Shown here one piece after another: positions 1 to 64,000 of a DNA stretch of 64,000 bases; position 1 is the first letter of the stretch; every line of letters begins with the position of its first letter. The notes under the pieces are model-generated. The model was not told where the DNA came from. It saw only the letters and a list, made by a program, of their open reading frames with translations, and did no database searches. Both the position numbers and the translations under genes were made by a program. Source of the DNA: Octopus vulgaris (lineage: Eukaryota); contig OX597814.1 in assembly GCA_951406725.2 (NCBI GenBank), forward strand, positions 72,354,001 to 72,418,000, written 5' to 3'.

Positions 1-257
1 CAGCAGTATTTGTAGGGATGATTGTATCGGACATGTAATTTCACTCGACTTCTGTTTGTCAAAGAAGTAGTAATTGTTACACAGACAAACAGATAGCTAG
101 TGAACTATTCAGTTTTAGGCAGACAAAACTAGATTATCATACAACACACTCTGACACCATCTATAACTCATCCACAACATCTCCTCATTCTAGTATTACG
201 TTTACATCTTAAATAAATGTCAAATTAAAAGTATTCACAACATTCATTATATTTCAG

Positions 258-395
258 TCTTTAGAGTTTGCTCGTATCAACCTAACAGAACCTGCCTTAA
301 AGGAAGCTATGGCTACATGTGGTTTCATATACCAAATGTCATTTTACTCAAGAGAGTGGAAGTTTCATTTACCAAAAGTACTCAGTAAACTTATG
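258..395 (+). CDS. NUP188: NUP188 internal coding exon (SLEFARINLTEPALKEAMATCGFIYQMSFYSREWKFHLPKVLSKLM); the gene begins upstream of the window
   Basis: ttcAG acceptor at 256-257 and GTaaa donor at 396; 138 nt, phase 0-0. Resembles human NUP188 ...LEEADHTVGFILQLSNFMKEWHFHLPQL (recalled alignment). Confidence 0.85.
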
Positions 396-826
396 GTAAA
401 TATTATTATACCTTTCAGAATATTTGGCATTTTTTTTTTTTAAATAACTGTATCTTGAAATTTCCATGTATTTTACAATCTAGTTATCTTATGTTTTCTT
501 TTTATGCTGTGAATGCAGCTACAAGTTTCAAAGATTATGTTTCTAACTTAAAATGTTCATATACTATTAGAACAAATTTAATTGTAACCATAACTGTTTA
601 TCATATATTCTGAAAAACATGGTAACTTTTCTGATATTTTCTTGTGTTAAGAAATGTACAAGCCATTAGGTCGCAAAAATTTACTGACATTTACCTTTTT
701 AAAAACCTTTTTAAAATTGTTATTTCAACAACAAAGTTGATCATTTTGCTATCTTTAAGATCTACATGTGTTCTGTTACTTCTACACAGGTTTCTCTCTA
801 CTGTTATCATAACTGATATTTTTCAG

Positions 827-901
827 ACCAGTTTTGTGTATATGTGTCAAGCATTTGTATCACTTCTAGTTCGACCACGATACTTGCAGTATTTACTTGA
901 G
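827..901 (+). CDS. NUP188: NUP188 coding exon (TSFVYMCQAFVSLLVRPRYLQYLLE)
   Basis: tttcAG|ACC...GAG|GTcag; 75 nt, phase 0-0. Resembles human YLCQACTSLLHSRKMLQHYLQ. Confidence 0.85.
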
Positions 902-1719
902 GTCAGCTATTTTCTTTATTTTGCCTACCTTCCTTTTATGGTTTTAGATTTTGAAATATTCAGCATAGAAATAGCAAATAGGTTCAAAAATATAGTGGCT
1001 GTGATAAGGACAATAGATAATACGTGGAAAAAGGGAACTAAAAGTATATCTAACCAGTTAAATGATCTGCTGCAGTTATAAGGAGTTTAGTTAATAGTTA
1101 AACTGTGCAAAATACTGATTAATATGTATATTTACCAGATTAGCATGAGTTTGTATGGAAAGAAGTACAATCAATTGAATTGCCCAAGCTCAGGACATAA
1201 GAGTACAACTCTAAATTCCATAAAAGAGTTTATCTAGAACTCTGTTGTTTCTGTTTAGAAGTTAGAAAACTGAGATTTTTTTTACACGACTTCTAATCTA
1301 AAAATCAGCTATATTTAGATTTATTTGCATTTGAAAACTTTCAGAAGGGCTCAGAGAATCATTTTACAGAGATTTGCAAGTTATGAAATGAATATAATCT
1401 GCTGTGAGTGAATCAGAAAATAGACTGACTACACATTGAAATGGTGGGGAAAATAGCTTAACATATAATATAAATATCAAAGACAATGGTCAGTATAGTG
1501 CTGCACTAAATGTTTTATATTATCTAACCACCTAGTATATTTCTTTGCTTTCATTTGTCCAAGAATTTATAAAATAACTACCAGTAAGATATTGAAATTC
1601 ATTCACTTAGCTGTACTGAAAGTTGCTTTTTGCTAGAATTAAAATAATTCATTACTAACAATATTGGACAGGTGCTAGATGCAGTAGTAATTTTTGTTTT
1701 ATTTACTTTCACTTTCAAG

Positions 1720-1856
1720 CATGCTGGCTCTGCAAGGGAAGATCTTAATGGAAAACACCAACTTTTTAATATAGCTTCCAAACCTGCCTTTTTAGCACAT
1801 TCCACACATGATGAATTAGAGCAACCAACAGCTCAATGTCTAAAAATACAAAAAAT
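1720..1856 (+). CDS. NUP188: NUP188 coding exon (HAGSAREDLNGKHQLF...EQPTAQCLKIQK-I)
   Basis: Pyrimidine tract + aAG acceptor; AT|GTAAGT donor; 137 nt, phase 0-2, joining in frame to the exon at 14878. Confidence 0.75.
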
Positions 1857-1900
1857 GTAAGTTTATTTACTTCTTATTTTTACTGATGAGATTTTTAAAA

Positions 1901-1925
1901 ATAAAATAGCAGTATTCTCTTCATG

Positions 1926-1973
<48 letters not shown>

Positions 1974-1998
1974 CATGAAGAGAATACTGCTATTTTAT
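1901..1998. repeat. Perfect inverted repeat (ATAAAATAGCAGTATTCTCTTCATGTATGT arms) around (TA)n
   Basis: The arms are exact reverse complements and the centre is self-complementary (AT)n. Confidence 0.9.
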
Positions 1999-2541
1999 AT
2001 ATATATATTAGGTTGTATGAAATATAGTGTATGATTTGTCAGTTTGAGTTCATAAATCAGCAAATTTATGCACAAGCATTATGTATAGACAACATTATGT
2101 ATAGACAAGGAGAAGCAGTTCCCTTGAGGATATCTCCTTTTAAAAGTTCAGTGAATAATAGATTTCATGAGTATAGTGGATCAGCCATAAATTTCATAAA
2201 CCAGGTCTAGAATATTATATGTTGAACTTGTGGGTTACTATGAATTTATGTGAAACCCAGAAGTTGTTTTAAATGATTTGAAATACCATTTCTCTATACC
2301 GGTTCTTAGACCATTTATCATAAATTGTATTTTATTGATCATAAGCAACAGAGGAAACACATCACATCCAGTCTTCCTAATTCTGACTCCCAGCTCTGTT
2401 TTGAAATGTTTTAAACCCATCTATAGTATATATCCAGTTCATAATGCAGGCAATTAGAAATGCATTATGACCAAATTTAAACTTACTGGAAATGATACAT
2501 AAACACTGTTTAATGCTAAATAATTTTTAGCATGTTAAATG

Positions 2542-2581
<40 letters not shown>

Positions 2582-2586
<5 letters not shown>

Positions 2587-4131
2587 GTAGTTGATAGCTT
2601 CCGTTATCTTGGTGACCAAGTCAGTAGTGGGGGTGGGGGTGCTGAAAGTGTAACGGCTAGAGTAAGAATAGCCTGGGCAAAGTTTAGGGAGCTCTTACCT
2701 CTGCTGGTGACTAAAGGCCTCTCGCTCAGAGTAAAAGGCAGACTGTATGATGCATGTGTACGAACAGCCATGCTACATGGCAGTGACTGCTGAGGACATG
2801 CGTAAGCTCGCGAGAAATGAAGCCAGTATGATCCGATGGATGTGTAATGTCAGTGTGCATGCTCGACAGAGCGTTAGTACCCTGAGAGAAATGTTTGTAG
2901 TGACGTCATATTCCAGTGTGCGCACACGCAACGTCATTCTTCAGTGTGCATGTGCGGAACGTCATTCTTCAGTGTGCATGTGCGGGGTTGAACCTTCTGG
3001 AACCTTCTGGAAAGGCATAAGGAAGTTTCCCTCATGCACCTGCGCTAGAGACTGAAGAATAAATTCTATAGCGTTCCTTAATAGCGTTTGAGGACTTGAG
3101 GCACAGCGATCGAAGAGAAAGGACGCATAATTCATACGTGTGATCAACCTATTCTCCTGTCCCAGACGCTTGGGATTTAACCTATCTATTGCTGCTGAAT
3201 TGTTGTAAGAATGGATACCAGTATACCATCGTGTTTCGTTGTTGAATAAGAGAATAAAGAATTATATATTTCTAAACTTGCTTTTCGTTCCTGACTGGTA
3301 GTTTCTAGAAACAGAAAGAAAGGAAATTGTGTTGCACCCCAAAAGTGTAAAGAAGCAACCAGTTTCCTTTACATGTTGTGGTGTGCAAGAGAGACGATTG
3401 CGCTGGTATGGTCATGTGGCGAGAATGGATGAAGATAGGTGTGTGAAAAAGTGCCAATCCCTAGCAGTAGAGGGAACCCGTGGAAGAGGTAGACCCAGGA
3501 AAACTTGGGACGAGGTGGTGAAGCACGACCTTCGAACTTTAGGTCTCACTGAGGAAATGACCAGCGACCGAGACCTTTGGAAATATGCTGTGCGTGAAAA
3601 GACCAGGCAGGACAAGTGAGTCCAGCCCACTTATGCATGCCTTTCCTCCCTTGGACACACAAAGACCTGTTGAGGCAAGCGAAGTCGATATTGAACCTCA
3701 TCCGACGACAGGCACCTATGCCAACCTATGTTTGCGAAGACCTGTTGGGGCAAGTGAAATCGGAATCGAAATTGATCCAATCCTATGACTGGCACCCGGC
3801 AGATGCCAGGACCCCTGGACTGGAGATACATAAATAGCACTATCCGAATCGTGGCCGATGCCAGCGCCGCCTCGACTGGCTTCCGTGTCGGTGGCACGTA
3901 AAAAGCACCATCCGAATCGTGGCCGAAGCCAGTGCCGCCTTGACGTGCAGGTGGCACGTAAAAAGCACCCACTACGCTCACGGAGTGGTTGGCATTAGGA
4001 AGGGCATCCAGCTGTAGAAACATTACCAGATAAGACCGGAGCCTGGTGCAGCCTTCTGGCTTCCCAGATCCCCGGTCGAACCGTCCAACCCATGCTAGCA
4101 TGGAGAACGGACGTTAAACGATGATGATGAT
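2582..4131 (+). mobile_element. 5'-truncated RTE-clade LINE (3' part of RT, 3'UTR, (GAT)n tail), interrupted by a solo LTR
   Basis: EVVDSFRYLGDQV...RRLRWYGHVARM...RGRGRPRKTW; ends CCATGCTAGCATGG...GATGATGAT; same family as 51250-53224. Confidence 0.9.
2896..3373 (+). mobile_element. Solo LTR (Gypsy-like), 478 bp, with 4-bp TSD TGTT
   Basis: TGTA...TACA termini; TGTT at 2892-2895 and 3374-3377; internal AATAAA and ~27-bp tandem repeats. Confidence 0.8.
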
Positions 4132-4205
4132 ATATATATATAGTCAATTCAAGGACGTTAGATCCACATTAGGGATTATATAATCCAAAAAATTCCACTA
4201 GTTAA

Positions 4206-5115
4206 TCTATATATATAAAAGTGAAGTTGTGTAAGTGTCTGTCTCCTACGATTTAGATTCCTAACTACTCGCACATTTTGCGGTGCAGTTAAACCAATCT
4301 TATAGACGTGATTCATATCGAGCCCTTCTGGGTATTAGCGCGCGTCTACGATGAGTCTACGATTTAAAAAATAATTTACCATAATTTTTTTCCATTTTAA
4401 AGCATATTTTTGGGGATCTTCCAATTTTTTCGTGTGTCGATGGCGGCGGAGTTGGCATCCATGCTCACACCTGCACCTGTGTTGCTTCTCCCCCTTCTTC
4501 CCTCCCTCGTGAAGCTGTGGGGAAGGGAGTGTAAGGAAATCAACGGCGTAAAGCGTTGTCAAGGAGACCAGCGTTCTTTTAGAACAACGACTTCATGGCT
4601 TGAAGTCGCCAAAACAGAAATCGCTAAAAAAGCTGAAACAGATCCACAAAAACGGCAAAAACTGCCACACAGGGCAGGTTTCCTGTGCAAACAATTTGCA
4701 CAACCAAATGTTTTAGTTGTTGCACAAATCTTTATATATAAAAGTGAAGTTGTGTGTCTGTCTCCTACCATTTAGATTCATAACTACTCCCACATTTTGC
4801 GGTGCAATTTAACCAAAACCGGGTATCTTATAGTCGTGATTCATATCGAGCCCTTCTGGGTATTAGCGCGCATCTACGATGAGTCTACGATTTAAAAAAA
4901 AATTTAACATCATTTTTTCCATTTTAATGCATTTTTTTGCTATTATATAAGGGAAGTAACTCTCTAAAAATGTCTACGATGAGTCAATGATTTAAAAAAA
5001 AAATTACCATCATTTTTTATTCCATTTTTAATGCATTTTTTTGCTATAACTCTCTAAAAATGCTTATATAGATATTTCCCTTACAAACCCGAGCAACGCC
5101 GGGCGATACTGCTAG
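4206..5115 (+). mobile_element. Non-autonomous Helitron (composite, with two 5' ends)
   Basis: Starts A|TCTATATATATAAAAG and ends with hairpin CCCGAGCAACGCCGGG ... CTAG|T; a second 5' module TCTTTATATATAAAAG starts at 4729. Confidence 0.85.
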
Positions 5116-5459
5116 TTAGTCATATAATGAGAAAGTCTCAGCAATGTGTTAGTCATTATTGTAGTAATACATATTAATATTGAAAGAAAGAAAATGGAGA
5201 ACAATGGATGTATGAATAATTTATTTGTATGATATAAAGATGTTGAAATTTTTCATAACAATACAAATAAATTATAAGTGGTAAGAAATAGCAGATGTGA
5301 AAAACCTACATATATGTTTCACTTCTAGCCCCTAGTTCATATGTAATTCTAAGCATTTGGTTATGTGCTATATGGGGCAGAGCCTTGTCAGAATTTTTAT
5401 GATCTTGTAGAACAAAGATTAACATGTTTCTTGAAAGGATGCATACAAAATAGTCATAT

Positions 5460-5591
5460 TTTGTGTGCATCCTTTCACGAAACATGTTAACCTTTGTTTA
5501 TATACATATATGTATGTATGTGTGTGTGTATGTATGTATGTTTTTATTTTATCTAGTTTCAGCTCACGAGCTGTGGCCATGCTGGGGCACC

Positions 5592-5637
<46 letters not shown>

Positions 5638-5764
5638 ATATATATGTATGTATATATGTATGTATATATGTTTGTATATATATATATATATGTATGTATA
5701 TATGTGTGTATGTATGTATATATGTGTGCATATATGTATATATATGTGTGTGCGTATTTATATA
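5460..5764. repeat. Compound (TA)n/(TG)n/(TATG)n microsatellite
   Basis: Direct inspection; source of the spurious YI/CV-rich ORFs. Confidence 0.9.
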
Positions 5765-8700
5765 TCATCATCGTCCGTTTTCCATGCTAGCATGGGTTGG
5801 ACGGTTCGACTGGGGTCTGGGAAGCCAGGAGGCTGCACCAGGCTCCAGTCTGATCTGGCAGTGTTTCTACAGCTGGTTCTACAGCTGGATGCCCTTCCTA
5901 ACGCCAACCACTCCGTGAGTGTAGGGGGTGCTTTTTACGTGCCGCTGGCACAGGTATCACAACTATTATTTCCATTTGATATTTATTTCAATGTTTATGT
6001 ACTTGACTCAATAGGTCTCCTCAAGCACAGCAGGTCATATGCCACCGGCACAGAAGCCAGTCAAGGCAGCCTGGTATCGGCCACGTTCGGATGGTGCTTT
6101 TTACGTGCTGCTGGCACAGGTGTCATAACTACAATTTCCATTTGATATTTATTTTGATATTGATGTTGATGTACTTGACTCAATAGGTCTCCTCAAGCAC
6201 AGCAGGTCACTCTACAATCCAAGGTAAGCACAGCAGGTCGTTCTGCAGTCCAAGGTACTTTGAATGGGCTGGGGCTATGCAAAACTGGTGCAGGAAAAAG
6301 CCCGGGTCTTTGCAGTCATAGCATATCTCCAGAGATCTCGGTCCTTCATCATTACCTCTGTGAGGCCCAACGCTTGGAGGTCATGCTTGACTACCTCATC
6401 CCATGTCTTCCTGGGTCTACCTCTCCCCCTGATACCTTCAACTGTTTGGGAGTGGCACTTCTTCACACATCTCTCCTCATCCATCCACAGTACATGACCA
6501 TACCATTGCACACTACATCTGACGCTTCTTATGTCCAGCATTTCTCTCAGGGCGCTTACACTCTGTCGTATGTGCACACTGACATTACACATCCAGCGGA
6601 TCATGTTAGCTTCATTTCTTTCAAGTCTACGTATGTCCTCTGCAGTCACAGCCCATGTTTCACTACCGTGAAGCATGGCAGTTCGCACACATGCATCATA
6701 CAATCTACCTTTCGCTCTGAGCGAGAGACCCTTTGTCACCAGTAGAAGTAGGAGCTTTCTAAACTTTGCCCAGGCTATTCGTATTCTAGTGGTGACACTC
6801 TCTGAGCATCCACCTCCACTACTAACTTGGTCACCCAGGTAGCGGAAACTATCAACTACTTCTAGTTTCTTCCCCTGGAGTGTGATGGAATCTGTTTTCT
6901 GAGTATCTGTGGTGTCTATTGTCCCTGTGCATCTGCCGCACATGAAAGCTATCTTATCAGTTGATTTTCTTTTGATGTTGCTGCACCTCTTAAGTGTCCA
7001 TAGCTTACACTGGGTACATATTATGGAGTTTCTACCTACACCTTTCCTTCAGATCGAGCAGGGCCACCTGCCCGAGGGGTTGTGTGATGAGTTCGCCTTT
7101 CTGCTTACTATAACTTTTGTCTTTGCTACATTTACTCTAAGGCCCTTTGATTCTAAACCTTGCTTCCACACCCGAAATTTCTTTTCTAGTTCCGGTAGTG
7201 ATTCTGCTGTGAGGTCCAGGTCATCAGTATAGAGGAGCTCCCAGGGGCAACCTGTTTTGAATTCCTCTGTTATTGCCTGGAGAACTATGATGAATAAAAG
7301 GGGACTGAGGGCTGAGCCTTGGTGGACACCTACTTCTACCCGGAATTCTTCACTATACTCATTGCCAATCCTAACCTTGCTGACAGCCTCTCTGTATAGG
7401 GCCTGTACAGCCCTTATTAGCCATTCGTCAATCTCAAGTTTCCGCATCGACCACCAGATAAGGGATCGGGGGACCCTGTCAAAGGCTTTCTCCAAGTCCA
7501 CGAAAGCTATGTAGAGGGGTTTATCTTTAGCTAGGTATTTCTCCTGCAGTTGCTGTACCAGGAATATGGCATCAGTGGTGCTTCTACCCGGCACAAAATC
7601 GAACTGCATCTCATCTAAGCAATATCTCCCTAATGAGATGGGCTATGACCCTCTCTGTGACCTTCATCACCTGATCCAACAGTTTAATACCCCTGTAGTT
7701 ATTTCTATCTAGAGCATCACCTTTGCCCTTGTAGCAGTTGACTATGGTGCTGCTACGTCGGTCATTGGGTATGACTCCATTATGAACTACCTGGTTTACA
7801 ATGTCGCTGACAAGGCCATAGCCCACACAACCAGATGTTTTAAGAATCTCAGCAGTGATTCCTGATGGGCCGGGGGCTTTTCCTGGTTTTAAACCCTTAA
7901 TTGCCTTAACTACTAGGGAGCTGTCTATTCGGATAGCTGGTCTCTCTACTGGGTCAACATTTGGCAGGCTCTCCTCCTCCCATTCATTCTCCACATTCAG
8001 CAGTCTCTCATAATGGCTTCTCCAAGCATTTTTCTTTTCAGAAACATTGAAAGCAAGTACACCATCATCCATCATCCACATTTCCCTACTGTAACATCAC
8101 TATTTTCTCTCACACACTGTCTAGCAATCCGAAATACCTCAGTTCTTTGGTCCTCACGTTGCTGAACATTGGCAAACTTCTTCTTTTCTGCTTCACCCTT
8201 GGCTATGTATACCTGCCACCCAGCCTCTCTTCTGGCTACTTGGTACAGTTCCCTGCTATCCCCATCCCTCCAGGCTTTGCAGGCCTGTTTCTTTGCTCTA
8301 ATGGCTTTGTCTACTGTACTATTCCACCACCACATAACTCTAGGTCTGGAAGGGACTTTGCACCATCCACAGACTTGGTCTGTGGCACTCAGCAAGCTGT
8401 CCCGTAGGAATTTCCAGCTACCTTCTATGTCCGATGTCTGTTGCTCCTCCTCCCTCTCATCAAATTTCTTGATGAGGATGTCCCTAAATCTCTGACCATG
8501 TGAAGGGTTCTTTAGCTTCCAAATCCTTCTTTTCTGGATTGGTCTGCCTCTTGGTATCCTTCTGCCCTCAAGCCTAAAGTCACTAATGATTAGCCTATGC
8601 TGAGGGGTACATTCTTCACCCAGGAGGGTCTTTGTATTTAAGAGCAATCCTGCATCCCGCTGTCTGGTGAGGATGAAGTCTATTTGTCTAGCGGAGTCCC

Positions 8701-10558
8701 TTGACTGATAGGTTATAAGGTGGCAGTCTGGCTTCCTGAAGTTAGTATTGCAGATTAAAAGGTTACATGCGTCACAGAATTCCAATAGTCTAGTTCCCTC
8801 ATCATTTCTGGTGCCAATACCATGGCCACCGTGTACCCCAGTGAAGATACCCAATTCCCGCCCAACATGCCCATTAAAGTCTCCAGCCACAAAGATGAGG
8901 TCCTTGCACTCGTCTTTGAGGTACCCTGTAGAAGGCTATCATAAAAGTGGTCCTTCTGATCATTTGGTAGCCCCGCATGTGGGGCATAGGTGGAGATAAT
9001 CGTAGCTGTGCCGTTATGTAGGACTAACCTGAGCTTGAGCACTCTATCGCATACCCTGACAACCTCTGTAACTTTATCCACCCGTTTCTCCGCAAGGAGA
9101 ATGCCTACATCATCCATGTTACCTTGCCAGAAGACTATATACCTATGTGCCTTGCCTGTGAGGACCCTAGCTGAAGCACCTCTCCATCTTACCCCTTGTA
9201 AGCAGCATACATCAACTTGTCTTCTTTCAAGCATCTCTACAATCTCACTAGACCTACCTTTCAGTTTACCAACATTGACAGTGCCAACTCTGAAAACTGG
9301 GAAGGTAATGTGGGGGTAGGTTTGGGGAGGAAGGTATGCAATTCAGAAGAGGGTTGTTGTGGTGATCGTTTTTTAGGCATTTTTCATCTGATCTCTCTTC
9401 CGACCTGACAACATTCAAGCATTTAGGCATGTTAAGACTGTTGCCCCTGCTCTAGGCAGGAGCTGATGTTAGCAGCATTGTAAGCATAAGCACTAAGATG
9501 ATGTAGATGTAAGCAGTGTGGCAGAAATATTGATATTCCAGGTGTTATTAGTGTTGTAAGCAAGCATTATGGTCATTTGCTTTAAGCAGCGTAGCAGAAA
9601 TATGGATATTCCAGTGATAGGTTAGGAGGGGTTCAGCTGAAAACTGGTTGCATTGCTGCGGGGAAGGGTTCCACCAGGGTGAAGAGAGATAGAGGGAGGG
9701 AGAGAAGGTGGGGAGGAATGGAGAAGAGAGAGTGCAGGCAATATAGGGAACAGCACCAGTGAGGAGGGGGAGTTAGGAGAAGTGATAACAGGTAGGGGTG
9801 GTGGCAGGTTCAAGACAGAAAGAAACATAGGATATCACGGGTGAGGGAGGGGACTGGAAGAGGAGATAGCCAGTTGAGGTGGTGACAGATTTCTAAACAG
9901 AAAGAAACGTTAGATAACTAGTTAAGTAGGTCGGTTGATGAGCAGCTGCGCTAGCTGCATCCATCGTAGGGGAGAGAGGCACAGGTAATGCATAGTGAAA
10001 TAGCATGTTGAGGAGGAGGGGTTGGAAGAATAGACACACATAATGGTAGGGGGGAAGGGATATCCGGTGTAGATGGTGTAAATATAGAGATATCCAGTAT
10101 TGGTGGTGGGGGTGGGAAAGGGCGGGCGCACCGCAAATGGCGAAGTTTAGATTGGGGACAGAACGCCAGAGATATGGAACTAGGAATGAGAAGAATTAAG
10201 CAATCGGAGTCTTGATAGGGGACAGGTCAAAGTATGGGAAATAAGAATGTGAATTGAACGAGGAGAAACGAATAATAGAGACAGATATCATAGAGAACGA
10301 ACAAATTATCAACATAGAGAAACGAACAAATTAATTATCATCATAGAGCGACAAATAATTATCATAATAAACTTTACAAGATAGGGCTAAAAATAAAAAT
10401 TATAATTGAGGGGACAATAACAACAGTTAGCTCATGAAAAAACAAACAGTTAGTAAGTAGATAATACATTTTAAGTGTTAGTGGCGAATGAAGTTCAAGG
10501 GATCGAAAGAAAAGAAATAAGTAATTCTTAGCTCGCTTTGGACATCGTTGGCCAAGGA
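5765..10558 (-). mobile_element. Near full-length RTE-clade LINE (long 5' region, APE endonuclease, RT, PHD-like finger, 3'UTR), frameshifted
   Basis: Minus ORFs: RVGTVNVG..VDVCCLQ, AGDFNGHVG, QIDFIL, PQHRL (APE); KAPGPSGI, NYRGIKLL, FVDLEKAFDRV, YTDDL (RT). (CAT)n tail at 5765. 5' boundary is approximate. Confidence 0.9.
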
Positions 10559-10559
10559 A

Positions 10560-10577
10560 TGTATGTGTGTGTATATT

Positions 10578-10618
<41 letters not shown>

Positions 10619-10661
10619 ATATACATATGTGTATATAAATATGTATGTATATATATATATG

Positions 10662-10700
<39 letters not shown>

Positions 10701-10705
10701 TTATA
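10560..10705. repeat. (TG)n/(TA)n microsatellite
   Basis: Direct inspection. Confidence 0.9.
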
Positions 10706-10710
10706 ATTAT

Positions 10711-10782
10711 TAGTGGTTAAGAGTGCAGGCTACTAACCCCAAGATTCCGAGTTCAATTCCAAGCAGTAACCTGAATAATAAT
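10711..10782 (+). mobile_element. tRNA-derived short SINE/tRNA-like fragment
   Basis: A-box-like TAGTGGTTAAG, B-box GAGTTCAATTCC, (AAT)n tail; the 5' acceptor stem is missing. Confidence 0.55.
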
Positions 10783-10784
10783 CC

Positions 10785-12310
10785 CTTTTTTTGCTGTCCT
10801 TAAAAGGTCAGACAGATGTTTGACTGCCAGGCCCACCTAATCTTCTTCCTCTGGATCTGGCACTTCCTCCTCTTCACTGGCAGACTTTGTTAACTCCAAC
10901 AAATCTTCATCTGTCAGGGTTTCAGAGTGGGCAAGGATGAGGTCATTGACCTCATCTTCCATGATGTCGTCAAAACCTTCGCCAAGTACTTTGCCTGTTT
11001 CGCCACATTGTTGACAGCCTTGTGCTGAATATCTTCAGGTGAGAAGCCCTCATAGTCCTGGCCACACATTCGTCAAGCATGCGATGAGGATGGGTTTTTG
11101 TTTTCATGTCTTTAAGAGCAGTGTGGATGACTGACAGGTATGTTGTGACCGTGAAGTATTCCTTTAACTTGAAATTCTCGTCCGAATCCATTGCGTCCGC
11201 AAGGTGTTCAAGAGTTCCGAGTGCAAAGTGCCTTGAAGACACATTTTACACCTTGATCCATAGGCTGAATGAAGGAGGTGGTGTTGGCAGGGAGGAACTC
11301 AACTTGGACTCCCTCATGATTCAGATCCAAAGTGTGGCCAGCAGCGTTATCCATAACAAGCAACACCTTGAATTCCTTGCACATATTTTGGAGGTATTTC
11401 TTGGCTTGAGGGATGAAGCAATGGTGGAACCAATTCAAAGTTAAACTTCTGGTAATCCAGGCCTTGAGGTTGTGCATCCAGTGAACAAGCAGCAGGTTTT
11501 TATTCTTATTTTTGAAGGCCCTTGGGTTCGTGGACTTGTAGATAAGTCCTGGTTTCATCATGAACCCAGCAGCATTGCCACACATAACTAGCATCTCTTT
11601 GTCCTTCTGTGCTTTAAATCCTGTGGCTCTGGCTTCGTCCTTCATGATATACATTCTGGAAGGCATCTTTCAGAACAAGCCAGTCTCATCCATACTGAAA
11701 ACCTCTTCCGGCTTGTATCCCTTATCCTCGATGATCTGCCTGAAGATCTTGAGGTACTTCTCAGTGGCTCCTTCGTCAGCTGATGCTGTCTCTCCATGCT
11801 GGGAAACCTACTTCATTTTAAACCATTTTTGGAAACAGTAAAACTATCCCATGCTGGCTTAAATCTTCGGGCTCCAGTGCTGTCAATGGTCTTGGTTGTG
11901 ATTCTTCGGTGCCTTCTGCTCTGTCTCCTCTGTTGAACTGCTGTTATAATTTCAGCACTTTTTTATGAATGATGTTACCTCTCAAGGGGATGTTTTTCTT
12001 CTTGCAGTCACTGATCCACAATACCAAGGCAGATTCCATCCTGATGAACTGCTTGTTTCTCACTATCGTTACCTTTTTGGCACTTTCACAGAAACTTACT
12101 GCTACAATAGTCTTAATCGCCACCTCTTTCTTCGTTATGTTGCATATGGTGCTTTTGTTGACAACATAATGGCGACCAACTGCAGTATAACTTTATCTTC
12201 CCGGAACATATCCAGCAGTTGTACCTTCTCATGGAGCGTCATAACCTTTTTGTGGCGCTTAGCTTCACTGCCAGCAGCCTTAGAAGGTGTAGGGCATTTG
12301 GGCGGATTTG
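10785..12310 (-). mobile_element. pogo/Tigger (CENP-B-like, DDE_1) transposase, decayed
   Basis: N-term KRHKKVMTLHEKVQLLD (CENP-B HTH); FSMDETGLF, CGNAAG, LLVMDNAAGH, FLPANTTSFIQPMDQGV; stops and frameshifts. Confidence 0.88.
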
Positions 12311-12954
12311 TAGGGTTTTAATAACACGCTGCAAAAAATACAATACTCAACAAAATACTCGAGATAGCTACTGGACGGAGTTTTTCAAAAAAAAAACCTA
12401 CAAAATCTTCCTTTCATCTAATATGTGCATACCACCTTTGGGAAATTGAGCAGAGATTAAAAATAATCATGGTTATGAAAAATTTAGTTTGTATTACCAC
12501 TAGATACAGTATCTATTCTATAATAATAAGAGAGAGAAAGAGGGATTAGCAAGTAGCCTTAAAAATTATCCTGTTGAAAAAAACAATGTGTATGATCAAA
12601 TGTTGCAATTAACATTCAGTTTCATATTGTATGTATCTTTGATCTGTCATCAGTAGCCCAATACCGGTGTGATGCACTGTATGTGTGTGTGTGTATATAC
12701 ATACACACATTCACTACAATGAGAGGTTGTTGTTGTTGTTGAGAGACAAATACAGCAAGAGAGGGAGAGAGAGAGTGTGTATGTGTAAAATATAGATAGA
12801 TGTCGCTAAACTAATTAGCAAGCTTTGACTGAAAGCAGGAATAAGAGATACAAGATACAGTGTACTTATATCTAAAACAATCAAGCGGTGTGAGGTGCAG
12901 CTATTCTAATAAAAAGGAGCTGAACTGCGAATAAACGGGAGTACAATCTGTAAT

Positions 12955-13375
12955 GACACACATACTCATGCATGCATATGTACGTACAATTAACATATAC
13001 ATGCACATACACACATATATACACACACACATATGATATATATATGCATATATACATGTTTATACATACACATACATGCATACACATGCACACATAGATA
13101 TATAGGCATGCACTCACATGTGCATGTACATACATGTGTTCATATATGTTTACATATGCATACACACATACATATATATGTACATACATATACATACATA
13201 TGTAAACATAATGCTATACTTTAACACAAATGTATACATATACTCATGTACGCACATATATATATATATATTTTTATATGCACATATAAATACACATGCA
13301 GATATATATAAACGTGTGCACACACATACAAACAAATACTTACACATACATATATACACATCTATACATATAAAT
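12955..13375. repeat. Degenerate (CA)n/(TA)n/(CATA)n low-complexity tract
   Basis: Direct inspection. Confidence 0.85.
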
Positions 13376-13669
13376 TTGACATGGATGATTCTTTCTTGTC
13401 TTGCGATTCACGGTCAAATGATCCGGTGGTGATGCTGGGCTTTGTATTTTTTCATAGCTCTCATGGTTACCATGATAATCTACTATAATAATACTCTTGT
13501 GTTTATGAATGAGAAAGGAAGGGGTGATAAATGAATAAGGAAGGGAGGGGTGATGTCATACTTGGGAGTGGGATGATTAAAATAGTACGCTGAAAAAGTT
13601 AATCAAACAGTGTTTCAACTCTGTGTGAATATGTGTGTATATAAAAAGGGGTATGTGAATGTGTGCATT

Positions 13670-13720
<51 letters not shown>

Positions 13721-14877
13721 GCACATACAAATATATACATATGCACAACTACATCCATACTCATAGAGGTACACAGATGCGCATATGTAATTGTTTACCA
13801 ATTTGTTAATAAGAAATATTAACTACCTACTTTGTTAATAATGAATAATTATTAATTTCCTACTCTCCATTTTCTTTTCTTCATTTAACTATATATATAT
13901 ATATAAAGAGTATGAGGGTTTTAGTTCACTGATGGTCTAAATGAATAAGTACTATAATTGAGTAAGTACTATAATGAGTAAGTACTATAATTGGTCATCC
14001 ATTAGGTTCCAAGTTCACAGCTGACGCTGGAGCTAGGGATACATATTAGGCTTCTGAGTTAGCAGGTATATATTATGTGAAAGGAAAAAAGACATCAAAA
14101 GCCAAGGCAGGGTAGGTATCTCAAGTCATTTAGAATTAGAGTAAGGTGAATTTGAAGTCTTACAGCTGTTTCTGGGATACCCTAAGTGATAGGCTAGCAT
14201 GTCCATACACTGGGTATTCCATCATCAGAGACAAGGTGAGTAGGTATGAAAGATCTAGACAGGGAAATTCACAGTTTATAAGGAATAAAATAGTAGATAG
14301 AAGAATAAAGAGTAGAACAGTAGATAGAAGAATACAGACAGGAGAATAAAGGACCAAATGCCTGCTGCAAGCCCATTGCAGAAGGTTTAATGTGTTATAT
14401 ACATTGTCCACAACATCTTACACAATTCTAGTAGCCATTACATTTGGTCTACTATAAATTTTAAACAGAGATATTCTGCACATCTAAACTCATTTAAATA
14501 TGAGGAGCATAGCAAACTTGTGAATTGAGCCATTGTTATTCACCAGAAAGTACATTTAATCAAGTCCGATAGAGAAACAGGACTTTTTAAAAATGTTACA
14601 GTATTTACTTATTGGACCGGAATACACTTCCTTCAAATTGTCTGATTCACTGTCAGTTCCATACCAAACATTCAGATTATAAATTATTCATTGGAAGGGA
14701 AGATAATTAAAACATATTATTAAAACATGTCTCTCAGCAAATTGGATTGTAAATTGTCTCATGCTTAGTTATCATAGAACTATAAAGAAATGTTTCTTAA
14801 TTTGTAAGAATCCAGTTACTGAGTGAAAAGTTCAATATTTATATCTCTTTTTACAAGATCTCTTTTTTCTTCCCCAG

Positions 14878-14956
14878 TATAATGACCATTGTTGGAATCT
14901 GTTTATCAGGCTTGCGTCAGTTCACTCCAGACCTCTGTGAGATTCTCATGGACCAG
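14878..14956 (+). CDS. NUP188: NUP188 coding exon (IMTIVGICLSGLRQFTPDLCEILMDQ)
   Basis: ccccAG acceptor, CAG|GTAAT donor; 79 nt, phase 2-0. Matches human LRHFTPDVCQILLDQ. Confidence 0.92.
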
Positions 14957-15046
14957 GTAATGCGTTATTCCAATTTATTACACTACTTTCTCGTATAACT
15001 ACATTTGATATTTTCTGAAAAGAACTCTTTAAACTTTACTTCTTAG

Positions 15047-15178
15047 AGTATGGATGTCAGCCGATATGATCCATTTCTTACCATTGGTTTTAATGCTCCA
15101 TCTCTTCAGCAAGATGCTCAACCAACATTTGGAACTCTACTTGCTTGTATCAATATGTGTATGACATTCCTCCCAAAA
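15047..15178 (+). CDS. NUP188: NUP188 coding exon (SMDVSRYDPFLTIGFNAPSLQQDAQPTFGTLLACINMCMTFLPK)
   Basis: Follows a 90-nt intron; cttAG acceptor and GTATGT donor; 132 nt. Matches human SLDLAEY...PSFGTLLATVN. Confidence 0.92.
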
Positions 15179-15324
15179 GTATGTATCTTTTAATATCCTT
15201 AGCAAATTCATTTGAGTGTCTCGATTCTATACGTTGATACTCAGTTGCATTTGTGCCTGTGAGGGCATACACTCAAACATATGTAGGCAGATGCACATCA
15301 ATGTTTTTTCAGCATTATCTAGAG

Positions 15325-15495
15325 CAAAACTCCGCAACCTTTTTTCACTTGCGGTACACTTATATTCTTTTCAAAATTTGGTAGCACACCTGAAGTAAAA
15401 GTATAGGGAAAAAAATTATCAGGTTACACTGCGGTACACCTAGCATCGTCTTGTAACACACCAGTGTGTCACAGCATACTGGTTGCAGAGTACTG
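15325..15495. mobile_element. hAT (Charlie-like) MITE, 171 bp
   Basis: 8-bp TSD ATCTAGAG at 15317-15324 and 15496-15503; imperfect 15-bp TIR CAAAACTCCGCAACC / GGTTGCAGAGTACTG. Confidence 0.8.
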
Positions 15496-15656
15496 ATCTA
15501 GAGTAAATCAACTTGATGGAATTTTATCTTCTCCACATTATGATGGATTTATATTCAATGCACCTTTCTCCAGCAATGGTAAAAGCTTATAATATTTAGC
15601 TGTTTATCCTCTGTGGTACCCACTTAAATGTTTAAAGCTTTGTCAACTGGAAAATT

Positions 15657-15960
15657 ATCATCAATCATCATCAATATTTAACATCCATTTTCCATGTTGG
15701 CATGGATTGGATGGCTTCACAGTGGCTGCACCAGGTTCCATAGTCTTTTATGGCGGCATGCCCTTCCTAATGCCAACCACTTTACAGAGTATACTGGGTG
15801 CTTTTTATGTGGCACCATCACCACATTTTCATATGATACCGGTACCCACACCAATGTTTTTTATGTGGTGCCTTGGTTTAGGATCTCAGTTTTGTTGTGG
15901 TGAGCAGGTCTTCTCAAGTATAGCAATGCACTACATATCTCCATCCTCCGTCATCTCCTT
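15657..15960 (-). mobile_element. Old RTE 3'-end fragment
   Basis: CATCAT...TTTAACATCCATTTTCCATG...GCCCTTCCTAATGCCAACCAC = reverse complement of the RTE 3'UTR. Confidence 0.7.
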
Positions 15961-16309
15961 CGTTTAGTCTCTCTATTCTTATTCTAGCAGTTACATTTCT
16001 GTACAACCCACTCCATTACTAATTCTTTATGGCTCCCATGCATCTTCCACATATAAACACTATGAAGTGTGAAGACTAAATATATAAAACACAATCTGAC
16101 ATCACACAAAAATAATTCTTTACTTGGGATGAAGGATGAAATTTGTCTTCATCTTCAAGCCCTAATTAGGGTCCATAGAAGATAATAAAATAGAAACACA
16201 TACAGACTGGTTTTAGTCATTAGACCTGCTATATTAGGGTAACACCTTCAGTTAGTTATATTGCCTACAGATATCCAGCCTTGCTCAGGATTAAAATGGC
16301 ATAGTTTTT

Positions 16310-16583
16310 TTATTGTTTTACTTCTTTCATTCATGTGACTGCAGCCATGCTGGAGCAGCGCTGTTGGTTGAACAAATCAACCACTCTTTGTAAGCCTAGT
16401 ACTTATTGTATCATTGTCTTTTGCCAAAACGCTAAGTTATGGGAATGTAAACACAGCAACATCGGTTGTCAAGCAATGGTAGGGGTACAAAACAGACACA
16501 CACAAATTATACACATATATACGACAGTCTTCTTTCAGTTTCCTTGTATGAAATCCACTCACAAGGCTTTGGTCAGCCTGAGG

Positions 16584-16640
<57 letters not shown>

Positions 16641-16663
16641 ACACACACATGTATACATATATA

Positions 16664-16699
<36 letters not shown>

Positions 16700-16939
16700 T
16701 CTTTTACTCTGTTACTTGTTTGAGTGTAACCGTGTTGGAGTACCGCCTTTTAGTTGAAGAAATCACCCCATGAACTTATTCTTTGTAAGCCTGGTGCTTA
16801 TTCTATTGATATCTTCTGCTAAACTGCTAAGTTATGTGGACGTAAGCACACTAACATTGGTTTCTAAGCAATGGTTGTGGTGGTGGAACAAACACACACA
16901 CACACACATACATACATGCACACACACACATACATACAT

Positions 16940-16986
<47 letters not shown>

Positions 16987-17129
16987 GGAGAGACTTTCAG
17001 TTTCCATCAACCGAATCCACTGACATGGCATTGGTTAGCCGAAGGCTATAGTAGAAGACACTTGCCCAAGGTACCACGCAGTGGGACTGAACTGGGAAGC
17101 AAGCTTCCTAACACACAGCCACACCCGCA

Positions 17130-17130
<1 letters not shown>
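16310..17130 (-). mobile_element. Two tandem copies of a tRNA-derived SINE, separated by microsatellite
   Basis: Shared GCCATGCTGGAGCA..., AAATCCACTCACAAGGCTTTGG..., GACACTTGCCCAAGG...CACACAGCCAC blocks, as in 35653-36025. Confidence 0.75.
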
Positions 17131-17167
<37 letters not shown>

Positions 17168-17219
17168 TATTTATATACATACAAATATATATACATATAT
17201 ATATATATATATGTACATA

Positions 17220-18303
17220 CAAGGTTTGGACAAAATAATGGAAACACTTTAAAATTTCAAACAAATCTATTTTAATATGGGGTAGCACTGCCTTTGGCAG
17301 TAATTACAGCATAAATTCTATGAGCTATGGACTCGTACAAAGTTTGAATTGTTTCCAAAGGAATTTTTGTCCATTCTTCACCTAAAATTATCTCCTGTTC
17401 TTTGTGAATTGGTGTATTATCATCCTGAAGATTATGTTTCCCTCCTGAAACAGTTCTGCAATCATAGGATGAATTTGATCAGATAAAATGCTTAAATAGT
17501 CTTGACTTTTAAATTCTGCCATGAAGGGAAACCATTGGGCTGGCGGATTTCCAAGATATAGCCCCCCAGATCATCACAGATCCTCCTCCATGTTTAACAG
17601 TTGGAAGAAAGCAGTCTGGGTGAAATGCTGCTTTTGGCTGTCTCCACACGTATACTCGGCCAGTAGTCAGAAATAAGGTAAAGGATGACTTGTCCAGGAA
17701 AATAACATTCTTCCACTACTCTAAGGACCAATTCTGTAGGTTTTTACTCCACTCTAAACACTTTGCAACATTTGTTTTTGAAAGTGGTGGTTTTCTGATT
17801 GCAGCCCTCCCATAAAAATCTGGCTTTGTGCAGCTCCCAATGAACAGTTTTTGTGGAAACTGGGTTCTTGAGGTGTTCATTAAGCTCTGCAGTAATTTTG
17901 GGGTCTGTACTTTTGTGAGTCTTTCTAACAATTCGCATAAGAGTCCGATGGTCCCTGTCTGAAAGTTTTGGTTTTCTTCTGAAGTTTTTTTTCGACAAGG
18001 AGGTTTTTCGCTCTTTCTCAAATGCTGTCATTACTTTCGAGACAGTACTTTTTAATACACCAAATATTTTGGCTGTTTTTGTTACGCAAGCACCTGCCAT
18101 ACAAGCACCAACAATTTGACCTCTTTGGAAGTGCAATAGATCTGTCATTTTAATGAATTTTAATTACCTTTTTCTGATGATATCTGAAAAGAAACATCAA
18201 TTTTTGCAAAACATATTAAGCAACACTAATAATAAATCAAACAACATAAAACAAGCTTTTGACAGTTTTATAGATATTTCAAAATTATGATGTCCAACCC
18301 CTG
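17220..18303 (-). mobile_element. Tc1-family DNA transposon, decayed
   Basis: TA-flanked TIRs CAAGGTTTGGACAAAATAAT / ATTATGATGTCCAACCCCTG; transposase MTDLLHFQRGQIVG...KPKLSDRDHR..., TVKHGGGSVMIWG; frameshifts. Confidence 0.9.
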
Positions 18304-18334
18304 TATATACATATATGTATCTATATATACATAT

Positions 18335-19726
18335 ATGAGGAAACTAGGGATAGATGAATGGTTAGTGAGAGCTGTGCAAGCCATGTACAGGGATGCTGTC
18401 AGTAAGATGAGGGTTGGTAACGAGTAGTGAAGAATTCCGGGGAGGGGTCCACCAAGGATCGCTCCTTAGCCCCCTCTTATTCATCATAGTCCTCCAGGCA
18501 ATAACAGAGGAATTCAAGACAGGATGCCCCTGGGAGCTCCTCTATGCTGATGACCTTGCTCTAATTATTGAGTCACTATCAGAACTAGAAGAAAAGTTTC
18601 AGGCGTGGAAGCAAGAATTAGAATCAAAGGGCCTTAAAGTCAACTTAGCAAAAACCAAAGTCCCAATAAGTTGGAAGGCAGACAAACCACAAATCCCTTC
18701 AGGCAGATGGCCCTGCTTGATCTGTAGAAAAGGCGTAGGTAGAAACTCCATAAGATGTACTCAGTATAAGCTATGGACACATAAGAGGTGCAGTAATATC
18801 ATAGGAAGGCTAACTGGGAAGATAATTTTTGTATGTGGCACAGGTGCTATAAACACTGAAAATGTGCAGAGAACAACTTCTGTCACATTCCAGGGAGAAA
18901 AGTAGGAGTAGTTGATAGCTTCCGTTACCTAGAGGACCAAGTCAGTAGCAGGGGTGGATGCTCTGAAAGTGTAGCTGCTAGAATAAGAATAGCCTGGGCA
19001 AAGTTCAGAGAGCTCCTACCTCTGCGGGTGACAAAGGGCCTCTCAAAGTAAAAGGTAAACTGTATGACATATGTGTACGAACAGCCATGCCACATGGCTG
19101 TGAAACATGGGCCATGACTGCTGAGGATATGCGTAAGCTTGCAAGGAATGAAACCATTCTGCTGGATATGTAACGTCAGTGTGCATACTCAACAGAGTGT
19201 AAGTACCTTGAGAGAAAAGTTGGATTTAAGAAGCATCAGATGTGGTGTGCTTGAGAGACGACTGTGCTGGTATGGTCATGTGTTGCAAATGAATGAGGAC
19301 AGCTTTGTAAACAAGTCTCACGCCCTAGCTGTTGTGGGAACCTGTAGAAGAGGTAGACCCAGGAAGACCTGGGATGAGAAGGTGAAGCATGACCTTTGAA
19401 CATTGGGCCTTACCGAGGCAATGACTAGTGACCAAGACCTTTGGAGATATGCTGTGATTGAGAAGATCCAACAAACCAAGTGGGACCATAGCCTGTGGCT
19501 TATGCCAGTGGGTGTAACCAGCCCACTTATGAGTACCCCTCATTCATTGGACAATAAACTTTGCTTGCAAAGACCTATTGAGGCAAATAAAGTCAAATCA
19601 AAATATATCATAGTGGCAGTAATAGAAATGGAAGTATTATATATATATATATATACAAAGCACATCCGACCATGATCATTGCCAGCTCCACGGATAGGCT
19701 TCTGTGCCAGTGGCACGTAAAAAGCA
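18335..19726 (+). mobile_element. RTE-clade LINE fragment (RT to 3'UTR), decayed
   Basis: GVHQGSLLSPLLFIIV, LYADDL, WPCLIC..., RGRPRKTW. Confidence 0.88.
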
Positions 19727-19769
19727 TTAATAGTGAAACCTATTAAAACTGAAAGTATTATCTCACATT

Positions 19770-19998
19770 ACAATAGAGATGTTATAGTTTCACTTTTGAT
19801 ACATAATACTGAAATAGTGTAAAAGATAAGAGATTACTCCAGACTCACATTGGGCAAGAAGTTGAAAATCTGCATGGATCCTATGTAAGGTATGTGTTAA
19901 ATTTGCATAAAATCAGTTGGGTAGTTCTTGAGTTTTAGTGATGCACACATACAGACACACACACACACAGACAGACACACATTCTCAGTTTTATTTTA
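19770..19998 (-). mobile_element. Helitron-like non-autonomous repeat fragment (second copy at ~22505-22741)
   Basis: ~230 bp shared with 22505-22741; both end in ACAGACAC..ATTCTCAGTT..ATAT, the reverse complement of a Helitron-type 5' end. Confidence 0.5.
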
Positions 19999-20051
19999 TA
20001 TATTAAAAAGCAAGTTGTCTGTCTGTGTTGTGTGAACTAGTTCTACTCCTA

Positions 20052-21608
20052 AGTGTGCCTATATCAGACACGCTGGACATCAACACCTCCCCTTTTACCA
20101 TATTTGAACTAACAGCAGCCACCAAGCAACTAAAAGCCTCGAAAGCATTTGGTCCCGACAACATTCCGGCTGTGATTTGGAAGGATGATAGATTTCACAC
20201 ACTTTTGCTCAACCTCTGCAACCACACACTTTCCACCTTTGTCGCTCCAAAGATTTGGCACCAATCTCAAATCATTCCAATACCCAAAAAAGGCGATTTG
20301 TCCCTCGTCACCAACTACAGGGGCATATCTCTAATGTCAATTGCTGCAAAACTGTACAACAAACTGATCCTAAATCGTCTTGTCCTTTTTGTTGAACCTT
20401 TGCTCCGAAAGAACCAAAATGGATTCAGACATGGGCACTCAACGCTGAGCCAGATACTATGCCTGCGCAGACTTATTGAAGAATCAAAAGCATTTAATCG
20501 CGATCTTGCAATGGTATTTGTAGACTTTTCTAAAGCGTTCGATTCTGTAGATAGGTACAAGATGTTTGAAATCCTTAAGCTCTATGGGATACCAGACAAA
20601 ATTATTTCTGCCATCAAGGTCCTCTACACAGATACGTCTTCAACCATCTTAACCCCTGATGGAGAAACATCATCTTTCTCAATCGAAGCCGGAATACTGC
20701 AGGGAGACACACTCGCCCCATTTCTTTTCATCATTGTTGTTGATTATGTGCTACGTATGTCAGTTGATACCATCTCTGGCAAGGGCTTTGAAATAAAACC
20801 AAGAAGAAGTTCCAGACACCCAGCTGAGTACTTGACAGACACTGACTTTGCTGACATCGCTTTTATCAGTGATTCTCTCTCCAATGCCCAGTCTCTTTTA
20901 CAATCTCTTGAACAAGCCTCAAATTGTGTAGGTCTTTACCTCAATGAGGCCAAAACTGAATACATAAACAAGTGCCTGTCCAACAGTGATTGCATTATCC
21001 ACACTCTCAACAGTGCGCCTTTAAATATGGTTTCTGATTATAAATATCTTGGGTCATACATATCATCATCTGGAAAAGACTTTCTAACTAGAAAGGGTAT
21101 GGCCTGGTCAGCCTGTAATGACATGCATAAGATCTGGTTATCAAATCTAAGTAGAGACTTCAAACTTGAAATATTCAAAGCCACAGTCGAACCAATTCAA
21201 CTATATGGCTCAGAAACCTGGACGTTATCAAAGAAGCTTGAGAGGCGGTTGGATGGAACCTACACTCGCCTCCTTATGAGAGCTCAAAATCTCTTGTGGA
21301 GGCGCCATCCAACCAAAATGCAAATATATGGGAAATTACCACCTGTGTCATCTCTTGTGAAAGGTGAGAGAGTCCAGTTTGCTGGACATTGTTGTAGAGC
21401 TGAAAAAGAAGTAATTTCTACTCTTCTCCTCTGGAAGCCATCTACTCGCAACACCAGAGGGCGCACACTCTCCTACCCTGATGTAATCTCCAGGGATACA
21501 GGCATCCAGCAACAGGACCTCCGTAATGCTATGATGGACCGTGAAGTCTGGCGTAACATAGTAAATTCCATTGTCTCGACCACGGTCGAACAATGATGAT
21601 GATGATGA
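20052..21608 (+). mobile_element. 5'-truncated RTE-like LINE of a second family, uninterrupted RT ORF
   Basis: ORF 20025-21596 (KAFGPDNI, NYRGISL, FVDFSKAFDSV, GILQGDTLAPFLF, KYLGS, LYGSETW); (GAT)n tail right after the stop; TSD TCTACTCCTA at 20042-20051 and 21609-21618. Confidence 0.92.
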
Positions 21609-22214
21609 TCTACTCCTATAATTTTCAACAAAATTTGACGTGTGCTCTCTTTGACTTAGTACATGTTTTCTTATAATTTTTCCTCGAAATTCTGCGCCTC
21701 CCCAACATAATAGACTGCTCTCAATTCACCTAGGATTTGAATCCACTATGACTATGCAACAGTAATGCATACAATTTTCAGCGCTTCTTTAGAAGTGCAC
21801 CTCTCCAAGAAAATGATGCCTAATTTCTAAAAAATTATGGAAATGGGAAATATATCCAAAATAAATTAAGTATGCAAAAAATTACAAAAATTTATCTATT
21901 TTCAAATATATAATACTAAAAAATAAAACATGGAAAACGCACACTCATGAATATAAACAAACATGTCAGCCGATACAAGGGGCAGTAACTTGTATCAGAG
22001 GGGTCTGACAATAACGTTTGCAAATTCTTGATTGTTTTTAATCAGATTTTTTACTGCACACACTGGTAAGGTTTAGTGTAGCATGCGCTGCTACCACATA
22101 AAAGCTATTCGGAATTACTTGTTCAGTGGTAGCAGGACGTGCTAGAAGTACCAGCCAAATCGGTTAATGTTTACAAATACACCTGCACTCAACCCCCACC
22201 ACTTTTCTTTCTTT

Positions 22215-22249
<35 letters not shown>

Positions 22250-22254
22250 ATACA

Positions 22255-22470
22255 TTATAGCCTCTGGCCCACCAAAGCCTTGTGAGTGGGTTTCGTACAT
22301 GGAAACTGAAAGAACAGTCATATATATGTGTGTATTAGTGTGTGTGTGTGTGTGTTTGTAATCACACCATGCTTTACAACTGATGTTGGTGTGTCTACAT
22401 ACCTATAACTTAGCGGTTTGCAAAAGACACTGACAGAATAATTAGAAGGCGATGCTCCAACATGGCGGTC
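22255..22470 (+). mobile_element. SINE fragment (same family as 35653-36025)
   Basis: TATAGCCTCTGGCCCACCAAAGCCTTGTGAGTGG...GCTCCAACATGGC. Confidence 0.6.
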
Positions 22471-23989
22471 GTCACAAGGCTGTGTATCTCTGCTAGTATA
22501 TATAAATAGAGATGTTATTGTTTCACTTTTGACACATAATACTGAATGAAATAGTGTAAGAAATAAGAGATTGCTCCAGGCTTGCATTAAGCAAGAAGTT
22601 GAAAATTATTTTTTGGCCCATGACACTACATGGACCCTAAGTAAGACATGTGTAAAATTTGAATGAAATCGGTTGGGTAGTTCTCAAGTTTTAGTGATGC
22701 ACACATACAGACACACATTCTCAGTTATATATATATATAGATTTATTTTATCAACCCTAGATGGGGGCAAAAGGCAAAATATGTATGCAATGCACACATG
22801 CATGCATGCACACTCACACACACATCAGTAGCATTTAGCATTTTCTATGCTTACATGGGTTGGACATCTTGTTGAGGATCTAATGAGCCACAGGGCTGTG
22901 TTGAGCTCCAATGTCAACTTTGGCATAGTTTCTATGTTTTGATGTCCTTCCTAACAGCAACTGCTTTATAGAGTACTTTTTTTTTGTGGTATTAGTGAGA
23001 TCATCAAGTAGCTTGCAAGAAATGAAAAGAACAGGGAAAAGCTCTTTTACTTAAGTGGGGTGGGGAGTATGTGAAACAGGGAGGTGGCTTTATGCCAAGT
23101 GCTGAGAGGCTAAACTGTGATTGAGAGATAGGCACAGGTATCTATGTCATCATTATATATCTGACTTCCATCCGGGCATGGATCAGATGACTCAATATCT
23201 GCTTTGGCATGGTTTCTATAGCTGGAGACCCTTCCTGTAACCAACCACTTTATAGTATGTACTGGTCAGTTGTAGTGAGGTCAGTACTAAATCAGTACTA
23301 GTAAGGTCAACTTGCAATGTCCATGGCCCTTTTAACTGATGGAGAAATGAAGAGAAAGTAATGAGAGGAACAAATTTAGATTTGTGAAAGGGTAGTGGAG
23401 AGAGTAAGAGTTGACATTGTTGGAGAAAAAAGTATGGAAGGGAGACACATACATACCTAGGGGGTTTCAGAGTACCAAATTTCACTTACAAAGCATAAGT
23501 CAAACTGAGGCTGTGGAAGCAGACACTAGTTCAAGGGACCAGGTAATAGGATTGAACTAATCAGAATATGGTTGCAAACAACCAGCTTGTCTTAAAGGCA
23601 TGAACATCGTGGTATGGACATTTATATGTTTGTTTATTTACATGTTTAAACTATTGTATTTTGTACCTGCACTTCATACTCCTATGATATTCCTATTCAT
23701 ATCACTGCCCATCCTACCAGCCATTACACACACTACTTTTGTAAATCACTCCTTTATTAACACCTTTTCTAACCATAGTTCTTTCTCCTTAAGCACAATT
23801 TTCAAACATCTAATATTGCCAGTGTTTTTCTAAGCTTTTAAAAAGTCCTCATTCTAACAATAGACTTTGCTTCAAATATCAGAATTCTTATTTCCCTAAG
23901 GCATAAACTTTATTACATGTGTGTGTGTGTGTAAGAATATATATGGTAGAAAGTAATCATAAAGTTTTGGCTTTTCTCTTTGTCAAAAG

Positions 23990-24051
23990 ATTGATCCCAG
24001 AGCTTCTTCTCCTCAGAAAGGAAATGATTTTATTAATCACAATATACCCAA
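23990..24051 (+). CDS. NUP188: NUP188 short linker exon (IDPRASSPQKGNDFINHNIPK)
   Basis: Pyrimidine tract + aAG acceptor; AA|GTAAGT donor; 62 nt, phase 0-2, exactly the phase needed to join 15178 to 26497. Sequence is poorly conserved. Confidence 0.7.
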
Positions 24052-24176
24052 GTAAGTAACTAATATATACAAACATTCATCAGTAGTTTCATTTGCATGA
24101 GATTAATATTTTTAGAAAACTGCAAGTATTTAAGTGAAGTATAATTAATTAAATCAACTCCAATATAGACCATCCC

Positions 24177-24207
<31 letters not shown>

Positions 24208-24208
<1 letters not shown>

Positions 24209-25266
24209 CTATGTTTGACTTTTGCTTTACATTTGCACAAGCTGGCTCCAAGTCTCACCCAGAGACCTCAAGAGACAAGTTGGAAGTTCATGTTGGTGTT
24301 ATGCCTCGGGTGCCATATATTTGGTTTTGTACTAGTGAATGTCTAAAAAAAACATACGAAAATTATGTTTGTTTTAAAACTTGAGATTACATAGAAAGTA
24401 TTTTGCGTAGGATATGAGCAGTTCCCATGAGCACTATCTTTTGAATTTCTGCCATTTTTGGGTTTCCTGGTATCTGAGTTAGGTAGCAATCATTCCCGGA
24501 GCACCTATGACAACAGGTATTGTTTTAGTCTTCAGGTTCCACATTTTGCCGATTTCTATTTCAAGATCTTTATATTTGCTCAGTTTCTGCTAGGTCTTGA
24601 CAGATACGTTATCGATTGGGACAGTTATATCAATGAGGAGGCATGTTTTTTGTTTGAAGTCTTTTAATATGATGTGTGGCCTATTCGCATCTATCTTTCT
24701 GTCAGTTTGAATGGTGAAGTTCCAGAGGAGTGAGATGTGGTCATTTTCAAGCACTGGAGGTGGTTTGTGTTCCCACCAGTTTTTATCTTTGGGCAAGTCC
24801 AGGCTTTTGCAAATTACCCAGTGAATATATTGTGCAGCTCTATCATGCCTGTTGAGATACTCTGTAGGCGCAAGAAGACTGCACTTGGAGACATGATCAA
24901 TGGTTTCATTTTGCTGTTGACATACATGACATGTTGGGCTACTGCTGTTCTTTAATATGTTGGCCTGGTAGTTCCTTGTAGGTAGGCATTGATCTTGAGC
25001 TGCTATGATAAACCCTTCTGTTTCAGATTTTAAGCCAGAATCCATTAGCCATTGATGGGTCAGGGCTTTGTCAACATCTGCATTATTTGCTCTCTTTGGG
25101 TATTTGCCATTGAGAGGTTTTTCTTGCCATTTATCATTCAGAATATCTAAGGCAGCAGTTTTAGCAAGGGTTTTCATGCACTTAGTTTTTTCTGTGCTTG
25201 TTTCTTGTATGTCTAATTCCGAAATTTGTTGTATTCGGAATTCACTTAGATACTCCTTTGCCTGTA
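24208..25266 (-). mobile_element. R4/Dong-clade non-LTR retrotransposon 3' part (CCHC + RLE endonuclease)
   Basis: SETEGFIIAAQDQ, CHVC...ETIDHV.KC, YLNRHD, LLWNF.IQTD..I.ANRP.I..., IDITVP; flanked on both sides by (TAA)n. Confidence 0.88.
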
Positions 25267-25805
25267 TTTTTTTATTATTATTATTAACATCTGGGGATGA
25301 AAAAGAAAGCTGCCAGCAGCAGAATTTAGGCTGAGAAATGTTACAAGTGTAGAACGCACAGTTTATCATTTCCTCTATACAACTTCCTTCATTAGTTTTA
25401 TATCTTCAGTCTGGATGATAGCCATAGTACAGTTTATATGGAAGTTAGTCAAAGTGTAAGGCATTAACAACTGTGGCCACCAAAAAGGAAACACTAACTT
25501 CTTGCCTAGATTATAGCTGCTCCAAAGAAATACATTATTGGAGATCATGTACAGTGTATTTTATATTATACACATTGTATAAGATGCTTAAATACCATTA
25601 GATCTTCTGTAAAGAGAAATTCTCACAGCCATAGAGAAGAACTGAATGGATTTCTGTATCTTGGTATTCCTTTATAACAATAGCATAGGTGTTAATTGCA
25701 TAAAGGCAGTACGAGCTAGAATCATGTTCTTCTTTACTATGCTAAGTTTCACCAGTTGTAGAAAGAGTGTCTCTGGTATGCAAATTCATCTCTTATAAAT
25801 GTCGA

Positions 25806-25945
25806 TTTTTACTTGTAGGCATACATCCAGATTAGGTACATGATAAGTTATAGTGAACAATGAAATAAATACTTGCAGGTATTTATTTTATTGTTCACTA
25901 CAATTTATCATATACCTAATCTGAGTGTATCCTTACATGTAAAAA
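25806..25945. repeat. ~140-bp imperfect foldback palindrome (MITE-like)
   Basis: TTTTTAC.TGTAGG..TACA.CCAGATTAGGTA.ATGATAA...GTGAACAAT..AAATAAATAC|TTGCAG|GTATTTATTT.ATTGTTCAC...TTATCAT.TACCTAATCTG..TGTA.CCTTACA.GTAAAAA. Confidence 0.8.
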
Positions 25946-26496
25946 TATCCAAAGTATCTGTGGTCTCTACTGATGGAGTTAGATCTCATTTGATCAATGA
26001 AAGTTCATGGCAGTTGTTTCAGATACAATAGGACTGAACTAAGCAGAATATGGTTGCAAACCTTGTCTTAAAGGCATGAACATTGTGATATGGACATTTA
26101 TATGATTGTTTACATGTTTAAATTCAATTTATTTTTAATTTCAGCATAGTATTATTTAAATGACTATATTTATGAATGGGCTGCATAAAACTCATTAAAA
26201 TTATCTTCATGGCTCATGATTTTCATTGAACATAATGTAATTACTAGATTTAAAACATTTAAAAAATTAACCCAAGAAAGTTTTCAACTAACCTGTTATA
26301 GCTATTCCTAGTTTATGAGGAATTCAATATTAGAAAAATAAAGCATAAAAAATTTTGTTCCTAAATTGGAACAATCTCTTAGTCATATTTCAGCCTGTGT
26401 ACCTATACTATTTGTTCTCACAAAATTTCTTTATCCTTAACAGCTCTGTACAAAAGCTATGACGAATTACATATTAATGTATGTTTTGTTTTACAG

Positions 26497-26626
26497 ACAT
26501 TTGGTACTGTTTGTTCTAGAAAATTCTTTATTGTTGATTATGTCCCAAGCTTGTCGATACCTAAAGGAGCCAACTCTTTCTGCTAGAGACAAACAACTTC
26601 TTAAAAGGGAGCTTGGAGCTGACCTT
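26497..26626 (+). CDS. NUP188: NUP188 coding exon (HLVLFVLENSLLLIMSQACRYLKEPTLSARDKQLLKRELGADL)
   Basis: ttacAG acceptor, GTAAGT donor; 130 nt, phase 2-0. Matches human LLMFTMENCFYLLISQAMRYLRDP..RDKQRMKQELSSEL. Confidence 0.93.
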
Positions 26627-27029
26627 GTAAGTAAAAATGGAAAAGATTTCATAATTTCTGACTTTCTAAACATTTTTACAGAAATATAATAATTAAATCC
26701 ATTGTTGGTCAAGCTATAATTGAAATGTTTTACTATGCTAGATACTACACTTTGGAAAATCACTGAATCAAGTTTATAGGTTATTTAGAGAATTTAAATA
26801 AACTGAACCTGTGAATGCTATTGTTATGTAACCTGGTGTTAGGCAATCTATTCTGATTAATAGAAGGTGCTGGGGTGTTAACATATTTGATTTCTAGTCA
26901 GTATGTACATCTTCAAGTGCAAGGTTCAAAACTTCAAGATGTCATTGTATTATTGCTTACTACATCAATTGCTAAGCATCAGTTGCATCTTCAGGAGATA
27001 TATATATATATATATATATATGCCTGGCT

Positions 27030-28130
27030 TATGTAGATTTTATCTGAATGGGTAGTCCATCCAAGCTTCAACAGCATAGCTGCAATACCTGATGGAGCTA
27101 TAGCAAGTACTATTCAGACATCAGGCCACCTTCATTGTTGTCAATTTTACTTTTGATTGACTCAAAAACAATCTGTTTGTTGTTGAACATATTTCTGTGG
27201 TCATTGTAATAAACTTCAGCTGAAGGATCTAGTTCATCTGGGTTAACAGGCACATTTTGTTGCTGGTGGCCTGCAGCTGACAAACATTAATTATATGTTG
27301 AATGCTCATATTGAATCAACTGGTTGTCTAGTATACACAGGGTGTCATTGGCAGCTTCTCTTGCATTTTCAGTGTTGTAGAAAATCATCAATAAGGTTGT
27401 TGCAATACATGTATAAATTTAGAGGCTAAAGCAGGGAGCAGGAATGAAGAATTGTAAGAAATAAAATTGCAATAAAAGATGTATCTCCCTTTTGGATCTT
27501 CTGCATTTTTATCAAAATAAGCCATTTGTTTCATTGATTGAGCATTTTCTACGTTTAGATAAAGATTATGTGATGATTGAATCTAAAGACATTTCTACTG
27601 ATTAAGCAATTCAAGTTTCCAATTTGATTCAGATGATCCCTGTAATTTTCATATTAAATGATCTTATACTGATTTGCATCACTGATCTCAAGAGAAACTC
27701 ATTCTTGTTCTCTTTCCAGTGAGTTTGAATATAGATATTTCACAGCTTTAGCAGATGCACTTCAGTCAACATATGAGCTTCATTGTACCAATTAACAACT
27801 TTTATGTCCCCGTTTCAAACTCATGGCTTCCTTCAATAGGACATCACCAACAATATAGTAGATAACCGTCACCACTACATAATGTTTGTGAATGAAACTC
27901 AGAGGAATAATTCTTGTTGCAACATCCATTTAATAAGCAAGATGAAGTTGCATTCTGTTTTCATAAAGACTAACTGCACTTGCATTATTTGGATTGGGTA
28001 GCTCAGTAGAGGCACTTTTGTTGATTTTTTGCTATAAGTTGTGTTATTTTCTACTATAAAAAGAAAATGGGAGTGAGGAAAACCTCTCTTCTGGAATTCA
28101 ATTGTACTCACACTGATTTGTAGAGGTTAC
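27030..28130 (-). mobile_element. Highly decayed autonomous Helitron Rep-helicase remnant
   Basis: IEFQKRGFPHSH (Rep HUH motif 2) at ~28070-28105 and VLAIAPSGIAAMLL..G.TTHS (PIF1 motif Ia) at ~27045-27112, in the same orientation. Confidence 0.75.
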
Positions 28131-28472
28131 TGTTACTTTAGTTTGAAAACTTGTATAGTTACATCAAAGTGATCTGCACTCAATTCTCTAATAATTTCTT
28201 GTCACTTTGGATGGTGTGAGTAAAGTACAATTCTTTAGGACACTCTCTGTGTTTGACATGGTTTGAAGGGCAAAGTAGCAATTGTTGTAACTATGATTCA
28301 GTTTTGTTTTGATGAGACTGTCTAGAGAAATAGTACTTAAAAGTTTGTAGTATTTGGAATGACCAATGTAGTAATAATTGAGTCTTCAGCATATTTTTGA
28401 CTAATAATACAAAGATTAAGTAAACAACATTAAATGTTAAGACTGAAAAATTGTAAACTTTTTTTTTTGCAG

Positions 28473-28691
28473 AATACATTTTTGCAATCAATGCATCGGC
28501 ATATTCGTAAAGGAGGCACAACTCCAGTCTCTCCATGTGGAAGTCAACCTCAACAGCAGCAGCCAGTTTCCAATACTTCTCCTACTGGTCTATCAATTGG
28601 ACGCAGCACAAGTCAAACAGGTTTTTCATCAAATCCAGAACAAGCTTTTTACAAATTAGTAAGTGAATTTGTAACAAAAGTATTACGATAA
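28473..28691 (+). CDS. NUP188: NUP188 terminal coding exon (NTFLQSMHRHIRKGG...EQAFYKLVSEFVTKVLR*)
   Basis: (T)n-gcAG acceptor; TAA at 28689-28691. C-terminus resembles human STLLSSLSRYFRRG...QEPLIQLVQAFVRHMQR. Confidence 0.9.
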   Translation, partial: NTFLQSMHRHIRKGGTTPVSPCGSQPQQQQPVSNTSPTGLSIGRSTSQTGFSSNPEQAFYKLVSEFVTKVLR

Positions 28692-28764
28692 CAGAAAAAA
28701 AATTTTGTAAGAACTTTTATAACAAAAAAAAAACAAAAAAACAAATTGATGTATTTTGAAATTC

Positions 28765-28770
28765 AATAAA
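28765..28770 (+). promoter_or_regulatory. Candidate NUP188 polyadenylation signal AATAAA
   Basis: AATAAA 74 nt after the stop codon, followed by T-rich sequence. Confidence 0.45.
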
Positions 28771-30378
28771 TTAACCATTTTAATAACTTTTTAAAGTTTC
28801 ATTTTTTAAAATTAATCATCATAATCCTGCACTTAACCAAAGTACAGAGTAACTAGACATAACCTAAGGGAATTTTGTATTTATGAATTTATAACAGCCA
28901 TATTAATTCACCTGTCAGTTGCTCTAAAAAATCTAAGTTAAGTAAGAAATTGTTTAAAAGTTACTTATCTGAGAAATTCAATTCAATCTTAATTTAAATG
29001 GTCCCTACTGTTGATAGCAATGACACTGAAGACTGAAAAGGCCAATCCTCACACTAAACAAAATAAAAATGACATGGAAGAGTTAATGGAGAGTATAGTA
29101 ATTATTGCTGTATTTTACATTCCTAATGTTTTTCTTCTTACTTCAGTAGTAATAAGACTGACACCAGATGGAACGGCTCTGGACTTTAATTTCCCATGTC
29201 ATTTTGAGAGCTGACTTTAGCTGATCTTTGTAACAGCAGAAAAGATATCATTGTGGTCTTTTGACAGTGGTTAATTCACTGAAGCAAATCTAAGGAAGAA
29301 ATCTTACTCTTTTTATTGTCACCACATAGCCTGATCATTGGTGTTTCATGATAGTGGTTTCTATGCTTTGACTGTTGGCTTTTTCTAAGACAACATTGTT
29401 CGCTATGTAGTCTGCTATCTGATGTTTAAAATGTCACAAAGCTACTGTTAGTGGAAATGTTCCAGACTTTTGATGTTCTGACGATAATATGTCCATGTTT
29501 CACAATTGAATGATAATGTTGAGATAAACTGTTTTATGAGGATGAGGATAAGATCTTTGTTCTTAAAGACTCATTTTAACAGTTTTCCACACACTGAATA
29601 GACTGATCCAAATCTGTGTTCACATCCTTTTCAGAAATACATTTACCGGAAAAAGACTTCTAAGATATTTCAGTGATAGTGATGTTGAAATCAGGGAGAT
29701 TGGTCTTCTTGACATTTACTGATGTCAAAGCATATATGCATGGGTGAAGTTGTTGACTGATTTCTGGAGTTCTTGATGTATGGGACAAAGAGCAAAGTCA
29801 ACAAGATCTAAATCTAGCTATGTTAAATAGTCTACCATCAAAATAATACCTATATTAACATTTGAATTGTCTACTGGAAATTTGGGATTCAGGAAGACCC
29901 TTCTCTACAATGAAGAGCAGTGTTATTCCAGGATAATTCCCATAAGATTTTCAGTCTCTTTTCTTGAAGATGTTTATAATGGTTGCAGTTTTAAATTCAT
30001 TTGAAACTAAGCAAGCTTCCCATATTTTCAGGATCAGAATGAAAAACCTGGTTTTGAGAGGTAATCCATGTTTCAGTCATTCAGAAAGGTTGTCATTTGG
30101 ATTTGAGTGGGTTGGGCTTTCATACAATTCATGGCAGTTTCAAATACTTGAAATGATGGTTGTATTTCATCCATAATTGTTCAGGATGATGTGGAACATA
30201 TTTCAAGAAATAAATATTAGCAGCAGAGGCAGTATTAATACCAAGAGCTAATATTTACCTCCACTTAAACATGGACGGTCTGTTAGAACAAACTGTACTG
30301 TGGTAATTACCTGTAAATTGCACTCTAGTTTATATTACTAGTGGGGGGATAAATCCCTGCCACCTCCGGCATTGAGAG

Positions 30379-30423
30379 CACCAGATCATATGATCTCAAC
30401 CTTCCTTGGTCTTATCAATGATG
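30379..30423 (-). ncRNA. Type I hammerhead ribozyme-like motif, copy 1 (U3-A8 core; A14G lesion)
   Basis: CAUCA UUGAUAA GACC aaggaa GGUU GAGA UC auau GA UC UGGUG. Confidence 0.6.
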
Positions 30424-30688
30424 GATGCTTGACCGCTAGAGATGGCAGCAACTCATCTCCCCACCAGCAATACAGTGAGAGCTTGTTAAACATATATATT
30501 AGCAATAGAGGCAGTATTAATACTGAGAAGTAATATTTATCCCTACTTAAATGTGAATGTTCTGTTAGAACAAACTATACTGCAGTAAATACCATGAGAG
30601 AAACACTCATATTGGTGTTTGGTGCAAAAAGCACTCTTGTTTATATTGCTAGTGGGACAATAAATCCCCACCATCTCCAGCACTGAGA

Positions 30689-30735
30689 CCATCCGATCCC
30701 ATGATTTCAACATTCCTTAGTTTTATCAATGATGG
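30689..30735 (-). ncRNA. Type I hammerhead ribozyme-like motif, copy 2 (U3-A8 core, intact GAAA)
   Basis: CCAUCA UUGAUAA AACU aaggaa UGUU GAAA UC augg GA UC GGAUGG. Confidence 0.65.
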
Positions 30736-31018
30736 ACACTCAACTGCTAGAGATAGAAACAACTCATATTCCCACAAGTAAGCATTTTGCACCAACAGCC
30801 AATATGCAAGTTTCTTTCATTGCATTGTCTGTGTTTTTACACAGACATCTGCAAAGTTTTGAAGCTCTATTGCATTCTGTTGCTACTAGTTCTGTATTTC
30901 TCCAGAGTTTAACATTGGAGTTTGAATCTTATGGAATTGATTTAAAATGATAATCATAAATCAATAATAGAACAAGGAAAGTGAAAAGACAGAAGACAAT
31001 GTTTAGACAACATTGGTC

Positions 31019-31024
31019 TTTATT
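31019..31024 (-). promoter_or_regulatory. Candidate GPR107 polyadenylation signal (AATAAA on -), implying a ~2 kb 3'UTR
   Basis: tttatt on +; the region 31000-33090 lacks recognisable TEs and the downstream minus-strand sequence is GT/T-rich. Other AATAAA sites exist. Confidence 0.35.
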
Positions 31025-33093
31025 TAATCTGTACAAAATGTCAATGTTAAATTTGATAAGATCGACACATGCCATTTCCAAAAGGAAAACTGTTATAAAT
31101 AGTTCCAAACAAGAAAATAGTTGATACTACCAGTCATATTGCTGTTAACAGAAGACTAGTTGCTGCTGGAATCATTAGGAATGAAAGATTTTATTTGAAA
31201 CAAATGGTTTATAAACACAGCTTATTCAATACCTTGACAATCACAGTTGGTGCTCAATAGAGAGTTCTCAGTAGAATACAATGTTTAAGAACCACCACCT
31301 TTCACCTCCTATATCAATATGACTTTGACATCTACCATCACATTTCCTTTTTTCAATTCAAGATAGCATTGTCATATGTTACAAGAGATTTTTAAATGAA
31401 CTTTATTCTCCCACCATTATACAAATTGGTATTTAAAGACTGACATGAAAAATAAACTACACCTGAGAAATTAACATAAATTAAACTATGATTGATGCAT
31501 TAACCAAACATAATTCAATTTTCCCCCACTATGAATAGTGCTGGTTAGTAACTGATTGCAAAATATGTTTTCATCTTTTTTTTGTGTGTGGGGATATGAG
31601 CAAAGACAAGGAAGAATGTGTTTCATTCATATTAACAATACATATCAGTTGTTTGTGCAGGAAGCAAGCATCTTAAAAGCTTCATTCATACAAAAATTGG
31701 TCCCTAGACAGAAAATGACATTATGCTGAAAGTTTAATAAAGTAAAATCGTTGCCCTTCATATAACATCAAAAAGAATAAAAGTTGAGAGGAAAACTGAG
31801 TGTAAAAAATGAGAAACTCACAACCATTTCTTCCTTTCAAAGCAATAAGTTTTTTTTTTTATCTTTTATTTTTTTGTTTTTTTAGTTATGGATATATTGT
31901 TATTTACTAAAAGCCTCCTTCCGGAATAGAATTTTAAAAGGACACTTTTCAGATAGTTTGCTTGACTTTTACCCAGATATTATTTATGTTTGATGTTTCT
32001 AAGAAAAAATATTAATACTCTTCAGGATTGTTCAGGGCAAAATTTTCAGTTGCAATCTTGAATAAACCAATGTTTTCATTTCATTGTTCATCAGCTATGA
32101 ACTCTTTTGTGGCTTGAATCTTTCTTAAATATTGGTAACTATGAAAATATTTTTGTTGGGGTGTTTTTTAAATTTTTTTTTAGTACAATAGATATAAAAG
32201 AAACTGAAACAAAAAGAAGGGTTTCAAGAACTGCAATGAAGTTATAATGGAGTCTGTGTTATAATAACTTTTTTTTTTTTTAGCTGAGCATTCATAGAAC
32301 ACTAACAAGTCACCCACTGTCTCACTGATATAATGCTTAATCTTTATAATGATAGCTATTTTTGTTAGGATGATTTGGAGGCAACATTTCAAGCAAAAAT
32401 AAAATGATTAATAACAAAGCCTGTATTTCTTTGAATAAAATCTCAAATACATCAAGTTTCCAAATGATGCCAAAATGATATTGTGACATGATCTCCCAAT
32501 GCATTGAGAATACAATCAGAATGCCTTATAAAAGATCAAAGAGTTGAATTACTTTGGCTGAAACAAAAGAAAGAAAGGATTCACTTCTTTTAAGGTATGA
32601 TCAATAGGATTTTAAATCACAATTGACTCCACCTTGAAATCTCAAATCTACTAGCCTAATTTTAAGATAAATGTTACCTATAACTTTTGTTTGTGAGTGC
32701 TGTTGTAACCTATATAAAAATCTTAATTCTAACAGGTGAAAGTTGACCTAGTTTTGCAGAAAATAGCATATGAAGTAAAGAACAATTTGATCATATAGTG
32801 ATAAATAACAGCTGCATACATTTAAAGCCAAATAAATTAAAACCTGCTGAAACAATCTTGATATGACAATCCCAACCAGCATTATCACTATGTTCTTCAC
32901 CTGACCATACTGCTCCATGTGAGGGGTGGTAGTCATAGTCTATATCTGACAAAACACATTGGTCCTGGAAATAATAATTAAATATCATTGTTAAAAGATG
33001 TGTAGAATTTACAATTGATTTAGGTCCAGTTCTTTCCATGGTTTATTTACAGTTTCCCCAGTTGTCCAACTCTTACTGAAGTCTTGATTGACT

Positions 33094-33211
33094 TCAGTCG
33101 TATTCGTGACTGCTCTCTCTCTGCTTAGCACCAGTGTTTGGCTCAGTCTCCTGAGTTTTTGATGACCGACTTACTTTCACTACATTGTCCAAAGCACTAT
33201 TTTTAGTTAAC
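33094..33211 (-). CDS. GPR107: GPR107/108 terminal coding exon (LTKNSALDNVVKVSRSSKTQETEPNTGAKQRESSHEYD*)
   Basis: ttctacAG acceptor; phase 2 completes the Val codon; open to TGA at 33094-33096. Confidence 0.8.
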
Positions 33212-33719
33212 CTGTAGAAAATAAATCAAAATGGTACAAGTTAGATAAAAATGAATGAGTCTTGTGAGAATACAGCTTGTTCAATCTTAGTTTCAATAAA
33301 TCCTCTCTAGGAAATAACAGTTGTGTCAACATCAAATGGCTACATGATGACTAGCTTATAGGAATATAATATAAGGAATAAGGAGTTATCAATGATTTTT
33401 TAGTTCTCAGCTTGAAACAACAATCATTTGCTACTTAAGTTGCAGGAACCTGATCAACTACTTGATCTTCAAAACAAAAAGAAATGGTGATGAAAACTAC
33501 ATCCTTTCCCAGTGACTAACAACAGAGCAAGGGCTCAGACATAGCAATCTGAAGAAGCAACATTTGGAAGACATAGGTTAAAAAAAATACTATACTAGAC
33601 TCAGCAAAAAACAGGATGAGATAGTGACTTATCACGAATAGTGAACAACTGGGATTTCCCTAGGATAACTATAAACAAGGGTCCTGCAAGATGGAAACTG
33701 GCATGGCAATGGATTAACA

Positions 33720-35030
33720 CAAAAACCAGATCCATAAATGCTAAGAAACATATCTGGAAAGAGTGTAAGACAAAGAAGGTATTATTACTGAGTAGCTAGA
33801 AAAGAAGCTAAGCAATAGGAATATAAGCATGGAGAGAAGTTGAAAATAAGAAATTTAATAATGTTCTGTGAGAGTGTCAGGTGTTCCAAAATGCAAAGCA
33901 AAATGTTTTGGGGGAAAATTGTATGCAGAATGATAGTGGTGCACTTTTCCCTTACTAATGCTAAGGAAAAAAGAGGCTTTGAAATGTTACTATAAAAGGT
34001 TACTGGATGAAAATAATGGAAGAGGGATTGCTTCATCATCACCATACTGGCATGGGTTAAATGGTTCGACCAGAGCTGGTAAACCAGAGAGTTGCACCAG
34101 GTTCCAGTCGTCTGTTTTAGTTTGGTTTTTACTGCTAGATATCCTTCCTAATGTCAACCACTTCACAGAGTGTATTGGGTATATTTTACGTGTCACCAGC
34201 ACTGGCCCAAATTTCACTTCGCTTGATGTGTCTTTTCAGGCACAGCTAATTGCCAGAAGACTTGATCACTTGTCAGCACCTCCATAAGGTTCAACAACCA
34301 AAGATCATATTTCACCACCTTATCCCACATCTTCCTGGGCGTACCCCTACCACATTAGAGACTGTCACTTCTTTACACAGCTGTACTCATCCATTCACAT
34401 CACACGACTAATACTAACATGTCTCCTCTCTTGCACACTACATCTGATGCCTCTTATACCCAATTTTTCCCTAAAAACATTTACACTCTGTCATACATTG
34501 ACAGTGCTCATCCAGCAGAACATGCGTTGGCTACATTTCTTTCAAGCCTTCGCATATCTTCTGCAGTCACAGCCCATGTTTAACTCTATGTCACATGGCT
34601 GTTTGTACACAAGTATCATACAATCTGCCCTTCAGGGAGAGACCGTTTGTTACCAACAAAGATAGATGCTCTCTGAAGCTTGCCCAGCCCATTCTTATTC
34701 TAGCAGTTATATCCTTAGAGCAACCTCTTTCACTGTTGACTTGATCACCTAGGTAACAAAAGCTATCTACTACTTTTAAATATCCCCACCAGGCATTTGA
34801 GGAAGTCTATTTTCTGTACATTCCTAGTGTTTATTGTACCTAAACATCTGCTACACATAAAATCACTTTCTCTGTTAACCTTCCTCTGATACTGCTGCAC
34901 CTTTTATGTGTCCATAGCTTGCACCAGATACACTTTATGTTAAACCAGAGGGACCAAATATTGAAATAGATAACTATACTGTTGAAAGCAAAATTAAGGA
35001 TATGAAGGTAGGGAAAGTTGTTGGGATGCT
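33720..35030. mobile_element. Nested old RTE fragments (a + fragment interrupted by a - 3' fragment at ~34030-34940)
   Basis: Homology to the RTE copies: CATCAT tail and CCTTCCTAATG 3'UTR on -; KEALKCYYKRLL on +. Confidence 0.6.
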
Positions 35031-35652
35031 AAAATGGAGAAAAAGAGCATGAAAAATTGGTGCAAAATTATATGAATTTGATGTATTCCTTTTTCTTTTC
35101 TTGGAAAAGATTTATGGTTTTATGATTATTGAGCTTAAAATACTCTTTGATTAGGAGAAGCAAAGAAAAGACAGCGTTAATAATGGGTCTGGGAGCAGGG
35201 GCTGCAAGCACATCTAAAATTTTTGTTGGATGCAAAATCAAATTTGCACCCCTACCTACTTCTCTCAGGTTTAAAAAACAGTGTGTAAAAAGTGAACTGT
35301 AAAAAGTAGCTTGAAGTTAGGTTTCTTCTCAAAGAACAAAAATAATAAGACCTTGTTTATACAAAAATTTTGGACCTAGGTTTGCACCCCATAAGTAAAT
35401 TTTATTCCCAAGCCAGTGACATTAATTACAATGGACAGTTAGATGTTAAGTGTACCAAATATGGACAAGCCTCATTGAACAGAACTAAAACCATACAAAA
35501 CACTCAAAAGCTCCTTTATTAAGTGCTTAATTTCAGTTTTGCATCTGAGAGACAACCAACTAACAAATTTGATGAGCTATATATGTTCTGAAATGCTGTT
35601 ACCGATATGTATGGGTTAAGTAAGAGTGCCTATACAGAAAGGTTATGTATGT

Positions 35653-36025
35653 TACTCTTTTACTTGTTTCAGTCATTTGACTGTGGCCATGCTGGAGCAC
35701 CGCCTTTAGTTGAGCAAATCGACCCTGGGACTTATTCTATCGGTCTCTTTTGCCGAACCCTAAGTGACAGGGACGTAAACACACCAGCATCACTTGTCAA
35801 GCAATGCTAGGGGAAAAAACACAGACACACAAACATACACACACATACATATATATATACATATATACGACAGGCTTCTTTCAGTTTCCGTCTACCAAAT
35901 CCACTCACAAGGCATTGGTCGGCCCGAGGCTATAGTAGACACTTGCCCAAGATGCCACACAGTGGGACTGAACCCGGAACCATGTGGTCGGTAAGCAAGC
36001 TACTTACCACACAGCCACTCCTGTG
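35653..36025 (-). mobile_element. tRNA-derived SINE, near full-length
   Basis: Minus head GTGGCTGTGTGGTAAG (A box) ... GGTTCAGTCCC (B box), CTTGGGCAAGTGTC core, internal (TA/TG)n, 3' CTCCAGCATGGCCACAG. Confidence 0.8.
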
Positions 36026-36231
36026 CCTGTTAGAATAATAAAATTTGAAAAAACTAAAATTCTTATTTCTTTTTCAGTAGATATATAATGTGATTATTGT
36101 AATTCACCATGCTGCCAAATTCATGATTATAATGATTTACTGACAAGCTTAGCATCTAATAGCTACTGACAATGTTGAGCAAAGCAATAACTATTACTCT
36201 AATATTCAGAAAGGAATGGACTTTAACTTAC

Positions 36232-36392
36232 ACTTCCTCCATTTCTATCTCTTCATCACTGTCTTGAGGAACTTGCAAGTAAGGATTATCAGAGGCTGGA
36301 CGGAATTTATAGCCCGTCACTATGAAAAAGACGAACGTTGCCATTTCTTTAAACATAGGATCCAACCACTCATACTTAAATGGTACTGTAAT
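36232..36392 (-). CDS. GPR107: GPR107/108 exon (ITVPFKYEWLDPMFKEMATFVFFIVTGYKFRPASDNPYLQVPQDSDEEIEMEEV)
   Basis: AG/GTAAGT; 161 nt, phase 0-2. TGYKFRPASDNPYLQ signature. Confidence 0.95.
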
Positions 36393-36712
36393 CTGTAATT
36401 CAAAAAATATAAACAAGATATCAATATTGAAATAAGTTCTTCAAACAATTTAACAGAATCTAATATCTTTTAGAGACTAGTCTGTTGACTAACAACAACC
36501 TCCATTGGATACTACACTTACACCTAAATACTACATACACACACACATACACCTAAATCTTACTTAGTTAAGAAATAGGTTTCAGTTATTTTGAGACACA
36601 AATATATACTTCAATGAACACTGACCTATAAAATATGTTTAAAGTTTACAAAAATACAAATGATTCAAACTCCATATTTACCCAACTCATGCATATAAAA
36701 AAATGAACTCAC

Positions 36713-36760
36713 CTTTAGTAAATAGACAATTATTCTAGTAAAATAAATATAGCAGACAAT
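36713..36760 (-). CDS. GPR107: GPR107/108 exon (IVCYIYFTRIIVYLLK)
   Basis: ttttcAG / GTGAG; 48 nt. CYIYFTRII signature. Confidence 0.93.
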
Positions 36761-37374
36761 CTGAAAAATATTAGAAAATGTAATAACAATTTCAGTTTCA
36801 TTTGTTCTACACTAGACAGAAAGAAACAAAAAGTATTATACGTAAAATATAGGATTAATTTGTTGCAATAAAGAAGACCTGTCTTGGATATTATCTGGAA
36901 AACAACCATGCTTGATATGCAGAAAAGGAGGGAGCAGGAATTCTGATATGGTGAACCCAGTGCAAACTGTAGATAAACATGAACTGTAGTGGGATCAGAG
37001 CCAAACTAATAGAGGAGGTCTTACTATGTAGCAAATGCACAGTTGTAAACTCACAGTACTTCATTTGTTTTTATGTCAGTTTTACCATGCTAACATAGGA
37101 TGGATGAATATATTATTAATGCAAAAGTGATAAGAAACAATTATTATTTAATAAAGGCAGAATTAAACCTCAAAATGACAAAAATATAGAATACAATATG
37201 GAATAAATCTGATGTTGGGCAAAACAATGACAATCCTGGTCATGTTTTAATCTTATCAGACCTCACTAGCAAAGTCTATTCTGAGCATATTGCCAGACTT
37301 GAGAGTTACAGAAGTATATAGTGAATGAACAATAAGTGACATGATAACTTAAAAGGTGAGAAATTAATACTTAC

Positions 37375-37468
37375 CAAAATATAAAACTGTCTAAATAATT
37401 TTAACTTATTGAGAGATATAACAGCTTTGCCATCAGTCTGTGAAGCATCTTGTAAATGTCGTATTGAC
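37375..37468 (-). CDS. GPR107: GPR107/108 exon (SIRHLQDASQTDGKAVISLNKLKLFRQFYIL)
   Basis: AG/GTAAG; 94 nt, phase 2-0. SIRHLQxASxTDGKA..KLKLFR signature. Confidence 0.95.
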
Positions 37469-37551
37469 CTGCAAAACAAATAAAATTTGAAACCTTGACT
37501 TCTTTGTATGATTTACATGTCATTTTCCTCTTTCTTACAGCTTTCCATCTA

Positions 37552-38658
37552 TTGGGTCATCCCATAAATAATGTGGTTTTTTTAAACTTCTTTTATTTTT
37601 CAAAATTAAGATAAAGTTCTTTTTAAATCTAAAATATACTCTCCCTATTTTCTACAATATTTTTCCATCTGGCACACTTGCAAGGCCCCTCTTCCAAAAT
37701 TTATTTGTCTGTGATGAAAAATACTCCTCCAGTAGTGTTCTGACCTCGTCTACAAAATTCATATTTTTTCCGTCCAAATGATTTTGAAGACTACAAAATA
37801 AATGATAATCAGATGGGGCAATGTCCAGCGAATATGGTGGGTGGGGCATCATTTCCCATTCAAACTGTTCCAGCCTTTGGAATGTCATCCTTGCTGTATG
37901 TAGCTAAGTATTATCCTGATGGAAGAATACCTTTCATCTTCAAACCAGATGGTCGTTTTCCTTCTAGTGCTGACTTAAGCTGCTCACAAAAGATCTTCTT
38001 TGTTATCATTTAGTTTGGGTTTAAAAGTGGACTAAGCCTTTCATATCCTATCAAACAGATAACACCTTATATGGGTGAAGACTTTCTTTAGCCTGGGGTG
38101 CCGGTGTTTCTCCTTTGCCAACCAACTGTCTTCAGCACTTGACATTTTTATAGAGAACCCATTTCTCGTCACCAGTCTCTACTCAGTCCAAAAAAGGTTC
38201 ATTCGTGAGACGTTACAGCAAAAAAGAGCACACATTCACTCTCTGTGCAGAATTAGACTCGGAAAGTTTGTGAGGAACCTATTGACCCAATTTGCTGATT
38301 GGATTGGATGACCAAATCCAAGTTTCTCTGCTAGTTCCTCAACAGCTACTATGGGATTTTGTTCCACCAGAGTTTGCAGGACATCCTCGTCGAGCTCTAC
38401 AGATCTTCCAGGATGAGGCTGTAGTTTCTGGTCTGGAATTTCTGGAAGCACCATTGACACTGCATTAATATTCTTCGCACTTCCCATTGCATTGCTACCT
38501 TTATTGAACTCATAAAGCAAAATATGCCAAATATGCTCCTTTGTCACTTCTATTGTAGCTTTGAAAAAATAACAATCAAATTGCACTCTTATCCCATACC
38601 CCTCCAACTTTTAGCTCATGCAATTGAAAAAAACAGCATTATTTATGGAATGACCCCA
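37552..38658 (-). mobile_element. mariner-family DNA transposon, decayed
   Basis: TA-flanked ~30-bp TIRs TTGGGTCATCCCATAAATAATG / CATTATTTATGGAATGACCCCA; EHIWHILLYEFNKG, LVTRNG, PHPPYSLDIAPSDYHLF. Confidence 0.92.
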
Positions 38659-40442
38659 TATTATAATAAGTTGTATTTGTTTTAATGAAGGGTGGAGTTT
38701 AAATGTAATTATATATTGTTCAATATAAAGCATAAATTGAATATGTGAATTTGATTAAAATTTAATATTCTATATTGTATTTATGGAAATGAAATTTTTT
38801 TTCTCCCCATCATTTGTATTGTGAAACAGAATCATCATCATCATCATCGTTTAACGTCCACTTTCCATGCTAGCATGGGTTCAAATCTAATTAAAGTTGA
38901 TTATTATGTATTTCTCCTATCACTTCAGGATAAAAGCATTGATATCCTTACATCTCATTGCTTATATCAAAGTCAAGTTTTTCAAAACTATGCATAAAAC
39001 ATGTACACAGGGAAAGCCTAAAATGGAAGAGTGAACAGTGATACTCTCACCCACCAAGCTGAACACATTCAGTAATATTTGAATATTTTTCATCAAGAAA
39101 GTTCATTCGAACTTGTAATGTTTAACAGGGAAAGAATGAAGCCAACATTTGTTGTACCCAAAGGCTTGTTTTCGGAAAAAGTGATGTCTCCATACTTTAA
39201 TTCCTGATTCAGAATGAGGTCCCCTTTTCCCTTTCATTAAAATAAAATTTTATTTAAATATCATTCACATTTTATGTTATATCTCATACATATCAGCCTA
39301 ATATTAATTTAATTTTTTTTCATATATATGAGGTGAAAGTAGATGGAGAAAGAATGAATTCAAAAACCCTTTCTGTTACCACTCACCCCTATGGTTCCCC
39401 TCAACCTAATGTAGATACATATCCTATGTGTTTTCCTATCTTATTTTTCTCTCAATATTGATATTTTCTTCTTTTTTTTCTTTTATTATATATGAATTAG
39501 TTTTACTAATAAGTTATTCAGATATTGTCAAATTAGATATATGAACAAGTATTTTCATTTGTTAAAAAAGAGAAGAGCTTACTAGAAGATGAAGATTTGG
39601 CAATATCAGGGTTTAGTGGAGTGAATTTGAAAATGAACTTTTGCTGTTTACGATCATAAAATCAACCCTCTATTTTTGAAATATGCTTTACTGCTCAGTT
39701 TCAACCACATTGTAAAGTAAATTATCTCCCTTTGATTTCTAACGTCAGCTGTTAATTTGAAAAGATTTTTTTTAATTTTATTGCTTCATTTATCATTGAT
39801 AATGATTTGATTTTATGATTGCATACACAGCATAAACGTTCTTTTGAATTCATTCTACTAAAGCTTAATATTACCATACATTTTTTCTACCTGTAGAGTT
39901 TGTGATGGAGATCACAGATACAAAAGCAGCAAGAATGGGAAATTGAAGGACATGTAAATGATACAAAACAAATACTACATTAATAATAGAAAAATGTCAG
40001 ACCTCATGCTGAAACAGGAATTTTAAGTATGAAAATGTTTTCTGAATAAACAAGTTGTGGTCGTTGGTTGAAGATGGAACCTGTCTACATGCTAGAATAA
40101 TTCAACTGCAAAATAGATGCTGGTTTCATCCTCAATAAGCAAAATCTCATGTTTGAAAAAAACTTCTCAGGTGAAAATCATGTATTGAGCTAAGATTTAT
40201 TATATATTTCAAATATGTTTTATTTTAAACAAGCAGCTACAAGGATTTCACAAACTCCCACATGTATGTCTCATACACGATTGTCAAATATTATTTCCAA
40301 CACAAGCTACTTTCAAATGTTAATCAAAGTTTGTTTTCTGTTGAGAGTAGAAGTTTAATAATTTTAAAATAATAGATATATTTGTAGGAGGAATGTAATA
40401 GATTCATGACCAAGGACCAAAACCTGAGTTTTGATGTACCTT

Positions 40443-40980
40443 CATCATCATAATCATCATTTAACATTTGTTGTCCATGCTGGTATGAGTTAGATGGTTT
40501 GAACAGAGCTGGTAAGCTGGAGAGCTGCACCAGGTTCCTGTCTAATTTGGCATGGTTTCTACAACTGGATGCCCCTTCTAATGCCAACTACTTTACAGAA
40601 TGTGCTGAGTGCTTTTACCTGACAGTGGCACCAGACTCTTGCAGGCCAATCCTTTTCCTCAGAGAGAGCAGCCTTAACGCTTCTGCTGTGCATTACAGGT
40701 GTTCTTGAGTAAAGCAAAGTGGCAGGCATCTCAGTCTTTTGTTATCTCATCTGAAAGGTTCAGCACCCTGAGCTCATCCTTCAGTACTTCATCCCATGTT
40801 TTCCTGGGTCTCTCAATTCCACATGTCTCATCTTCTTTGAGAAATCAGCACTTTTTTGTGGAGCTGTCGGCATCCACCTGCATCATATGACCAAATCAGT
40901 GGTCTTTTCTCTTGCACACTATATCTAATTCCTCTTATGCCTAACTTCTCTCTCAATACACTAGCACTCTGTCTAACACG
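40443..40980 (-). mobile_element. Old RTE 3' fragment
   Basis: CATCAT tail, TCCATGCTGG, GGATGCCCCTTCTAATGCCAAC, CATCCCATGTTTTCCTGGGTCT. Confidence 0.7.
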
Positions 40981-40981
40981 T

Positions 40982-42228
40982 TGTTACACATTCATATCTA
41001 TGTGTTTACGTATGCCAAACTACATCCCCACTCTTGGCACTATTTTGTTAGTGAACAGTACAACTGTTTGTAAAGTATATAATGTATTACTACGCTGAAT
41101 GTCGAGTCCGTGTAACATGAAAAGTCAATAAACACGTAAACAATAACAATGGTTTTCATTTGGTTGTCTATCCCATTAGAACACAAACTACACATAACAT
41201 GGTGGCAGTGGTAAATAATTAATCGGAAACTGTGCCTTTACAACGAAACAGAAACACAACGAACGAGGAATTAACAAACAAAATATCGCTTCGTCTTAGG
41301 ACAACACGACGATCCAAGATGGCGACCCCCGTCGCCGTACAGATGAATCTACATCCGATTATGAACTGGGATTCTAGTGATGTCGTAGAAGCATTTAAAA
41401 AATTCAAACAAAAAACTCAACTAGCTTTCAAAAGTTTCCTGAAAGGCACAACTGACGATGAGAAGGTAAGCTATATCCTTTTATGGTCAGGTAATAAAGG
41501 AATAGACCTATTCAATAGCTGGGATATGTCAGAATCGGACACACTTCTTGAGAAATTTGAAAGGCACCTTGAGCCCAGGTCGAACCATAGAATTCACAGA
41601 TACGAATTCCAGGGCCTGAAACAAGACCCACAAGAATCAATTGACAATTTCCTGTCAAGACTGAAAAATGTTGCAGAGAAATGCAAATTCAAAGACAGGG
41701 AGGAGAGAATTGTAGACCAATTAATATGGGGGTGTGCCCACAAAGAAGTACAAAAAATCACTAATAGGTAAGGACGCTCTCCAGTTGGTAGAAGCAGTAG
41801 ACACTGCAAGAGCATTCGAAGCCACTACCCAACAAATGGCCTCACTTAGCTTACAAACAAGCTCACTAGGTAGCAGTGTAGATATTGTATCTAGGCACAG
41901 GACACATACCCGCAAACAAAGAACATGCCAGTACTGTGGTACAGAGCATGAATTTAATAACCGAAAAAAATGTCCTGCATTCGGTACACACTGCAAAGCA
42001 CGTGGAAAACTTAACCACTGGGAAAAAATGTGTAGGTTAACAAAATCCCAGAAATACAAGCCCCAATTTTCGAAGAGGAGCAGAAATAGAAGAGATATAC
42101 ATGTACAACAACAGGAACAAAACACCTCAGAGGAGGAATTCTTGGCAGTCGGCATAATAAATGTGCATGAGATGGGAAAGGACAACCGGAAGAAAGAAGA
42201 TGAGGCATACACGACAATAAGAATTTAG
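40982..42228 (+). mobile_element. Gypsy-type LTR retrotransposon 5' fragment: LTR (40982-41199), PBS, gag with zinc knuckles; 3'-truncated
   Basis: TGTTA...TAACA LTR with AATAAA; PBS TGGTGGCAGTGG (tRNA-Leu-like) at 41200; frameshifted gag (QESIDNFLSRL..AEKC.F; CQYCG..H...CPAFG..CKARGKLNHWEKMC). Confidence 0.85.
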
Positions 42229-42229
42229 G

Positions 42230-43555
42230 CTTGTTTCATTAAATAACTGTAACTTTTTTACTTATCAACATTTAATGTGATATTTGGAACATAATTAAAG
42301 AAAGGGTTCTTAATCAATTCTATTGCATAACTTTTGTCTCAAAGTGACTTTAATTACAGGTAAATCCAGGTAAATTGAGCAAAAGGTAAAAAATTAAAAT
42401 TTTGTTTAAACATCACTATAGAAAATGAATCATCAGCTAATATTCAAATGGGTATGCAACAAAATTTTGATAAAGAAGAATTGTGCACATCACTAGATCA
42501 TCAGTTGAATTTCATGCACAACAGGTGTACCATAAAGGTGGAATAAACTGAAATATTGGAATCCACCGTAAGTTTGAATGAACTAAAGAAATCAGTCAAA
42601 AAATAATATACGGTCCTGGTTATGGTATAGAAGTGATAAATTCCAAACCACATCGTTCCCTAGGCCATGCTGACTAACATTTTCCCTGTATAAAAACTAA
42701 ATCCACGCAGTACCTAGTAATTTGCTTCACAAATTTTCCGAAATTTGATCCCCGATTTTGTGTTTGTTTACAATCTGCGTAAGTTTGTTTCCGCATTGAT
42801 CGCTTCAAACAATAACTTCCAGACCACATCGTACCCTAAGCCATGCTGACTAACATTAGTTTCCCTGTATAAAAACTAAATCCACAACAGTACCCAGTAT
42901 TTGCTTCACAAATTTTCCAAACTTTGAACCCCGATTTTGTGTTTGTTTACAATCTGCGTAAGTTTGTTTCCGAAGTGATCGCTTCAAACTAGCATACTGA
43001 AAAAAATAAAAGTCTAATGATTTCACTTCCTAAGAAAGGCTATAGATAAACTTTATCTCCTCAGAAAAATTGCTAATAAAAACATTTAAAAAGTTTTTTT
43101 ACTTCATTCCGATGTAAAATCGTCTTCGCTGTCGCCGCTTTGTTTCTTCGGAAGGCGCTGCTTTCATTTTCGGATAAAAAAATATTCATTATTTTGTACA
43201 CCACGTGCTTTAGTACCTATTTCATTCTTTTTCTCGATATCTCCCTATTTTCCGTTGAAAAAGCTTTAAATTCGGAATCAATGCTTGATAACATGAAACT
43301 CCTATCCATTTTCAAAGTTGAAGAAAAATCGATGCCGAAAAACATGTGGAAAAAAATCTCCCAAAATTCACTGAGTTGAGATATCACTTCAAGCAATGTC
43401 GGATACTATAACTTAACTATTTACAATGTGAAATCACATGTTTTAACGAATGTACCAATGAGATTTGGGTTCAAATTTACATTTAAATAACAATAGGTTC
43501 TCATAGCCGGGTACGGCCGGCTTGGTATTATGAAACAAAAAATTTTACGGCCGGG
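42230..43555 (-). mobile_element. Possible piggyBac-like non-autonomous/decayed element
   Basis: Right end CCGGG|TTAA; CpG-rich subterminal region; decayed acidic reading frame near 43100-43320. No matching left end was found. Confidence 0.4.
42641..42989. repeat. Tandem duplication of a ~175-bp unit
   Basis: TTCCA.ACCACATCGT.CCCTA.GCCATGCTGACTAACATT...GATCGCTTCAAAC at 42641 and 42817, highly similar. Confidence 0.9.
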
Positions 43556-43592
43556 TTAAAAAATAAAATTGAATGAATAAAAACATATCTTA

Positions 43593-43724
<132 letters not shown>

Positions 43725-44861
43725 CTACCATCAAAGGCAATATTGGTCAAAATTAGTTTATATCTTAGCTTATACAAAATATCAATTTATCAGAAGTTTC
43801 TAAATAATTTTATAATTTTGAATTTTAACTGTCATTGACAGTGACAAAAAAAAAAATCATGTATTAAAATACCAGCAAAAGGTGAAAAGTTCCATTAAAA
43901 TTCCCTGTTCCTTCTCCTTTATCAATTCAATATATATACATGCATGCATATGTGTATGAAACAATTGCAGTTGGATCTCAAGTAAGATGGTAGAGAAAAA
44001 AGATTCCATATGTAATGGTTTTACATGAGTAATTAGCAGTCAGTCAATTGCCCAGAAACATCATTAGTTGAGGTGAGTCTTGCAAAAGTTTATCAGCCAG
44101 ACTAAGGACAGAGTGAGGAAAACAAAGTAGTTATTACTTCTTCTAGCAACAAAATGCATTCTTTTTCTTCTAATAAGAGGTGAATGTATGCTGTTTAAGT
44201 ACTAAAGAGGGTCACAAGATATGTGATATTAGCATGCATCAAGTGTACTAAGAGAAAAACAGCATGAACAGTAACAATCATAGTGTACAGGAGAGAATAC
44301 TGCACTGGTTATACATATGAGGAATGAAGGGAATAAGTTTCATTCACATGGCTGCAAAGCAAACTTCATAGCAACACAACCTTTTGTGGAACACTTACAA
44401 ACAACTGAAATCCAAAAACAAATGAAAGATGTGAGTACATTTTGTTATTTTAGTACACAGAAAAATGAAGAAGATTGTCCTGACATCAGAGAAGTAAGTA
44501 CCTTTGTATTCCTCTACCCACAAATCTATTCATTCTAAATCCTCTTTGTGGGCAAAGAAATGAGTAGGATAATTGTCTTCTCATAGGTGGTCAACAAACT
44601 GTGAAACATATCAGGGCACTCTTCTTTATTTCCTGAGTATGAAGAGAATAACAAGATGTATTTACAACTGTTTAAAGTTCCACAGTGAAAGGCTTAAAAA
44701 CTGTAGCTTAAATAATTTGATGTATGTTTGATATAGGGGTAAAAGAGAGAGACTGACACAAGATGTAACTTACACACACATATGCAAACAAAGTGTTTCC
44801 TCCTATTTGCAATTTGAAACAAAAGACTAACAAATAATTCAAAAAACAAAATAAAATCTTA

Positions 44862-45260
<399 letters not shown>

Positions 45261-46059
45261 TTAACATCTGTCTTCCATGCTGGTATGGATTGGAGGAGAG
45301 CATTGAGTTTCAAAATTGGCTTTGGCATGGTTTCTATGACTGGATACCCTTCATTTCTTGTAAAGAGAAACTACTCACATTATAGAAGAAAGGGTGGAAC
45401 CAGAAAGAGATAAAAATAGTGGTGATGAGGTGTGACAGTGCACCCTTAAGGCATGAGGTGAGTAGATGTGACTGGAGACAGAAAAACAATAAGTGTAGAG
45501 GGATGATAATAAATAGGGAAGGTAAAGAAGAGGGAAGAGTTGGTGACAACTGCAGAAATTGGGTAGGATTGCAGAGTAACGAGTGGTACCTGAGGAAAGG
45601 GAGAAGAAATAACTGACAGTATAGAAAAGGGGTGAAGAGCAGCAGAGTGGTAATAATAATATTACAGCAAGCAGGGGGAAATGAGAGAGGGTGGAGATGA
45701 TGTATAGTTAGACAGGTTATAAGAGTGTTGGGCAAGCATAGAGAGAGATGTATGGTGATAGAGAAATAATTTGGTGGCTTAGGACAGTGACCAATATAAA
45801 ATGTGGGTAGAGAGGAATGAAAGATAGAAAGCAAGTGAAATGATTACAGAAGGATAAGCAATAACATGAAAAAGTATCCAGTTCTACTCACACTTAATTA
45901 CAGAGCAGGATAATGCAGTTAGAGAGATGACAGGTGGATATCATACACACACCCACACATATTTGTAGGTTCATCTGGGACTGTGAACAGCAGGGGATCA
46001 AGTTGATTCTTGAAAACATCTACCCCACTACTCCATGTAGATCCCTCAGATGTTTTGGC

Positions 46060-46220
46060 AAGGTATTGTTTTCTGCCTTTACATTCTGAGCTTACATTCT
46101 GCTAAGGTCAACTTTACCTTTCGAGGTCGATAAAATAAGTACCAGTTGAGCAATGGGGGTCGATGTAATCGACTAGCTCCTCCCCCAAACTGCTGGACTT
46201 GTGGCAGAATTTAAAACCAA
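46060..46220 (+). mobile_element. SINE fragment (second SINE family; another copy on - at ~62985-63140)
   Basis: AAGGTCAACTTT...GGTCGATAAAATAAGTACCAG...GGGGTCGATGTAATCGACTA; reverse-complement similarity at ~63000-63110. Confidence 0.55.
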
Positions 46221-47984
46221 CATTTTGTCTCTCTCATGAAAGTTTGTGGCTCACCTTTGCCTCTTCTCTCTCTCTCTCATTATTGCTTAAGGGCAAAAAG
46301 CAAATCCCACACACCTACTACTTCCTTTGATCATATCTCTCAGCTTCCCCTTATACACGCTACAAGTTGTCCTATGTTTCATATCACTTTTAATACTCTG
46401 CTCAATCAAGATAAGGACCACTTTGGGTTTCCTAGTCTTGCAAGCTGCATAGCAATTTCACTAGTGCTGGTGGCACGAAAAAAGCACCGAGTACATAATG
46501 AAAAGCAGCTGGTATTAGGAAGGGCATCCAACCACAGAAAATTATGACAAAGTTATTTTCATAAATTCATCATTATTTTCAAAATCAATTTAAACAATAA
46601 GCTCTGCCGGTATCAATTCTTAATGCATTTTTACCCCACCCTTCTACAAACTTGGTGATTTTGAGAGATTTGCATGGGAAGTTATGAATGTGCTTCTTTA
46701 TTTCACAAGCTTGGCACACAGAGAATATTTTATTCATTACTCTCACTAAGTCTGCTGTCAGTATACTTCTTCAAATTTTCAAAAAATCCTTTTTCATAAA
46801 AAGCTTACTCCCATTATTTCCAAAACTGTACTAAAAAAAAAGAATGGAAAAATCCCTGTCAAAATGAAGAAATTTCAACTTATGTAGATGTCTGATCCAA
46901 AACTCTGCCATTTATAGCCATTTTTAATAGTCCATTAAAATTTCACTGTTATGGTGTCATATCCCAAAATCTCAAGATTTATTTAGCTCTTACCTACTAC
47001 AAATGTGCCAAAACTCAAGTCCCTGTGGCATGTACTTTTGGATTTAAGTAGGTCTAAAAACACTGTAAAACTGACTAGTTGTGACATGTAACAAAATAGG
47101 CTTTACATAAATATTTTTAAAATTGCCAAAAAAAAAAGGCTTTCTTTCCAAGAACCTGAAAAAAAAAAGCAACTGCTATCCCATGGTCGCTATTAATTCA
47201 TATAATTTGAAGGCGATTATCACCTCAGTTTCAAAAATATGGCTAGTTTTTTCAATTAAGCAAGATTTCGACCCATTTGCTGACCATTCAGATTATCAGA
47301 TTTCCTCAAATATTTATCCAAATTTCACAAATGAGGTATCAAAATGTTTCTATTTGGATGCTCTCCAAGTACAGTAGAAATTACATCTAAATATTTTTTA
47401 AGATTCATAGTGATACCTAATATAATTTCGGTAAGTAGTAATTCACATTAAAAAAAAAAATTTAGCAGCAAGAAATAACTCAAACAAGAGCACTCAGAGA
47501 GCACAAACCTCCACCAAGGCAACACCAACGTCCTCTCAACGATTAGCCAGAGACGATTTTTAAAATGTGAATATCTGAAATAAACTCGACTGCTCTCACA
47601 AATGAGAATACTAAAAATGAGCCAGACTACTCCCAAAAATTAAATAAAGAAACGGAAAAATAATCCAGAATCCTGGTCTAGTACCTGATCAATCTCAATG
47701 GTAGTCAAGGAATGTGAAGGTGGCTGTAGAAAATTTAGTAACAGTAATAAATAGTTTATCCTTACAAGCCAAAGTTAACAAATTCACTATTCAAAATAGT
47801 TTCAAAGGCAGAGGTAATAATAATAAGTTCTACTCAGGAATTTTTAATGAATAGCATGAGACCTTTTGGTTTTCTCTTCTCCAGCCTTCCTTTAGTATTC
47901 CTGTTGTTTTAGATCGATGTATAGATGTATGTATATATGTAAATATACTGTAAAGTGTTTGTGTATGTATAATATATATATGGG

Positions 47985-49440
47985 AAGAATTCACAAAAAA
48001 AAAAGACAAAGACAGGTGTATTAGTTTAACGCTCGGGAAGTGAAAAAGTCTTTAATGTTTCGAGCCTATGCTCTTCCACAGAATGGAACTCAGAAAGAAA
48101 CGAGGAGAGAAAATAAAGAATGTGTAGCAGCTAGCGATCTATCATGGCAAATGCCAGACAGAGGGGTCACACAGGAGAGCTTGGAAGAAGGGGAGATAAT
48201 AAAGTAGTGGTGATCCCAAAATGAAGGTGGGCATGCGTGTGTATAAGAGAGCATGTATGTGTGTGTGGAAGAGAACTGGTGACCTTGACGTGTAGGTGTG
48301 TGGATGATGGTGTGAGGCTGGGAAGTGGTCAGTGCTTGTGTGTGCATGGTGGTGTGATGTGGTGTTGAGATGTGGGGGAAGCAAGGGTGGGGTGTGGGTT
48401 AGGCTGAGGGTGGGGTATGTGGGAGTGGTTGGGATGGACAGGGAAGGTTGGGTTGGATTGTGTAGGGGTGGAGTTACAAGGGAGGGAGGCAAGAGTGGAG
48501 AGAAGGAGAGTAGGACTGAAGAGAAGAAGTAGGAGTCGGAGCAAGAGAGGAGAGGTGGGTGGGAGGAAGTAGGTGTGACAGGAAGAGAGGAGAGGGGAGG
48601 AGAATTGAGCCCATGTGGAGCAAAGAGAGAAGATTAATCTTAGTTCATGGCAAAGACATGAGTCTGGATGGCCCCTGTGCAAGGACAATTCAAACACAGA
48701 CAGATGTGGCAAAGATTGACCGGCAGAGCAAAAATGGTGCAAGACTGGGGTGTCATTGCCGAGTCGGATATTTCAGAGGTGTTCTGCGAACTGGTTAGTA
48801 AAGCGGTGTCCCGTTTGCCCGATGTATAGAGAAGGGCAGAGAGAGCAGAAAATGCAGTAGATGACATTGATAGAAGTGCAGGTGAAGGAGTCGGTGATAT
48901 GATAGGGTTGATGATGGGTGCCGGTGAGGAGGATGGTGATGGAGAGGTACGGGCAAGTGCGGCAGAGTGGGTGGAAGCAGAGGAACGAGTTGGGTTAGGG
49001 AAGAAGCTGTGGACCAAGAGGTCTCGTAGGTTGTGGGCTTGTTTGAAGGAGGGGAAGGGTTGGTTAGGGAAGATGTGCGAAGTGAAGGGGTAGGACTGGA
49101 GTTGCCAGAAGGCTTGGAGAATGGTGTGGTGGTGAAATGTGTGGGTGGTGGGGTGGTAGGTGAGGGGAGACGGGAGACTGCCGGGTGGGTGCGGGAGAGA
49201 AAGCATGGAACGTACTCTGGCAACGGCAGTGTGGATAGTGGTGAGGGGATGATGTGGCAAGCCATTAGTTGAGACTGAGTCTCAAAGTCATGGTCGTCAC
49301 TGCAGAGCCTGCGTAGACGGAGGAATTAGGAATAGGGGATAGAAAGCTTGGTGTGTTTAGTGTGGGAGGAGGAGAAGCTGAGGTATGAGTGTGAGTCTGT
49401 GTGTTTGTAGTGGATGGAGGTGGTGAGAGTGGAGTGATGA
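47985..49440 (-). mobile_element. Penelope-like element 3' part (RT C-terminus, GIY-YIG endonuclease, pLTR)
   Basis: LTYHPT..., FKQAHNLRDLLVHS, PCRTCP, ITDSFTCTSINVIYCIFCSLCPSLYIGQTG...FAEHL (GIY-YIG); hammerhead-like motif in the pLTR at ~48050-48085. Confidence 0.88.
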
Positions 49441-49554
49441 ATGCATGTTATTTAATTTCTGAACGGTTTTGCTGCCGTTTTTTCATGTAGTTTGATTTCT
49501 TTATCCATCAATAAAAGAGAGACACAAATAAAATTAATAATAGAGAAACAAAAT

Positions 49555-49828
49555 TAAAACATTTTAAAGAGCCTAAAGGAAGATAATTGAGAAAGACTTG
49601 AAAGTCAACGTAAGATTGTAATTATGTAAAGTAAATATAACAAATAATCTAGAATCCTTGTCCAGTACCAGATGATCCCAATATCTAATCAGTTCGTGCC
49701 AGTCACGTGGCCAAACATCCCTGAAAGTTTCATCCGAATCCATCCAGCGGTTCTTGAGATATCTTGTCCATGAACAAACAAACACAACTGTAAACAATAT
49801 CTCTACCTTTGCTAAAGTGGAGGTAATA
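49555..49828 (+). mobile_element. Non-autonomous Helentron/HINE-like repeat (related fragment at ~47480-47700)
   Basis: Shared AATAATC.AGAATCCT.GTC.AGTACC.GAT block; terminal hairpin CTCTACCTTTGCTAAAGTGGAGG; ACCTCCACCAAGG in the 47480 copy. Confidence 0.45.
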
Positions 49829-49856
49829 AGCTAATGGCATGAATTGGGATAAATAA

Positions 49857-52800
49857 CACTGGGGAACATGGATTTTGTTGCCTGTTGTTGGAAACATGTT
49901 TCCTAGTAATTTGGGGGTGTTGATTTCAAAAATGAAATCCATTTTGCTCTATAACATCAAGATTTCTCACAAACTCAAAGGATAGATTTGGCTTCATCAA
50001 ATGCCGACCAATGACATAACTTTGAAAACAGTTTTTCAATATCATTTAAAGTTAATGCAACTATAAAAGTCATATTTAAGTATCTTCAGTGAATAAAAAG
50101 TGCCAAACTTGATCAACTTTCACTATTTTCAATCCAGCCTGTTATAATTGTCATGGTAATAGAAATGTTCTTTGTACAGTTAGAGGTTAATAAACAACAC
50201 GTATCTGTGGTCCTTGACATCATACATGTTTCATATTTGTGGAATTTATCTGCAGATAAATTGATTGATTTTCATGTGACTATCATTGCAAACCAGATGA
50301 AACACATTTTGTTGAACCTTTAACTATTTCTTATGAAAAGTGGAATGTTGAATGCAATCTTAATGTTTTAATTAATGACAATTCTGAAAATGCTTTTCCC
50401 AGGTGACAACTAACTGGCTTGAATATAAGTTTTGTATTTCAGAAATATAGTCAACTGTGAGAGAAGAAAATGCAAAAAAGCCCCAATGTCTTCTGCTATA
50501 TTTGTAGACGTTACACTTTACCTAAGCAGTGAAACAAAATCAAAACTAGGTGATCAAAACAAAGCTTGAGCACTCCATATAGTATGTAAAGTATGTGTTG
50601 AAACACTGAAACAGTGACTATTTCAAATACTTAAGCAGAAAGTTTCCAGCTTTGTCTTGAGAGAAAATTAAGGTTGGTGTGTTTGTCAGGCCACAGATTA
50701 GGAGCCTATTGCAGAACAAGCAGTTTTGGAGATCATGTCTGGCATTAAAAAAAAAGCACGGAATACTTTTGCTGCAGTTGTGTCTGATTTCCTGGGAAAC
50801 AGGAAGTTGTCAAATTATGAAGAACTTGCACAGATCCTGTTAACCAGTTTTTGAGCAGTGGACTGAATTATAAGTCTAAAAGTGCATTTCCTGCAGTTAC
50901 CTGGACTACTTCCCTGAAAATCATAGTGCAATAAGTGATGACCTAGGAGGAAGATTCCATCAAGAATCCAGACCATGGAAACTAGATATCAAGGCAGGTA
51001 GAATACAAACATGATGGCTAACTACTGCTGGTCTCTGAAAAGAGACTGTCGTGATGCAAATTATTCACACAAAGCAGTAAAGAGAAGGTTCACTCCTTGA
51101 GTAGATGAAGTGCCAGTTTGACAGGAATATCTGTCCTAAGATGTGTAAGTAAACATTTTGCATAATATATTCGTTAAACAATAAAAATTACTATTTGGTT
51201 TTTGTTAGTTTCTTACATTTCAGTTTTGAATTTAGTTTTGCATCACAAAATCAGGTGATACACGGAGTCATACCCAATTACTGGTGTAGCAGCATAATAG
51301 TCAACTGCTACAAAGGTAAAGGTGACGCCCTAGATACAAATAATTACAGAGGTATCAAGCTGTTGGATCAGGTAATGAAGGTTACGGAGAGGGTCATAGC
51401 CCAACTAATTAGAGAGAGAGTTAGTTTAGATGAGATGCAGTTTGGGTTCGTGCCAGGGAAAAGTACCACTGATGCTATATTCCTGGTAAGGCAGCTGCAG
51501 GAGAAATACTAAGCTAAAGATAAGCCCCTGTACCTGGCTTTTGTTGACATGGAGAAAGCCTTCGACAGGGTCCCCCGATCCCTTATCTGGTGGTCAATGA
51601 GGAAACTAGGATAGATGAGTGGTTAGTGAGAGCTGTGCGAGCCATGTACAGGGATGCCGCTAGTAAGGTGAGGGTTGGCAACAAGTACAGTGAAGAATTC
51701 CGGGTAGAGGTAGAGGTCCACCATGGCTCAGTCCTCAGGCCCCTCCTATTTATGATAGTCCTCCAGGCAATAACAGAGGAATTCAAGACAGGATGCCCCT
51801 GGGAGCTCCTCTATGCTGATGACCTTGCTCTAATTACTGAGTCACTATCAGAACTGGAGAAGTTTCAGGTGTGGAAGCAAGGATTAGAATCGAAGGACCT
51901 TAGAGCTAAAACCAAAGTCCTAATAAGTAGGAAGGTAGACAAATCACAAATGCTTTCAGGTAGATGGCCCTGCTCGATCTGTAGAAAAGGTGTAGGTAGA
52001 AACTCTATAAGATGCACCAAGTGTAAGCTATGGACACATAAGAGGTGCAGCAATGTCAAAGGAAGGCTAACTAGGAAGATAGTTTTTGTATGTGGCAGAT
52101 GCTCAGGAGCAATAAACACTGAAAATGCTCTGAGACCAACTTCTGCCACATTCCAGAGAGAAAAACTAGAAATAGTCGATAGCTTCCACTACCTAGGTGA
52201 CCAAGTCAGTAGCAGGGGCGGGTGTGCTGAAAGTGTAACTGCTAGAGTAAGAATAGCTTGGTCAAAGTTCAGAGAGCTCTTACCTCTGCTGGTGACAAAA
52301 GGCCTCTCGCTCAGAGTAAAAGGCAGACTGTATGACGCGTGTGTACGAACAGCCATGCTACATGGCAGTGAAACATGGGCCGTGACTGCTGAGGATATGC
52401 GTAAGCTTGCAAGAAATGAAGCCAGTATGCTCCGATGGATGTGTAATGTCAGTGTTCATAATCGACAGAGTGTAAGTACCTTGAGAGAAAAGTTGGACCT
52501 AAGAAGCATCAGTTGTGGTGTGCAAGAGAGACGTTTGCGCTGGTATGGTCATGTGACGAGAATGGCTGAAGATAGTTGTGTGAAAAAGTGCCACACCCTA
52601 GCAGTTGAGGGAACCTGTAGAAGAGGCAGACCCAGGAAAACCTGGGACGAGGTGGTGAAGCACGACCTTCGAACTTTAGGTCTCACCGAGGAAATGACTA
52701 GAGACCGAGACCTTTGGAAGTATGCTGTGCATGAGAAGACCCAGCAGGACAAGTGAGACCATAACCCGTGGCCTCTACATGGGATGTAGCCAGTCCACTT

Positions 52801-53393
52801 ATGCATACCTTTCCTTCTTGGGACACAAAACTCTACTTGTAAAGACCTGTTGAGGCAAGTGAAAATCGAAATCGATCAACATCAATGGAAATTGCAGTTG
52901 TGATACCAGTGCCGGTGGTACATAAGAGAACCATCCGAACATGGCTGTTGCCAGCGCCGCCCCGACTGGCCTCGTGCCGGTGGCATGTAAAAAGCACCAT
53001 CCGATCGTGACCGTTTGCCAGCCTCGTCTGGCTCCTGTGCCAGTGGCACGTAAAAAGCACCCACTACACTCACGGAGTGGTTGGCGTTAGGAAGGGTATC
53101 CAGCCGTAGAAACATTGCCAGATCAGACTGGGCCTGGTGCAGCCTTCTGGCTTCCCAGACCCCAGTTGAACCGTCCAACCCATGCTAGCAAGGAAAGCGG
53201 ACGCTAAACGATGATGATGATGATTTAATGGCAAAATTGATAATTTTTGGTAAAAAGAGAATTCCTGTTTAATGAAAAACTTGACATGATAGAATATTTC
53301 TGAGGGAATTTCTGAACCCAAAACACTTCAAATTAGGTAGGACTAATTTTAAAAAGCAGGACAATTAAAATTTTTCAACAATGTTCTCCAGTA
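49857..53393 (+). mobile_element. CMC-Chapaev3-type DNA transposon, decayed, with a nested RTE
   Basis: TAA|CACTGGGGAACA ... TGTTCTCCAGTA|TTA; transposase remnants FCYIC, DQNKA*ALHIVCKVC, FLGNRK..NYEEL, SLKVHFL, LDYFPEN..AISD..G.RFHQ, METRYQG, MMANYCW. Confidence 0.78.
51250..53224 (+). mobile_element. 5'-truncated RTE-clade LINE (RT, PHD-like finger, 3'UTR, (GAT)n)
   Basis: ORFs 51195-51512 and 51590-52756 with LYADDL; tail GATGATGAT at ~53210-53224. Confidence 0.92.
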
Positions 53394-53845
53394 TTATCAA
53401 TAAAATAATAAAAGCAGCTGACCATCCCTATTGCTTATGGACAAACAATACAATTGTGCTTATTCAGAGAGTAAGCTGCAGGAAAAAACTTGACATGTTA
53501 AAAGAAAATTAACTGTAATTTTGAAATCGGTAAGCAAATTTTACTCTAAATCATGTGAGAAAGCAAACTCAACAGAAGTTACATTCAAAATTATTCCACT
53601 CTGCGTAATTTATAGGAATCACAGCACCAGTCAGAATAAAACATCTCAGTGAAGAAATCTAACACATGCACAAATGTAATTCCATTGTTACAAGCCTATT
53701 ATTTATGAAGTCCTTATCATCAAATAGTTTCTAAATATCTTGAAACAAATGAATCTTACTATTAAGGCATTGTTGTGAGCTTTACAATACTGGAACTGCT
53801 TAAGATACAATATGTCTGAAACAAATTGTTGTGAAAATTACTTAC

Positions 53846-53919
53846 AAATAGACAATGTAATATAATATAGCCCATGCTTCTTCGTGTATACCCTTGGTCT
53901 GTATAAAATGAAAGTTTAT
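53846..53919 (-). CDS. GPR107: GPR107/108 exon (INFHFIQTKGIHEEAWAILYYIVYL)
   Basis: Poly-T AG acceptor, GTAAG donor; 74 nt, phase 0-2. ExWAxxYYI motif. Confidence 0.92.
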
Positions 53920-54105
53920 CTAAAAAAAAAAAAAAGAACAATTATTTTGGAAATTGAACAGTGAGTTAATTCTACTAATTATTAATCTATAAGCGATAGT
54001 AGTCTGAGTGAAACTAGGCAAATGGAAACAGCATAGAAGCCTATTCGAAAGATTGTGCATATAATTTAAGAGATAAAGCCTTGTCACAGACTGTGTCACA
54101 CTGCT

Positions 54106-57100
54106 TAGGCATTCTCCTTGCGGAGAAATGGATGGATAAGGTCATAGAGGTTGTCAGGGTTTGCGATAGTGTGCTTAAGCTCAGGTTAGTCCTACAGAGC
54201 GGCACGGGTACGATTATCTCCGCCTATGCCCCACATGCAGGGCTATCAAATGATCAGAAGGACCACTTTTATGATACCCTTCTACAGGCTACCTCAAAGA
54301 CGAGTGGCAAGGACCTCATCTTTGTGGGTGGAGACTTTAATGGGCATGTTGGGCGGGAATCGGGTATCTTCACTGGGGTACACGGTGGCCATGGTATTGG
54401 CACCAGAAATGATGAAGGAACTAGACGACTGGAATTCTGTGATACATGTAACCTTTTAATCTGCAACACTAACTTCAGGAATCCTGACTGCCACCTTATA
54501 ACCTATCAGTCAGGGGACTCCGCAAGCCAAATAGACTTCATCCTCACCAGACAGCAGGATGCAGGGTTGCTCTTAAATACAAAGTCCCTCTCAGGTGAAG
54601 AATGTACCCCTCAGCATAGGCTAATCATTAGTGACTTTAGGCTTGAGACCAGAAGGATACCAAGAAACAGACCAATCCAGAAAAGAAGGATTTGGAAGCT
54701 AAAGAACCCTTCACATGGTCAGAGATTTAGGGACATCCTCATCAAGAAATTTGATGAGAGGGAGGAGGAGCTACAGACGTTGGACATAGAAGGTAGCAGG
54801 AAATTCCTACGGGACAGCTTGCTGAGTGCCTCAGACCAAGTCTGTGAATGGTGCAAAGTCCCTTCCAGAAATCTATTTGGCTAGCGGAGTCCCCTGACTG
54901 ATAGGTTATAAGGTGGCAGTCAGGATTCCTGAAGTTAGTGTTGCAGATTAAAAGGTTACATGTATCACAGAATTCCAGTCGTCTAGTTCCTTCATCATTT
55001 CTGATGCCAATACCATGGCCACCATGTACCCCAGTGAAGATACCCGATTCCTGCCCAATGGTAGTGGAATAGTACAGTAGACAATGCCATTAGTGCAAAG
55101 AAACAGGCCTGGAAAGCCTGGAGGGATGGAGGTAGCAGGGAACTGTACCAGGTAGCCAAAAGGGAGGCTGAGCAGCAGGTATACATAGCCAAAGATGTAG
55201 CAAAAAAGAAGAAGTTTGCCAATGTCCAGTGACGTGAGGACCAAAGAACTGAGGTATTTCGGATTGCTAGACAGTGTGTGAGAGAAAATAGTGATGTTAG
55301 AGGAGAGAAATGTGCCCGCATGGATGATGGTGCACTTGCTTTTAATGATGGTGAAAAGAAAGAGGCTTGGAGAAGCCATTATGAAAGACTGCTGAATGTG
55401 GAGAATGAATGGGAGGAGGAGAGCCTGCCAAACGTTGACCCAGTAGAAGGACCAGCTATCCGAATAGACAGCTCCCTTGTAGTTAAGGCAATTAAGGGTA
55501 TGAAACCAGGTAAAGCCCCTGGCCCATCAGGAATCACTGCTGAGATGCTTAAGACAGCTGGTTGTGTGGGCTATGGCCTAGTCACCCGCATTGTAAACCA
55601 GGTAGTTCAAATGGAGTCATACCCAATGACTGGCATAGCAGCACCATAGTCAACTGCTACAAAGGTAAAGGTGATGCTCTAGATAGAAATAACTACAGGG
55701 GTATTAAACTGTTGGATCAGGTGATGAAGGTCACAGAGAGGGTCATAACCTATCTCATTAGGGAGAGAATTTGCTTAGATGAGATGCAGTTCGGCTTTGT
55801 GCCGGGTAGAAGCACCACTGATGATATATTCCTGGTCCGACAACTTCAGGAGAAGTACCTAGCTAAAGATAAACCCCTCTACATAGCTTTTGTGGACTTG
55901 GAGAAAGCCTTTGACAGGGTCCCCCGATCCCTTATCTGGTGGTCAATGCGGAAACTGGAGATTGACAAATGGCTACTAAGGGCTGTATAGGCCCTATACA
56001 GAGAGGCTGTCAGCAAGGTTAGGATTGGCAACGAATATAGTGAAGAATTCCGGGTAGAAGTAGGTGTACATCAAGGTTCAGCCCTCAGTCCCCTTTTATT
56101 CATCATAGTCCTCCAGGCAATAACAGAGGAATTCAAAACAGGTTGCCCCCGGGAGCTCCTCTATACTGATGACCTGGCTCTCATAGCAGAATCACTACCG
56201 GAACTAGAAAAGAAATTTCGGGTGTGGAAGCAAGGGTTAGAATCAAAGAGCCTTAGAGTAAGTGTAGCAAAGACCAAAGTTATAGTTAGCAGAAATGTGA
56301 ATTCAGCACACACCCCCTCGGGCAGGTGGCCCTGCTCGATCTGTAGGAAAGGTGTAGGTAGAAACTCCATAATATGTACCCAGTGTAAGCTATGGACGCA
56401 TAAGAGGTGCAACATCAAAGGGAAATTAACTGACAAGATAGCTTTCATGTGCGGCAGATGCACAGGGACAATAGACACCACAGATACTCAGAAAACAGAT
56501 TCCATCACACTCCAGGGGAAGAAACTAGAAGTAGTTGATAGTTTCCGCTACCTGGGTGACCAAGTTAGTAGTGGAGGTGGATGCTCAGAGAGTGTCACCA
56601 CTAGAATACGAATAGCCTGGGCAAAGTTTAGAAAGCTCCTACCCCTACTAGCGACAAAGGGTCTCTCGCTCAGAGTGAAAGGTAGATGGTATGATGCATG
56701 TGTGCGAACTGCCATGCTTCACGGTAGTGAAACATGGGCTGTGACTGCAGAGGACATGCGTAGACTTGAAATAAATAAAGCTAACATGATCCGCTGGATG
56801 TGTAATGTCAGTGTGCGCGCACGGCAGAGTGTAAGCACCCTGAGAGAAATGCTGGACATAAGAAGCATCAGATGTGGTGTGCAAGAGCGACGCTTGCGAT
56901 GGTATGGTCACGTACTGCGGATGGATGAGGAGAGATGTGTGAAGAAGTGCCGCTCCTAAACAGTTGAAGGTATCAGGGGGAGAGGTAGACCCAGAAAGAC
57001 ATGGGATGAGGTAGTCAAGCATGACCTCAGAGTGTTGGGCCTCACAAAGGCAATGGCGAAGGACCGAGATCTCTGGAGATATGCTGTGACTGCAAAGACC

Positions 57101-57595
57101 CGGGCTGCTTCCTGCACCAGTCCCGCATAGCCCCTGCCAATTCAAAGTACCTTGGATTTCAGAACAACCCGCTGTGCTTGAGGAGACCTATTGAGTCAAG
57201 TACATGAACATCGAAATAAATATCAACAGAAATAGTAGTTGTGATACCTGTGCCGGTGGCACATAAAAAGCACCATCCGAACGTGGCCGATGCCAGCGCC
57301 GCCTCGACTGGCTTCTTTGCCGGTGGCACATAAAAAGCACCATCCGAGCGTGGCCGATGCCAGCGCCGCCTTGACTGGCTTCCGTGCCAGACTCTCCTGG
57401 CACCTGTGCCGGTGGCACGTAAAAAGCACCCACTACACTCGCGGAGTGGTTGGCGTTAGGAAGGGCATCTAGCTGTAGAAACACTACCAGATCAGACTGG
57501 AGCCTGGTGCAGCCTCCTGGCTTCCCAGACCCCGGTCAAACCGTCCAACCCATGCTAGCGCGGAAAACGGACATTAAACGATGATGATGATGATG
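54106..57595 (+). mobile_element. 5'-truncated RTE-clade LINE (APE + RT + 3'UTR) with an internal inverted duplication
   Basis: Closely related to 5765-10558; APE ORF 54081-54884, RT ORFs to 56959; (GAT)n tail. Confidence 0.92.
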
Positions 57596-57777
57596 TCTGT
57601 AGGATACTCAGCCACTTATATGTTAATTCAGGGGCAGAAAACTGAGTTGACTGAACAACATCTTTGTAACTTTATAATTCTAAAAAATTAATTACTGTAA
57701 AATAGGAAAAGTTGATGAACTCACAAATAGAGATCCTCTTTTTTTTTTAATCATAAAAGCCTCACAAATAAACTTAC

Positions 57778-57853
57778 AGCATGAAATAAACAGGAAATGC
57801 TTTTCACATAAACAACTCCAAGCATTAAATAATGCATTTTGTACACATCTTCA
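57778..57853 (-). CDS. GPR107: GPR107/108 exon (EDVYKMHYLMLGVVYVKSISCLFHA)
   Basis: AG/GTAAG; 76 nt, phase 2-0. VxKxHxLM...KS...FHA TM2 motif. Confidence 0.92.
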
Positions 57854-58029
57854 CTGCAAAAGAAATTGAGAATAACAATCAATAGAAATTCTAGCTGGAA
57901 TAGTTATTTAAAAATCACTAAAGAATAATAATTGTATCTACTTAATGGGAATTGAAATTATTTTCAATTAAACAACTAATTTAGGAATATCATTATAAAC
58001 TAAATGATAATATGTATCAAATTTAATTT

Positions 58030-60370
58030 ATTTTAAGTTTTGTTATTAGTTTGGTCCAGGAGATGTGCCCACAGCCATTGAAGATCCTCAAAGATCAGTG
58101 AGATTGACATGATTTATTTTCCTTTTGAACAGCTGCAAAAAAAATGAGCAGAAAAGGAATTGCAGGTCAACAATGAGAAGAGGAAGAACTTTAAATAGGG
58201 TTAGTGCAGTACGAATGCTTTGGGATGAGATATTGTAGTTGTTAAGACAAGTAAGTTGGAAGGGCCGGAGTAGAAGTGGCACAATAGCAGTCAATTCTGA
58301 GGGGCAGAAGACTGTTGTAGAAGATGTCCTAATAGGAAGAGCAAGGTTTTTATGAAAGGATTTCACACTATACTGAAGCAAAGAATGAACTGATTTCTTT
58401 TATTTAGGCACATGGACTTTATAAAGAGAGGACACCACAAGGACAAACCAAACAATACATGGGGTACATAAAAACATATAGCGATTGAATATGAAAATGA
58501 AAATAAAGAGAATATAATGGCTTACCTACCCCACAAAGTAGGAAGTTCCATTTTACTGTTTTTAAAATAAGTAATTATTTTCCAGTTTGTATCATGTTCG
58601 CAATGTCATATAATAAATGCCATTCAATCCTTGAATGCCATCACCAATGGCAATTCATCATATCTAAATCAGAGTGCTATTACTTCTATCCTGTCTCTGA
58701 ATATTTCTCTCAACCTCCAGCAACATCACTTTCCTATTACGATTCTCCTCCTTGTCGGCCAGCTTGATCCTTATAACACTTTTCATTTTGGAAATTCTCT
58801 TTTCTATTTCCACGCTCTTTCCATAACAAACCATCACTCTTTTATGTTTCTCCTTCGGTGGCTTTCTCGGCTGTACCACCTCGCTCTCTTCCTCTGTTGC
58901 TAGTATTTCCGTCTCTGTTTGTTCCTCCTTCTCACTTTCAAGTCTCTTCTTCCATCTTTCCTCCTCCTTACTACTTGAAGGCTCCGGTCTTTGCGTTCGT
59001 TCTCCCGTTGGTATCTCATTTTTTTTACATTCTTATTTTCCTCCGGCTTTCTTTTCTTTTTAGGTGGAGATTCTACATTACTTTTCTTTCTTTCTACCAC
59101 CATAAATTGTTCCTCTATTTTCTCCTCCTCTACAGCTGTATTCTCTTCTTGCATTTCTGTTTATATTATTTCCTCCTCATGTTTCTGGGGACACTTGGCC
59201 TGCATGTGTCCCCTTACTCCACATGCAAAACATATTGGAGGTTTACCCTCCACAACAATCCTTAATCTGGTCTTGTCAGGTAAAACCAGCTCTTCCACAA
59301 TCTTATGAAGGTCTGGCAGGCTTATATGGACCATTACTTCTAGCCCATGTTCCAATCAGTTCACCTCTGTAGTCTTCAACATTTTTAAAACTTCTGTATC
59401 TTCCTCTGTATGATAGAGGATGGCTGCCACCAGTCATGTCTCATCAATTTCAGGGGGCACTCTACCTATCCTTACTCTGGCCACACGAAGCAAAGAATGA
59501 ACTGGTCATGACTATCCAAAAATAAAGGTGCTGAACTCTAGAGTGAATATCAAGTGAGCTTTGTATAGAATTAATAACTTAGGAGCTGAAGTATTTTAAC
59601 TCTGAAGAAGAAAGTCAGTGTTTGTGATGCAATCTTTACCATGTTGATGATGTGTGTTCATCAGGAGAAATCCTCAGTGATGGTGAGGTCTAGCATTTGT
59701 ATTGACCTTGAGGGTTCTGGCTCATTCAATTTCATGTTCAGCAGTGGGCTACAATATTGTTTCTTTGATATGTAGAGTTTAACTTCATGCTGTTGAAAGT
59801 CTCTTTGTGGAGTCAGATTTAGGTGGAGAAGGCTTGTGTATAGAAGGTTAGAAAAGAATGAGAGGCAGTTGTTGGAAATGATAAGAACATCATTGATGTA
59901 TAAAAGAAAGTGTGTGGATAAGAAAACTAAACTTTGTAGTTCAGCAGAGTTGAAAAAGTGCAAGGGATCAGAGAAAGCTCCATCTACAATAGTGCAATCA
60001 GGAAAACACTGATCCAAAAGATGGGAGATGGATGGAGCTAATTGGCAAGTGGTTTAGCTTCGAGATTTTCCTGCCAGTCATGATCAAATGTTTTGCTAAT
60101 ATCAAGTATAACAACACTGTTTCACAGAATTGCTTAAGGATGAGAGCCAACTGGTGAGTGACATAGGAGAGCAGATGTCCAGTAGATCTGGTTTTAGGAA
60201 AGATGTACTAGTGAAGGTGTACTAGTTATTTCTTGCAGGAGGAGCAACCACATTAAGGTCCTCCATTAGCTTGTTGTTGTCATCTTTAAGTATTGGAAGC
60301 GAGAGTGACAGGTCAATGTCTGGCAAGGTCAGAGGAATTGTCTTTTTTGGGGAATGAGAATGTTTCCAAA
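58030..60370 (-). mobile_element. Old CR1/Jockey-group LINE remnant interrupted by an ORF1-like element
   Basis: Decayed IPKK..SD...RP.L RT start near 60300-60360; LYIND-like motif in ORF 59661-60017; 3' region at 58030-58390. Confidence 0.5.
58392..59490 (-). mobile_element. L1/Tx1-like ORF1 (zinc-knuckle) element without an adjacent ORF2
   Basis: RIVVEGKPPICFACGVRGHMQAKCP (CX2CX4HX4C), then a K/R/E-rich tail; ends AAATAAAAGAAATC on -. Confidence 0.6.
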
Positions 60371-60455
60371 GTAATAGTAGTATATAAAAAGGAACTTATG
60401 TGCAAAAGAGATTTCAAATCAAATAAAGTATATGAAAAAACAAAATTCTTCTTAC

Positions 60456-60589
60456 CTTGAGCGTTGGAGCACAAAAAGCCAGGCACATCCAGTCAAGAAA
60501 AATGCAAAGCTACAAACAAAATTAAGCATTGGCAAAGGCATATCACCAGCAGAGAGATAATTTCCATTGTTATCTTCTATAAGAATTAA
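60456..60589 (-). CDS. GPR107: GPR107/108 exon (LILIEDNNGNYLSAGDMPLPMLNFVCSFAFFLTGCAWLFVLQRS)
   Basis: AG/GTAAG; 134 nt, phase 0-2. YLSAGxxPLP motif preceding TM1 of the lung 7TM family. Confidence 0.93.
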
Positions 60590-60984
60590 CTGAAAAATAA
60601 TGAAAAAAAAAAAAAAAATATTGAAGTGTTATAAAAATGAAACAAGTTTAAAAAACACTAAGTATTTATTCCTTTCTGACTTCAAAACGTTTAATTTTAA
60701 TTGCAACATTAAATTATTGAGCTCATCAGTTTCTAGTTAATTGTGCACCATACAACACTTTTTCGATTATCTGCTCTTTGTCATTTAATAAAGCATGACA
60801 AGTCAAGACATTTTACAATTCAAACTTCTGAATTAGGAATGAAACCATAAGAAAATTCTAAATTTTTATCTAACTGTATTTGTTGCAACTTTGAGCAAAT
60901 ATTTGACAAAAACAATAAAGAATGGAAACCAATAAGTTTTAGGAAAACCTTGTTACAAATCCAAACTGTGCCTCATCTAAGCTG

Positions 60985-61440
60985 GTTTACTTCCTAATTA
61001 ATTGTGCTGATACTCTCTCCATCACTTTCATAACCTGGTTTGATATCTCTGTAGTTGCTTTTTTTCCAGAATATCTCCTTTGCCCTTGTAACAGCTGACG
61101 GCTGTACTGCTGTACCAGTCATTGGGTATGACAACTCTTTGTATTTTCTGGTTGATTATGCAAGTGGCTAGTTTGAGCCTTACTTCACAAGATATTTTCA
61201 GTACCTTAATCTTCCTGACAGACCTGCTGCATTTCTCTTCTTCATATCTTTAATGACTATTTTGACCATATAACTGTCAACTTCAATATCTGGTCCCTTT
61301 TGTCGGGTATTCCCACCCACACATTTTCCACATTCAGCAGCCTCTTGTAATAACATTTCAACATTTCATTCTTCTCATAATTAGAGAAGGTTTGTGTGCC
61401 ATTGTCAGTTTTTAATATATTGTTTCTCAACTACCTCCTC
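60985..61440 (-). mobile_element. Old RTE fragment
   Basis: Decayed CYKGKGD..NYRDIK and MLLQEAAECG(K)CVG region homologous to the RTE copies. Confidence 0.6.
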
Positions 61441-61871
61441 GGACAATGTAGTCTTAGACACACAATGCATGAGACAAGGCTCTATTCATTCAGGCTAATC
61501 TCTGAGTGAAGAATAATAAAAATAACAGCAAGAATTTTTTAAAAATTGTCATAAAACTTCAGATAAAATGAAATCCTACCTCTCCTCATTTGATACAACT
61601 ATATAGCTCTCCATAAAATGAAAACAATAAATAAAGGTAAAGATATTTTTTTTCATCATAATACAAACAATTATTTTACTTCTATATTAGCCTTACTGAA
61701 CCACTGAACACTCCATACATATATTCAACACTACAGACATATCACTCTATATTTAATCAAAAAGCAGTTTTTCATTTCATGCTAGCAACACATTAAAAAG
61801 GCTTTTGGTGCTGAGAAAAAGCCAGCTTATAAAATATTACTCAAATATAGAGGAATATAAATTACACTTAC

Positions 61872-61973
61872 AGATAAATTAACAGCTGAATTTGCTCCCT
61901 TGTAATTAATACAGTTGTGAAAGAACAAATTGTACAAGCCCTCTTCATTGTCTTTCTTTACAGAAACAAGGAA
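61872..61973 (-). CDS. GPR107: GPR107/108 exon (FLVSVKKDNEEGLYNLFFHNCINYKGANSAVNLS)
   Basis: AG/GTAAGT boundaries; 102 nt. EGLYxLxFHxC motif of GPR107/108. Confidence 0.92.
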
Positions 61974-62535
61974 CTGAATTTAAAAACAATAACTTCAAAA
62001 TATTAATATCAATGATATGCAAAAAAAGTTTTGGCATAAAAAATTGTAGATCAGTGTAATATAAATCTAAAATTATAGATGTCTTAATTAGCAAGTCCAC
62101 ACAAGTCAATACCTTTAATATGGGGACTCAGTACAACCAAACATGACTCAAAACTTTGCTATTTAATATGATTGTTGATGTATCTTAAAATCCTGAAAAT
62201 ATTAATATTTTAGATATTGATACAATACAGATCAATTTTCAAAACAAATTATCTGTGTAGATTTTCTCTGACAATTTCAGGACATTATAGCTAACAGTGT
62301 TCAAAGGTATAATAAATTTGCTTATCAAACACAAACTAGAATTTAGAGGAACTCACCCTACAATTTTAATTTTAATTTCATTTCCGATAATAATTTAAAC
62401 AATATAACAAAATTTTAAGTTGCATAAAATGATATTGGCAGAAATGTTTGGCATACAGAATATATCAAATAAATGCATTAAAGTTTATTATGTTAGAATG
62501 AAAGCAGGACAAAACAGAAGAAAATTAAACCTTAC

Positions 62536-62902
62536 ATAAGCTGTATAATATCCATTGACTTTCTTTAGCTTAATAACATCTTGCACTGTTCCATCAGTGG
62601 GTCCTGCTGTAGATACTTTGTGTTCTTTACTAGCTGAAGAAAGAGTGTTATTGGCTGAAGTTGAATTTGAAACATGCTTTAAGAGTTCTTTTACTGCAGT
62701 ATTGACCAAGGAATTATTTGTTTTATGCGTCACGGCAGCTCTTTGAGATCTGGATAACAAGAAACTGTCACTTGTCACATATTTTTTCACCTGGTCATCA
62801 GAATCACGCCGAAATAGTTTATGCTGAGAGATGAAAGTCTTTTTATCCAGAGTAGATATCATTAAACGACTTAAATCTTTCCCTTTCCGGTCCACATGCA
62901 AA
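62536..62902 (-). CDS. GPR107: GPR107/108 coding exon, lumenal N-terminal region (LHVDRKGKDLSRL...KKVNGYYTAY); earlier exons lie outside the window
   Basis: Minus-strand ttttcAG acceptor (62903-62904) and GTAAG donor; 367 nt open, phase 2-0; joins in frame to the next exon. Confidence 0.8.
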
Positions 62903-63797
62903 CTGAAAAAAGAAATAGACACAGAAAGATGTATTTAAAACAAAGTGAAACAATTGTTTTAAATTCTGACACAAAGTCAGCAATTTTAGGGAGTGGGTAG
63001 TCGGTTTCATTAACTTCTAGTACTTAAATAGTACTTATTTTATCAAGTCTAAAAAAATGAAACACAAAGTTGACTTTAGCAGCATTTGAAGTCATAATGT
63101 AAAGAACCTGAAGAAATGTTGTTAAGCATTTGAACCGATTGACTCCACCAGCTCACTGTTTTAACAAAGAGAAAAAATGAGCAATGAAATAAACTATAAT
63201 ATATTAGTATCTTTTTATTATTAACAGGATTCTAAAAAATATGCTATTCAAATAACATGCTGATCTTTAAAACTCCCAACTCTGCCTCTTGAGAGACAAT
63301 TTGTGGGGGAAAAATTCCAAAGATTTCAGTGAATATCTTTAAAAACTACTTTGTAATTCAAATATTGAATCAATAAAAAAAACTAAACATATGTTATATT
63401 ATCAGTAAAATACTGAAACAACATGTTGACTGAAGGTAAGTTTCAGCAAAAGCTAAAAATGAGGTCACCTCAATATATCTAGCATTTACTATTTGTATGG
63501 TTTTCCTTAAAGATCAATAACTTTAAATCAGTAGTTGTTAATCTTTATGATTTTATGGTGTAATGGAGAGTAAATAAACAATTACTAACACTTAGCATGG
63601 AAAGTTTAAAACTTAGTAAATAGTATAGAACAAAATTGCTTATCTCATTTTATTAATCACACTTGCGCATAACAAATTCAGGAATAACATGGATTTTCAG
63701 GAATAAAAAGCGGTTCAATCATTAGTATGGATTTTCTAAAGCCTTAACACACCTAGACATCTCTTACTACAGCTACACCCTTTGAGAACTATCTTAA

Positions 63798-64000
63798 CCC
63801 TTTAGCATTTAAACTGGCCATATCCAGCCAAAATAATCTTCAAACTGGCCAGATCTGGTCTCTCACATTTACCCTACAATATCGTTCTAAAAATTAACAG
63901 TTACCTCATCAAAACCTCAAAGCTACAAGGTAATACTTGACTAATTCAAATCAATGTGACTAAATAAGCATTACATTTGACAGGGAAATCTGAGTGCTAA
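63798..64000. mobile_element. piggyBac-type MITE running off the window end
   Basis: TTAA|CCCTTTAGCATT start; the window ends ...GAGTGCTAA, consistent with the start of the opposite TIR. Confidence 0.6.

Follow-up and report, generated by a model that had tools for sequence, protein, structure and literature searches.

A decayed partial dimer of a dispersed 353-nt retrozyme-like hammerhead family with a polymorphic 3-8 pair in the genome of Octopus vulgaris

The window, a 64,000-nucleotide stretch of the Octopus vulgaris genome (contig OX597814.1, positions 72,354,001 to 72,418,000), carries on its minus strand two direct repeats, each with a type I hammerhead motif that has U3 and A8 in its core. 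We hold with good confidence that these repeats are a decayed partial dimer of a dispersed family with a 353-nt unit, which likely spread as a non-LTR retrozyme with a polymorphic pair at positions 3 and 8. The preliminary description of this locus, made from the letters alone, treated the U3-A8 core as non-canonical; such a core is not new in nature, having already been published (PMC4209133, PMC3088659, in the parts of both available). What appears to be added here, judging from genomic sequence, is tandem retrozyme-type families that carry it. The interest of the window locus lies in the series of 3-8 alleles of its family and in the two younger U3-A8 families to which it led.

On the minus strand, copy 2 (30781-30492) precedes copy 1 (30479-30210), and each copy reads the 5' strand of stem I, UUGAUAA, stem II with a 6-nt loop, GA(A/G)A, a palindrome, UC and the 3' strand of stem I. 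The features of the locus are as follows.

30774..30825, plus strand: inverted 5' head of 52 nt, unit positions 204-255, head-to-head with the tandem (family-profile nhmmer E 1.4e-11; inverted repeat)
30492..30781, minus strand: upstream unit (copy 2), 5'-truncated, unit positions 63-352 (nhmmer E 2.4e-90; alignment)
30210..30479, minus strand: downstream unit (copy 1), unit positions 54-352 (nhmmer E 1.9e-77; gaps)
30689..30735, minus strand: type I hammerhead of copy 2 (sequence, alignment, constrained fold)
30735-30730/30694-30689, minus strand: stem I of the copy 2 hammerhead
30729-30723, minus strand: core of the copy 2 hammerhead, U3 at 30729 and A8 at 30724
30722-30709, minus strand: stem II of the copy 2 hammerhead, followed by G12-A14 at 30708-30706
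30705-30696, minus strand: palindrome of the copy 2 hammerhead, followed by C17 at 30695
30378..30424, minus strand: type I hammerhead of copy 1 (sequence, alignment, constrained fold)
30418-30412, minus strand: core of the copy 1 hammerhead, U3 at 30418 and A8 at 30413
30411-30398, minus strand: stem II of the copy 1 hammerhead, followed by A14G at 30395
30394-30385, minus strand: palindrome of the copy 1 hammerhead, followed by C17 at 30384
30328..30474, minus strand: long imperfect hairpin extending stem I around the hammerhead, unit positions ~55-205 (self-complementary nhmmer match)

Sequence and alignment bear out two minus-strand type I hammerheads in direct repeats, as first described, with predicted cleavage sites at 30695 and 30384, 311 nt apart. 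Three stems surround the core, stem I is open and the cleavage site is of the NUH type. The core departs from the hammerhead consensus by U3 and A8 in both copies and by A14G in copy 1. The other marks of decay that had been reported are also seen, namely an A.G mismatch that adjoins the cleavage site at the base of stem I and a U.U mismatch in stem II, both in copy 2, where A10.1-U11.1 also replaces G-C. The proposed 311-nt monomer does not hold: the family unit is 353 nt long and ~42 nt are missing at the junction between the two window units (353 minus ~42 = 311). Stem III is a dimer-type palindrome, as had been proposed, but it is 10 nt in size, from A15.1 to U16.1, and not 2 bp. The repeats pair at 30210-30311/30492-30593 (81% identity, offset 282) and at 30312-30470/30623-30781 (79% identity, offset 311), and copy 1 has an additional 29-nt deletion 3' of its hammerhead. 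The long stem I hairpin is found in copy 2 also, and 101-nt pieces of both copies fold with a z of -3.6. No open reading frame of at least 90 aa lies over the repeat, and the repeat is absent from the list of Tandem Repeats Finder.

In the family majority, stem I is 6 bp long, stem II has 4 bp with G10.1-C11.1 and is capped by a 6-nt loop, and stem III is a perfect 10-nt palindrome. Canonical metazoan type I hammerheads have the same helix sizes (6 bp in I, 4 bp in II) and a palindromic stem III (PMC4209133, available part). In the consensus of the aligned family copies, a check that the preliminary description proposed, the majority keeps the stem pairings and U3. Stems I-III are 93-96% paired in 32 copies, and 24 of the 77 gap-free copies still appear intact. 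The covariation proposed as a further check is absent within the family alignment, where 1 of 18 pairs has a two-sided change and the score is 0.069 against 0.073 for shuffled alignments, 3 of the 18 pairs being without letters owing to offset rows. Neutral decay of nearly identical templates would give this outcome, and it is the majority sequence, not covariation, that supports the stems.

After 20 CpG sites of the majority sequence had been restored by script, the circular monomer is predicted to be strongly structured (fold z -9.5 against 60 shuffles), and the double hammerhead is the predicted minimum free energy (MFE) structure of the dimer (ddG 0.0, compared with 11.8 kcal/mol for two monomer hammerheads). 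The double-hammerhead fold of the window pair lies 31 kcal/mol above its own MFE. Each site of a double hammerhead combines the core of one copy with the scissile strand of the other (PMC6155905; PMC4209133, available part). Because of this exchange, site 30695 would depend on the core with A14G, which leaves 30384 as the sole site open to cleavage, so that no monomer would be released and the window pair is likely an inactive, dead relic. A preference of C3 for a non-hammerhead monomer fold (ddG 4.2 versus 1.8) was considered as a reason for U3 and dropped, since the difference is gone in the dimer.

A search of the genome (G000, 2.8 Gb) with the window repeat gives 2846 first-look candidates, and 40 of these yield 66 scored matches with ~70-89% identity. 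A degenerate hammerhead motif has 51 matches, compared with 0 for the reversed control. The window hammerheads are therefore not a chance occurrence. The family alignment comprises 88 units from 57 distinct loci, and the unit profile is 353 nt long. Because copies are about as similar within a locus (identity 0.767) as between loci (0.758, sd 0.038), the family is the product of an old, star-like burst; its CpGs are ~90% decayed. The family is dispersed and multi-copy, its non-coding head-to-tail unit falls within ~170-400 nt, and a type I hammerhead with a palindromic stem III is found per unit family-wide, although decayed in the window pair. Thus, the idea of a non-LTR retrozyme-like family is supported, and the family would work like the metazoan non-LTR retrozymes in the features of these that can be tested (PMC7229834, available part).

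Partial tandems of two or more pieces are found at 31 of 68 loci; most arrays have 1-3 units, and the longest observed have 3-4 pieces. The 3' ends fall at unit positions 301-353 in 57 of the 68 loci, a clustering to which the choice of query and phase contributes. Inverted heads, scored by eye, occur at 14 of the 68 loci, and the window locus has one too. Partial tandems with inverted heads are the described insertion pattern of Penelope-like elements (PMC8557442, available part), and the 353-nt family displays it with 5'-truncated partial tandems. The cleavage site, at unit position 149, is not where the insertions end. Targeting to (TA)n was dropped as a candidate because (TA)n is present at only 2 of the 68 3' flanks. 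Linked Penelope open reading frames, which the preliminary description proposed to look for in other copies, did not appear: tblastn gives no Penelope protein match at the 68 family loci with ~1.5 kb flanks. Nor does the 353-nt unit resemble any of 30 Penelope loci, most of them of one superfamily (best E 1.2), and a Penelope parent of the family was thus rejected among these 30.

The longest matches between flanks are due to abundant SINE-like repeats of ~420 nt (L004, L020, L037, L057 and others). In the family alignment, CpG-keeping copies have a non-CpG divergence of mostly 0.12-0.23 and CpG-decayed copies of mostly 0.05-0.15, which suggests two mutational compartments and is partly an effect of copy picking. 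The segment L050:1290-1810 is present in sequencing runs under six organism labels, with at least half of its words in 5 runs under three labels; no RNA run carries it among the matches listed. Contigs of three putative RNA runs and one DNA run on L050 (80% likeness) are mostly diverged paralogues, and go-back joints in such assembled contigs do not tell tandem DNA from circles.

Position 3 is U in 39 and C in 11 of the 50 copies that were not picked by motif, and its C fraction is the highest of 94 T columns (median 3%). Among 91 motif matches, tallied by eye, 61 have U3 (45 with A8, 15 with G8, 1 with U8), 26 have C3 (13 each with A8 and G8) and 4 are other. Because U occupies position 3 in 39/50 and 61/91, U3 is inherited, and U3-A8 is not private decay. 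The association between positions 3 and 8 has p = 0.043 in the motif matches and is not significant in the BLAST-derived copies (p = 0.075, n = 44 of 48). C4 (U4C) is found in 5 of the 26 C3 copies, that is 5/91 motif matches. Such C3-C4 cores of the window family were noted at L061, L065, L070, L123-L125 and L131; a C3-C4 core is also present in an unrelated Penelope-type motif on the minus strand of L090 near 548.

The preliminary description placed U3 and A8 outside any CpG. This is correct for the two window copies, in which N7 is U, but not for the family. There N7 is mostly C, which makes a CpG of positions 7-8 whenever G8 is present, and this dinucleotide shows the same decay as the other 20 CpG sites, reading CG in 3, TG in 16, CA in 25 and TA in 3 of the BLAST-derived copies (n = 52). 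Some of the A8 is therefore CpG decay. Among the U3 matches with an intact stem II CpG (n = 33, by eye), A8 is found in 24 and G8 in 9, and C7A8 in 20 compared with U7G8 in 1 (p 1e-5 under symmetric decay; 0.024 at the most skewed site observed). This excess of C7A8 over U7G8 indicates that A8 is partly inherited, decay alone being insufficient for the ratio. C7G8 is still present in 8 of these 33, and at L027, L038 and L130 neighbouring copies carry different decay products of a single CpG; therefore U3·G8 templates existed too. With these and the C3-G8 templates, the uniform U3-A8 family of the preliminary description is not upheld, and U3-A8, U3·G8 and C3-G8 templates likely all spread. The state U7A8 occurs in 11/91 matches, whereas the stem II CpG shows the equivalent doubly changed state in 2/91 (p = 0.018). 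The window copies agree at just 7 of 17 other CpG sites and have one derived non-CpG base in common, so that the rare U7A8 in both is likely inherited.

Non-CpG positions give no clear marker between U3-A8 and U3·G8 copies. With so many columns tested, none of the subfamily markers is convincing; the strongest is one position in 3 of 4 C3-C4 copies. A reading of U3-A8 as the mark of a younger subfamily, based on an intact stem II CpG in 18/36 U3 versus 2/15 C3 copies (C3-C4 copies excluded), was rejected, because intact CpGs track low local decay and not age.

Two younger families carry a fixed U3-U7-A8 core. The first has a non-coding 362-nt unit, ~92-98% identity, tandems of 2-3 units and inverted heads (L116, L118, L119, L110 and L115; G000 C3:89758940, C10:96123298, C2:172255198). 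It has 190 exact-context matches, with UUGAUAA in 98 of the 100 listed, and no sequence kinship to the window's family (best E 0.78). With its full-size type I hammerhead, it is a second retrozyme candidate and the best test substrate. For two of four natural tandems of this family, the predicted double-hammerhead fold is at most 2 kcal/mol from the MFE; for the other two it is 10-13 kcal/mol away. The second is a Penelope-like family, with a minimal hammerhead of core UUGAUAA at its 3' end, followed by (TA)n. A GIY-YIG search gives 6136 candidates, many in 781-aa open frames, and L080 has both reverse transcriptase (RT) and GIY-YIG domains; L080, L084, L085, L092 and L099 carry the hammerhead 3' of the open reading frame. 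This hammerhead has 185 exact-context matches; in the 100 listed, U3 is present in 100, A8 in 96 and the full heptamer in 94. The two younger families have the core heptamer and the stem III palindrome in common. Because N7 is U and U3-U7-A8 lies outside any CpG in both, CpG decay is not the source of their A8. Genome-wide, one stem III palindrome gives 2864 U3-A8 matches (control 219) and 1575 C3-G8 matches (control 46), both counts being unfiltered for stems. Further hammerhead-like families with canonical C3-G8 cores (L132-L141) were noted among the 1575.

In the proposed mechanism, tandem RNA of the 353-nt family would fold as the predicted double hammerhead, and its cleavage would free unit-length RNA, which may circularise. 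A Penelope-like reverse transcriptase and endonuclease would likely copy the unit RNA back into the genome. The spreading templates were likely polymorphic at the tertiary 3-8 pair, mostly U3-A8 with some U3·G8 and C3-G8 (some of the latter with C4), and later decay of C7pG8 would have added more A8. The window copies likely received U3-U7-A8 from their template.

It is rather improbable that the same retrozyme family had U3·G8 and C3-G8 templates only, with all A8, including that of the window, arising by CpG decay after insertion and the compensated pair being coincidental. The decay spectrum that positions 7-8 share with the other 20 CpG sites fits such an origin, as do the tandem neighbours with U7G8 versus C7A8 at L027 and L038 and the C7G8 and C7A8 copies at L130 that have private variants in common. 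However, it accounts neither for the 20:1 ratio of C7A8 to U7G8 in low-decay U3 copies nor for the excess of U7A8 over the stem II double state, and it has both window copies reach U7A8 despite their poor agreement at other CpG sites. The two younger families are likewise left unexplained.

We give slightly less weight still to a pseudo-LTR origin, in which an extinct autonomous Penelope-like element left the units behind as solo or truncated pseudo-LTRs and no independent retrozyme existed. The Penelope-type partial tandems and inverted heads are consistent with it, Penelope elements in this genome have 3' hammerheads with U3-A8, and a preprint, in its available part, derives retrozymes from Penelope pLTRs (10.64898/2026.07.22.740005). 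However, the joints are head-to-tail within one 353-nt unit, tblastn gives no attached RT and GIY-YIG protein at the 68 loci, the unit does not resemble the 30 Penelope loci, and its hammerhead is full-size whereas the Penelope hammerheads of the genome are minimal. It is very improbable that the family is a SINE-like or satellite-like repeat that spread with an already non-functional hammerhead, so that its core alleles drifted. Amplification of cores expected to be weak (U3·G8, C3-C4), ends away from the cleavage site and absent covariation would suit such a repeat. However, the majority retains G10.1-C11.1, the perfect palindrome, every stem and the remaining core positions, about a third of the gap-free copies (24/77) appear intact, and natural weak cores with activity, U4C and others, are known (PMC3088659, available part). 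A non-LTR retrozyme with a polymorphic 3-8 pair thus remains the preferred reading.

A more far-reaching interpretation is possible but doubtful, namely that the exchange of a catalytic tertiary pair has been caught in progress, more than once, in one genome. The order in time that we infer would run from C3-G8 through U3·G8 to U3-A8, frozen in the copies of the 353-nt family, with an amplified wobble intermediate, methylation of C7pG8 driving the second step and the finished U3-U7-A8 in two unrelated younger families, a core now in the majority among hammerheads with their stem III palindrome. If so, the mutation regime of the host would reshape the active site of its mobile ribozymes.

The closest known system is the metazoan non-LTR retrozymes (Cervera & de la Pena 2020, PMC7229834), such as the 350-390 bp repeats of mussel. 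In the available part of that paper, these have a non-coding unit of 170-400 nt, one type I hammerhead per unit, and short tandems with solo copies, as the 353-nt family does, and its predicted circle would likewise be strongly self-paired. Unlike them, the 353-nt family has a U3-A8/U3·G8 majority core, is old and CpG-depleted, is mostly found as 1-3 units and is known here from genomic DNA, its circles being predicted. The main text of PMC7229834 has no mention of octopus or cephalopods; its supplement may differ. The Cercyon Penelope elements of Schistosoma mansoni carry ~1,300 minimal hammerheads with U3-A8 (PMC4209133, available part); these have the same core covariation, an animal host and a tie to Penelope. 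However, they are minimal and mostly single motifs, whereas here full-size type I hammerheads occur in two tandem retrozyme-type families, one of them with intermediates, in addition to a Penelope 3' end. In the available part of PMC3088659, Perreault et al. (2011) describe several natural U3-A8 variants as covariation of the C3-G8 pair, and cite in vitro activity of exchanged 3-8 pairs and in vivo sufficiency of U4C. Unlike these several examples, thousands of mobile-element copies appear here in one genome. A halophile variant with U3...C7G8 and an insertion is quoted in PMC7151607 (available part). No description of these families, nor of full-size tandem retrozyme hammerheads with U3-A8, came up in the literature; a cephalopod family could be listed in the supplements of PMC7229834, PMC4209133 and the 2026 preprint.

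As anticipated, standard searches miss the U3-A8 core. An Rfam scan of window positions 28000-33000 (E<=10) gives 5 matches and no hammerhead, no Rfam hammerhead matches the two younger families, and the gathering score is not reached in the window or at any locus scanned. Two of seven loci, L056 and L071 (E 0.0075 and 0.024), match the whole model of Hammerhead_HH9 (RF02275), sharing the type I topology of this model and its clan, at 25-26.5 bits compared with a gathering score of 52. Hammerhead censuses based on CUGANGA or Rfam thresholds would therefore miss what appears to be the majority class here (2864 versus 1575 for one palindrome), including two retrozyme-type families and a Penelope family with intact open reading frames. 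In the window's family, a single scaffold carries natural alleles of the tertiary C3-G8 pair in series (C-G, U·G, U-A and C·A, plus U4C), which makes it testable how much cleavage the spread of a retrozyme requires. For a demonstration of circles from a U3-A8 hammerhead, the young 362-nt family offers ready material.

Elsewhere in the window, a 179-bp tandem repeat in two copies (91% matches) lies at 42636-42989. A stop-free frame of 271 aa is present on the minus strand at 24590-25405, and it presumably resembles the C-terminal part of a non-LTR retrotransposon protein. Penelope-like coding remnants are found on the minus strand at 48764-48979 and 49275-49433, 18 kb from the repeats (tblastn with the L080 protein, E 2e-6 and 0.06).
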